The notes under the pieces were generated by a model. It was not told where the DNA came from, ran no database searches, and saw nothing but the letters and a program-made list of their open reading frames with translations. A program made the position numbers and the translations under genes. A stretch of 64,000 bases of DNA from Auanema rhodensis (Eukaryota > Animalia > Nematoda), in assembly GCA_964057225.1 (NCBI GenBank), contig OZ059898.1, positions 8,928,001-8,992,000 on the forward strand, in the 5' to 3' direction. This document shows positions 1 to 64,000 of the stretch, piece by piece; position 1 is the first letter of the stretch; each line of letters starts with the position of its first letter.

Positions 1-3000
1 TCAGCATTAGCCGAAAGATCGAACGGCAAAAAAGAGAAGTTCATACCTTATCGTGATTCTGTTCTCACATGGTAGCTTTTATACTGAGTTTTCTCTTTTA
101 GCTTATTTTTCCAGGCTTCTGAAAGATAATTTGGGTGGAAATTCCAGAACTGTTATGATTGCCACAGTATCTCCTGCCGGCGATAACTATGAAGAAACAT
201 TATCAACTCTCAGGTATGATTGTGTTCTGACAAGATTATTTACCTCAATTCCAGATATGCTGATCGTGCTAAGAAAATTGTTAACCATGCAGTTGTTAAT
301 GAGGTTAGTTTTCGTAATTTCCACCAACATTCCCCTATCCCTCCCCCTGGGGTTCCAATTCGTGTCACCATACTTACAACAGCAAAATCGCCGGATGTCA
401 TACATCTCATGAGAATTCATTGGAAAATTGAATGTCACGATCACTATAGGTTTTATTGTCAAATAAAGCTCAATATTAGGGTATTAATTTGAAATTTTGA
501 TGATACAGAACTATGTTTTGTTGGACCCAGCTAAGAAAGGCACAATAAAAAGAAAGGGATCATTTTATATTTGGATGATGTTGCAAAACTAGCTATGATT
601 ACCACTCAAACCTATCATAAGAGTTTATAAAATAACTATTTTTTACACTAAATATTCCAGGATCCAAATGCTAGAGTTATTCGTGAACTTCGGGAAGAAG
701 TTGAGACATTGCGTCTTCAAATCAATCAGACACTTAAAGAGCAATCTGTAAGTGCTTTGTCCTATACTTACTTTTAATGGAACATCAATTTGATAGGAAA
801 CCGAAGAACTTCGTGAACGCTTAGCTGAAAGTGAACGACTTGTGGCTCAAATGAACAAGTCTTGGGAAGAACGATTGAAGGAAACTGATACATTGAACAA
901 GGTTTGTCTCCCATTTCTTTGTTGCGTGAAACTTTATAACTATAGGAACGACAACGAGATCTTGCTGATATTGGTATATCTATTGAATCCAGTGGCATAA
1001 AAGTTGAAAAGGATAGATTCTACCTTGTAAATCTTAATGCAGATCCCTCCTTGAATGAACTTCTGGTGTATTATATCAATGTAGTTTCATTATTATATTA
1101 GCAATATATACATCTTCATAATTTTCAGGGAACGGGTATTATTGGCAATTTAGATGATTTTGAAACTAGTCAAGATTCTGGCCTCGGAACCTCTATGTAT
1201 GACATTGATAAAAAGGATCAGGAACGCACTTCAATTATTCTGCGAGGACTAGGAGTTATGAGAGAGCATGCTAAGCTAACTATCAGCGAAGAAAGTGGAA
1301 GACAACGAATGTATGTCGAACCTCTTTGTCCAAATGCTAGGTAAAAAAAAAGCACAACTCTTACAGGATATGTACTTTTCTTTTAGAATTTGTGTAAATG
1401 GAAGGCAAATTTCTGAGAAAACATTGCTCAGACATGGTAATCGTTTGCTAATTGGAATGAATCATTTCTTCAAAGTCAATTGCCCTAAAGTAATATTATG
1501 ACAAGTTTTGTGATAACATACGTTTGTTTTCAGGAATTAGATCAAATGGCTCAGTCAGTCATGGATGATGGCGTGCTTTTTGATTATGATGATGCTTGGC
1601 ATGAAGTTAATGGCGATGGATCTAATCCCATTTCATCTGCTGTTGATCAGTACATGGAACAAGTTACCCTGAAACATCAAGAAGATAAGAAAGCTGCTCT
1701 TGAGCAGCAATACGAAGCTTTTGAGCGTTATATACAGAGTTTGACTGCTGGAGGGTAATTGGTTGTGAAAATTATAAAACCTGATACCATGCACTTGCAG
1801 ATTCACTCCGTCAACTCCAATGACTCCAGCTTTCGGATTTGGTGCAACTCCCTTAGCTACTCCTGCAACAGGTTTACCACCATTCCCTTTCCCAGCTAAT
1901 CCGAAACAGAGTGTTCGCAGTAAATTTTTTTATTGGGCTCAGAGAAAGTTCGTATCTGTTTATATCATAGTTTTATTATGTTTGTTTAGGGAAGAACTTT
2001 TCGCTGAATCTTTGAAGAGATTGAAATCTGAAATTATCCGAGCAAATGCTTTAGCTCGTGAGGCAAATATGATCAGTAAAGAGCTTGCGAATAGCCGACG
2101 TCAAACTACATATGATGTTACTTTGCAGATTCCTGCTTCAAACTTAAGACCTAGTCGAATACAAGTATATTTCCTCGCAATTGCAGTACAAATTGCTTTT
2201 TTTAGTTTGGTGCATTTGTTTGTGAGCCAGCTATTGTTGTTCGACGAGTAGGAATGAGTGGTAGTCAAGTATGGTCAGTGGCTCAACTTGAAAATAAGCT
2301 GATTGATATGAGGGATATGTATAATGATAAAATCAGCGGAGTGTCAAGGGACGACATCTCACTGATGTGCTCTCCCGAAGCTTCGCCCATGAAATCCTTG
2401 CCAGATCCTGAACATAGCATGATGATAGATCCTTTTTTCGAAAGCCAGGTATTTTGAGAGATTAACAACATTAGGAAAACGTTAATGTTAAGGAACATCA
2501 CAATTTAATTGGAGTAGCTAATGTTTTCCTAGAAGTACTCTTCCATGATATGAGGCTCGATTATCAAGTTCCTATAATATCACAACAAGGTGAAGTGTCT
2601 GGAAGGTTACATGTGCAGATCTACAGAGTACCGAATCCTGTGGGTGATTCAGCTCAAGGCTCTCCGTTCGAAGGAGAGGATATCACTAAGCCTGAAAGTT
2701 TGTTGGGCAAGGTTATAACTTGTCGTGTATGTTTTTTAAATGAGACCATCTTCCAATAAATTTGTTTCAGGTTCGTATTAAAAGAGCTTGTGGTCTCCCC
2801 GAGGCTTTATCTCACTTTGTGTTTTGCCAATATTCATTTTTCCATCTCTCGGATATGCTTGTCGTAGCTCCTGTTTTTGACACCTCCCAACCAGCCGATG
2901 ATCAGACTGCATCTACAACGTTCAAGTTTGACCACGAAAAGGATTTTTCCGTAGTGGTTACGGAAGAGTTTTTGGAATATGTTCATGATGACGCACTATC

Positions 3001-6000
3001 CATCGAAGTTTGGGGGCATAGAAATTGTGATGTAGATTATGAGCACAAGCTTGATGCTGAGGAAAAGAGTAAATCACTTCAAGTTAGCAATCTCATTTTT
3101 CAAATATTTAAACATGATATTAAGGCTCGGTGGTCCGAAGTATCAAGGAGAATGGAATTATTTACCGAATTTCGTGAACTCTCTGATAATGGACAATGGG
3201 CTCCTGTAGAAGTCAGACAACAAGATGATGTATGTACAGGAGGTGTTCATCAACTGAAGCAAGGTCAACAAAGAAGGTTATTGGTCGGATTGTCTGTTCC
3301 ACCTGTGGGAGGGCTTCCACTTGGAGTCGATTCAATAACATCTGTATCCATCGGATGTGTGTGTGTAAGACAAGCTGATGTTCATAAGTCACTGGATAGT
3401 TATCAAGAAGAGGATTTGGACAGGCTACGTTGTCAATGGTCTGAAGCCTTAAAAACCCGCCAAAGGTATTTGGAGCTTCAGCTAGATTCAGTAAGACTAT
3501 GACCCTCAACGATTTTTTGATTATTATTTTTTTTAGTTATCATCTAAAGATGCTAAAACTGAGTTGGAAAAGGAAAGAGAACATAGCTTGATGGGGCAAT
3601 GGATATCACTAACTGAGGAGCGTACTGCTGTCTTTGTCCCGCCTCCTAATTCTGACATACCAGGTGCACCATTTGACTGGTAAGTAAATAAAAATATTAT
3701 ATATTATCAATTTCTTAATTAAAGGGACCCACCAGAGGGAGTTGAAAAGCATGTTCCTGTTTTATTTTTGGACTTGAATTCTGACGATATGACTGGAGAA
3801 CTTACTAGTGATGAAGCTGCCCCTAGGACTCCTGGACTTCATTCAATATTACCTAAGGAGCATAGTGGTGGCCCCCCCGTTATTCTTCCAATTTTGAGTT
3901 ATGATGAAAATCAGGTAATTATAGAAAATTTGAGAATTTATCATCAATTAATGTTTAGTTGACTGCCACTTGTTCATGGGATAGTTCTATTCATGATCAT
4001 GCTGCTCTTAATATGCCTTCCGGCCCCAACGATAGAGTTTATGCTGTAGTAAAAGTTTCTGTAAGATTATCACATCCATGCTCCATGGAAGTTGTTCTAA
4101 GAAAGCGGGTTTGCCTACATATCTATAAAAAAGTAAATAATTTATTCATTATTCTCCATGAACTTTCTATTCTAGACGAGTTTAACAGAACGTATCTTCA
4201 AACGAATCGTTGGAACTGACCCATTATTTAGAACTTCCGTACTGTACGATGTTGTAGCACATATTCCTAAAGTCAGTTTTTCCATCTTCAAATTATAATA
4301 TTTGAAATTTTCATTTTAGTCATCGCATGATATGGAAGAGAGATCTTCTTTAGCATTAATGGCTGCCCAGCACACATCATCAGCTGATGATGAAAATGAA
4401 ATTGAGCAACAAACGAATAAACAATTAAGGTTTTATTTTATTCATAATCAATTCATCAAGTTTATAATATTCCAGCTACATCGAAGCGTATACTAAATCA
4501 ATTCAAGCTGTTGAATCAATGCTTAAATTGGATAGGCTTCGACAAGAAGTTGCTATTACAAATATGCTGAGCAAGTGCGTTTACTTGATTCTTACCAAAA
4601 TTAAAATTTCCATTTTTCTTTCAGGAAAGATCGACTTCAGCGACTTACACATTTAGGAATTCCTTCTCAAGGTTTCCGTATGAAACGAGCAGTTAGTCTT
4701 CCTAATACTAGTGCTATTTCAGTATGCTAAACTAGAATTTTAGATAACATAAACCTATTTTGTTTCTTTTAGCCTAGCTGCCCTCCTACGATCCCTACTA
4801 ATAATGCTCCTAACAGAATGGGAACTTCTATGATGACTGAAACAACACCTAGGAGACAGGGTGATACGCCAATGAGCATAAGCACAAACTCTTCTTTAGG
4901 TAAGAAATTTTTATAGCGATGCAGAAAATGGCAACTACTACTCATTTTAAAGCTGTTAGCAAACAGCAACACTAAAACAATGTCGCTAAAACAATCTTTT
5001 TTTCCTGATTATGCGGCATTCGCATGACCCGTCTAGGCCTTCTGGCTGCCTCATTTAATTTTGCTTTCTAAAATTAGAGCTTAGCACTCTAGGTAATTCG
5101 TAGATCTATCTTTCTATCTATCTTCTAAAGTAACTTCCTTGGTTTCTCTATCTCGAAGTTGACGACTGTGCTTTGACTTCGCATCTGTTCACGCTGGTGG
5201 TTGTTAAACACACAGAGCGGAAACGCCAAAAAATTTTCCTGCAGGCTTGTCGGAACTAATTAGATGGCTATGACAGACTGTTCCGGAAGAATCACGATTA
5301 TTAAAACACTTAATAATTTTTACCACGCACTCACAGCATTATGATTCAACGATTCAGCTTTAATCAGAACCATATCTTCGTGCTCCTTGCTAAAACCTAG
5401 ACCTTTTCAGTTCGGCCCACTTTCCTTAATCTGAAACCGTTATATAACGGAAAATGTAGGTTTTCTCTCCCACCTGAGTTGTGAGCCTTGCCAGAGTGAT
5501 CATATCGTATTCTTCGCGTTTTCTCCACCGTTTTGCCAATCCAACCGTGATTTATCCAAGTTATACATGCAGGTTGCTTAGCATGTCACTGCTCATGTTT
5601 TTGTTATGTAGCCGATACGTGCCGATAATTTTGCGGATTTCTGATCTCATCAATATAGCATATAATTTTTGGTTTGATGCTTGAATGTGTATGCTTTTCT
5701 GAAAAAGAAATGTATGTTGTAGTAGCATGAATGTTGTTCTTTTTTCTCCGTTAGTTGTGATCATATTGTTGCGGAACGTTTACTGTGGGGGAACGTTCAA
5801 TTAGTCATAGCAAGTTGTTTTCACATTTATTTCATTTTAGTAACTAGTCTGGCCAGTCCATTGAATGAGCGTCTAGGAGGTATTGTTGAAGAGAATACTT
5901 CGAAAACTCATGAGGTTTGATAGTATACATGATAATTTAATAATTTCTCCTTTAAGATGTACCCTCCCAGATCAAATACCGTACCTGAGACTCTTAATAC

Positions 6001-6310
6001 AGTTGTTCAGCATGATTCGGAACAGGTATTGTTAACATTTATTTTATCATTTATTAGTGTTTTGTTTCAGTATTTGGATGAATGTAATGGAAATCTTTTA
6101 TCCTCCACTATGACCTCTTCATCTTCGGCAATGACGTCATCGTCATCGACTGATGATGAAAACAGGCCACAATTAATCATGCATATGAACAATAACCAAC
6201 AAGATAAGCCAACCAAACTGCCATTAAAACGTTAGTTCAAACTCGCTTCCTCTTTATGGATTTTTTTTATTTCAGCTGGTCCATTGGATCTCAATATTTC
6301 TTCGTTGTGA
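1..6310 (+). CDS. klp-4: Kinesin-3 motor, KIF13/KLP-4 family (5'-truncated by window; multi-exon)
   Basis: Spliced exons give the end of the motor ([73 protein letters not shown]), an FHA domain ([17 protein letters not shown]...[20 protein letters not shown]) and KIF13-type stalk motifs ([17 protein letters not shown]; [13 protein letters not shown]; [15 protein letters not shown]-like). The last exon ends [14 protein letters not shown] at 6308-6310. No CAP-Gly domain seen. Confidence 0.93.
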
Positions 6311-6735
6311 TAAATGTGTTTTTTTCAAAGAAATTGTCTTGCTCTCATATACGTTGTCCACCCAGGTGCCACTGTTATTTTAACCTGAATACTTGTCATA
6401 GCTTCCGTATTGCGTTTTAAAATTTCTATGATCGGACGTTAAAAAGAATTAGATTCTATTCATATTATTCTATTGTATATATATTAGACAAGCCAATATA
6501 CATTCATATATTGCGACTTTTAAACCAAAGAAATTTGATATTATTTTTTCCTTCTTTGTGATGTACTTGCACATATAGTTCACAACAGCGATTTATTATT
6601 TTTAAAAAACACAACATAAGATTCACAATAGAAAATGTAATGCTAAGCAAGCAAAGCAATAACAACAATAGAATGTCTCTGATGATAGAGGTTCATATCT
6701 AAGCAACAACACGGTATAAGCTCAAAAACTGAAAA

Positions 6736-9700
6736 TTATGCCTTTTTAGTCTTCTTCTTCTTATCAACAGTTCCCTTTCCTTTAGTTTTTCTTTTTCTTG
6801 TATCTTTCTCCGTGTCCATGACAGAGAAATCGTAACTGTCTTCCGCTAAAGGTAACGCTTCTCCTTTTTTGCCTTTTGATAGCTCTGGAAATCAAAAAGA
6901 TGATCAGCTATTTTTGATTATTGAAATTATACCAGGATAATCCTCCCCCTCATCATCATCATCGTCAATCTCAACATCATCTTCATCTTCATCTTTTTCA
7001 ATATCAGTCACATCTTCATCGTCCATTTCAATATCTGACATGTTAGAGATGTCTGAATCTTCATCATCATCAACATTCAACTCGCCAGAAGCAACTAAAA
7101 ATAATTTGTTATACCAAGGTGAACTTTGAAATATGTCATTTATTTTTTTTTAGCGGCAAGTGAAAATATGGACCCTTTGTTTCCGATAATTTTTTTTGAT
7201 CATGTTCAGAAAGCACATAGCATGATCCATCAATGCAATAGTCCTCAATCTCTAAAACATCAGCAAGAGGGGCACGAGGTCCATCGATAGGAGGAAAATC
7301 AGAGTCGAAACCATAAGATAGACTATCCAAAACCATCTTCAGAAAAAACCAAACGATTTAAATTAGTACATTAATATGGATAAGAAACACAGCTTTAAGT
7401 AATATTTAAAGAAATATGAGATATTATGCTACAATACGAACAAATGATCGCGACTAACAAGTGTTTAGTGCACAACGCTTTGAGCATTAGGCCCATGAAC
7501 AAATTATCCCTGCTGGGTACGGAAATTTGAAGTCGTTCATTGTTATTGGTTCTCGGTTCTGATTCTAAGGATTACTACATAATTAAGAAAAGGCATTGCA
7601 GTTATAGGTTGTGTTGAGTTATCGAGCTTCAGAAAATAAAAATATAATACTATCATTGCGTAATAATGTAAAAGTACTCGCAAAGGTTATAGAATCCAAC
7701 AAACAGGTATATCAAATTGCGTTACTGCAAAAACAGTTAAGCAGTCTTGAGACAAAGAAAAGCAGGCTGCATTGAAAACTACAAATTATCGAAGAAAATG
7801 AGAACCTACTCGCTTTCCTTTCTAAATTTTAAAATATATTGAAACTGATTCAAGTCAGCACAAGAAATAGATCTCAGTGAACCTATCAAGAATAATAATA
7901 AAAAACAAAAGTTCAAAAACAGAATAGCTATAACCTCTTCTGAAAATTCAATCTTTTGAATCAGAATGGTCATTGAGATTGACAAAGAGTGGGAATTGAT
8001 AAATTGAGAAATAAAATTCAATACTTTTCATGTTTTTGGCGATGCTATATTTCGGAAATAGCCTTAAACGAAATGTTTAAAAGGTTATTTCTAAGTGCAA
8101 AACCGTTTTAGATCTTAAGAATAATATAACATTTAAAAAAGGAAGGACAACAAACACAACCACCTATTTTTTTAAAGATACTTAAAGAAGAAAAATTGGT
8201 TAAGGCTGCATTTCAAAAAATGGCCCCCATGGATTTCATCCTAATGCTCATTGGATTTTGCGCGAAAAAAGACGTCTGTCGGAAGAACATGGGCAGGATA
8301 AGATAAAAGATTCTAGAACGTAGAAGAGAAGATGATGTATAAGCATGCCAAAGATGGATGACCAACAGAATGAGGCGCTTAAATGAACAAAATTATGTGA
8401 CAACTTCGACACAGATGGGATTTGATGACAACAAGTGTGCACGTTTCTAGAAATTAGTTTCATTATAGCAAATTGCTGAGCTATGTTGTATGCGCTGCAA
8501 AAGCTGTATTCTAACCAGACATAAAGAAAAACTGATGCAAGATCTTCAAATATTACAAATTTAGAGAAATGGCCACAAAAGAATATTGCAAACTGACTGA
8601 ACCAACAACTATGAAGAATAGAGGCCTTGTGGTAATGCATAAACACGATAGCTTTAGATAAGAGAACAGCATTGAAGGAAAAAACAAGAAGCATCATTGG
8701 TAGAGGGAATGTATCAAAAATACTATAAGACATGCTAAACTCCAACAGATTTTATTTGGCATCTCCAATTACTTGTTGGGATCCAAGTTTTTCATCCATT
8801 CTGCCAAAAAATCGAACGCGAAAAACTTCAAAAAAGCTACTCACATATACAATCAAAAGCTATACTGGAAAACTAGCTTAAGTTGCATAACTGAGAAAAC
8901 TAAAGAATAAGCTTGCCGAAACATTATATGAAAGTACAGGGGATGGTGTTAAAAGGAAAAAATATTCAGAGAACTCATAATACCGTGAAGCATTGTTGAA
9001 TTATTAACAAATGATTCACTTAGTCACATCGTCCTCATCATGTACCAAAAGCGTAATTAATTAAATATATGAACGTGATGTGAACTTTCAAAAAGGAATA
9101 GTGCATGTTATTAAAATTTGAAAAAGAAAGGATACGATCGATTCGTAATGTTTCAGCTTGAACTCATTAAAATGAGTTGGTAGTTTAGTCAATTATTTGA
9201 AGAAATTACTGGTAGTAATAATGTGGAGTAAACAACAACTGAGTTAACGAACCTTTTTGCAAAGCCTTCTTGAATTTTTTCCCTTCTAAATGATTCGTAA
9301 GAGTTGCTGGATCTCGGCTCAAAACTTTTTTTGTCAGTTTGCATCCCAACAATTTTTCACTAAAACACAATGTTAGGTTCTCGACATGAATAAGATGCAT
9401 ACTCCAAGTCCTCAAACACATCAGGATGCTGAACTAAAATTTCATGAATAGCCCAAGCTGTTTGGAACTTTTTAGTACTGGTATATTCCTGAATAGTGCA
9501 AAGTGTATACTAAATCAACTCATGCATACCTTCAAAATCGCACTTGTAGGTTTCAATTCATGGCCCGTAATGATACATTTCAACTGGAAAAAAATATACT
9601 AGACAATGTTAGAAAGTTTAGAAATGTTGAGTAGGCTACTTATTCAAATATTAGCTTGAAGTACCCAAAATATACTGAAACAATTTTTCCAATCTTATAT

Positions 9701-9822
9701 AGATTAAAAATAAAGCCCTCGTAAAAAAAATTCGAAATAGTTCTCACCTTATTAAAAGGAGCTTCAACAAAAACATTATACTTCTCTAAAATTTCTTTAG
9801 CCTGTTTATCTTCAGCAGACAT
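6736..9822 (-). CDS. Surfeit locus protein 2 (SURF2)-like nucleolar protein
   Basis: Exons read MSAEDKQAKEILEKYNVFVEAPFNK / LKCIITGHELKPTSAILK / EYTSTKKFQTAW...DVFEDL / EKLLGCKLTKKVLSRDPATLTNHLEGKKFKKALQK, followed by an acidic D/E tract and a basic tail ending KKKTKKA-TAA. This matches the SURF2 layout (C..TGHEL; CKLT...H..GK.F). One 2.16 kb intron, 7095-9252. Confidence 0.82.
7136..7336 (-). CDS. Candidate nested 66-aa ORF inside the SURF2 intron
   Basis: ATG immediately follows a pyrimidine tract plus AG (ttttttctgaag|ATG), as at other trans-spliced starts in this window. Sequence has ordinary protein composition (MVLDSLSYGFDSDFPPIDGPRAPLADVLEIEDYCIDGSCYVLSEHD...). No homology recognised. 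Confidence 0.3.
   Translation of the reverse strand: MVLDSLSYGFDSDFPPIDGPRAPLADVLEIEDYCIDGSCYVLSEHDQKKLSETKGPYFHLPLKKNK
8248..8795 (-). CDS. Candidate nested hydrophobic ~170-aa ORF inside the SURF2 intron
   Basis: 165-codon open frame at 8248-8745. It can be extended by a 38-nt GT-AG intron to MKNLDPNN-MSYSIFDTF..., and is preceded by a GTGAGT...ttttggcag intron. The strand is T-rich, so a chance ORF is possible. Confidence 0.25.
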
Positions 9823-9961
9823 CTATAAACAATGAAGAATACACAATTTTTGAAAATTGTTCCAAATATCAACAGTTATGAACAAATTGATGAAAATAAA
9901 TAAACAATTTTATGAATAATATTGTTAATATCACACTTGTATCACATTTAAAAAAAACAAA

Positions 9962-11483
9962 TTACAATTCAATTTTTCTATTCGATTTCTTCATCCCAAA
10001 ATATGTTGTGAGTCTTTTGATCTTTCCATTATCTCTTTCACGTTTCACGATATGCGAAAAAGTTGATACGCAATTTCCTACGAAATGGTCTGAAAGCCCT
10101 AATATTGCCAAGCTAACGTAAGGGTTTTTATCGGTCAATTTATAAGCTTGGATCTGAAAAGAAAAATTGAGTAGTGAAATGAACTAAGCATTTTACATCA
10201 TATGGTTTCAAAGCATCATTAATTTCCTCAATCATATGATCATTATCACTCGAAACAAATACGGATTTGGCTCCAATGTTACCGACAGTTTCAAGGACCT
10301 TAACAAAAAAATGAGGCAAACAAGCAAAAAGTATATTTACGTGATTGAGAATAGTTTCAGTTGAAGGAAAACACATGTCCTTTGTTAATTTTCCCTTATG
10401 ATGATTTACTCCTAAGCATTGAGCTGAGGCGAATAAGGGAGTATTTTTTTCAATATCGATATGTTCACATACAGAAACCTAAACTTAAAAAATTAATTCA
10501 ATACGATAATTTACGATACCCAATCTCTTTCATTTCTTAGATGAATTCCCACAAAAGGCTTGATAAGTGTGTTGGATATGAACTGCTTAGCTTCTCCTAA
10601 GACACGTGAATTCCATCGGAGATATCTTCAGAAAAAACTAATTTTCAAATCTCATACTTATTCAAACTTTTGTAGTTCCCAAACTTTTGATCTAGATGGG
10701 AATGAAGCAGGAGCAGAGGGGAATGCAAGAACTGGATAAGCAGATGAGTTGAATCTAAAACTTTGTTATGCCGAAAATATAAAAAAAAACTAAAAACCTA
10801 TTGAGCCATGCTGCTAGAGAGCCTTTGGTTTCCAATTCATAAGCACCCGGTATATCTCCAAAATATTCATCTTCAATAAAATTAACGTTAACTTTATCCC
10901 AATATGGTCCAAACGGATTTCCTTCCTTAAAAAATATTTAATAGTTTTTTTGATAAGGGAATAACCTTTGGGTGGCATCCCAGAGGAGCTTTAGAATCGA
11001 ATATCGAACGTCTTGGAGACCAACATAGAGCTAAAAGGTAAAACCAAATATAAAAAAATTAAAAATTTTTTTAACCGTTTCTTTTTTCCTCGGGCCATAT
11101 ATTGGGTGCTACGTACTTCATGAAATCATGCATAGTAATAACCTTTAAATACTGTTTGATAGGATTCAATTGAAAAAGACTTTCAAAAGGAACAAAACTC
11201 TAAAAAATATAAAATAATAAGAAGAAAAAGGATACTTCCATACAGTTTGAGTTACTTTGAATTCTATAAAATTGGGCAACACCAGTGTCCGATCTAAATT
11301 TCTTGCAAAATCCATAACACCAAGTAATTGGTCTATTTGATTGCCGAAGCGTCCTGGAAATTGAGTTCCACTTCGAACTTCCAAAGCTTACATACCCATA
11401 CAAGGACAGAACACAACATAGCCTTGTGGATCAATTTCAGCAGCATTTACTAAAGAAAATACAAAGAAAAGAATTAACTTCAT
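9962..11483 (-). CDS. pfut-1: Protein O-fucosyltransferase 1 (GT65)
   Basis: Signal peptide, then [71 protein letters not shown] and SDHFVGNCVSTFSHIVKRER. Ends in an ER-retention-like KIEL-TAA. Confidence 0.95.
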
Positions 11484-11720
11484 CCTTTACAATGAACACC
11501 GAATAAGGTATGATAAGGAGAGCAGATGCATGAACCGTAATAAAATCAACGTAGCTGATAACAAGTTTTATAGTACTTTATATTATAATATTTATCATGG
11601 TATAGTAAACAGGAAAATACCCAAATGTTAGTAAGTTTATAATAAATAGAAATTTATAAATTAATCACACGGACAACATGTTACAATCTGACAGAAGACA
11701 CAGGAGAGCATATGTATACT
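11484..11720 (-). promoter_or_regulatory. Probable operon intercistronic region (syx-6 to pfut-1)
   Basis: Same-strand genes ~240 bp apart. A minus-strand AATAAA (11578-11583) lies ~95 nt upstream of the acceptor next to the pfut-1 ATG, with U-rich sequence including TACCTT (Ur-like) between. pfut-1 to SURF2 spacing is only ~140 bp. Confidence 0.6.
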
Positions 11721-12826
11721 CTAAAGCACGATTAGTAAAAAAACTAGGAAAAATAATATTATGCTCAGAATTATGATTAGTTTCCATTGTTTTTTATCTG
11801 AAAATAGTACAGTTTCAAAAAAATAAGAAAAGCAAAGTATATTACCGTCATCTAAATGAGCCAGCTTGGCAATTTTCTTCATGACTCCATCCAATTTTGT
11901 GTCAACACGGTCCATATCATGTCCAAGATCATCTAGCATTCTGAGAAGAATGAAATTTTAGTTTCATATATATTGTTTTTTGGATTACATGGCTTGCTGA
12001 TCTATTTCATCTCCAATACGATAACTCATATTCTTCAATGTCCTCACAGACTGACCTACTAATTCTAAATCCTCGTCTTGATCTCTCAGAATCTGCTGAA
12101 ACCGAAAAAAAATTTAAAATTAAAAAAACATTACGAACTTGTTGTTTAAGTAGAATATTTTCAAAGCGTCCTTCATTACCGTTTGAGGATGAGGCTTCAT
12201 CTTCCAAATCTTGATCGTTAAGAAGTGAATACTTGTACGTGCCTGACCCTGATGCCATTGCAGTAACTGAATGAATCTAAAGAATTTTAATTAGAAAACA
12301 TTGCTGCATTATATTGAATATCTATACCTTAACCTTATCAGAAGAAGGTAGAGGAATTCCTAGCACATTCAATCTAATATCGTCCGCAAATTCCTTAGCT
12401 GACAATAATAGATTTGATCGGATAGATTTGTCTTCAGAGGACAAATGAAATTTTGTAGGATCGAGAGATAATATAGAAAGAGTATGTCTAAAATACATAC
12501 GAGTATTAAAAAAAAGATGCAGTTCATACTGGTAATCGTCTACAGCCCAATAAAGTGCCCTAACTGATTTTTTCAATTCAGATTCAATCCACTGGCGTTC
12601 CTGCCGATTTAAACCTAAAAAAAGCAGTGTTATAATCAGCCAGAAAGAATTCAAAACCTGGTAGACTAAGTCTTTCAGAAAGACGAGTAGAGTTAGCTAG
12701 GCACTTTTCTAACTCCCTGAAACAAAACAAATAGAAAAATAGAAAGCATGGTTTGATAAATTCTGAATTAGTCGTCACATACTCTTGAATATCAGCAGTA
12801 GGGTCAACATAACGTCGGCCTCCCAT
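11721..12826 (-). CDS. syx-6: Syntaxin-6 (Habc + Qc-SNARE + C-terminal TM)
   Basis: The N-terminal exons (DPTADIQEELEK...WIESELKKSVRALYWAVDDYQHTLSILSLDPTKFHLSSEDKSIR) match the STX6 Habc domain. They splice in frame (…SDKVK|IHSVTAMASGSG) to the SNARE motif (DQDEDLELVGQSVRTLKNMSYRIGDEIDQQAIMLDDLGHDMDRVDTKLDGVMKKIAKLAH) and a TM tail. Confidence 0.92.
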
Positions 12827-13964
12827 GTATATTCTATATGAATTCTTTCAACGATAAAAGAATATCTTAATATTACGGAAACTCGAAAAAGCCATAACTA
12901 TGTAAGACAGGGAGAGCAAAAGTTGATGACTTAGAAATATAATTAGATTCTATACATAAGAAATCTATAATTAAACGAGAATGTTCAAATGTTCTGCCAT
13001 CAGCCTCAAAATAAGGAATCGTGAACAAAAAATACTTGTGGGTAAGTCAAGTAGAGAAAGTAAGCTCTCAAACGCACTAGATGCTTTTTTCAATCAGAAG
13101 CTCGTACATCCTATAATAGAGATAGGGGGGCGAATAAATGAGGTCTTTTATATGAAGCACAAGCTGCAAACTTGGACCAAACTAACGAGGAAAAAGGAAG
13201 CGGTCGCATTATATGTCTTCTAATTTGTTTAATCTTCAAGGCATGCTTTGAAAGTATAAAAAGCGTTCTGAGTTAAGCGACTTCTTAGAATACTAAGCAT
13301 ATGAGCATATACATTAAAACAAAAAGTTATGAATTGAATCCTATTTACTTTGTTTCATCTCAAACTCCGCAAATTGTCAGTTATATGACATGCAATGTCA
13401 CAGGATTAAATCAGAATAAAGCTCATGGGAAGCCGAACAGACCGGACTTTAATAAGAGCTGTAGTACTTATTCAATATTGTTTATCTCAGAATTTAGAGT
13501 GAACCACTTGAATTGAATAAAACACAACTTACTCAAACTATGGGATTCTGCTTCTAAAGTTGGCCAGCCACAATATTAATGCCTACAAGATAAATTTTTA
13601 AATAGGAAATGAAATCAATAATTTATAGAAAAAAAGAAGATTCCATCAATGATTATTAGTCGCCTTTAAATTAAAAAAAAATGATGAAACGAAGTCTATA
13701 TTAGTTCAGGCCCGGTATTAAACGATAAGGTTAATATTTATGTACGCAATTACGTATGCTTTACGTTTGTGTTTGTCGTCTTTTTTTAAGCCGTTAACAT
13801 CAGAAGAGTTTTGTTAAATTATTATTTCACGTGAATAATATTGTTAAAATGTAAAATCATTAAACATGTTTATTTCAAAATGACAATATACATTAATGTA
13901 AAATATATTTATAGTACAATACATCACCTAATATTAATTCTGATCGTTGTATATTTACAAATAT

Positions 13965-16900
13965 TTACAATTTACTTCTCTCACCTGCCATCATAGGTTT
14001 CAAATATCTGTCGAAGTTTGGATTCGTCTGAAACAAGCAAATTGGAATTTTGAAGCATTTATTTGTACTTACACCACGATTGTAATCATTAAGAGGACTC
14101 ATCTGCGCCCATTTGTATAAATTCTCATAAACATTTCCGTCTCTTCGTCCCAGAACCTAAAATGATGAATAGTTTCAAATATTTGAACTCAGGTCAGGCT
14201 TACAGATCTCAATGATCGATCATTCAATTCAAATCCATCAATTACTGATACAGCATTAGGTCTGAAAACGGCATACAGTGCGTATAAAGTCTCTTTCATA
14301 TGCTTTAATTGATCCTGTGTCATATAGTGGTTCTAAAATATAAAGTGGATTGCGTATCTTTTGAAAAAAAACCTACAGCAAAAAGATGGTTAGATTGTTG
14401 TATAAGTTCATAATTCAAATAAATTTTGAATAAAACATTAAGTACATCGTACGTATGCTTGTCCATGACAGAATCTAAAGTTTTCTTGAACGTATGAGCT
14501 AAGAATACGAATGCATGTGCGCGGGATGCCTAGAATTAAGCTAGTTTTATCAGAAGTGTTTTTGAAACCCACTTTGCACAATTCAATTCCATTGGCATTC
14601 CAGGCTTCTTCTTCGGACAGTCCAGATTTAAGTAATCTTTCGAGACGATCATACGCATCGAATATTTTTGTTCGGGCAATATATTCGAAATCAGCAAGAT
14701 AATGAGAGCAATCTGAACAAATAAATATAACCTTATAAAATAACATTGTGAATATTTACCGCCTTCTGGAACACGATCAACGAGAGAATGATTATTCGTT
14801 TTTTTGATATAAGCCATGAGTGATCCTATTTTCTTTCCTTCTCTGGCATCTTTCGCAGATCTCATTAAAGATCTGAAAAAAAAATTATTTACTTATTAAA
14901 ACGTATAGAATAATATAACCTTGCTGTTTGTAATAGCATTACAATGTTTTCACCTTCATATGTACATGCTCCAGCTTCACATGCTAAAATATTAAATTAT
15001 ATTTTTCCAAATCTAGTAGAGATATACCATATAATGTAGGAAGATTACTAGCGTCAGAATAACCGTGTCCTCCACAAGCCATTCTACATTGTTCTATACC
15101 TTCAGTAGTTTGGAATGTAGCTACAGATTTTAGGCAGCACGATAAACCATGCAAAGCAGCCAGAGCTTCAACCTAATAATTTTTTTATAATAAAGAGGAC
15201 ATTTACGAATGAATTACTTCTCCTTTCTTAACATCATCTAAGACTTCGGTGGTCATGTTTCTTATTTCAAGACCAGCAAAATGGAAAGCCAGGGCTTTAG
15301 CAATTTGAGGAAATAGACGATGCTGTTGAGTTTGGTAGTCAAGAATTCTAACTTCTCCTGCTCTAAACTCATGACATAAGGAAATATTCATATTACTGTT
15401 AGGTAAACCCTGGTGTGATCTCTCCTTGTCTTCTAATACATCCGTAACGTACAGCAATAGAGAGTGCAGACATTAAGTGAATAGCTGCATGAGATAATAT
15501 TTCAGATCGAACGTAAACCATAGTTGTGTATCCAATTTTGGCATGGCTTGGCTTAATATATGTACCATCAGCTTCAACCTGCAAAAAAGTAAAGCATTAA
15601 ATAGTTTTTTTCTAATAACAACAACTATATTTTACATAATTAAAAATTCACTAAATGTAAACTTTCTTAAAAATTAGAAGCACCTTTGCGTGTCTCATAA
15701 GCATGTTACGTCTAGGGATTCTGAAATTGTCAAAGCCCAAATATCCATTGTCTATTCCTTTAACTCCCATTTTTGAGCCGATATCTCCAATTCGTACTCC
15801 TACAAATTGATTTATGTTTGTTGAATTTACCATTAAAATTAAAACCTGGGAGCGGTTGATGATTATTGGTGTTACGAATTTGAACAAAAAAGTTATGGGC
15901 TCCATAATTCTGACCATCAATTATCAAGTTAGCGACAAGCACAACATGGTTGCAAGTGGTTCCAAGACCACCAGGCCACCTGTAGCAGCATTATATGAAT
16001 AGATTGAAAAATTTTCAATCTTACCATTTCAATGATGTGGTTGTTGGACTCAATAGTACGAACTCTTCAGTAGATTTGTCATAGGTTGCTTGAGTTTCAA
16101 TCTTCTTCAAATTTGTCCCTACAAAATATAATCCAAATTATCATTTAATCTCTAATTTTGATCTTTTTATCATTTTTTCCAATATTATAGCCACGTTTTC
16201 ACTCATTTTCGAGCTGACTGTAGAATTGCTCCTGATTAAACCATCTGATAACAATTGAAAACAAAAAAAATTAAAATTAAATTATTTGAAAAATGCAGAA
16301 CTACAATGATGTTGTGTGAATCAAAGTATGTTATATAAATTTAAAAAAGTTGAATTAATTAGTTTACCGTGTCCCATTTCTGTCTGCGCATATGTTCCAA
16401 GGATTTCTCCTTTCAAAGCTTTCCATAGCCACCATTCAACTTGCTCTTCATCAGCTTGATTCTGAATGGTTGGAACAAACATCAGATTATGAAGAGCAAG
16501 AGGAAATCCTTCAACTCCCATGACATCTCTGAGTTAACAATGTATATAATTGTAGATTGAAAAAGACTCACTTTGTAACATGCAAAACTTCAAAAGCGTT
16601 CATAGGATCAACGAATTCAGGAAGTTTTTGGAAAAGCTCTCGCATCTATTATAATTAGTGTTCAAATAAATAAATAATGCAAAAAGTTACCTTTCTGGTT
16701 TGCTCAGCAACTTTTTCAACTCTATCAAGATGTCCCATATGTGCGGAATCATGGAGTTCGGGGCGTTTACTAATTTCATCAGAAATTTCCCGAAGGCGTT
16801 CAAGCGTCTTTAAATTAACAACAATAACATGATAGAAAGTTGAAGGAATGAAATAAATTTGTAAAAAATTTATATACCTGTTTTCCCCCATGAAGAACAG

Positions 16901-16991
16901 CAGCTAACTCATCTGTATCAAAGGTGGCACGAAGCCGTTCGGCAGTCAAATCTTCGTTGTCACCGCTTGCAATCTTTTTGTTTAATGGCAT
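13965..16991 (-). CDS. Peroxisomal acyl-CoA oxidase, ACOX-1 family
   Basis: [106 protein letters not shown] and [25 protein letters not shown]-terminal PTS1 SKL-TAA; ttttcag acceptor 1 nt before the ATG. Confidence 0.95.
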
Positions 16992-17129
16992 ACTGAAAAT
17001 ATTACTGTAAAAATTAGAGAAGTAATAAAAAAGAAAACACGATTAACATGACATAAATTTTCTTTTATGAGCTACTGCTCAAAGAAGCACTTTTACATAT
17101 AATTTTCTCAACCGGAGACGGATATCCCG

Positions 17130-17360
17130 CCCCTAAAATGATAAGGAACGAAAAGTAAAAGACTGTTGTACGTCACCAGTAAACTTCAATTTTTCCTTAA
17201 GGTTCACGATAAGAGGCAATAAGTTAGCAAGACAAAGAAGATAAAAAGACAAAATGCATGAGGAGAAAAGAACTATTTAGAAAAGTAAGATGGTTGAGAA
17301 AGATGAAATATCAAGAGGAACAGAAATCAAGTCAAAAGAAAGGATTAAATGATAAGGGTA
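17130..17360. promoter_or_regulatory. GATA-site cluster upstream of the acyl-CoA oxidase
   Basis: TGATAAG at 17139 and 17350, plus CGATAAG and AGATAA between them. This pattern is typical of ELT-type intestinal/epidermal promoters. Confidence 0.45.
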
Positions 17361-17607
17361 GAGTCTGTATCAGTTAATTTTCCAAAAATTGAATTCTTAT
17401 TTTAGCATTAACGCTCTTTGATCTTATCTTGATGTTGCTTTGAAAAAAATATACAATTGTTTTTTTTTTAATGTTTTTTTAAAAAATATAGTTCACAATG
17501 AATTTTCCTGAATGTCCGAACCTATAGATTGCGGATTTTGATTAGTTTTCATGATATTCATTTAATCAATTAATCATTATGTTTTATCTTGAAATGAAAA
17601 CAAAGTT

Positions 17608-17760
17608 CCGTTTTTGCCAATGTGACCGACACAAGCATGAAGTAACTACAACAGAGCCCGGAACGTAGCTACATCAAAGTCGGGAATCAAATATGAATTA
17701 TCCGTACTGATGATGAGAAGGCAAGCAATGATTACAATTACTATATTTAGTCATAGTACA
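17608..17760 (-). ncRNA. Candidate H/ACA-like double-hairpin RNA
   Basis: GC-richer island folding on the minus strand into two hairpins. The 3' one (CCGAC/GUCGG lower stem, internal pocket, GAUGUAGCUACG/UGUAGUUACUUC upper stem) is followed by ACA 15 nt after the upper stem. No canonical ANANNA H box on this strand. Confidence 0.3.
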
Positions 17761-19032
17761 ATATATCTTATCTCTAGTAATGTTAATTCTTCAGTATATG
17801 TTGATTTATAATTAAATTTTTTTCTTGAACATTATTTTTCACATCTTCAATTTCAAATATAAATGCAACATTTTATATTTCTGACTTATAAAATCTAAAA
17901 AAAAGAATTGATATTATTATATAAAAAAAAATAAAAACTAAAAACTCTTTATCTATTTATCTATTATTGAACATTGTTGCATTCTTTGCAAATTTTATCT
18001 CGTTCAGCTCTGATATTCTCATGCCAAAAAGTAAATTTAGAACCCTTTTCGCCTTTTGGTCTATTTAAAATTCACAGATAGAACATCAAAAAGTTTTTTT
18101 CTAGAATAAGTTAAATGCTAATTTACCAAATGTCTAATTATATTACCTTTTTCAAATAAATCCGACTAACAAATGCCGTCTCAAGTAAAAATTTAACTGT
18201 CACATTCTTCCTATCCCTTTATATAGGTTTACTACTTTTATTTAAATAGCCAAGCGAGGAACTCAAAGGTGATTCATTGCAAGGTAATTAATCGGAGATT
18301 TCTAAGAACTTTCATACCTAAACGACCTTACACAACATAACAGATGCATGATACTTAGTGACCCGAATACTGTCAAACATGAGGATAATCAAAGAACAGT
18401 GATAAGCATCGAAGAGGTCATAAGGATCCACACAAACCAACACCTAAGTGACATAAAGTATCACTTTAAAGAATATAAGATTTAACAGATATAGAAACAA
18501 CCATTTATTATATGTGGAATGAGACAAAATAAAAATTAATCGCTATATCCATCTAAAAATTTCGACGCGGCTAGTTATAACTGTGCAAAAATACTTCCCG
18601 AATAATCATAATTACAAAGTAACAAACTTTGAGATCATAAAGTGTCAAAGTATCTTCTCTAACGATATGGACGGCTAAGTGAAAGACGGAACCGTGTCCA
18701 ACTCGTATAATTGGGAGCTTTCGGGTCATGGGAGAAGTGAAGTTCCCGAATGGGATATGGTCACCGGTTCGGCTTCTAGTATAAGCTTTCTAGATATCTC
18801 AAAAGTCTATACGCTACATAGTTGCCTTGTTTTCACATAGATACTGGACGAATACTGAACTAAGGAATAACGAAGAGAAGGGTCTAAAAGCAAGCACTTT
18901 AAAAGAATGTGCTAAATTAAAACTATTATAAAAAATACAATAAACGATAATATGCGCATGGTATAGGGTTGACACCGGGGGCCAACAAGACTAGCTAACC
19001 CAACATAATGAGATATCCGGAAATATATTTGT

Positions 19033-21816
19033 CTACAAAGTGTTGCCCATGTCAGACCAATCACCTCCACAGAAAAGGTCTGGTAAAGCTACATCAGAAG
19101 GTGGGTATTGATATGGATCTTCCTTCAAATAATTTAAATTTTTAACATATGTACGTATAAGTAAAATGAATACCTCGGTTAGCTCAGGTTCCAAAGACAG
19201 AAATGAACCTGGAGGAGCATCCAAATCACCAAACGATGGAGCGGATAAAAAGGCCGAAGGGTCAGCGAGCATCTAAAGATAAAATTGCAGAAAGAGTATA
19301 TCATGAACAAAATACTTTCAAAGGGCTCATGAACACTCCAGGACTTTGAAGATGAGTAAGATATTTTCCAGGAGTTACAAGATCACTAGTGCTATTTTGC
19401 ATTGATGTTGATGGTACAACTACTTCATCCTGAATAAACGCTCCTGTTCAATAATTTTAATAGAGCAAATTTTACTTGGCTAGTTTGTGATGGTGGTGGA
19501 TGTGGTCCATGATGCATTGAATTACTAGCCACACCGGCTTCTTTCGTAGCTTCAGGAGTTACACCTTCGGATTTAATTGGAAGATTTCCATCATGCGAAG
19601 ATACTGGAAAGATGCCTGTAATAAATAAACTTATAGTATTGCTTCCTTGTTAAATCGATAAAACATTAAATCATTTATCTTAAATACCCCACCTTGTTCA
19701 GTTGCAATAGTATTGCCGTGAACTTGGCTGCATACCGTGGAGTCCGAAGGACATAACAATGCTTGCAAAACCTGATTCATATCGTTCTTGATCATAAGCT
19801 GGAATTTTCCAGTGGCGACAGGATCAGACACCTGGAATAGCATTATAATAAAAATAAAATTTCGCCAAGAAGCACCTCAATGTATGAATATGATTCCTGA
19901 GGAGCTTTTATAGCAATCAGAGTCTGATGAACAAATTGAGGAACAGAACGAAGGTCAGAGAATCGGACGTAACTGGAAATAAAATTATAAAGATCTCTAG
20001 AAAAATATGTAAAACCTATAAGGCTTATCAGTTGGATCCTCTTTGGCTAACTTCAAAGCAGCAGATAAATCGTGAATTAATCCATCTAATCGATCCTCTT
20101 CCCTTTGTAGCTCAATACAATCATTCCAAATAGCTTTCATTTCGCTCTCATCGCAATCAGGTGTCCTAGATAATAGTTTTGCATTACTAATAACCCATTC
20201 TAAAAGTACTCACTTCCATCTAATACTATTCTTACCAACTTTCTCAACTAAATCAATTCCTTCCAAAACGTTAGTAATATCATATAAACGTCGTTTCGGA
20301 ACCAATAGTTGCTGAGCAGCATCATTCAAATTTAAAACCTAAAAATGTTTTTCAAATAGGTGAATATTCTTGTTAATACATACCTCGTACTGATCCTTAA
20401 GTGATAAGAATTTCTTAGTAGTCATCAACAGAGAATTATCCATTCTAGATCCCCCATGTGTAACTGAATTCAAAACATAAAACACTGTTGAAACAATATG
20501 ATTCATTCATACCATAGGGAACAGCAAAATCTACATTTTGCTGTCCATATTTTCTCTTGCGAGTAGGGTTATTAATGTTATTTATTATCTTATTAGTTTT
20601 AGATTCGACATTCTTGACTTGGTTAGGATTATTTAGGGGCCAAAAGTATTGGTCAAGTTCTTGTTTAATATCTTTAGAGTCAAGAGCAGTTTTAATATAT
20701 GGTTGTAAAGCATCAAATAAAGATATGTCAGATGGACAAACAAGGGACATTAGGGGAAGTCTAATTATATTCAAAAAATGAAAGCCTTCTTCGGAAAATA
20801 TTCAATGGCAATACACTTGTGATTAATAGTTATGAACAGTAAAAATTAAGCACTGCTTGGGAGTATAGCCAGAGGATAAGATAGAAGAGACACCTGCTCG
20901 TTAATACAATTGGCCTGTCACTGAGATACAGAACTAGATAAGGTCAAGAAGAAAAATATTTTTTTGAACGCAAAATTTTTTGTTTTGTTTTGGATAATAT
21001 GATTAATCAATAAGGGGAGGAGCGAGATATTGACTACAGTTTTTTTCAAAATAATAAGTAACAAACCTGTTGTCTCAGTAAAAGATGATTGGTTAACAGC
21101 ACTTCCGGGAGCTTTTCTTTTACCAGCGCGTACTAAAAATGTTATGTATATTTATGATTTTGCATTGTGTTTCTTAGAGTCCATTATTTATCTAATGTTT
21201 TTCCTTTATAATACCTTTTGGTTTTGTATCTTGAGCAGGATACATATTCAAAAGAAAATTTTCTGAAGAATTATTTGATCCCATACTAAGCATATTGTCC
21301 ACAACCTGACCATGGGATGATAAACCCTCTAAATCCAATTTTCGTCTAGCCTGAAATGCCTAGCATAAAGTATTCGAAAGGAATAGAAAACTAACCTTAT
21401 CAGCTTTTGAATTATTGTTACGATAATACATAGCAGGAGCACTGACTGGGGTTTCATTCAAAAGTCTCCATGACTGAATATCATCAGGGGTGCAACTATA
21501 ACTGTTTCATCAATTTCGTTTTCTACCATTTTAAGATATTCTTACACTTCACTTTTGGGAACTGCTAAGCCTAGTGGCATATTAGCGATTTCTGGACTTT
21601 TGGCACATTGCTGACTTGGAATTGAAGCCAATTGAATTTGACTCTATAATGTTTTAAATATTTAACGAGAAAAACAACGTTATGTTTTCAAATATTAAAA
21701 ATTAACTTATGAAAGAATGACAAACGAACTTCGTAATATTTACTGATTGGAAGTTGTCTTACCGGATCGCCGTAATTGTATGCATCTCCGTAATACTGGT
21801 ATCCTTGTGATTCCAT
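19033..21816 (-). CDS. efl-2: E2F transcription factor, efl-2-like
   Basis: DNA-binding domain [64 protein letters not shown], closer to EFL-2 than EFL-1 as I recall them. Also a dimerisation/marked box (AYVTSDSLT...[10 protein letters not shown]), N-terminal ARRKLDL and C-terminal FLSLEP...PYQY...LPDLF. Confidence 0.85.
20513..20760 (-). CDS. Alternative first coding exon of the E2F gene
   Basis: Acceptor AG 10 nt before the ATG at 20750; open frame MSLVCPSD...[18 protein letters not shown]; phase-1 GTATGA donor joins the DNA-binding exon at 20463 in frame. Read as a cassette from the upstream phase-1 donor it gives an immediate stop (GAC TTC CCC TAA). Confidence 0.65.
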
Positions 21817-21907
21817 GAATCAAGCTCAAGCTATCTATTTATTATCTGAAAAATTTGATAAAACTTTTAGCGTGAAAATTATTTTAAAAAAAGCTAAAAT
21901 TCTCTAT

Positions 21908-21957
21908 GCGCGAAATCATGGTTTTACAATTCCAAACGAAGATTCTTCCCGCCAAAA
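21908..21957. promoter_or_regulatory. E2F/DP binding sites in the E2F gene promoter
   Basis: GCGCGAAA (21908-21915) and TTCCCGCCAAAA (21946-21957) lie 90-140 bp upstream of the ATG in AT-rich surroundings. Confidence 0.65.
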
Positions 21958-22605
21958 ACTATCCAATTGCAGCTCCGCCTATTGCGTATACACTTCTATA
22001 CACTCAGCGTATGGCAATACGCCAAATTTAAGATATTTAAAATTTTAATATATTTATTATTTTTAATCCAATTTTTTTAGTAAAATGATTAATCAAGTTT
22101 ATAATAGAAATTAGAAACCAAATTCCATAGCAGATTTATGTAATTAGATTAGAATATGAAAAATGAGATTTTAATTAATTGAAAAAGAACATGATTAATT
22201 TAAATCATGGTATTTAGAAGTGCAGTATTAGTGTTATTTTTTAGAATATTAGTAAAAATACTAGGACGTTGTATTAAATTGTTAGTATTGGTTTTAAAAA
22301 GAAACTAAACAGTTTAATAGATTGGGGTTGCATGGGGTTCAAGTTACAATTTTAAATATTTAAGGAAAATAAAAAATCTGTCCATTGAATAAAAGGTGCA
22401 GAAAATTCAAAAACTTACTTGATCCGAGTAACTCTTCATCTTGAAGATAATATGAAGGTTGCTTAATTCCCAAAGCTCTTCGCGCTTATTTGACTGAGCT
22501 AATTTACACATATTACAATAGTGTCCTAAAATGGCAATAGCTTTTATCGAATCTGATGAACTAATAGAGCCATGAACATTCCTTGATATAAGTAAGCGCT
22601 GTATC

Positions 22606-22657
22606 TTTCCCGCCTCAGTACTGTCCCGCGCCCGCCACAATTTGAAGCACGCGCCAA
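22606..22657. promoter_or_regulatory. E2F site and CDE/CHR-like element upstream of gfm-1
   Basis: TTTCCCGC (22606-22613); CCCGCC-acaa-TTTGAA (22631-22646) with the 4-nt CDE-CHR spacer; CGCGCC just downstream. Confidence 0.55.
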
Positions 22658-22802
22658 TTAATGAGATGCATATATATTTTAATGTTTTAATAATAAATTA
22701 GTTAAATTAATTAGTGATATTATATCAATCTGATAAAGCAGATTGAGTGGGATATGAATGAATCATTTATTTTTTCAGGTTTGTACCCTCGCTTGAGGTA
22801 AA

Positions 22803-25965
<3,163 letters not shown>

Positions 25966-26375
25966 ATTAGATTTTAATTTATAGTTTTTATATTCGTATA
26001 TTTCATATTATTAGTTTGTCATTTTTTAGATACTCAAAGTAGAAATTTAGAAATCTTATAGATGTCATGAATATTAGATGCTCATAGGTTTTGTTATTGT
26101 TATTGAAAATTCATTGTTATAATTTCTGTTACTAATTCAATGAACTTTTTCTTATCGTTGTCTATTTCAGTTTACCCTAGTATGGATGAGTTAAAACCAA
26201 AACTCATAGATTTTCACCGCGACAACTGATTAAAAACTGGAAATTAATTATGATAACGGATAAAATGAAGGTTATGTTAACAGAAGGCCTACATTCAAGA
26301 AGTATATAAGCCGAGTTGTTAACAGCTATATTCAGAGCGTTCATCGCCTCAAGAATTTATTTCTCTTGAGCAAAT

Positions 26376-27269
26376 ATGCAATTCTTTGTTTTATCCGCTG
26401 TTTTCTGTTTGGCTGCTGCTAATGGTTATGACTCTATGAGCAGCGGCTATGAGACTGCTGAGGTATGATGACCAATTTCGCGAAAATATTTTTAATTACT
26501 TGTTCAGCATAATGCTCCAGTTGCCGAGCCTGTTTCCGCTACTGGAGGTGATCCATTAGCCTACCAAGGAGATGGTCCAGCTCACGATCCAGTCAAGTTC
26601 GTCCCAGCCCCTGAACCAGTCCCAGGAGTTCAAATTCAAACCACGAAATTCCAAGTTCCAGGAGTCCAGCTCCCAGAAATTCCACACATTGACCCTGTCC
26701 CAGTATGAATTCAAAAACTCGATGTTTATACGAGTTCTTTTTTTAGGTTCAACAACCAATCGGAGCCATCAAGCCTGTCTTCGAGAAGCCAGAGCCAAAG
26801 CCATACCAAGACCCAACCGCCGGAGTAAGTAAATTATATTTTCTGTTTGAAATATGGTTTTCACATATAATTTTTTACAGGGATTCCACGGAGTTTCCCC
26901 ACTTGAAATCCAAAAGCAAGTCTTCGTTGTCCCAGGAATTGAAACCCCTGATATTGCTGCTCCAAAGCCAGTCGCTGTAAGTAATTCATGATTAGGATAT
27001 CTGAGTGAAAACTATTTCAGATTGCTCAGCCAGTTGCCCCAATGAAGCTCTCTTTCGAACAACCAACTGCTCCACCACAGTACAAAGACACCGGAAGCAT
27101 CCCAGTTAACGAGGCCTACCAAACCGCCGAAAGAGTTCAACCATACATCCACATGGATGCTACCGCTCAAGATCAGAACAAGTACGGAGACGACAAAGCC
27201 CCAGAAGTAGCTCCAGCTCCATACAGACGCTTTAACCGTTTCCTTCACAAGAGAGTCATGCTCGCTTAA
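26376..27269 (+). CDS. Secreted Pro/Val/Gln-rich protein of unknown family (5 exons)
   Basis: Signal peptide MQFFVLSAVFCLAAA; all exons join in frame to ...APAPYRRFNRFLHKRVMLA-TAA. Strong high-expression codon bias (CCA, GGA, AAG, TTC, TAC); TATA box GTATATAAG near 26302; AATAAA near 27360. Confidence 0.85.
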
Positions 27270-27915
27270 TCTGACGTATTATTGTACTAGTATCAGTTAT
27301 GCACTTATTCGAGTTAATTTGTTTTCCACTATTACTCGTAATGCCTTAATAATTTTTTTAATAAATTGTCTCCTTCATACACTTCCTTTATTAACTTCAC
27401 TTCAAATATTATCGGTATTTACCAAACGGGTCTCAAGAATTACCATCTGAATCAATTCAGTAAATAATGCAGTTTCTAAACTTTTTACAACTCCGCTAAG
27501 AATCTTAATTTTAATTTGATTTTTGAAAATAATTCCATCACCGATATTCTAACTTATACTTAAGTTGCCTTTATGTTTTCCCGACAAGTTAACCGAACAA
27601 TTGGTTATAAAATTTGTCGAACTAATGTCACAGCTGTAAGACGAAGAGAAATTGACGTGAGAGTTTTTGACAATGTATTGAATACAAGCCTCCGGAATGT
27701 ACAATATTGAAAAGAAAGTTGTATTTTACGTTTTAGATGTCATTTCCAATATAATCTATCTTATATACTGAAGGTTTGGAACTGTTATACAGTTTGGATA
27801 TATCTTGCAAATAAAACAAGAATGATGAAATTATATAAAATTGAAAAATTTAAGGAAAGGTTTTATTACTAGGATCTGTGTGATAACACTCTATGTAAAG
27901 CTTTAAACAACAGTA

Positions 27916-28347
27916 TCATGAATTTTTTTTTGCAATAATAGCATTCGCTTCATCTTCAGTGATAGTAACAATCTTTATATGAACAGGCATTTCAATCTGC
28001 AAAATATATTTCGTTCTGGTTTAAAATATATTAAATAGTGTACCTCAGTATGAATATCAGCTCCAACTAGCTTAACATTCTGTTCTTGTTCAACTCGTTG
28101 ATTGACCTTTTGCTTGTTGGTTCTGGCATCTTGAAGAGGCTGAACTATTGCTGGGTTGTGAAACAGACTAAAGCATTATTAATCAGAGATAATATTTTAA
28201 TTTAATTTAAAACATTTATCCATACCTAGGTGGTAAGACTTGCTCGTCCTGATAGTGTCCTTTGAGTACATAAAACCGTTCATCATGATATTCAGCGGAT
28301 ATGACAATAATGCTTATAAATAAAAAATAAAAACAACACTTCATCAT
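27916..28347 (-). CDS. Small secreted hypothetical protein (3 exons, ~110 aa)
   Basis: MMKCCFYFLFISIIVISA signal peptide; GT-AG introns join in frame to ...IEMPVHIKIVTITEDEANAIIAKKNS-TGA. Confidence 0.65.
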
Positions 28348-28768
28348 AAGTGTGCTGTTTGATATTGGCAATATTCACAAATATTCATTCTCAGAAAACT
28401 GTACCATTGACCGCGACAATCGGTTAGCCAACTTGTCCTTGATTCATATCTAATTTCAATTCATATTTGAAGTTTATTAAATGTTGTCCTACTATTTTTC
28501 AGTATATATTAAATATAATACTATTTGACATTTTAAACTATATAAAACAAATAAAATAACAAATATATTTATACCTATTCATATATAAAAATCATTATTC
28601 GTATCACTTATTATTTCATTATGCTCTATGTACATGATGCATCAAGCAATTAAGTTTAAGATAATAATAAAATTGAAGGAATGATGATGGTCACCCGGTG
28701 TCTTTGTAGTTTTTTGGATATTCAAACAGAAATATCCAAGTTTCGTAAAAGAAATATCCTAAATCTTT

Positions 28769-31700
28769 TTATCCTTGAGCTTTTTTAGCAGCTTGCATCT
28801 TAGCTTCAAAAACCATATGTAGTCCTCTCCACATTATTACCTTAAATGTTTTGTTTAAGATTGAATTCGAAATTATCACAACCTGTTGATGAGCAAATTC
28901 GGAATATTTAGCAGTGATTCCTTGTCGCCGTGCAAGATCGGATGAAACTTCTTGAGCTTTTCTATACTCTTCCTATAATAAAAAGTAAACTTTTAAGTAT
29001 ACCTACAAGTATATGTGTATAGTCAACTGCTATACGATAAAACAAGCGTTAACAAGGCTTTACCTGAACTCTTTTTTTCAATTCGTCACCATCCATACGT
29101 AGAGCATTTAAATCTTCACGATACTGTCCTATTTTCGATTCCAGGGAAACAATTTCTTTCACAATGTCTTGCTGCCTTGTCTCTAAGCTGTCAATTTCCT
29201 ATAATATGTTCATTCAGATTTGTCCTGTCACAAACTTGATACAACTCAACCGATATGTGTTGGAGCAAGTTTTAAAATGACGTGATAATTATAATACTTA
29301 CTGCTTGCATATTTGCGTGCATAGTTTCTTTTTGTTCTCGTCTTTGATCTATCTCAGCTTTAGCTTTCGATACAGAATCGTTCAACAACTGAAAATATTT
29401 AATTCAGAAATGTTTCTCAAGATTGTTTACCGTATATCGCTCCTGCTGCTTTTCCTTTTGTCTTTTCAATGGATCAATGTCATCCCGTTTCCTCTCTATT
29501 TTTTCAACCATTTCACTAAGTAATTTACGAAGCTCGTCAACATCATCAACCCTAGATGTGAAACCTTACTAATTAAAAAAATCATCCAAATAAGAATACT
29601 TATGGTCATTTATTGAACAATCATGTTTTTATTAAAATGTTATATGTTGGCGATTAATGTTCATACTAAGGCTTAAAAGTAAGAGTTACTTACGAGGGTG
29701 CAGCAGTACGTGGACGTTCTTTGATGGCATTGGCCTGCTCTCCAACATGTATTACTTCGCCACCCATCGCATTCTAAATGATAATAATCATTAAAATATA
29801 ATGAAAATAAAATATCTAAAAAAGAAACACAAACTTACAATTTTTTCCACCAAATTATTATATTTTCTGGAAAGCATTTCCATTGTTCTGATAAGTGTGC
29901 CTTTTTCAGTGATTATTTCATCTAATTCTTGACGTTTTTTCTTATATTCCTGAGTTCGTGCTCGGAGTAAGTTAACATAATTTCGAAACTGAAAAGTAAC
30001 GTATCTACAGAGGAAATTTTATTAAGATAATGAAATTGTGTACAAGCTGTATTTGTTACATCCTATAACGTTATTTGGTGAATGTAGCAACAATTCCCTT
30101 GAGCAATTATATTATAGTATAATACCTTTAGCCAAGACATATTAACAAGTTTTTTTTTTCAAATTATTATCATTATAGATTAGAAAAAAAAACAAATGAA
30201 CATAATAAATTCTTTGATTTTACCTCTTTTCCACTGATAACATCTACCCCTGATTTCGTTTTTAGTTCCTTCTTCTTGTCTTCAATTTGAGTTTCCATTC
30301 GACTCAACACCTGCCTGAAAAGAAAAATGTGTGTGACTGTATTTTTTGAATTAAGTTTACAATTAAAATAAATAATTAATTTACTTATGCAAAAATGGAA
30401 ACAAAAATGAATATTTCTACACGGATCTTTAGGATTATACAATTATAACAATAATCAACAAATTGTTTAAGGATAATATGATTCAGTACATTTTATGTCA
30501 ATTTCATTTACTTAGTATATATCATTATTAATCTATAATTGTGTTTAATATAAAGAAAAATAGGAAAATAGACTTGAATCAATATGTAAAAACTTTCTAA
30601 TTTTTCTTTTATAAAATAGAAAAAAAAATGAAACAACACTCAATTTTACTCTTTAAATTAAAAAAATCTACAGATATACAGATATATTCTGATTCACAAA
30701 TTGAGTAATCATGAGACTAGATTACTTGAATACCTCTTCTTCATACCAGGAAAGAGAATATACATGTAAGTAGTAAACATATATGTATATGTATATATAG
30801 TATATATAGTATAGATACATATACATATAAATATATACATATGAGTATAGTCTAGACGTTTGTAAAGCCAGAAGGATCTGGCAAATACCACGAAAATCGT
30901 TCAGGGCATGGTTATTAGGTTCCCTTAAGCACTTGATTGGAATGGGTGGTCTGAGAATACAAGCTAACAACGAAAGGAAGAAGGCGAGCAAAGAGAGAAC
31001 GAAGATGAAGGAAATGGATGTGATCGAATAGAGAGGGAGGACAGATGGCTCAGACAGTAGTTGTCTTGACAGCTTTCACAACTTTGCTATCGGCATATCT
31101 TTATTCGTTAGGAATCAAACATTTTTTATTTTTATTAGTAGATAATGTGAAAAAATTTAATAGAAAAATAATATAATTTGTTAGTGAACAAGTTAAAGAT
31201 ATTTGTCGTGTGCTCTCTTCAACGACGAAGCAGCGTCTATAGGGACTACTTAGGATAATATGTAATGGGCTTTGCGTGAAGAGACTGATGTCTGGTCATT
31301 TTAGGATAAGAAATAGTTAGATACGAAGATGAATACTTGCTCATGAGTTGCTTAGAGTATGTGATTGTAATGCAAATGATGGATTTTGAAAGAAGAAATT
31401 AGATCTCTAGATACATTGAAAAACTACAAAGATACTTTGAGCTATATGAAAGTCATCGACATATCTGTTATTGAAAACCAAAACTGAATACTGAAATTAC
31501 ACGTCAATAGCGTTACGTGAAAATTAGCATATACTGACTTTGACTTATCTAAAAATGTCAAAAACTGACAAAGGGTCGTGAAACAATTTAAGACTAGCAG
31601 TCTGAATATCCGATAAACAATTACACGTCTAGTGTAGAACAAGAACATAGACAAAAATTTTTAAAGAAGCAAAAACAAATGAAGAAAAAGATGAACATGT

Positions 31701-32187
31701 TGACGAAGAAATGACAGAAAAAGAAAGAGTGAAAAGAAGAAGCATGGCAGTCGAAGACCCAGCTGAGACTCGTGAGAGCTGTCCAATTGAATGAGATTAA
31801 CTTAGAATATCATGAACATCCAGAGACAAGGAGGAGAAAGTGATTACTACAGATAACCTATCACATTTTGAGAAATAGATATATAATATTTGAATAAACA
31901 AGATGGAAAACAGGTCATTTCCAAAATTTGATGTTTATTAGTTAGCACATTGAACTAAGGCGTTGTGGTTGGGAATGTGAAGAGATGTTGAAAGCATAAA
32001 AGACATAAGGAAGATAGAGCACGAGAAGGAGAAACAAAATGGGAAAGATTTTAGGAAAGAGAGTGTCATAGATTGAAGAAGAAAGCGGGGGAAGGCAAAA
32101 GACAAAATAAGGAAAAGTGAGGGTTAGACGATCAGAAAATAACAAAGAAAGAGGAAGAGAATGAGATAGGAAGAGAAAGAGTGAGAA

Positions 32188-32218
<31 letters not shown>

Positions 32219-34853
32219 TGGATACAAGAACGGGATGAGAGCTAGTAGGCTGACTAGGATGTGATGGTGAGACAGCAGAAGAGAAGCATCACGTCCAGAT
32301 GGTCAATCTGAGCTAGGTTTAGCTTTAGAACCGATTTCCTGCTTCGATTTTTGGATTCCAAAATGAAGAATAACAGTTAAAAAAACAATTTCAAAGATAT
32401 ATAACTGAAAATAAAGATATAGCTTCAAAAATTGATTGTTTTAATAATCGGTTCGTAAGGAAGTAAAAGCTGCGAACACATGTTCCTTTATGACGAATTC
32501 AATGAACTTAAAAATAAAGAAAATAGAGAACGAAGCACGAAAATAGAACAAAATAAGATCAGTAAGCTGGATATATCAAGTTTCCTATAAGCCATATGAC
32601 TTTTTCTCTCTCAGGTCACAAATTAATTATAAATTTGACCCGGTGAGGGTGGGTCTATGCACTCAAGTGTACTTCTTGACAGCTGGTGTTTCGATTCCCA
32701 GTATATGTACAAGCTTTGCTTTAAAAAATTTGAGCTTTGTTGTTGAGATTGTTAGAAACAATGTCAAACAGTGTTTCACATTACAGTACTAATAAAATAT
32801 ATGAATAAATAAATTATCCGACCTGGCTTGTTGTAAACGATTTGCAACAGCTTCCTTTTTTCTCTCAACAGCAGTAGCTTGATGACGAAAAATACTAAAT
32901 ATACATGTTCATAATTTTTTATTAAATTTTCATATTTTTCACCTCAAATTGTCATCTAACCCTTCTTCTGATCGATCACGTTCCTGCTCCATTTCCATAA
33001 TTCGATTAGTTGTCTCACGAACCTATAAAAAACAAAAAAATGCAAAAAGGTAATACAATTTGGAAAACTTGGCTTTGCAGATCTTGGATATCTTTCTGAT
33101 CCATAGCAGGCATTGCAGATATCTGCAACATATACATGTTTATGATAATTTAAGAATTAAAATTTATAGAAAGATATATTATTATATATCAAATAATTTT
33201 AATAATATTTTCTTAATAATCAATTAATCTGATCAAAATATAAATTATTATTCTAAAATCTCTATCGCAGGGCTATATAAACTAACATATCCTATCTGAA
33301 AATGTCATTCATTGCGCATTAAAGAACAGAAGTTTTACAACAGGAATGAATATTAAGAACATCAGATCTGTTATAATAACGTTTGGTTTTAATAAACTTC
33401 CAAGTAAATAACTATAAGTATATTTGTTTTAAACTACTTTCTGATTCATTGGAATTAAAGCTAAGAAGAAAATAAAAATTGTCTTTTGATACGTATTAAA
33501 AATCTTTTAATAATAGAAATACCTTAGTTAATTCTTGAATTATTTGTCGACGATTTTGAATATCGGTATTGAGTTTATTGTTTGCTAAATACGTATTTGT
33601 TGTAATTTCATCCTGAAGTATTTGATAATTATAATGAATTTCTTTGGGAAGCTAACTTCTAGCTGAGCAATTAAGCTAGTTTGATCGATACTTTCTCCTG
33701 CAGCTTGTGCATCAGCGTACTGTCCACGTAATCTTGTTAATTTTTGATCAATATGTATTACCTAAAGAAAAATAAATTTATAAATCAATATAATATTTAT
33801 TATTATTATTACAGCTTCTCTTTGATCAGTTCTTTGTACATTTAATTCAGCCGTACGGTTTCGTTGGGATCGTAAGTATTCTGCAGCCGCGAGATGTCTA
33901 TAAAATATTAATTTGATCTTTAATTTTTAAAACAAATTGTTGTTTGTCATATTAAAAAAACAACTACAAGATCACTAATGACAAAAATATAAATTATTTA
34001 TACTATATGAATAGAAAAAAATTAAAATGTTATAATAAAACTATAAGGTAAACATACTTTTCTAGACCAGGAAGCTTTTGAACTTTTCTCTCAGCTCGTT
34101 CAATTTTTCTGATTAAAGCTTCTTTTTCTGAATCCATCATCTTCAAATCACTCCTTATATCATCTAATATTAATGAATCTTGAGAAACTACGGTGACTCG
34201 TGAATGAACTTCCTGGAAGATATCGCCTGTTGAATTAAATATAAATAGATAATAAAACTTTGAATTTTTCCATTAGATCTGCCAATTCATTTTGAAGCTG
34301 TGCGGTATCCATATCATGAACTTCACTAGGTATTTCCACCTGAAATCACAAATTTTATTAAAATTGAACAAAAATAAATGTCTCACTTTAACAAGAAATT
34401 TTGCTAAATATGCTCTTTCTTTAAGTGTTTCAATATTTGAAAAAATATAAGACAAAGCAGGATATACTGATTTCTTTGCTCCTTCAACAATTCCAGCTCT
34501 CCATTCATCACTGTTTGAAAAATTTTTTGAATAATATGAGAAATAAAATAGTTACAGGTCATCTGGATCAGTTGGTTGTTTGAATCGTAGAATTCTTAAA
34601 TTATTCAAGATTCTTATAGCTGTTTCCTCTGCTGTTTCCTGGGTAATATTGATGTTATCTATTTGATATATCCAACTATAATTTATTTTATATTATTTTA
34701 AACAAAAATAAATAGAAAATACCAAAGCACATCGCTTAAACATTGAAGTAACTTGGAAGGTGGAAGTGAATCAAATGTAATGACAGATACTCCCAAATTG
34801 AAAGGTTCTCTGTTGAGACATGAAACAATCAATTGAATTTTCTCTGATGCCAT
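28769..34853 (-). CDS. ift-81: Intraflagellar transport protein 81
   Basis: N-terminus MASEKIQLIVSCLNREPFNLGVSVITFDSLPPSKLLQCLSDVL matches the IFT81 CH domain. Also LKERAYLAKFLVK, IFRHQATAVERKK, FRNYVNLLRART..YKKKRQEL, and C-terminal MWRGLHMVFEAK. Confidence 0.93.
32150..32220. repeat. Purine-rich (GA)n/(GAAA)n tract in the large ift-81 intron
   Basis: aaagaaagaaagaaagagagagagagagagatg, seen directly in the sequence. Confidence 0.8.
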
Positions 34854-34956
34854 CTGAAATAAATAACATTTTCATAATTACAATTAGAAATAAAACATTT
34901 GCATTATATGTAAAAAGAGACAATTTTCTGGTATTGACCACTACAAACGTATTGAG

Positions 34957-34970
34957 GTTTCCATAGCAAC
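34957..34970. promoter_or_regulatory. X-box (RFX/DAF-19 site) of ift-81
   Basis: GTTTCCATAGCAAC, a match to the GTHNYY-AT-RRNAAC consensus, ~104 bp upstream of the ift-81 ATG. That is the typical position for ciliary genes. Confidence 0.92.
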
Positions 34971-35947
34971 AGCTCAACGCAATTCGAAATGCGTCTGCAA
35001 AAGATTTCTCCCAAAGTACATTGATAAGACAAATGAAATACCAAGAATAATTTGCAAAATACAAAGAAAGCATTGAAATAAATTTACAAATTATTAGTTC
35101 GATCTTGAAAAAGCATTGTGAAGATCATTATTAAATGATACAGGATGAGATATTGATGTAGCAAATATAATAATATTATAACAACAATTATTAAAATAGC
35201 ACAGTATAAAATAATATAAACAATAGATATTTTTATATAATATATATTATAATTTTAAATTATATTTATATAGATTATAAGAAATTTTAGTTTAGTAAAA
35301 GACTATTTTGAAATGCTCTTTGGATAATACGCATCAAAATACAACAATATACATATACTTTATGCAAAAACTTTATTGAAAAATTATAGTTTTATAATGT
35401 TAAAATATTAAAAATAATATTGGAAATATAAAATATATTTATATAATAACATATTAACTATACAGAAAATTATATACAAAGCTTTATATCTTTGTCTTTT
35501 TTCGGAATTTAATTATTTATTTTAACATTTAAATTAAAATGTCAAATAAATAATAATATGAATTAATCATTAAATCTTTAAATTCTTTGGTTAGTTATAA
35601 AAATAATATTTGTATTAATCAATCTAAATTAAATTTTATTTTAATTGCATTTTGATAATAGTCAACTATATTTGTGAAGAATTTTTAGTTCAATAGCTTT
35701 ATAACAAATATTTGTTGTGTTAGTTGAATTTAAGTTATTAAATTTAAAAAATAATTATTTTCTTATGAATATTATATATTTAATGGAAAATATCTTACAA
35801 CTGAGAAATACATATACATGTATATACAGTGTATATTGATACAAGATATGATTTTTAATATTTTATAATATTATATATGTTTTATCAATTATAATATTTT
35901 AAGTTCAAAATTGAACTATTTCAAATTATTTTATAAATATTTATAAT

Positions 35948-38900
35948 TTATAAAGAAATGAATGTACGGTGAAACAAAAAAAATATCTGACTGAATCTTA
36001 TTACATGGCTTCTTTCGTACAAATCTTGTTGTCATTTCATCTCGGTAACCATTGATCATTCTACTTACAGTCTTTTTTTTCTTTTTTCTAAAATTAGATT
36101 ATCATTTTTTTGAAAGAAATATTTTTAGACGGAAAAATATTTTCTACAAATATCAGTTATATTCTCAATAATCATTATTATAATAGTAGAATTTATTAAG
36201 GATTGCTGTTGGTAAGAAAGAAAAAATTTATATTTAAGAGTAAAAATTATAAAATAATATTTACTTTATTAAGTATCTGATTTAAACTATATTGATTATC
36301 GTTTATATACAGAAGAATCATCTAATCTTTCAACGTATATGTATATTAAGATTGGATGTATTAACTAATTTAACATATTTTAAATATTATAACATATAAA
36401 AGTAGAATAGTTTATTCATTAAAATATTATTGTTTTATTTATATATTAAGTTTTTTTTAAATGATTTATACATCAATTAAAAACGAAAAAAGCAAATTAA
36501 ATAGTCAAGAAATACGGAACAACCATATACAGTAAATACAAAATTCATTCTGAATAAATTATCGAATCTATATTGAATGTGTAATATTGTTTATTTCATA
36601 TTCTCTTGGAATTGTTTCAACGGTTCACAAATGTTTCTTGAGAAAAATCATGTTCTTGATGCAATTGTTGTAATAATGAACAATCGAGTAAATTCAATAT
36701 CATATTTAACAATGATTGAAGAAGTTATATTCTATATTATTTCTTGTTTCTTATATTTTTAGATGAGTAATACAATTAAGGTAAATTATTGAACAAGCTG
36801 TTAGACATGTGAAAAGATTTATCTACACTTCTAGTACAAATCCAGTGAATAATACACAAAGACAGACTTTTGAGTTGAAAAGTAACTTTTCACTACAAAT
36901 TTTAGTATAATTATTTGATAAAAAGAAGAGATAATTGATAAGCAAAATAAAAAACTTTTGTTTTAATTTTGTTGAATGTTTTAATGATTTTATATAATGT
37001 ACTTTTGAGAATATTGAACAAACAAATGATTTTATGTAATATAATTCATTTTATATGTAATAAGACATTGAACAAATTTTTTTGTTTTTAAGTTTTTCTT
37101 CTTTTTTTTTTATTTCATTGCTTAATGAGCTTCTTCCATTGAACTTGTGAGCTTTGATGTCTGTTGTTTTTCATAATTTATTATTTTCTATCATCATTCA
37201 GTGTATGTATGTATCTACGAAATATTATTAAAGGATTTCTATTTCAAATAGTGTATCTGAAAAAGTATTTTTACTTTTTTCCTTCAGATAAATTTAGAAC
37301 AATATGAAAACAAAATATAAAGCAAAAGAGAATCAGTTTTTCATGTGTTATACATAGATATGTGGTATATTGCATGTCCTTTTAAACTTTTAATTTTAAA
37401 AGTAAAATAAAGAAAATAAAAATAAAGGAAATGATCTTTAATGTAATCTGATAATTCAAAAAATATGCTATCAATATATTCATATGTATTCATATGATAA
37501 CTAATTTTTCAAATTTGTTCTCGAACTGTACAAATGAATTGCAAAAAAAAAAATTAAAATATATTTCTCATTGCAATATATATAAAAACAATAAATGTAT
37601 ATATATATATATATATATAATATAGCTTGTACATATGCTCTATATGTATAACATACATCAATATAATATAAATAACATTTGTTTTCTAACTCAATTTTGC
37701 TCATATAATTCGAATAATAGATTAACTATATAATTATAACATTTTTCGTAGTTTTATTTATATAGTTCTTATTCAGCAATTTATTTTTTAATTTCTAATT
37801 ACAGCTTTTGCGTGAACTTTCAAGATTTTAGAGATATTTATTTTGTCTTCTAATTCATTGTTGAGTGCTTGTTCATTATGTGCATTGCTTGTTTTCTTTG
37901 TTATATTTTTAGGCAAAAAAAGGTTAATTAGAAATACAATTGACAATTTTATATTCTTAACTATATTTACTTATATTTATATTTATATATATGTGAGTTG
38001 CTTAACCAAGTGGCTTCTCATTTCGTTACAAGAAAAAACCGTCTGATCTTTGTCGTAGAACTGAAAGGCAAATTTAAGCTGATAGCCTCACTCCACTTCT
38101 ATATGTTGTTTAGCTAAGCAGATTTTCTGCTGAAATTCCTGCTCTCAAAGCTAAGTGAGCTTAACATTGCCTTGATAATCATATTGATTGTTAGGAACCA
38201 ATTAAATATTATTAGTACCTTAATCATTATTATTCGAAGAAGTCTTTTGACTGTTATTTTTCTTATTTTTTATTCATTTCAAACTGTAAGGTAATAATAA
38301 TTTTTATCATTAGATTAAGGAATAAACGTATTTTTTTGTAGACAATATACATACTATTTTACATTTTTTTTTGAATTTTATTATGATTTCATTGAGATTA
38401 TTTACAATTTGTCCAATACGAAAACAAGTAAACTCTCTTTTGATATAGTATAGTGTGCAGATTACAATGAAATTCCACAATTTCATCGTTGGCAATTAGT
38501 ATACTAGAAAGAGGTTCTTTCTTCTTCTCTTCTTTTCTTTGTTTCTATGTAAAGACAATTAATGAAAGACATCCAAAAACATACATCATCTACATCATTC
38601 TTCCCAACTTTAGGCATCCAATATTCTAGACCGAAAGTTTAAAAAGTTTTTTTTATCAAATATCTTTTTATTTTTAGATATAAGTTAATGTAATATCTAA
38701 TAGTTTAATCAAAAAATAATACTTGTTCGAACAATCTTCACTATAGTTTATTGATTTATTATCATTTCCTGTTAACATAATACCCAGTTCTCCTTGACTT
38801 GATGTTTCTATCTCATCCTGCTGACCTGTTATTTTTTTATCCAAAACATTGCTTTTTTTTCTTTGATATATCAACTTTCTGTCACTCATTCTAACAATTG

Positions 38901-41900
38901 TATGTGTATAAACAAGAAATAATAGCTCAAATTCTTACATCATCAAGTGGCATTTAGGATGATTAAAGATTATGTGAATTTATTAACGTTAAAGATCAGT
39001 CGAGTGATTCAAATTGAATATCATTGAAAAGAAGAGATCTCAAAAAAATATTTCAGTGTCGTAAACTGTTGTTTTTTGTTCTTCAATCATCAACATTTTC
39101 ATTTTCTTCCTATTATGGCTTCGAAGCTTATTATCGGAAGTTTTCTCTTGTATTCCATTTTTTGTCAGCTACCCCAATGATATTTATTGCTCGTAGATGT
39201 CGAATATTAATTTTTGTTTAAAAAAAACCTTTCTTACAAATCAAACATTGAGTACGAATTGTGATTTTTGAAAAAAAAGAGAGAAAAAGCAATTTCTCAC
39301 GTGAAGTGCACAAAAGAACTCTGTCTTATGTATCTCAAACATACATTCATACATATGTATATTCACTATTTTTAAATGAGTGATAGAAACTTTTATCTTT
39401 AAACATAAGAAAATAGTTTTAACGAAGACAAAAATTTCAAATTTGTTATTCATTTAAGTTTTTAAGCTATAAAATCTGATTTTAATGTGTTCTATTATCA
39501 CATGTATTCATTATTATAATTATTAACTTTTCATCCTCTTTGCATTTTTTTTCACTCTCCTTTCTATTCTTTTACAAGTTTTTTTTCTTCTATTTCAGTA
39601 ACATAATCTTTTTTCTTTTCATCATTTCCGTATTTGGTACAAAAATAATATTAATCTAGTATGATCTGAAAAATACAAAAGTTATTATTTTTTATTATCA
39701 TTCTATGATCATTATTATGGGAGTAGCATAGGCTTCAAAAAGAAAGGATCTTTTTACTTTCAACATTCGCTTTTCTTCTAGTTCATCGTGTTATTATAAA
39801 TTCTCTGCTTTTCTAGTCGACCAAACTTTCAAGTTGTTTAAACTATGAAGAATTCATTCATTAGTCTCTATTACAAGTGCTCTTCATATCTCATACACAC
39901 CTTCTTAGAGCTTTTGTTTTTAACATTTTTTTTTCTGGTAAAGAATTGGAAAATTGAATTTGTTTTATGTTTACTTTTGCCACTTTTTTCGCCACTCATC
40001 AATTTCAGCGAAAGAACTGATTTTTTACCCAATTGTTTATCTTCATCACCCATAGACTTACATCATATCAATCTCGTTGTTAAGAAGTATGACAAGTCAT
40101 TTATCATAAATCATTTTCATATCATAATAATTTAAATGAATTTGTCTGGAATTTCAAAAAAAAAAAAAGTTTTTAAGTTTTTTTCGAATGAGCGATCCAA
40201 TAATATCTATTAAATAACCTGTATAGTTCATGTACAACACAGTAACAATAAAAAAAAGTAGTATAACATACAAAATTCTTGAAAACATCGAAAGTTATCG
40301 AAATATTGACTGAAGAATTTCTGAATGAAACAACATTTTCTTATATAATTAGTAAATTCATATATATATTTATATTTTTTTTCACATAGACACATAACTA
40401 ATTACGTTATCTTTATATCGATGTCCTTCTATATGATTTCTCTCTTTTCAAGTATTTTTATGTTTATTTTACAATGAAAACAATGTTGAGCTTTTTTAAA
40501 AAAAAATACTTATTTACTGTTATTTTATTTCATTTAAAATATATTATTATGAATAATATTTGCTTGATATTCAATTATGTTAATAGAATGTTTCTTCTTT
40601 TTTCTTCATATTGACTGACTGAGCTCACAGGTAATATTGAAAATATGAAACGTTTGAAGATTTTTTTTTTGATCTATTAACTTTATGCGAACAAAAAATC
40701 ATTTTCTATAAATATATACAGGCATAGATATATATAGAAAGATATAAATATTTTGTGATATGTTGACAATATTTCAGTAGAAATACACATTATTGAAGAC
40801 TTATGAATGTTATTTTTTATCTGTACAAAACCTATTCTTTACCTTTTAGTCTTGAGTTTAGTATTAATTTATCATTATCGTATAGATAATCGCTTTATGA
40901 CGTTTGACAGTATATATACAATCTTCTTACAAGAAGTCTTTTAAATTATAACAGTTATATGTATATGAATTAACTATCAAGAAAGTTGTTTCTTCGATTT
41001 ATCATAAAATTCCTTAAAAGTATTTGTTCTTTCTAGAATTTGAAAAAAAAAAGTAAAATATACATGTATTAATGCACATTTATACATATAACTCACGCAT
41101 ATTCCCTTTTACTTGCTTCTTTGCAAAAACATATATGAATATGTTCAATGCTTGTTTGAAACTGGTTTCATTTCCCAATTATTGTTTTAATATTTTTTTT
41201 CTTTTTATGCTTTTCCATAGAATTATTTTTTTTCACTACGTTCATTTATGTTTCGAATATTTTAATTTAAATATAAAAAAACATCTCGAGAATATAATGA
41301 TTAAACATTACTTATTCTGTTATACTGTTTCATATTTGATTACAATAAATCCACCTGTTTCATATATGATATTAAAAATTTAGAAAAAAAAAGAAATATT
41401 TTTTTATAATCTTAAAGTTAATATTCAGATAATTAGAATAAAAACAAATTATTTTATAATTTCACGTAAAAGTTCACGAGAACTCGACCATATCTTCTTT
41501 TTATTTTTCATATAATCGAGATTTTGTACGGTTGTTCATTGGTGACTTCATCAAATATAATTTCATTTTTAAACTTAACACAATTTTCTAATTCATTCAT
41601 CTATCATTTCATATAATAAAATATAAAATATGAAGCATAAATTATTCTCATCATATAATTAGTTTTCTATCCCGGATGTAAAACTTCCGTCATTTAATAA
41701 TGACCATCAATTTATTTGTATTCATCACCTAAAAAATATTTATATACTACTTTGACCACCCACACTATCCATAATCGTTGTTAGTCATGAAGATTTTTCT
41801 TCAAACCTTATACATCGTTCGTCCTTTTGATCACTTAAAGACAATTTTTATATTTAAAGTCTTAAAACATGCATACAACGTATTAAAGAGAAAAAAATTT

Positions 41901-43900
41901 TATTTGAGTATAAATCTATCGAAATTTTGCAAAAGAAGTCATTTTCATTTACTATAACTATTTATTTATTTGTAAAGAAGTTTAGTGGTAAGCCTTTCTT
42001 ACTGTCAACATTTTTATTGTCTCGATCAAATGCTAAGAAATGGCGACTTTATTCATCGAAGCTTAGTACATCAGTTTCTTTTAATTTTCTTTCAATGCGA
42101 AATCTTAATAAGTTTAAAGAATAATATTATGAAAAATATCAGAGAAGTAATAGTTTCTAACGACTTATTCAATTGTATTATTCATTCTTTGAAAGTTTTA
42201 ATATATCAATAAACTTATCAGCTCACTATTTCTTACATAAATTACTTGAATTTGTCTTTCAATGATTCCAATTCAAATTTTCCATTTATTCAGTTATGCT
42301 CAAAAGTAGAAACTACTATGAAAGTACTCGTTAGATTAGTAGGACAATGAACTCTTAGAGATCTTTTAAAAACGATAATTTATTTGAAAACAATTAAAAA
42401 CTTACAAGCACTCTTCATAGAAATCATCTAATCCATCGAATTCATCTCTTAAAGCATCGTTATAAACTTGAATGTTCAAGTCTAGTTGTTCAAAAAAATA
42501 AAAGTTTTGTAACATTTTGGAAGGTGAAAGATCTATAAGTCCCAATTGCTGAATTTTCAAATGCTACAAAATACTTTTAGTCAAAAGAGAAAAGCCATCA
42601 GACTTCCACAATTAAAAAAAAAAAGAAAAAAGCATAAAATTTTGTGTTTGCTCACCAAATGAGATTCTAAGTACCAATAAAAACATTAAAGTAATTAAGA
42701 AACGTTGCAGATGAAAAGCCAAAAAACGACGAAATCTAAAGGTGAGAGATTGCTCTATCCAGCAACCAAAAGCCAGACATTTCAAGATATTCTACAACAT
42801 TTTCATGCAAAGGACGTTCCTTTCACATCTAAATGGATGTTTTGCAAAAACATGTTTCTTCTCTTTCAGTAACTTTTTTGATATTTAGACATGAGAGTAA
42901 TAAGTAGCTTAAAAGAAAATTTCATGTCATTTACTATAATCAGCTAATTATGCATTTGTGTATTGTAAGATTTAAAAAAAAGTATTATAGTTCCAACATA
43001 CTGAGTATAATATTTCAATTCCAAATGAAATAGTACATATTATATATAAATAAATACTGTATATAACTTATAATTTTTATGTTTAAATGAACATTATCCT
43101 TTTTTTTATTTATTAATCTTAAAATCTTCATTTTTTGCTTTTCGTTTTTTAGAAGAACAAACATAGCTTGTTGCTTTTCTTTTACACCTCATTTATAGAA
43201 ATTACCTATTCTCTTGAGTTATTTGTATTTTAATATTCATCTCAGAATTAACATTATTCTTTTTATTATTTTCAGGATTTTAAATTTCTTTCTTTCTTTT
43301 TGTTTCTCCAATCTTCTCCAAACTTTTCTTTTTTCTTACAAAAATTTGAAAAACTAACCAATTGTTTTCCATTAATGTAAAGAAAAAAATGAAAGTTGTG
43401 TGCCAGCATTTGTATTACTTGATTTCTGTCAAATGGAATCAGTAATTTTATTTTATAATGTTGTCGAACAGAACACAATTTTGGTAATTCTTCAAGTAAA
43501 AGCTTCTTTTCTTCAGACTATTCTTCAATTTTTTAGAATTTTCGTTCGTGTTCGCTTTCTCACTACGAACATTTCTTATAGCTTTATGTGAGGTTAATTG
43601 CAAAAACTTCATTATGAAATGAATGAGAAGCTTCATTTTCTTAAAATAAGTAATATGCTTTTTCTGAATGATTTCACGAAATACTACTAACTCTTATTTC
43701 ATTTTCTATTATAGAAAATAAAGATATGTATATGAATGTATGTATTCACTTGCTCTTCTTCTGCATCCTTTCTTTCCATTCTACAATCCTGATTATGAAA
43801 CTCAAGATCCTTCTCTTATTCTATTTTCGTTTCTTCTTGTTTATTGTTCTTCATTAATATATTTTGTTTCTTTTTATTTTGATTTATATCTTGAGATGCG
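35948..43900 (-). pseudogene. Probable decayed multi-exon K/E-rich gene (or more than one)
   Basis: A chain of minus-strand exon-like islands with AG/GT ends and coding-like codons, broken by isolated stops or frameshifts. Examples: ~43745-43890 (…EETKIE*EKDLEFHNQDCRMERKDAEEEQ), ~41920-42105 (FRIERKLKETDVLSFDE*SRHFLAFDRDNK), ~41745-41835 (DQKDERCIRFEEKSS*LTTIMDSVGGQ), ~38410-38550, and a terminal-like exon at 35948-36087. No homology recognised. Confidence 0.35.
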
Positions 43901-45291
43901 TAATCAGCTTTTTATATATTCTATGCTATAGTTGTCCATGTAGCTTATTTTAAAAAATGACTTAAATTATTTTTCAATTTTTTTGCTATTTTCATGTAGA
44001 AGAAAGCTAAAAGAATTAGTCAGGGTTACAACTTTTCTCAAATTAATTTTTTTTCCTTCTCTTCTTCTCTCATTCTTTTCTGTTTTTTTTTAAAATAAAC
44101 AACTTTGAAAATATTCTATGATTCTAAGTATATGCGATCATTCAAAAGCAACCGCTTGATACCTGTGCAAAATTTGAAATGAAGAAAATGGCGTTGCACG
44201 TGATAGGTGAATGTCGACGTGAGATTTAATTGAAATATTCTAATTATTTTTCACAACAGTATTTGTTCTTCAATTGCAAAAGAAAGGATAAAATAATGGA
44301 ATATCTGAAATAAAGGAATGAAGGGAGGGGGGTCGGATTTATAAATATATGTATACATATCTACAAACATATATATATATATATATATAACTAACTAACT
44401 ATATATATGTATATTCCAATTTTTGTTCCTGTTCATCATCAGATCTATCAATTATGAAGTCATTGAATAGTCATTTACTCAAATATGCTACATAAAATAT
44501 GCGAAAGTATTATTAGTTGACCTATGTATGTTAGTACGATTCAGAATTTTTTTAATAAGTCTGTGGAATATTTTCTTCCTTTCCAGAGGAAAATTCGTTA
44601 GCTTTCACTCAACCTATGAATTAACTCTAGTTCAGTTGTGTCTTTACAGATAACAATAAAAGAACTTGCGAACTAATTGCCTTTTTCTTTTCAAATAATC
44701 GCCACATGTTATCTTATTTTTTAAAATTTTTTTCTTCTTTTTTTTTCCATATTAGGCCTCTGCTTCATTCTATTTGTGTCTGTCTACGTATTCGTTTTCA
44801 AAGCTCCACACCCACTCATCTCGTCTTCCGAACAGCTGGTTAATGCTTCTCTCCAGCACCTCCTCCCTCACTCTTTCGTCTTGCGATCCTTCTCATGGTT
44901 GTTCTGACGTCTTCTTTATGGTTCTTCTTCTTTCCTTCTTCAAATCATCCTCTTTGAACCATCTAAGGTTTCATCTAAATTTCGAATTTCAAATTATTTA
45001 AGAAGAAATTGAATTAAGAGCCAAATGCATTTTTAATTCAATCCATTCAAGCTTAAACATTTTTTTCAAAAATCTTTAATATAACGATTGTTTATGTTGC
45101 TAAACTTTGATTTTTTTTTCATTATTTTTGAGCTTTGAAACATAAAATTAATCTATTAACTTTTCTCAAAATTTCTCTCGAAAGCTTAGCAGTTTCAATC
45201 TTAAATTTACAATGTGTACTGATAATTTATATCATTTATACAAATATTCTTGTTACTTTTCTCTTTGTTTCTTACTTACTAAATTTTAGTT

Positions 45292-48200
45292 ATGCGCCTG
45301 ATTGCTACATCCACTAATGGCACGGAAAGTCAGGTCAATTTTCATATTCTTGAGGTAATATCATTTTACGACTATATTTGAAATAAAATATAATTATACT
45401 CGTATTCATATCTTTCATCTTATAATTTTTAGACTTTCCATATATCAGCATCAGTATCACATTATATGATGTTAACAGTTGCTGGAATGCTGGCCTCATT
45501 TACTATATTAGCAAATTTATGTACAATGATTCTTCTATTACGATATCGGCCAATGCAGAAATCTATTTCAAATCTATATATTCTTAGTTTAAGCTGTGCA
45601 GATGTAGCTATAGGATTTTTGATACTGGTATTAGTTATTGCCAACATATTACCATCTAGGTATGTTCATATGTATATTCATAATATTTCCTTTATTAATT
45701 AAGAAAATTTGAAGTAATGTGTGTGGGAAAGTAATGATATGAAATACATGAAAGTATTTTCAAACTTTCAATCAGTTTCATGTTTTTATTTTGTTTTTAC
45801 ACATACATGTACATACTATATGTATGTATGTGTTCCTATTCTTGTAATGTACATAGATAATTAAATCTTAATTAAACTTGAAACTTAAAATTAAAAGCTT
45901 AATTGTAAAAATTTTATAATTATTATTTTGTAAATATATAAAAGAATACTATAGTATTTAGAAAAAAAAAACAAAAAGTTATCCGTTTAATCAAAGTCAT
46001 TCATTTGGCTAGAAAATATTTGTCATCGTTTGGAAAGTAAGATACTTAGATTGAATTGCAAGATGAAGCATACTATATAGAAAGAGGAAGTACGAAAAGT
46101 AGATAAGCTTTAGAAGATCATAGTTGTTACTAACTCATTCTTCTTCATTCATCCCATTTTCAAGATAATGCTTAAGAAGGTTCTAATTCCAATACACATG
46201 TGTTCTCGTTTCCCCTCGGGACACTAAATTGTCTTCCAATATTGGTCTTAATTCTAAAGCGAAATAATACTTTTATTAATAATAAAAGAAAAAGAAAGTA
46301 TTATATAAAAATATTTCAGTTCTTTACCAATCTGGATGTGTGATTATTGGCAAATATCTGATTTTATATTGTCTACAGTTAGTTTAAATTCAATTTGTGC
46401 CATTGCCTTCGATCGTGTATGGAATTTGGTAAGTATACGAGTTTTATATATTCATTAAAGTAAATTTCAATAAACATATATATTTGTACTAATATTAATA
46501 ATTTGTTTTTGAAAAGTATTACTTTTGAGATAATATGCTAAGAAATATTTAATAAGAATTTCAAATCATATGTAATCTACTACATAAACAATAAACTTAG
46601 CTTAATATATTGGTTTATAGTAATTATTTAAATTATTATATATTGAAAATAAGAATTTTTATTTAAAATTATATTCGAATAACTTACTTTTATTATTATA
46701 ATATCTTTTATATTTTATAAACATAAAATAGTTATATATAGTACTTATTCTTTCTATAAAAGATGAAAGAAGAAACGTTTTTAATTTACTTTCAATATGA
46801 CTATTCTTTATTTTTATATTTATATCTATCTATATATTAATTATATTAAAATATTCTTTTAACATTATTAAGTTATAATACATTAAATCGAAGAATAACA
46901 TATGATGTACATACATATGATGATTTTTAATTCTTAGATCTTTTTCTTTCAAACATATGACATGAAATTTTTAATTATTTTAAATAAAATTATATTTTTT
47001 TATAATATATATATTGTATAAGAAATATTAATTTTTTTAGGAGAAACCTTTACGAGTGTTCAAACGAAGTCGTCGTTTGGCACGACGATTAATTCTTGGG
47101 ATTTGGTTAGCTCCAATTGGTATCTGGATACTTTACTATTACTTTGTAACTGATCACTCATCCTCATGGACTATGTATGGAATGCCAGGATGTACTTCAG
47201 AGTATAAAACACTTTTATTTGTTCCAATTATTGCTATTCCTACGTTATATATACCAGCAATTGCTTTAGTAAGTTATTTTAGTTAATATTAATATTATTA
47301 TTATTATTAATTAGGTTGCAATGTTTATACGAATCTCAGTTGTTGTACATGGTCATTTATCATTTTTACGTGATCATTCAAATAATCCATTGGGACCAAA
47401 TTCAGGTATATATACACACATATATCTATTTATTTCATGATACATCATGTAATTGCTTATTTCTTATTCCAGGAAAATGTTCTAAAGAAGGAACACCTAA
47501 TACACGCACACCTGAACCAACTAAAAAATATTCTGACTCCAGTATTACATCTGGTGATTCTAGTTAATATATTTCAAAATTATGGAATAAATTTATTTAG
47601 GATATACATCAATGAAGTCTCCAAGATCGCAGTCTCCTAGATATCAGAGAGCTGAGTTAGCACCACTTACGGAAGAAAAAAGCAGTGGACGAGAACGCAG
47701 CCAGTCAGAACAATTACCCGGTCGTATAGAACAATTTGATGTGAGAGACAAATTGAAAACCAAGTTGCAAAACTTTAATTTTCTAGGTTGACAGCTCTAA
47801 TCATCTTCGAGTTAAGAGTACGGCTTCTAATCCAACTAGAAAAGAATCTATCAGGGCTCGTCAAATGCTTCTAAGTCAGCGTGGAGATAACCTTCTTGTT
47901 CCAGTAAGTGTTTGTTCTTTCTCAAAAAAAAATCAATTATGATCAATATGGTCAAAGTTTTACTTCTAAAGATGATCTCATTACTTTTTCAAACATGACG
48001 TTGATTTTTGGAGTTTAAAACAAAGATTAAAATTGAAGGCGTAATGAATTTTCTGCAACTTTTATTAATTTTGAAGAACTGATTTTTTTCCAAAAGTTTA
48101 TTGAAATCATTATTTGAAAAAATTTTAATTCAGATTTTAAACAATTTATTTTCAAAATTACAGTCTCGTTTATCCTTTCAACGAAGTTCCTTTCGAAGAT

Positions 48201-48722
48201 TATCAGTACTGAGTAGAACAGGATCTCGTAGATTTTCAGTGATTGCAATCCCAAGTAATCTAGCTGATCTATTACAACGGGAAGGAGTATCACAGCAAGT
48301 AAGTGGTTCAAGCTTATATGGATTAAATATATATTTGAATAGCTTTTCATGTTTATCTTATTTGAAGTTGTAAACTTTCAGGTTCGAGCTGCTAAAGCAG
48401 TAGCTTTGATACTTTTTTGTTTTTTGCTTTGTTGGCTACCATTCTTATTACTTTGGCCTATCAAAGTCTATTGTCGGTGAGTTATATCTTCAGCAAATGA
48501 AAAGCAAAAACGAAGTTTTTTTTCAGATCTTGTGTGAGTGATAACATGTATGCTATAGCTGTATGGTTAAACTATTTCTGCTCAACTTTAAATCCGTTAC
48601 TATATACTCTCTCAAGTCCCCGTGTTCGAATTGTTTTGTCAACTTATACTTCATTATTATGTTTAGATACAAGACGAAAAATGAAGCAAAGTTATTGTAA
48701 TAAAAGTGCTACATTCGTTTAA
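45292..48722 (+). CDS. Class A GPCR, biogenic-amine-receptor-like
   Basis: TM1-2 ILANL...SNLYILSLSCADVAIG; TM3 CDYWQISDFILSTVSLNSICAIAFDRV (Asp3.32 present); long intracellular loop 3; TM6 RAAKAVALILFCFLLCWLPF; TM7 WLNYFCSTLNPLLY. Confidence 0.9.
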
Positions 48723-49365
48723 AATTATCATTTTTTAATAATTGTTTCTCTCTTACTTTATTATTTGTATTGATTATATTAAGCTTATTGCAAAAATAAT
48801 TTGATCTCTTCTTTAAAAGTAATGCATATCAAACCAATAGGAATTAAAATATTTTTTTTCTTATGTAAGAATAATATTCAAAACTTTAATAATCTTATAT
48901 ATACATATAGTTATATAGTTATATATATAACTATATGTATGTATTTATATGTATGTATATTTAAAATTAATCAATATTCCTTTTCTATAACTATATGTAT
49001 TTCTATTTCTTTATTGCTCATTTGAACAAACTCAAGATGTCTATATTAGGTAGTATCAATAATTTTTTTTATGATTTAATAAGAACAAAAAAAAAAATAA
49101 TATAACATAATAATAATAGTTAATATGTTTTATGTACATTACAAATATATATATACTATATAAGAATAATACTAAGATCACACGTGTTGTTTTTTAATTC
49201 TTTTCTACAGTTTTAATAAATTTAACCGGGTTTTCATTTGTTCGTAAATTGCAATATTATGCATAATTAAGAATAATTAAAAGAAAAAAAAAATAGTTAA
49301 ACATGATGTATTATTATATATAAATATAAATATAAACATAGATGTATAGGTAGTTATTGAACTAC

Positions 49366-51753
49366 CTATTTCCTTGTATGTTTCTCTTCGAATTGCATTA
49401 AAATCAGGAAATAAGTAAAAATTGCAGACAATAACTGAAAAGAAAAAAACAGAAAATTAAGTTTTTAAAGTTTTAAAACTCACACTTAACAATATTTTTC
49501 TGTTCATAGAAAAAAAATGTCCAGCAGTTAATGTTAATTTAGTTGAATGCATTTGAAAGGATAAAAAGTTCATTTGAGCCTAAAAATATAAAAATATTTT
49601 ATTTGAAATAAATAATATTCAACGGACCAAAACCAGTAGATCTCTTTCTTCACATAATGTTTCATGATACATTTTGAATGAAGCAGTAAGAAGTTTATCA
49701 CCCTAAAAATAATTTTAATGAAACTGAAAGATTTGATGAAATATTGTTTTTCAAAATTTATAAAAAATATAATATATAAATGTAATAATACATACATGTT
49801 CATGTATCATAAAGGCAGGAAAACTGAATAGTAATAATGTAATCATTGTGTTTACAATCCAAATTGAAATAGATACCAATTCAGCAAGATCAGTCTAAAT
49901 AAATGTATTTTTTTATTTTTATTAATTATATTTATATTTATATTAAATAATATATATATATATATATATACCTGCATATTTTGTACGATTATAAAAGATA
50001 ATGAGCATAATATTGGAATACAACAAGCATATGTGTATAGTAAAGCAAATGAGAAATGATCCTCAATCAACGTTTTTCCATTAAATATTTCTTGATAATG
50101 CACTTGAACATCATGAATTTGTTGCAAAGATTGTTCAGGTAAGGGACAACTGAAATTGATTTTAAAGTTTGTTTTCTAATCAGCTGTATAATGAGCGTAC
50201 TCTTCTTTTTCAGATGGTACCATCTCATCAATCAGTTTCTTAATGCTTAAACGTAGAATCAGGCATAATTGGAAAAACAAAATGGCCAACATTGATATAG
50301 AACTTTGAGACATAAACATCTGAAAGCAAAAAAAATATTTTTAAAAAGAATTTTTATTTTAAATTTCATACCACATAACCTTCTAATGGTACCCAATACC
50401 AATTATCATTTATCATATTTGGAGTCCATGGCAGACTTATTATACCCCATTTTGATACTGTAATGAAATTCAAAAGTTAAAAGTTCAAAGATAATTATAA
50501 AAAATTATATATATATAGTATATAGTATATATAGTATATTAATAATAAATGTATTTACACATGTGTGTGACAGCCATTGTCATGGAAAAGCAAAAGCTTA
50601 GTGCAACAAGGAATTTGTTCATATGAAAATGTCTTTTATCATGATCTTCATCACGGTTCTTTCCTAATCCTTGATCAAGCACCTAAATAGTTCATATACG
50701 TATGTAATTGTAATGTAATTTTAGTCTCATATCCTACTATATTTTCTAATCATAATACATTTTTGTAAATTAAATTACTATTAAAAAGAAAGAAAAAAAG
50801 TAGAGAGAGAGAGAAAAGTAGAGAAACAGAGAGAAAAATAGTGAGAGAGAGAGGAATATGATTATTAATATAAATAGTTTTCCTTACTTGGTATACTCGT
50901 TGACGTTCTTTCTGTAGTTTTAATAACAAATATGCAGCAGATGTTCCACTGGAAATATTGTATTTAAGTTAAAATTTTATTTTATATTTAACTGTTAATA
51001 AGAAAAAAATAGTTAATGTTACTTTAAATTACCTGAAGAGAAATAATGCATTACAAGTTGTTAAAACAATACTTGGACTGAACAGAGTTATGAAGCTCAG
51101 TTTCGTATGTGATGATGTACCATGTTCAGTTAATCCTATCTGAGTTATTTTTCTTATTGTAGCACATACCTTCAAATAATAAACTAAAGTTAATCTATTT
51201 TTGAAAAAATCAAACCAAAATGCCAAAAACCGTATAATTATAAAGAGCCATACGTCTTCTCCATTTTTGTTGAAAACTTAAAAATAATATTAAAATTAAA
51301 AAAAGAAAATAAATTGAAAAGATATACGTATGATTTAGTCCAATAATCATCATATAGAGGTAGAGAGGTCGAAGAACGTCATCACAATAAGTACCAGTCA
51401 TGTCGATTTCCATGGATATCTTACGATCCATAACTTAAATAGAAATTATGTGATAATAAAATTCAGAAATAAAATTATAATATATGATTTATTACATATT
51501 ATAATTTATTTTATATTATAATTATAATTATATAATATAATTTATATGTTTTATCAAAATACAATCATAATAAAAATTAAAAATTAAGTTTTTAGCCAAT
51601 CCTAAGATAAGAATATAATTTGAACAATTACTAACCTCGTCTTCGCATAGTTTTCATTTTATAACCTGGATCCGGATTTCTTTTAGCAAAATTCGGACTC
51701 ATATTCAAAAGAATATCCATGCCTTGACTTTTAATTTCAGCTATTGTTTTCAT
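49366..51753 (-). CDS. gur-3: Gustatory-receptor family protein (LITE-1/GUR-3/EGL-47), GUR-3 orthologue
   Basis: IDMTGTYCDDVLRPLYLYMMIIGLNHT, LLLKLQKERQRVYQVLDQGLGKNRDEDHD, CPLPEQSLQQIHDVQVHYQEI, GDKLLTASFKMYHETLCEERDLLVL and FQMHSTKLTLTAGHFF...SAIFTYFLIL closely match C. elegans GUR-3 as remembered. A further upstream exon set may reach 52783. Confidence 0.9.
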
Positions 51754-53970
51754 AATACTAAGATAATTCTAATAATTAAATGATCAAACTTCTTATCGAG
51801 TATATTATAATAAGAATAAATTACGAAAGAAAAATTTAAAAGAGCTGGTCGTATTAGATTGTTATAAAATCTGCGAGAGTTTTAGAAGGAGGAGATAGAA
51901 AGTACAATTTAGCAGAAAATGTAAGAAATTCAATATCAGCTTACTTTCATTTTTCTTTTACTTTCCATTTAAGGAAGTCTAGACAGACAATAGTTCAATT
52001 TTAAGTAATAGTGAGAGAAAAATGTTCGAAAGATGGTTCGTAATACTATTATTTTTGGAAAAATTGGAAGAAAAAAAATTGAATGGGGGTTGGAAAATCA
52101 AATGAATTTGGCTAAAAGTCTTAACTTATAATTTTATTATCCGTATATAATACATAAAGTTTATATGTATATACATATATAATTAATATAAAATAGCTGT
52201 TATAGTATAAACTTACCACGATTAACAATCACAGACATAAATTGTGGAACAAATTTCATTTCACATGGTTGTTTCACATTTCCAATAATTACTTCTTTTT
52301 TTGTTTTTGACCGATGAACACGTCTCCAATGTTTCTGCTTCAGCCTTCGTAAAAATGATGGCTTGACTACAGGATCATGTTGTTGTCCTTCTGTTGCTAT
52401 GATGCCTTCAGAAGGCTTTCTTTCAATACCAGTAACCTAAATAAATATAGTTTATGTTTTTTCTGAGCCTGAACACCCAGTTTAAGATATATTATTTTCT
52501 GAAAGAAAACTATTGAAGCTGAACTTTTTTCAATCTGCTTTTCGAATAAAAATTTGAAACGAGGGGGAGAAGTCCTACATATTCCCAAATGGCATTTAAT
52601 TCTCAGATTTCAAGCTAACGCATTACATTACAAGTAGGTGAAAATTTTGAAGATTTTGCAACGTTATGCCTACGACCTGATTGTTTCATTTTTATTTTCA
52701 ATTTGAAAAAACTGATTCAAGAAACGTACTACCAAATTTTCTTCATCTTGTATGGAAACACGGTAGCTTCCTCGCCGGGACATATGGTCGTTTTGCCAAT
52801 ATTCTAAAAATCGTATTCCTAGCAATGATAAAACTGAAAAAGAATAAGTTGATGTTAATAAAAAAAGTGAAAATACATGTAAAAATCCTAAAAATAAATA
52901 AATTACATAAGAAATTCATTAAAAACACACATATGATTATAAAAGAAAATTTTTTTTAAACATCCCATGATGTAATTAATGTATGTAATTGGAATGAAAT
53001 TTGTAAAGAGAATATTTTAAAATTATGTCAATAAATTAGATGAAGCATTAATAAGCATTGAAATATTATGTTTCATATGGATTAAGATGAGCAAGTGTTA
53101 AGTGTTGTACCTGTGTGTGTATGTATGTATGTAAATGAAGAATAATAAGTACAAGAATAACCAAAACTACACAAATAAAGAACAATTTATAATCAAACTT
53201 ATTACTTTTATATTTAGTAAATTTATAATTTTTAAAAATAGAAATTTATATAAATGTATGAATATATATATCTTGAATTTCTGATGAAATTTCTGGAATA
53301 CGTAGGCATTAGAAGAATAATAAAAAGAAAGACAAGCATATAATATATGGAAAAAGCAAATAAAACGATTTAAACTTAATTAAAGCTTTCATTATTTCTT
53401 TGATCATAAGAGTAAAATTTTCATCATCATCATCTTGATTTCTTTCATTTCCTAAAATTCAAAAAAAAAAAAAGAATAAGAAGAATATTGTAATTGGATA
53501 TAATACATACAACATGAAATATATTTGTAAGATTTATTGAATTACAATAACTTTTCTAATATAATCAGATAATAATAATAAAAATTTATAAAAAAAAAAA
53601 CAAAGTCATACAACAGAAAAAATGTGAAATACATCAAAAGCATTCAAATATTTAATATTACTTTGTATCTATTCAAATGAATGAAGCCGTCGAATTTGCT
53701 GTTAATTTCTGAAATATTTGCAATTGACTTATTAAATTACTTACACAAATGTATAATTATGTACAAATACACATATATATATATATATACATATGTATGA
53801 TTCTATGATTCAAAGCAACAAAACCTTTTCCTTTAATTATTGATGTTTTTAACAAATAGTTTAATTTGAATTCATTTAAATATATTAACTATAACAAGTA
53901 CATAAAAAAGATTTTTGATAGTTAATAGTTTTGATCAATATTCAATCATATTATAGATTTATTAGTTATA

Positions 53971-54194
53971 ATAGGTGGTTGCATTGATTCCAGCCCCCCC
54001 CCCTTTTGAATTTTTTTTGCATCAAAAAATAATTTTTTTTCAAGAAAGGTATTAAAAGTTTGAGAGAAAGATGAGAGAAGATTATCGCAAAGACGGGAGA
54101 ACACTAAACTTAATAAATGTTTTTCTCTAAATATGTTTTTTCGACTATTTTATGGGCTTCGGTGAGGGGGCCGGGAATCAATGCAACTACCTAA
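53971..54194. mobile_element. Mariner/Tc1-type MITE (224 bp)
   Basis: Imperfect ~28-bp terminal inverted repeats: ATAGGTGGTTGCATTGATTCCAGCCCCC versus TTAGGTAGTTGCATTGATTCCCGGCCCCC (reverse complement). Flanked by TA on both sides (53969-70, 54195-96); non-coding interior. Confidence 0.85.
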
Positions 54195-54631
54195 TATAAA
54201 TATATTTATTTAAAAAATTATTTTTATTATTTTTATAAATAAATAAATATATTTTAAAAACTAATATAAATATTAATATACATATGTAGTTACTTGTACC
54301 GGACTTGAGAGTTCATCCGCATGAAAGATTCAAACAAAATATTTTTGCGATACATGATATTGGGGGCAGCCGAGAAAATTTTTCTTTTGAGTAATTGCAC
54401 TGTTATTTAATTTTATAGAGAAAAATTGAAATGATTGAAGAGTTTATTGAGTTAAGAGAAGATAAGTAGACTTTTCTTTGTATATAATGACCGCTTATTT
54501 GATGCCCATCACAATTGTTTGTCTTGGCTATCAACTATCTAAAGCTAATGATCTAGTATCACCTACTCAGAACTCATCCCATCGTATTCACAATAATTCT
54601 CACATTTTCTTTCTATTTCCTTATTAGTAAA

Positions 54632-57284
54632 ATGATTTTACCTTTCTTAATTAGTATTACGGCTGTTTATTCTATAAATTCTATACGATATGGTAATCAA
54701 GGTAAAATATATTCTATGTTATTCATGTTATTTATAAAACATTTGAAGATTTATGTCCTGATATGACAATTCCTCAAAAAACTTCAAATTCTGTTCCAAA
54801 ATTATGTAAGAATGATTCTGATTGTAATAAAGGATACAAGTTAGTTATTAAAACGTTTCAGAAAAACTTTCCAAAAACAGTATTACTTCAGTTGTGTTCC
54901 TACATCTCATACTCACTTTGGAAAAATTTTAAACTATTGCTGTCAAACAAGAGGCAAGATTCCTTTTTTTTTTCAAAAAAAAAAAAAAAATTTCATATAT
55001 AGATAATATCTAAAATAATTAATTTTTAATATTTAGAATCTATTTGTTCATTACCACCAAATCCAGGATATGGGGATTGTTTTATTCAACCTCAAACAAG
55101 ATATTATTTCGACACAACCGAGCTTAAGTACTATCCTGAGTATTCTTTCAAAAATTAAAATGAAATTCAATTTTAGATGTAAATCATTCAAATATATTGA
55201 ATGCTTAGGAGGAAATCAAAATCAGTTTAATACAGTTCAGGAATGTATTAAATTTTGTCAAAGTACAGGTATGATTATTCTATAATATTAGTATAATATA
55301 CCTCTTTTGGCCTTCTTAAGCTTGTAAAGCCGGCGAAAATCTTTTGTTATCACCTTCTAACACTCCTGTTATTTGTGCGAATAAGGATGTTTGTCCAGAC
55401 GGTCATCGCTGTGTCTATGACCAATTATTCCGACGACACGTTTGTTGCGGAATGACTAGGCAAGGTATTAAGCACTTTCAATTATATTTAAAATAAAACA
55501 AATTTGATCAGAGGTGTGTCCGCAATCGACACTATCCTTTGCTGCTCCACCGAGTTTTAAGCCTTTAGCTTGTGAGCATTCAACTACTTCTGATGGATGT
55601 CCACATGATTTTGTATGTACAGGCCAATCAAAAATTGGTCACTGTTGTACACCTCAATATGGTAAAGCATAATACATATATCACAAGTATCTTTCATGTT
55701 AAGGAACATGTTCTTTGGGACAAACAGCTTACTTACATCCATTAACTAAGCGTTCCATGAAATGTGATCCAATGAGAGTTTTAGCTGATTGTCCAACAGA
55801 TTATCATTGTTCATCAGCTGTTCCTGGAGCTAGTTGGGGATTTTGTTGCAGTGATAAGGTTACAGGTACTTCAAATATTTCATTTCATAAAATATAATAA
55901 TAAATTTTTAAATTATAGCTGAATGCCCAGAAGGTACTGAAGCATATTTAGAATCAACAAGCAAGCAACCAGTGCAATGCACTGTCGGTGTTACCACATG
56001 CAGGTATTTCTCAGAAATGACAAGAACTATTTTCTATATTATCTATACTATTACAGTATTGGGTATTCATGTCAAAGTAAGAATCGCAACATCATAGGAT
56101 TTTGTTGTTCAAAATTAAACAAAAATAGTCAATTGGCACATTCTCCTTCCATTAAATATGGTAATATACATATATATTTATAGAATAACTATTCCAGTTT
56201 TAGTAAATTTTATTTATTTCAAATACTCACGGAACAATAATCGATTTTTCTGTTAAACGATCAAAATAATGACGTGATATACCAAAAGTTTTAAATAAAA
56301 TATTTAATACACCTACACTATGGTTGAAATAATTTGCATTCGATAGAAGAGTTTTAATACTGATTATGCAAGAATTATGATATCAATTTGTTTATGTCAT
56401 AAAAACTTGTTTTAATTTAATTTTTTTAGAGAAATTAGTAAAGAAGATAGAAGTGGATTTGATGGATAACTCACATTATTCTTCTGATGTTATAGATGAT
56501 GTATCTGGTATAAGACATGAAAAACGAATAATTGGTAAATAAGAAATAATTATTTTTAAAAAAAAAAACAAAAAAAATTCTTAAGATTACCAATTTGAAA
56601 TTGATCATATGAAAGAAGATGTGGATTGGAATAAGATAAAATATTCTAATAAAAAAACAAATACATACAGTATATTATTAAATACTTTGAAATGTCCAAA
56701 TAATGGAGAAACTTTATTCTATGAAGGAACTCAATTAGCTAGGGAATGTACTCCTGTAGCAGGTTTAAACAATTTCTGTCCAGGTGCAACAGAATTTAAA
56801 CATATTTGATAATTTTCTTACAATTTAGATGAAGCCGAATGTGTTCCAGCTTTTCAAGATATTCATGGTCGATCTGTTTGTTGCATTTTATCAAAAGAAA
56901 CAACAATGAAACCTAGGTAAGTATTCGTTCAAAATTTTCATTTTAATCTAATTTATTCCATGAAGAATAACTGTTCCTACTACAAAAAAGACAAAATCAT
57001 TTGTTTACATGGTCACCTCAAAAACAATTCCAATGAAAACTGAGAGAACATCAGGTTAGATAAATCAAAAACCTTATTCAACAAATTGAATTTTTGATAT
57101 TCACTGAATTAAACCAAATTAAATAAATAATTTTTTAGATCCATTCTGTCCAACAATTGTGTCGAACAAACGATGTAAACTTAGCAAAAAATCATCAGAT
57201 TGTCGAGAGCCAGGATTCTTCTGTCAATACAACATACAATTGAGAGAATATCGATGTTGTTCTATGGAAGTTGAAGGAATATAA
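54632..57284 (+). CDS. Secreted Kunitz/BPTI + Lustrin-like cysteine-rich repeat protein
   Basis: Signal peptide; one Kunitz domain (ICSLPPNPGYGDC...RYYFD...CKSFKYIECLGGNQNQFNTVQECIKFC); several C-P...C...CP..Y.C...CC modules; ends CCSMEVEGI-TAA. Confidence 0.88.
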
Positions 57285-57825
57285 TGTATTAATACGGGTC
57301 AATTCTTTAGAAAACATCCAAATTACATGAAAAGTTGATATATCATATCATATCATCTCTAAAAGCAGATCTTTTATTGAAAAATGATATATAAATATAT
57401 AATATCTATACTATATGTAATAACAAATATTATTCTAATTATAAACTTTATTTTTATAATGAAATCATTTTTCATAGAAAATATAGATTATAATTTGAAT
57501 TTTAAAAATCTTTATCGAACATTGAATGTGTTTAACCTTTTATGATAAAGTCATACAAATAACATGCAATACAGATCGAAACAAATGATGTTTTAACGTC
57601 ATACACCAAATCATTATTATTCAAATATTCTGATCCTGAAATTAATCGGAACAGCTCTTATATTTGCAAATGCTTCCCAAGAGAGCGGTTGCTTTTAACA
57701 CTTTATCAGTTTTTTTTGGCGAATTTCAATAAAAATTTGTTCCTCATTCATGTTATTATTTATTTTTTTTATAGATATATATTTTGCTATACAATTGTTG
57801 AACCGAAGAAACAATTTTTATCATA

Positions 57826-59858
57826 ATGACGGTAATTGTTTATATTCTATATTTATATTATTCTATAATATTTCTAAAGATAAAACATTCTACGGGTGAA
57901 ATATCAAAACCGGATTCCATTAAATCTATGGAAACAAATACTACAGTTTCTTATGTACAAGAAGAAATTAACGAAAAACAAACACCATGGGTGTCTGTGT
58001 ATAGTTGTGGAATATGTTCTTTCATTCAAGCAGCTCAATTTACTGTATTTTTCAGTTCAATGTGGCCATATCTTTTGAATGTAATGATGTTATGTGATTC
58101 ACTAAACATATCATATCATATTTGCAGTTGAATCCTAATGTAACAGAATCCATGTATGGTTGGGTTGTTACTGCTTATAGTATTGCACAATGCTTATCTG
58201 CTCCAACTTTTGGATTTTGGAGTAATCATATAGAACAAGTAAAATAATAAGAAAATACAAAAAAAAAGAAAAATCATATTTCAAGGTTCGAGTTCCATTG
58301 TTATTTGGATTTGCTGTAATGATATTTGGAAACATGTTATATCTATCACTGGATTCATTACCAGCTGCAATGTCTGCTTACGGTATGATGGCTGCAAGAT
58401 TTGTCACTGGCTTCGGAACGGGTTTGATTATTTCTCTTATAGTATTAGTTATTTCCAATTGTATTTTTTTCTAGGAAATGCTACATTGCTTCGAACATAT
58501 GTTGGAGTTGCTTCCATTAAAGCTGACCGATTCCGAGCAATTGCTTATGTTACAGGAGGAATGACAATTGGAACTATGATTGGACCAGGCAGGATCAAAT
58601 TCATTTTTCAACAAAAAATGTGAATTTCTTTTAGCTGCTCAGTTGCTTTTTGCTCCTTTGGGTGAAACAGGATACGATTTGGGTTTTGTTCGATTTAATA
58701 TGTTCACAGGACCAGCGTATTTATCTTTAATATTGAATATATGTGGATTCATATTGATGAAATTTTTCTTCGAAGAATATATTCCTGATTATTCAGCGGA
58801 AGCAGAGGTTATACAAGTAGTTTTTCATTAAAAAAAAAACTTTTTCTGTTAAAGTCTGCCGGTGGAAAAATTTCTTGGGATAAGGTTGCCGTTGGTATCT
58901 GTATTCTATCCCGATTTTCACAAATCTTCATTCAAACAACAATTGAAACGTAACATTTAATGAAAAACAATAGTATTTTTAAATTATTTCAGTATAAATT
59001 CACCATATTCTATTATGATGTTTGGCTTTTCAAAAGAAGACAGTGTTTTATATAATGCTTCTATACATGGTATATCAGGTGTTTGTGGAGTTATCTGTTA
59101 TGCATTTTTCATTTTAAAAGATTTGGGAAAAGTGTAAGAAATATTTATCAAAAAGTATTTGTGTTGAAAGTTAATTTTAGGCTTAATCATCGTTTAACCT
59201 CATTATTAGTACAATTTGTCTTAGTTTCTATGTTTGTTGTTACTTTTTCATGGCCATTTTTGCCAGAAAAAGTTGCTATCAAGGTTCCAGGTAAACATTC
59301 TTTCATCCAAAAATAAATAAATTTTATAAATTCAGGTTCTGATTATGGATGTAATGATAAACGATTCACATGGTGTGGAGATCTTACCTTAATGTATTCA
59401 TGGGTTTGATATGAACTATAATTCTTAATAATTTATTATTTTTATAGATTTATTATGGATTCTATGTAATTGTTTTTGGTGTTGCATTCTCTTTCTTAAA
59501 TGTGTCTATAACAACATTATTTACTGAGATTATAGGACCAACTAAACAAGTAATATTTAATAGTTAACATATACATTATATTTTATCTTTTTAAAGGGAT
59601 CATTACAAGGATTGTTCCAATTATTTGGAAGCTTGGGCCGATTAAGTGCTCCATTACTTATGAGGTTATATAAAGAAAATTCTATTTATAACATTTTTAT
59701 TATATATTTTCAGTAATCTATATAGTATATCTGGTCCAAGATCTGTATGGATTGCAGCTATAATAGAAGCTTTAGCTGTTGCATTGGCGTGGGTTGCATT
59801 CTATGGTCGAATGATTCCATTCGATGAACGAAAAAAATGTAGAAAGGAAGAAGTTTAA
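57826..59858 (+). CDS. Major facilitator superfamily transporter, MFSD8/CLN7-like nematode family
   Basis: TPWVSVYSCGICSFIQAAQFTVFFSSMWPYL, YSIAQCLSAPTFGFWSN, RFVTGFGTGNATLLRTY, RFNMFTGPAY, GCNDKRFTWC and TLFTEIIGPTKQGSLQGLFQLFGSLGR. Confidence 0.9.
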
Positions 59859-61543
59859 GAAAAATAATAAGAAGTAGAAGAAGAATAAGAAGAAGAAGAG
59901 TAAAAAGAAGAAGATGAAGAAGCATTAATAGTGATATCATACAATACAAGTAATTATCTTATTTAATAATATTATTATCAATATTACTAATAATATAATA
60001 TTATTTTTAAATATAAAATTCGAAAAATAATTTTTATTCTATGACATCATACTGAACAACTCTAAAAAAATATAAATAATTGATTTATTTAATAGGACTT
60101 GATGAACTTAACCAGATTGTGAATCGTACATTGCACTTTAAACGAGAGCTTTGATTCTCGTATTTGTTTGACCAAAATGCGTCATCGTCATTTCCATTCA
60201 CGGTGACAATGAACCTTCCCCCTCCCGCCTTTCAATATCGTTCACTTCACCTCTCTCACTCTCATGCTCTTTCACTTCTATCTGTTATCCCTCCAATTCT
60301 CTGTTCTCTCTATACACCATATCTAGTCTTCATTCTATTTTCCCTCACTAGTGTCTTTCTCATACTCAACGATGAATATGAATGTTCATTTTTCCTCTAT
60401 AACATATATACGTATAAGTTTCTGATAGCTGTTATCAAATGTTATTCTGTTATTTTATCAATAATGATAATTTAAAACAATAAATATACATTACTATTTA
60501 TATAAAATAGTATTTAAAGAACATAACAATGTTAAAAGAAAATTGATCTGTGTTTGTGTATGATGATTTGTGTTTCGAACATCTTTCGTCTTCTATTTTT
60601 TGTAATATTTGATATATATTTACATATAATAAATCAGAAAAACTATTTTTTACAATAAATACATTATTGTATATAATATTTATTATTATTATTATTATTA
60701 TCTTAATCTTTCATGAACTCTCTTCACTAATCTTCTTGTTAAATCTTATTCATCCTTATCTTATACTAATATCATATTTTAATACTCATATATACAATAT
60801 ATTATATAATATTGTAATAATATATACTATATATGTATACATTATTCACTTTTTATCAGAATTCTTAGAATAAAAAATTATTTTTTCATCGTCTTTTTGG
60901 TAAAATTCTTTCAGCTTTTTTTTTGTTTTTCTTCCGTTATCATAAATTTATTCGCTTAATATGTTTTCATGCAAAATATGTTTTTGTTTTTCTAATGAAA
61001 GCTGTTGCAGTTTCCATATATTCTTTCATATTCTTACAAGAACTATTCAGTTTTCTTACTATTTGAATTTTCAATTATAATTCAATTTATTCAGTTATAT
61101 ACAATATAAAAAGAAATGAATTTTATTTATTTGTTAGTTAATCACTATATCATAATCAAATCTCTTAACTACCCTCATTTCAAAAAGTAATTTTCTACAT
61201 GAATATCTATTATCATAATTCTATTTGTACTTAACTATATGAAATAATTTATTTTAATAATTCATTCATAGTGATTTTTTGATTTTTAATATATACATTA
61301 TTTTTATAATCTTCTCATTTTAAATCGTATTTCATAGAGATAATACATTTTCATTACAAACATTCTGGAAAATTGCCAATTTATTTAGATAAGCTTCTTC
61401 TTAGTAGTGATAGCTAATAATTTGTTCATAAAGAAATCATAATATCTATATACATTTATACAATTATATGTTTAAATTCTTTTTATTCTTTTTACTTTTT
61501 ATTTCAATTGTTTTCATTAACTTTTATCTTTTTTCTAGAAATT

Positions 61544-63145
61544 ATGTTTCGAAATACAAGCTACCGTGTAATATCTACTGCTGTTAAACTACAAAGTTTG
61601 TTATACTTATACTTATATTATATATTGATATAATATAATTTTATTATAATTCAGAATCTCAACAAAGAACATCATTGGCAAATGTATCAAATATTGTATA
61701 TAGATTGGCTAATAAGAAAGATAAAGATGCTTTAGTTAATCTTGTTACAAGATATATAATGCAAGATGAACATTATAAAGTAAAATTTTTTATTTATTTC
61801 TTCTTAAACATCTTCTTTATTTTTTTAATTTTAGGGTTTACAAGGATCAGCTGAAGAAACTGAGGAACAATGTGATTATATTGTCAGAGATGTATTACGT
61901 TTTCCTTATACCATGCTTGCTTATGATAATGATCAAGCTATTGGATTTAGGTATTTGTAATTAAATATATAATTTATAATTCAAAAGATATTCAAATATA
62001 TATTTACATATGTATATTTAATTAAAAAGATTTATGTTTCAGTTTAATTACAAATCGTCACCGCGATGTAACTAAAAACCGTTTGGAGTTGTTAGGTCCA
62101 CAACCACAACGAACACCTAATTTTTCTGCTCTTCGTGAGTTATATAATTCTTTTCTTGAATATTTTTTAATATTAAATTACAAATTTAATATTTATAACA
62201 AAAATGTTTGAAAATTTTTTGTTAATTTCTTGTGTTTTGCAGGTGATATACGCGTTCATGCTGAAAATCAGTTTTGGTATATAGCGCCAGAAGCCAGTAA
62301 TGTAAGTTTTCAGTTGTTTTAAATATAAATCAATCAATAAACTACAATATTATGAATATAAACTATTATAGATTTTCGTTGCTGAAGCTATATACATAGA
62401 ACCAGAGTATCGACGATCTCAAATAGCTTCAACACTTGTAGCAGAACAATTCCAACGTCTCAGCTTATTGACTAAGGTATTATTATTTTTAAAAAAATAA
62501 TAATTCAAAGAATTTTTATAAAATCACAAAACATCCGATTCGTTTTTTTTTCTTCATTCTTTTCATATCTTAAAACTATCACATGGAAATATCTTTGAAT
62601 TGAAAAAAAAAGAAATAATAAAGAAAACATTTTTTATTATTTCTTTTTATCTTTTTCTTTTTATTTTCAAACTTTATATACGAAATATTCAAAAACATAA
62701 ATGTTTGTTCAAAGAATTCTTGAACTTAATGAGATCCGAGTTAAAGATAATCAACACCCCCTCAATTCCCTATATCATAATGATCAAAAATTAATCTTGA
62801 AAAATATTTGTTTTGTTTTATTTTTTTTTTAAAGAATAATAAAAAAAGTTCAAAGAAATTGATTTTATAACATGATAAATAATATTTATGATTTATAGGA
62901 TAATTGCCCGATGGATGGTATGATTGCTATATCTACAAGCTATGCAAATATGTGTCAACTTGAAAAACTGGGTTTTAATAATATTTATAATGTAAATAAT
63001 TAAAATTATAATATAGTTTATATATATGATCAATTAATCCCATTTTTAGGTTCCATCCAAATTTTACCGTCGATCAGATGGAAGTTCTTGGACACCAGCT
63101 GATCCTATGATGCCATTTGCACAATTAATGTATTTAAAATGTTAA
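61544..63145 (+). CDS. GNAT N-acetyltransferase, insect AANAT-like
   Basis: Exons join to give YRLANKKDKDALVNLVTRYIMQDEHYK, TMLAYDNDQAIGF, motif A IYIEPEYRRSQIASTLV and STSYANMCQLEKLGF; ends AQLMYLKC-TAA. Confidence 0.75.
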
Positions 63146-63692
63146 ATATAATATTATTTATTTATATTATTATTGTATTTGAATCAATAAAATGTTTAGG
63201 TAAACTTATCATGAAATTCATATGAAACAATTATTTGAAACTTCATTTCATTGAAAGCATGTTTAATTACTGTAAAGTTTACACTGAACTACATCAAATA
63301 GCAAAAAGCTATAAGATTCTATGATATTTCAATTTTAAAATCAGTTTCAAATACTCTTTGTCTGTCTAATTTTTTCGAATGAATAATGATAATGTATTGA
63401 AACTGAAGAGAGAAGAGACATAATAGTTCCAATTGGATAAGACAGACTAACATGCTGAAAATTTTTAGAAATAAGAATTCTGTGATCAATTAGATTTGAA
63501 TGCTTCCTTGACCAGAAACAGTAAAAAAAGCAAATTGAAAACAGTTGTTTTTGAAAAAAAATATTCTCAAAACTTAAAAGTTTTGAAAACTTTATCTCAC
63601 ATTGTAACCCATCTATCTCTTCAATTTAATATTGTAATCAATTAATGTTTTGAGGAGAAAATGTATCAACATCAAACCAAAGATATCAATTA

Positions 63693-63881
63693 ATGAGTCA
63701 AAAATTCATATATAAGCCTGAAGATTCTTTCGATGGTTTGTATACATTCGACAACTATCAGCACAGACGGCTACAAAATTTTCATCACAATTCCTCTAGA
63801 AATATATCGAAATATATATTTTTCGAATATGTGCTGGTACTTTCATTTTTTTTTCTAATAAGCATTCAATCGGTTTTGTAA
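63693..63881 (+). CDS. Possible first exon of a gene running off the window
   Basis: MSQKFIYKPEDSFDGLYTFDNYQHRRLQNF... looks coding-like but is short and unrecognised. Confidence 0.2.
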   Translation: MSQKFIYKPEDSFDGLYTFDNYQHRRLQNFHHNSSRNISKYIFFEYVLVLSFFFLISIQSVL

Positions 63882-64000
63882 ATTCGTTCTTATAATTAAA
63901 AAAAACAATTTTTGCGAATCAGATTCGTTTGAAATAGGTCAAGCTGTGCCTTTTGTAGTTAAAACTTATTTTTCTTTTTCTAAAAATAAAATACATGACA

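Follow-up and report, generated by a model that had tools for sequence, protein, structure and literature searches.

Two first exons of an E2F gene in Auanema rhodensis encode N-termini with and without a predicted cyclin-docking motif

The E2F factors E2F1-3 are turned off in S phase via an N-terminal docking site for cyclin A. An E2F gene lies on the minus strand of the window (the whole stretch of 64,000 nucleotides of Auanema rhodensis DNA analysed here), and the initial annotation proposed that it encodes two alternative N-termini, only one of them with a cyclin-binding RxL motif. This raises the question whether both N-termini are made from the one locus and how they relate to the cyclin-binding N-termini of other animals.

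The DNA-binding exon at 20214..20338 alone scored 65.7 bits against the Pfam profile E2F_TDP (PF02319; cut-off 25.7) and is 100% identical to the ortholog of the sister species Auanema sp. JU1783. It is the second exon of the winged-helix DNA-binding domain, which starts in the first shared exon (20384..20463). The other shared exons (18498..20165), connected by seven further GT..AG joints, comprise the coiled-coil/marked-box region, the C-terminal PDLF tail and the 3'UTR. Reading frames were derived by phase arithmetic and translation exon by exon. Exon pieces matched E2F_CC-MB (PF16421) at profile positions 6-35 (14.5 bits) and 40-66 (27 bits), each piece below the cut-off of 33.9 because the exons were searched separately. 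The JU1783 ortholog reached 65 bits for this family and has a single E2F/DP winged-helix domain (74.4 bits). Translation of the last exon revealed PDLF near the C-terminus, a candidate for the DLF-containing pocket-protein-binding or transactivation motif. The stop codon near 19037 is followed by a 3'UTR of about 540 nt, with the contig end at 18498.

The order of genes (EF-G / E2F / ACOX) is the same in the JU1783 locus. By their source names, the animal matches of the JU1783 ortholog are E2F3, E2F2 or E2F1 and the plant matches E2FA/C, and no E2F4/5 occurred among the 120 matches listed. Nematode relatives are named 'efl-2' (P. pacificus) and 'BMA-EFL-2' by their sources, and the label efl-2 rests on those names. 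The gene is probably an efl-2-type E2F, of the E2F1/2/3 subgroup, from a rhabditid closely related to Auanema sp. JU1783; this confidence applies to our explanation of the locus as a whole.

To follow the transcripts, we used assembled contigs from four public RNA runs (X1-X4) of one study with unlabelled samples; such contigs cannot reveal true 5' ends, spliced leaders, strand or quantitative ratios. All 14 joints were GT..AG on the minus strand. Both junctions that the initial annotation had named were present: the long-form joint 21067>20463 in four runs (depth 47/63/70/8) and the short-form joint 20513>20463 in three (X1-X3; depth 55/72/95). The depth of the shared contigs (92/108/145) is about the sum of the long and short depths. 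The short:long ratio was lower in X4 than in X1-X3, contig depth being a poor measure of such ratios. As had been proposed, one locus gives rise to two mRNAs with different N-termini, from two first exons. Both heads join the acceptor at 20463 in phase 1 and in frame, and the two proteins therefore share the regions downstream: DNA-binding, dimerisation and marked-box regions and the C-terminal tail. Our preferred explanation, which we consider probable, is a gene with two first exons, in which a long head carrying a putative docking motif alternates with a motif-free short head; the two isoforms would differ in function.

The long head is encoded by five exons. Exon 1a (21730..21845; ATG at 21816, frame checked) is connected to exon 2 by the joint 21643<>21730, and this donor after 21730 corrects an earlier model of the first long-form intron. 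Its 5' end at 21845 lies directly after TTTTCAG, and in X2 and X3 alike the 545-nt contig terminates there. Exon 2 (21546..21643) holds an SP site (KSPE) and exon 3 (21396..21495) two TP sites (CTPD and ETPV); both are bounded by observed joints and show 75% and 82% identity, respectively, with the sister ortholog. Exon 4 (21215..21350) opens with the Cy/RxL motif ARRKLDLEG (21324-21350), and exon 5 (21067..21132) carries a basic cluster, GKRK (21113-21124), and ends in the phase-1 donor after 21067 that is used in all four runs. The ARRKLDL core (21330-21350) is located where the initial annotation had placed it, and the GKRK that it had described is present. The long head of the sister species retains ARRKLDLE and GKRK as well as the three SP/TP sites, which lie N-terminal of the RxL.

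A scan with the strict RxL and SP/TP consensus (PMC12356897) detected ARRKLDL as the sole RxL match in either head, and neither RxL nor SP/TP sites in the short head. Consensus alone is a poor predictor, since fewer than 15% of strict RxL consensus matches bound cyclin (PMC12356897). A profile of the Cy region built from other nematodes matched exon 4 (E 2e-4), and ARRKLDLEG aligns with AKRKLDLEG and VKRKLDLD of animal E2F1/2/3. The core R-K-L-D-L-E-G is identical to that of salamander E2F2 (AKRKLDLEG), and ARRKLDL is close to VKRRLDL of human E2F1, the peptide co-crystallised with cyclin A2 (PMC12356897). As in E2F1 and E2F2, the motif precedes the DNA-binding domain and matches the strict consensus; it differs in that P-4 is Ala and not Val and in a longer distance to the DNA-binding domain, about 70 residues versus about 45. 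Other nematodes whose long heads carry the Cy motif are Steinernema, Toxocara, Plectus, Acrobeloides, Diploscapter, Pristionchus, tylenchids and strongylids, and E2F1/2/3 proteins of animals ranging from cnidarians to vertebrates have it as well. At the level of sequence, ARRKLDLEG corresponds in motif and in relative position to the site by which animal E2F1-3 dock cyclin A. An RxL in the long head only agrees with the earlier proposal.

A basic stretch, possibly no more than a nuclear localisation signal (NLS), overlaps the motif. On a reading along these lines, both isoforms are real and ARRKLDL is mainly part of a bipartite NLS together with GKRK; the heads would be interchangeable NLS carriers and the switch would alter only when and where the gene is expressed. 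In either head, a basic cluster precedes the DNA-binding domain by about 20-30 residues, the NLS of E2F1-3 shares its N-terminal region with the cyclin A site (PMC10740672), and degenerate motifs in Ancylostoma (KARRKLAIKR) and Mesorhabditis (KARRRLAEAL) lose the second hydrophobic position. However, the L-x-L core and the acidic residue that follows it are kept across animals, cnidarian to vertebrate, and across most nematode clades, and an NLS alone needs neither. The sister species also share the three SP/TP sites ahead of the motif, and the short head lacks them; this too speaks against the NLS reading, which we consider unlikely.

The short head favoured by our explanation as an alternative N-terminus is encoded by exon 1b. 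Its coding part (20513..20750) starts with the ATG at 20750, comprises 79 codons plus 1 nt and ends in the donor after 20513, from which it is spliced to 20463. Upstream of it lies the 5' leader (20751..21008). Contigs of exon 1b were unbroken from 20513 to 21008 (X1), 20948 (X2) and 20840 (X3), giving ragged 5' ends, and never reached exon 5. Exon 1b, spanning 20513 to at least 21008, arises from a second transcription start that lies within the 603-nt intron preceding the DNA-binding exon; the reach of the contigs to 21008 places the intronic promoter at or upstream of the leader. The initial annotation had described this exon as self-contained, with its own acceptor at 20760. Its ATG, its RKRK and its phase-1 donor were confirmed; the acceptor was not, as the contigs run unbroken past 20760 and neither a joint nor a loose end was detected there in the four runs. 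Nor did the contigs, which can miss a spliced leader, lend support to SL1 addition at 20760. Cassette use from 20760, which it had regarded as impossible, is indeed rejected by a stop after three codons (DFP*).

The exon 1b peptide contains PSDISLFD (20712-20735) and the basic cluster RKRK (20550-20561). The 316-nt leader (21066-20751) is free of ATG, where 4.4 would be expected (P 0.008). The open reading frame, for which conservation in a relative had been suggested as a check, has a syntenic counterpart in the JU1783 locus at 6928-7156 (same phase, 35% identity, E 2e-9); within an AT-rich intron, the ORF, the ATG, the phase-1 donor and the RKRK and PS[DE]ISLF islands are all kept. A profile of strongylid short heads ranked the exon 1b ORF first among 4812 segments, at a statistically weak E of 0.025. 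BLASTP of the peptide against 150 representatives detected nothing significant, a word search with the 79 residues, limited by its length window, gave no candidate, and no Pfam family matched. Reading KQELDQYF of the short head as a PIP-box was rejected, the spacing being lost in the sister species and in strongylids.

That the short transcript is a by-product without a functional protein, be it intronic noise or partly processed long pre-mRNA with 20513 as a cryptic donor, is very improbable: its support comes from contigs of one study with ragged 5' ends and from a fast-evolving peptide lacking a Pfam family or a word-search homologue, but the depth of 1b equals or exceeds that of the long-specific contigs in three runs, its contigs end before exon 5 and hence do not stem from intron retention in the long form, where translation continuing past exon 5 would meet a stop, the coding features are conserved in the sister species behind an ATG-free leader, and the annotations of several other nematodes include short-type heads.

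The initial annotation had further assigned E2F sites to the upstream promoter and GATAAG motifs to the internal region. A motif scan revealed a proximal E2F site, TTTCGCGC (21908..21915, minus strand), and a distal one, TTTGGCGG (21949..21956, minus strand; extended TTTTTGGCGGGAA; 2 matches in 64 kb versus 0.48 expected). The distal site is found letter for letter and with equal spacing in the JU1783 locus (5836-5843), and the proximal one is retained there (5876-5883) within an invariant GATTTCGCGCATA block. The same scan detected no E2F site in the internal region 20751-21066. These data support the view that only the upstream promoter has candidate E2F sites, both of them retained in the sister species. 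GATAAG motifs are present at 20875 and 20937 as described, but an internal promoter driven by them was rejected, because they occur at chance frequency (43 found versus 41 expected in the window), are not conserved at the JU1783 locus and lie inside the transcribed leader.

The unique part of mammalian E2F3b is tiny, with 6 residues. In the mammalian gene as in the Auanema locus, a second first exon stems from an intronic promoter and is spliced to shared exons, and the products differ only N-terminally. Both also have the E2F-regulated promoter upstream, the Auanema sites being predicted ones and 'E2F3a, but not E2F3b, is an E2F target gene' in mammals (PMC6318215). In contrast to E2F3b, the alternative exon of Auanema joins directly before the DNA-binding domain, and in place of the Cy motif, SP/TP sites and basic cluster of the long head it brings 79 residues that have conserved motifs of their own. 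E2F3b is reported to keep the cyclin A site (He and Cress 2002, as cited in later work), so that losing the cyclin motif sets the Auanema locus apart from E2F3a/b instead of paralleling it. A cyclin A site and an NLS in both isoforms, as in E2F3a/b, were not found here, the short head having its own basic cluster instead of an RxL. The comparison with E2F3a/E2F3b made by the initial annotation thus holds for the promoter layout and fails for cyclin docking, and its interpretation as a whole is partly supported.

From these observations we propose how the two forms may work. The upstream promoter with its two conserved candidate E2F sites gives rise to the five-exon head, with the mRNA 5' end at 21845, and E2F could in this way autoregulate the long isoform. 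By analogy with E2F1, the long isoform would be docked and phosphorylated by S-phase cyclin-CDK and thereby switched off. The short isoform would enter the nucleus through its own RKRK cluster and escape cyclin docking, and its PSDISLFD-type motif may recruit a partner. A functional difference between the two isoforms is what these features would predict.

A single locus carries both head types in Toxocara canis, Steinernema hermaphroditum (one locus tag, QR680_016760) and Mesorhabditis belari. In these species, a long head (with ARRKLDLD, KARRRL or ARRKLNLEG) and a short head without the motif precede one DNA-binding exon. The isoforms of all three are database gene models, and the Steinernema layout is known from two deposited proteins only. 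The short first exon of Toxocara lies about 260 nt before the shared exon, within the 5.4-kb intron of the long form. The Steinernema short head, unlike Auanema 1b, has no clear PSDISL motif. No short module was detected within the examined locus of Ancylostoma duodenale. Proteins of C. bovis and C. angaria have short-type heads, with [DE]INLHDI and PKRKY ahead of the DNA-binding domain. A Cy module was detected neither within 10 kb upstream in C. bovis nor in the C. angaria proteins. Judged by these proteins, basal Caenorhabditis appear to display the short head type only.

To our knowledge, EFL-2 of C. elegans, the main nematode model, is almost unstudied. Our literature search retrieved nothing that ties efl-2 to alternative promoters or cyclin docking, and a word search with the C. 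bovis protein did not reach C. elegans EFL-2. The authors of a 2010 survey were unable to place EFL-2 and concluded that the worm lacks the E2F1/2/3 type (PMC3224931). We tentatively suggest an old switch in nematode efl-2, found in clades III-V at least, in which two promoters produce forms with and without a module of cyclin docking and CDK sites, the docking-free head offers an [SA][DE]I[SN]L.D motif to a partner, and Caenorhabditis kept the docking-free form only. If true, loss of the docking form in Caenorhabditis would explain both the unplaceable EFL-2 and the apparent lack of an E2F1/2/3-type factor in the worm.

The locus does not represent a new kind of system: alternative promoters of E2F genes are known, and several genome annotations list such isoforms without comment. 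The two-head arrangement is real, present in several nematode groups and little described. It means that nematodes outside Caenorhabditis keep the hallmark motif of E2F1-3 and can omit it by promoter choice. This provides a natural and genetically tractable test of E2F cyclin docking in a whole animal, and a concrete hypothesis for the origin of EFL-2.

RNA contigs from four public runs of a single study (X1-X4), placed on window positions 18300-22500, revealed two alternative first exons in the minus-strand E2F gene, probably of the efl-2/E2F1-3 type. The four runs contained about half of the stretch's words, as exon-only material should. All 14 joints in the contigs read CT..AC on the plus strand, corresponding to GT..AG for a minus-strand gene, with zero mismatches, and the records are therefore cDNA of the same organism. 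Both junctions predicted by the initial annotation were found: the long-form joint 20463<>21067 in every one of X1-X4 (depth 47, 63, 70 and 8) and the short-form joint 20463<>20513 in X1-X3 (depth 55, 72 and 95). The depth of the shared contigs (92, 108 and 145) approximates the sum of the long- and short-joint depths. Assembled contigs cannot reveal true 5' ends, spliced leaders or dependable isoform ratios.

The short-form contigs ran continuously from 20513 to 21008 (X1), 20948 (X2) and 20840 (X3). An exon 1b bounded by an acceptor at 20760, as initially annotated, is ruled out: the contigs pass through this position unbroken and none of the contig joints of the four runs lies there. Retention of a long-form intron is likewise ruled out, as no short-form contig of X1-X3 extends into exon 5 (21067-21132). 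Exon 1b is therefore an alternative first exon; its leader measures at least 90-258 nt, and its transcription begins within the 603-nt intron preceding the DNA-binding exon.

Reading frames were determined by phase arithmetic and exon-by-exon translation, and profile and protein searches were run with single exons. The second DNA-binding exon by itself (20213-20338, minus strand) matched Pfam E2F_TDP with 65.7 bits, and the exons downstream of the DNA-binding exons matched the E2F coiled-coil/marked-box profile piecewise. The long-form head comprises five upstream exons from the ATG at 21816 and ends in phase 1 at 21067. Exon 1b (ATG at 20750, donor after 20513) likewise has a phase-1 end, as had been proposed, so that either path enters the exon starting at 20463 in frame. 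Use of exon 1b as a cassette had been excluded, correctly, since translation from 20760 terminates immediately (DFP*). The 316 nt separating exon 5 from the ATG at 20750 contain no ATG (4.4 expected from shuffles, P 0.008), compared with eight in 355 nt of the remaining introns of the gene, and look like a translated leader under selection.

In the RNA contigs the first long-form intron uses a donor after 21730 (GAA|GTTCGT), which adds 11 residues relative to a donor after 21763. The deposited E2F protein of the sister species Auanema sp. JU1783 (P0004) corresponds to this second, in-frame donor (GDP|SQIQ); the difference reflects either alternative donors or a mis-predicted sister annotation. 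The 545-nt long-form contigs of X2 and X3 share an end at 21845, the first base past TTTTCAG (21845-21852, minus strand). No leader letters were reported, and this end is compatible with the trans-splice acceptor guessed in the initial annotation.

A protein search with the DNA-binding exon retrieved P0004 (490 residues), whose locus (L001) shares synteny and about 70% nucleotide identity with the window. The E2F gene is flanked by an EF-G-like GTPase gene (22589-25966) and an acyl-CoA oxidase gene (13946-17013) in the same order and orientation in both species. Across the window, G+C content drops from about 32-39% in the first half to 21-30% in the second (34000-64000). In the interval that separates exon 5 from the DNA-binding exon, L001 holds a 76-codon ORF (6928-7156) that has an ATG and a phase-1 GT donor and shows 35% identity to the 1b peptide (tblastn E 2e-8, BLASTP E 2e-9); the exon 1b ORF is thus conserved in a related rhabditid. 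Conserved islands are the N-terminal PS[DE]ISLF, RKRK and F.V immediately 5' of the donor. At the other end of the gene, the 3'UTR is ~540 nt long, and its final ~150 nt (window 18492-18638; L001 9147-9293) are 72% identical between the two species and form a candidate conserved regulatory block; the remainder showed no match.

A word search with P0004 revealed nematode orthologs named efl-2 by their sources (P. pacificus, 'BMA-EFL-2'), and the nearest non-nematode proteins carry the names E2F3/2/1. Two proteins of Steinernema hermaphroditum are deposited under a single locus tag; one has an ARRKLDLD head, the other a different head, and they part ways just upstream of the shared exon. A single contig of Mesorhabditis belari encodes both forms, the long one with KARRRL... 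and the short one starting ...AEISLHSLDD. In the Toxocara canis locus (L003), a 5.4-kb intron separates the long-form exons (Cy exon at 11180-11317) from the shared exon at 17869, and the short model P0036 has its first exon (17358-17603) inside this intron. One long-head exon block occurs there twice (8141-8413 and 9531-9803, 94-100% identity), by either tandem duplication within the gene or assembly artefact, and inflates the 553-residue model. Short heads of strongylids (Angiostrongylus, Nippostrongylus, a Heligmosomoides-like transcript) have P[SA][DN]ISL[LM]D, K.EV..YI.P and a basic cluster in common with window 1b; their profile ranked the 1b ORF first of 4812 segments, yet only with E 0.025. 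In the models of Dictyocaulus, Parelaphostrongylus and P. pacificus, a single protein combines both modules and has an internal Met at the point where short heads start in other species; these models could reflect read-through predictions or genuine serial use. The proteins of C. bovis and C. angaria appear short-type (PKRKY; [DE]INLHDI), and a profile search detected no Cy module in the 10 kb upstream in C. bovis. An older 416-residue model of Ancylostoma duodenale (P0009; locus L004, 10222-10831) has a different first exon followed by the Cy exon in an alternative reading frame, and is probably a mis-prediction and not a third head type. Filarial pairs from Acanthocheilonema (P0163/P0170) and Dirofilaria (P0175/P0180) are without the Cy motif and differ within each pair by a cassette that immediately precedes the DNA-binding exon (DTYQLKPS...) and measures 27 residues in Acanthocheilonema and more in Dirofilaria; this is another way to vary the same junction.

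ARRKLDLEG in exon 4 is the sole strict RxL match across both heads (consensus from PMC12356897); at sequence level, the motif is therefore confined to the long head, as the initial annotation had it. The one other match in the protein lies within the folded DNA-binding domain. P0004 retains both ARRKLDLE and GKRK, as well as the SP/TP sites upstream of the motif (KSPE, CTPD, ETPV); the short head contains neither SP/TP sites nor a strict RxL. A nematode Cy profile built without the window matched exon 4 with E 2e-4 (4812 six-frame segments). In a regular-expression survey of the retrieved proteins, the motif was found in Steinernema, Toxocara, Plectus, Acrobeloides, Diploscapter, Pristionchus, Ditylenchus, Meloidogyne, Heterodera, Dictyocaulus and Parelaphostrongylus, in degenerate form in Ancylostoma, Strongylus and Mesorhabditis, and not in filarial and Strongyloides proteins. 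E2F1/2/3 of other animals, from sea anemone to vertebrates, also carry it (AKRKLDLEG in salamander E2F2, VKRKLDLD in fish E2F1), and in nematode and other animal proteins surveyed it lies ~40-70 residues N-terminal of the DNA-binding domain. Because fewer than 15% of strict consensus matches bind a cyclin (PMC12356897), the case for ARRKLDLEG as a dock rests on positional homology with a proven site and not on the consensus by itself.

At 63-111 nt upstream of the 5' end of the contigs are two putative E2F sites, TTTCGCGC (21908-21915) and TTTGGCGG (21949-21956). In keeping with the E2F sites proposed for the long-form promoter, both are kept in L001 with equal spacing within diverged surroundings, and a scan of the intronic region found none. 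The suggested control of the internal region by GATAAG did not hold: the window contains 43 copies against 41 expected, and those at 20875 and 20937, which L001 does not conserve, are themselves part of the leader transcribed in X1 and X2.

The proposed parallel with E2F3a/E2F3b applies to the intronic second promoter and to E2F control confined to the upstream promoter (PMC6318215, PMC1914394), which in the nematode is predicted from the conserved sites. It does not extend to loss of the dock: the cyclin A site is shown in reviews for E2F1-E2F3 in general (PMC10740672), and E2F3b too is targeted by cyclin A (He & Cress 2002, as cited in PMC1914394), so that one form with and one without a dock, as judged by motif content, sets the nematode locus apart. 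We infer that the two isoforms would differ in cyclin control; the basic clusters in the heads may act in nuclear import, and the short head's motif may have a function. A 2010 survey left EFL-2 unplaced and concluded that the worm lacks the E2F1/2/3 type (PMC3224931), a 2025 paper mentions EFL-2 merely in passing, and our literature search found no paper tying efl-2 to alternative promoters or cyclin docking. Through this locus, the role of E2F cyclin docking and the origin of EFL-2 can both be tested directly in nematodes.
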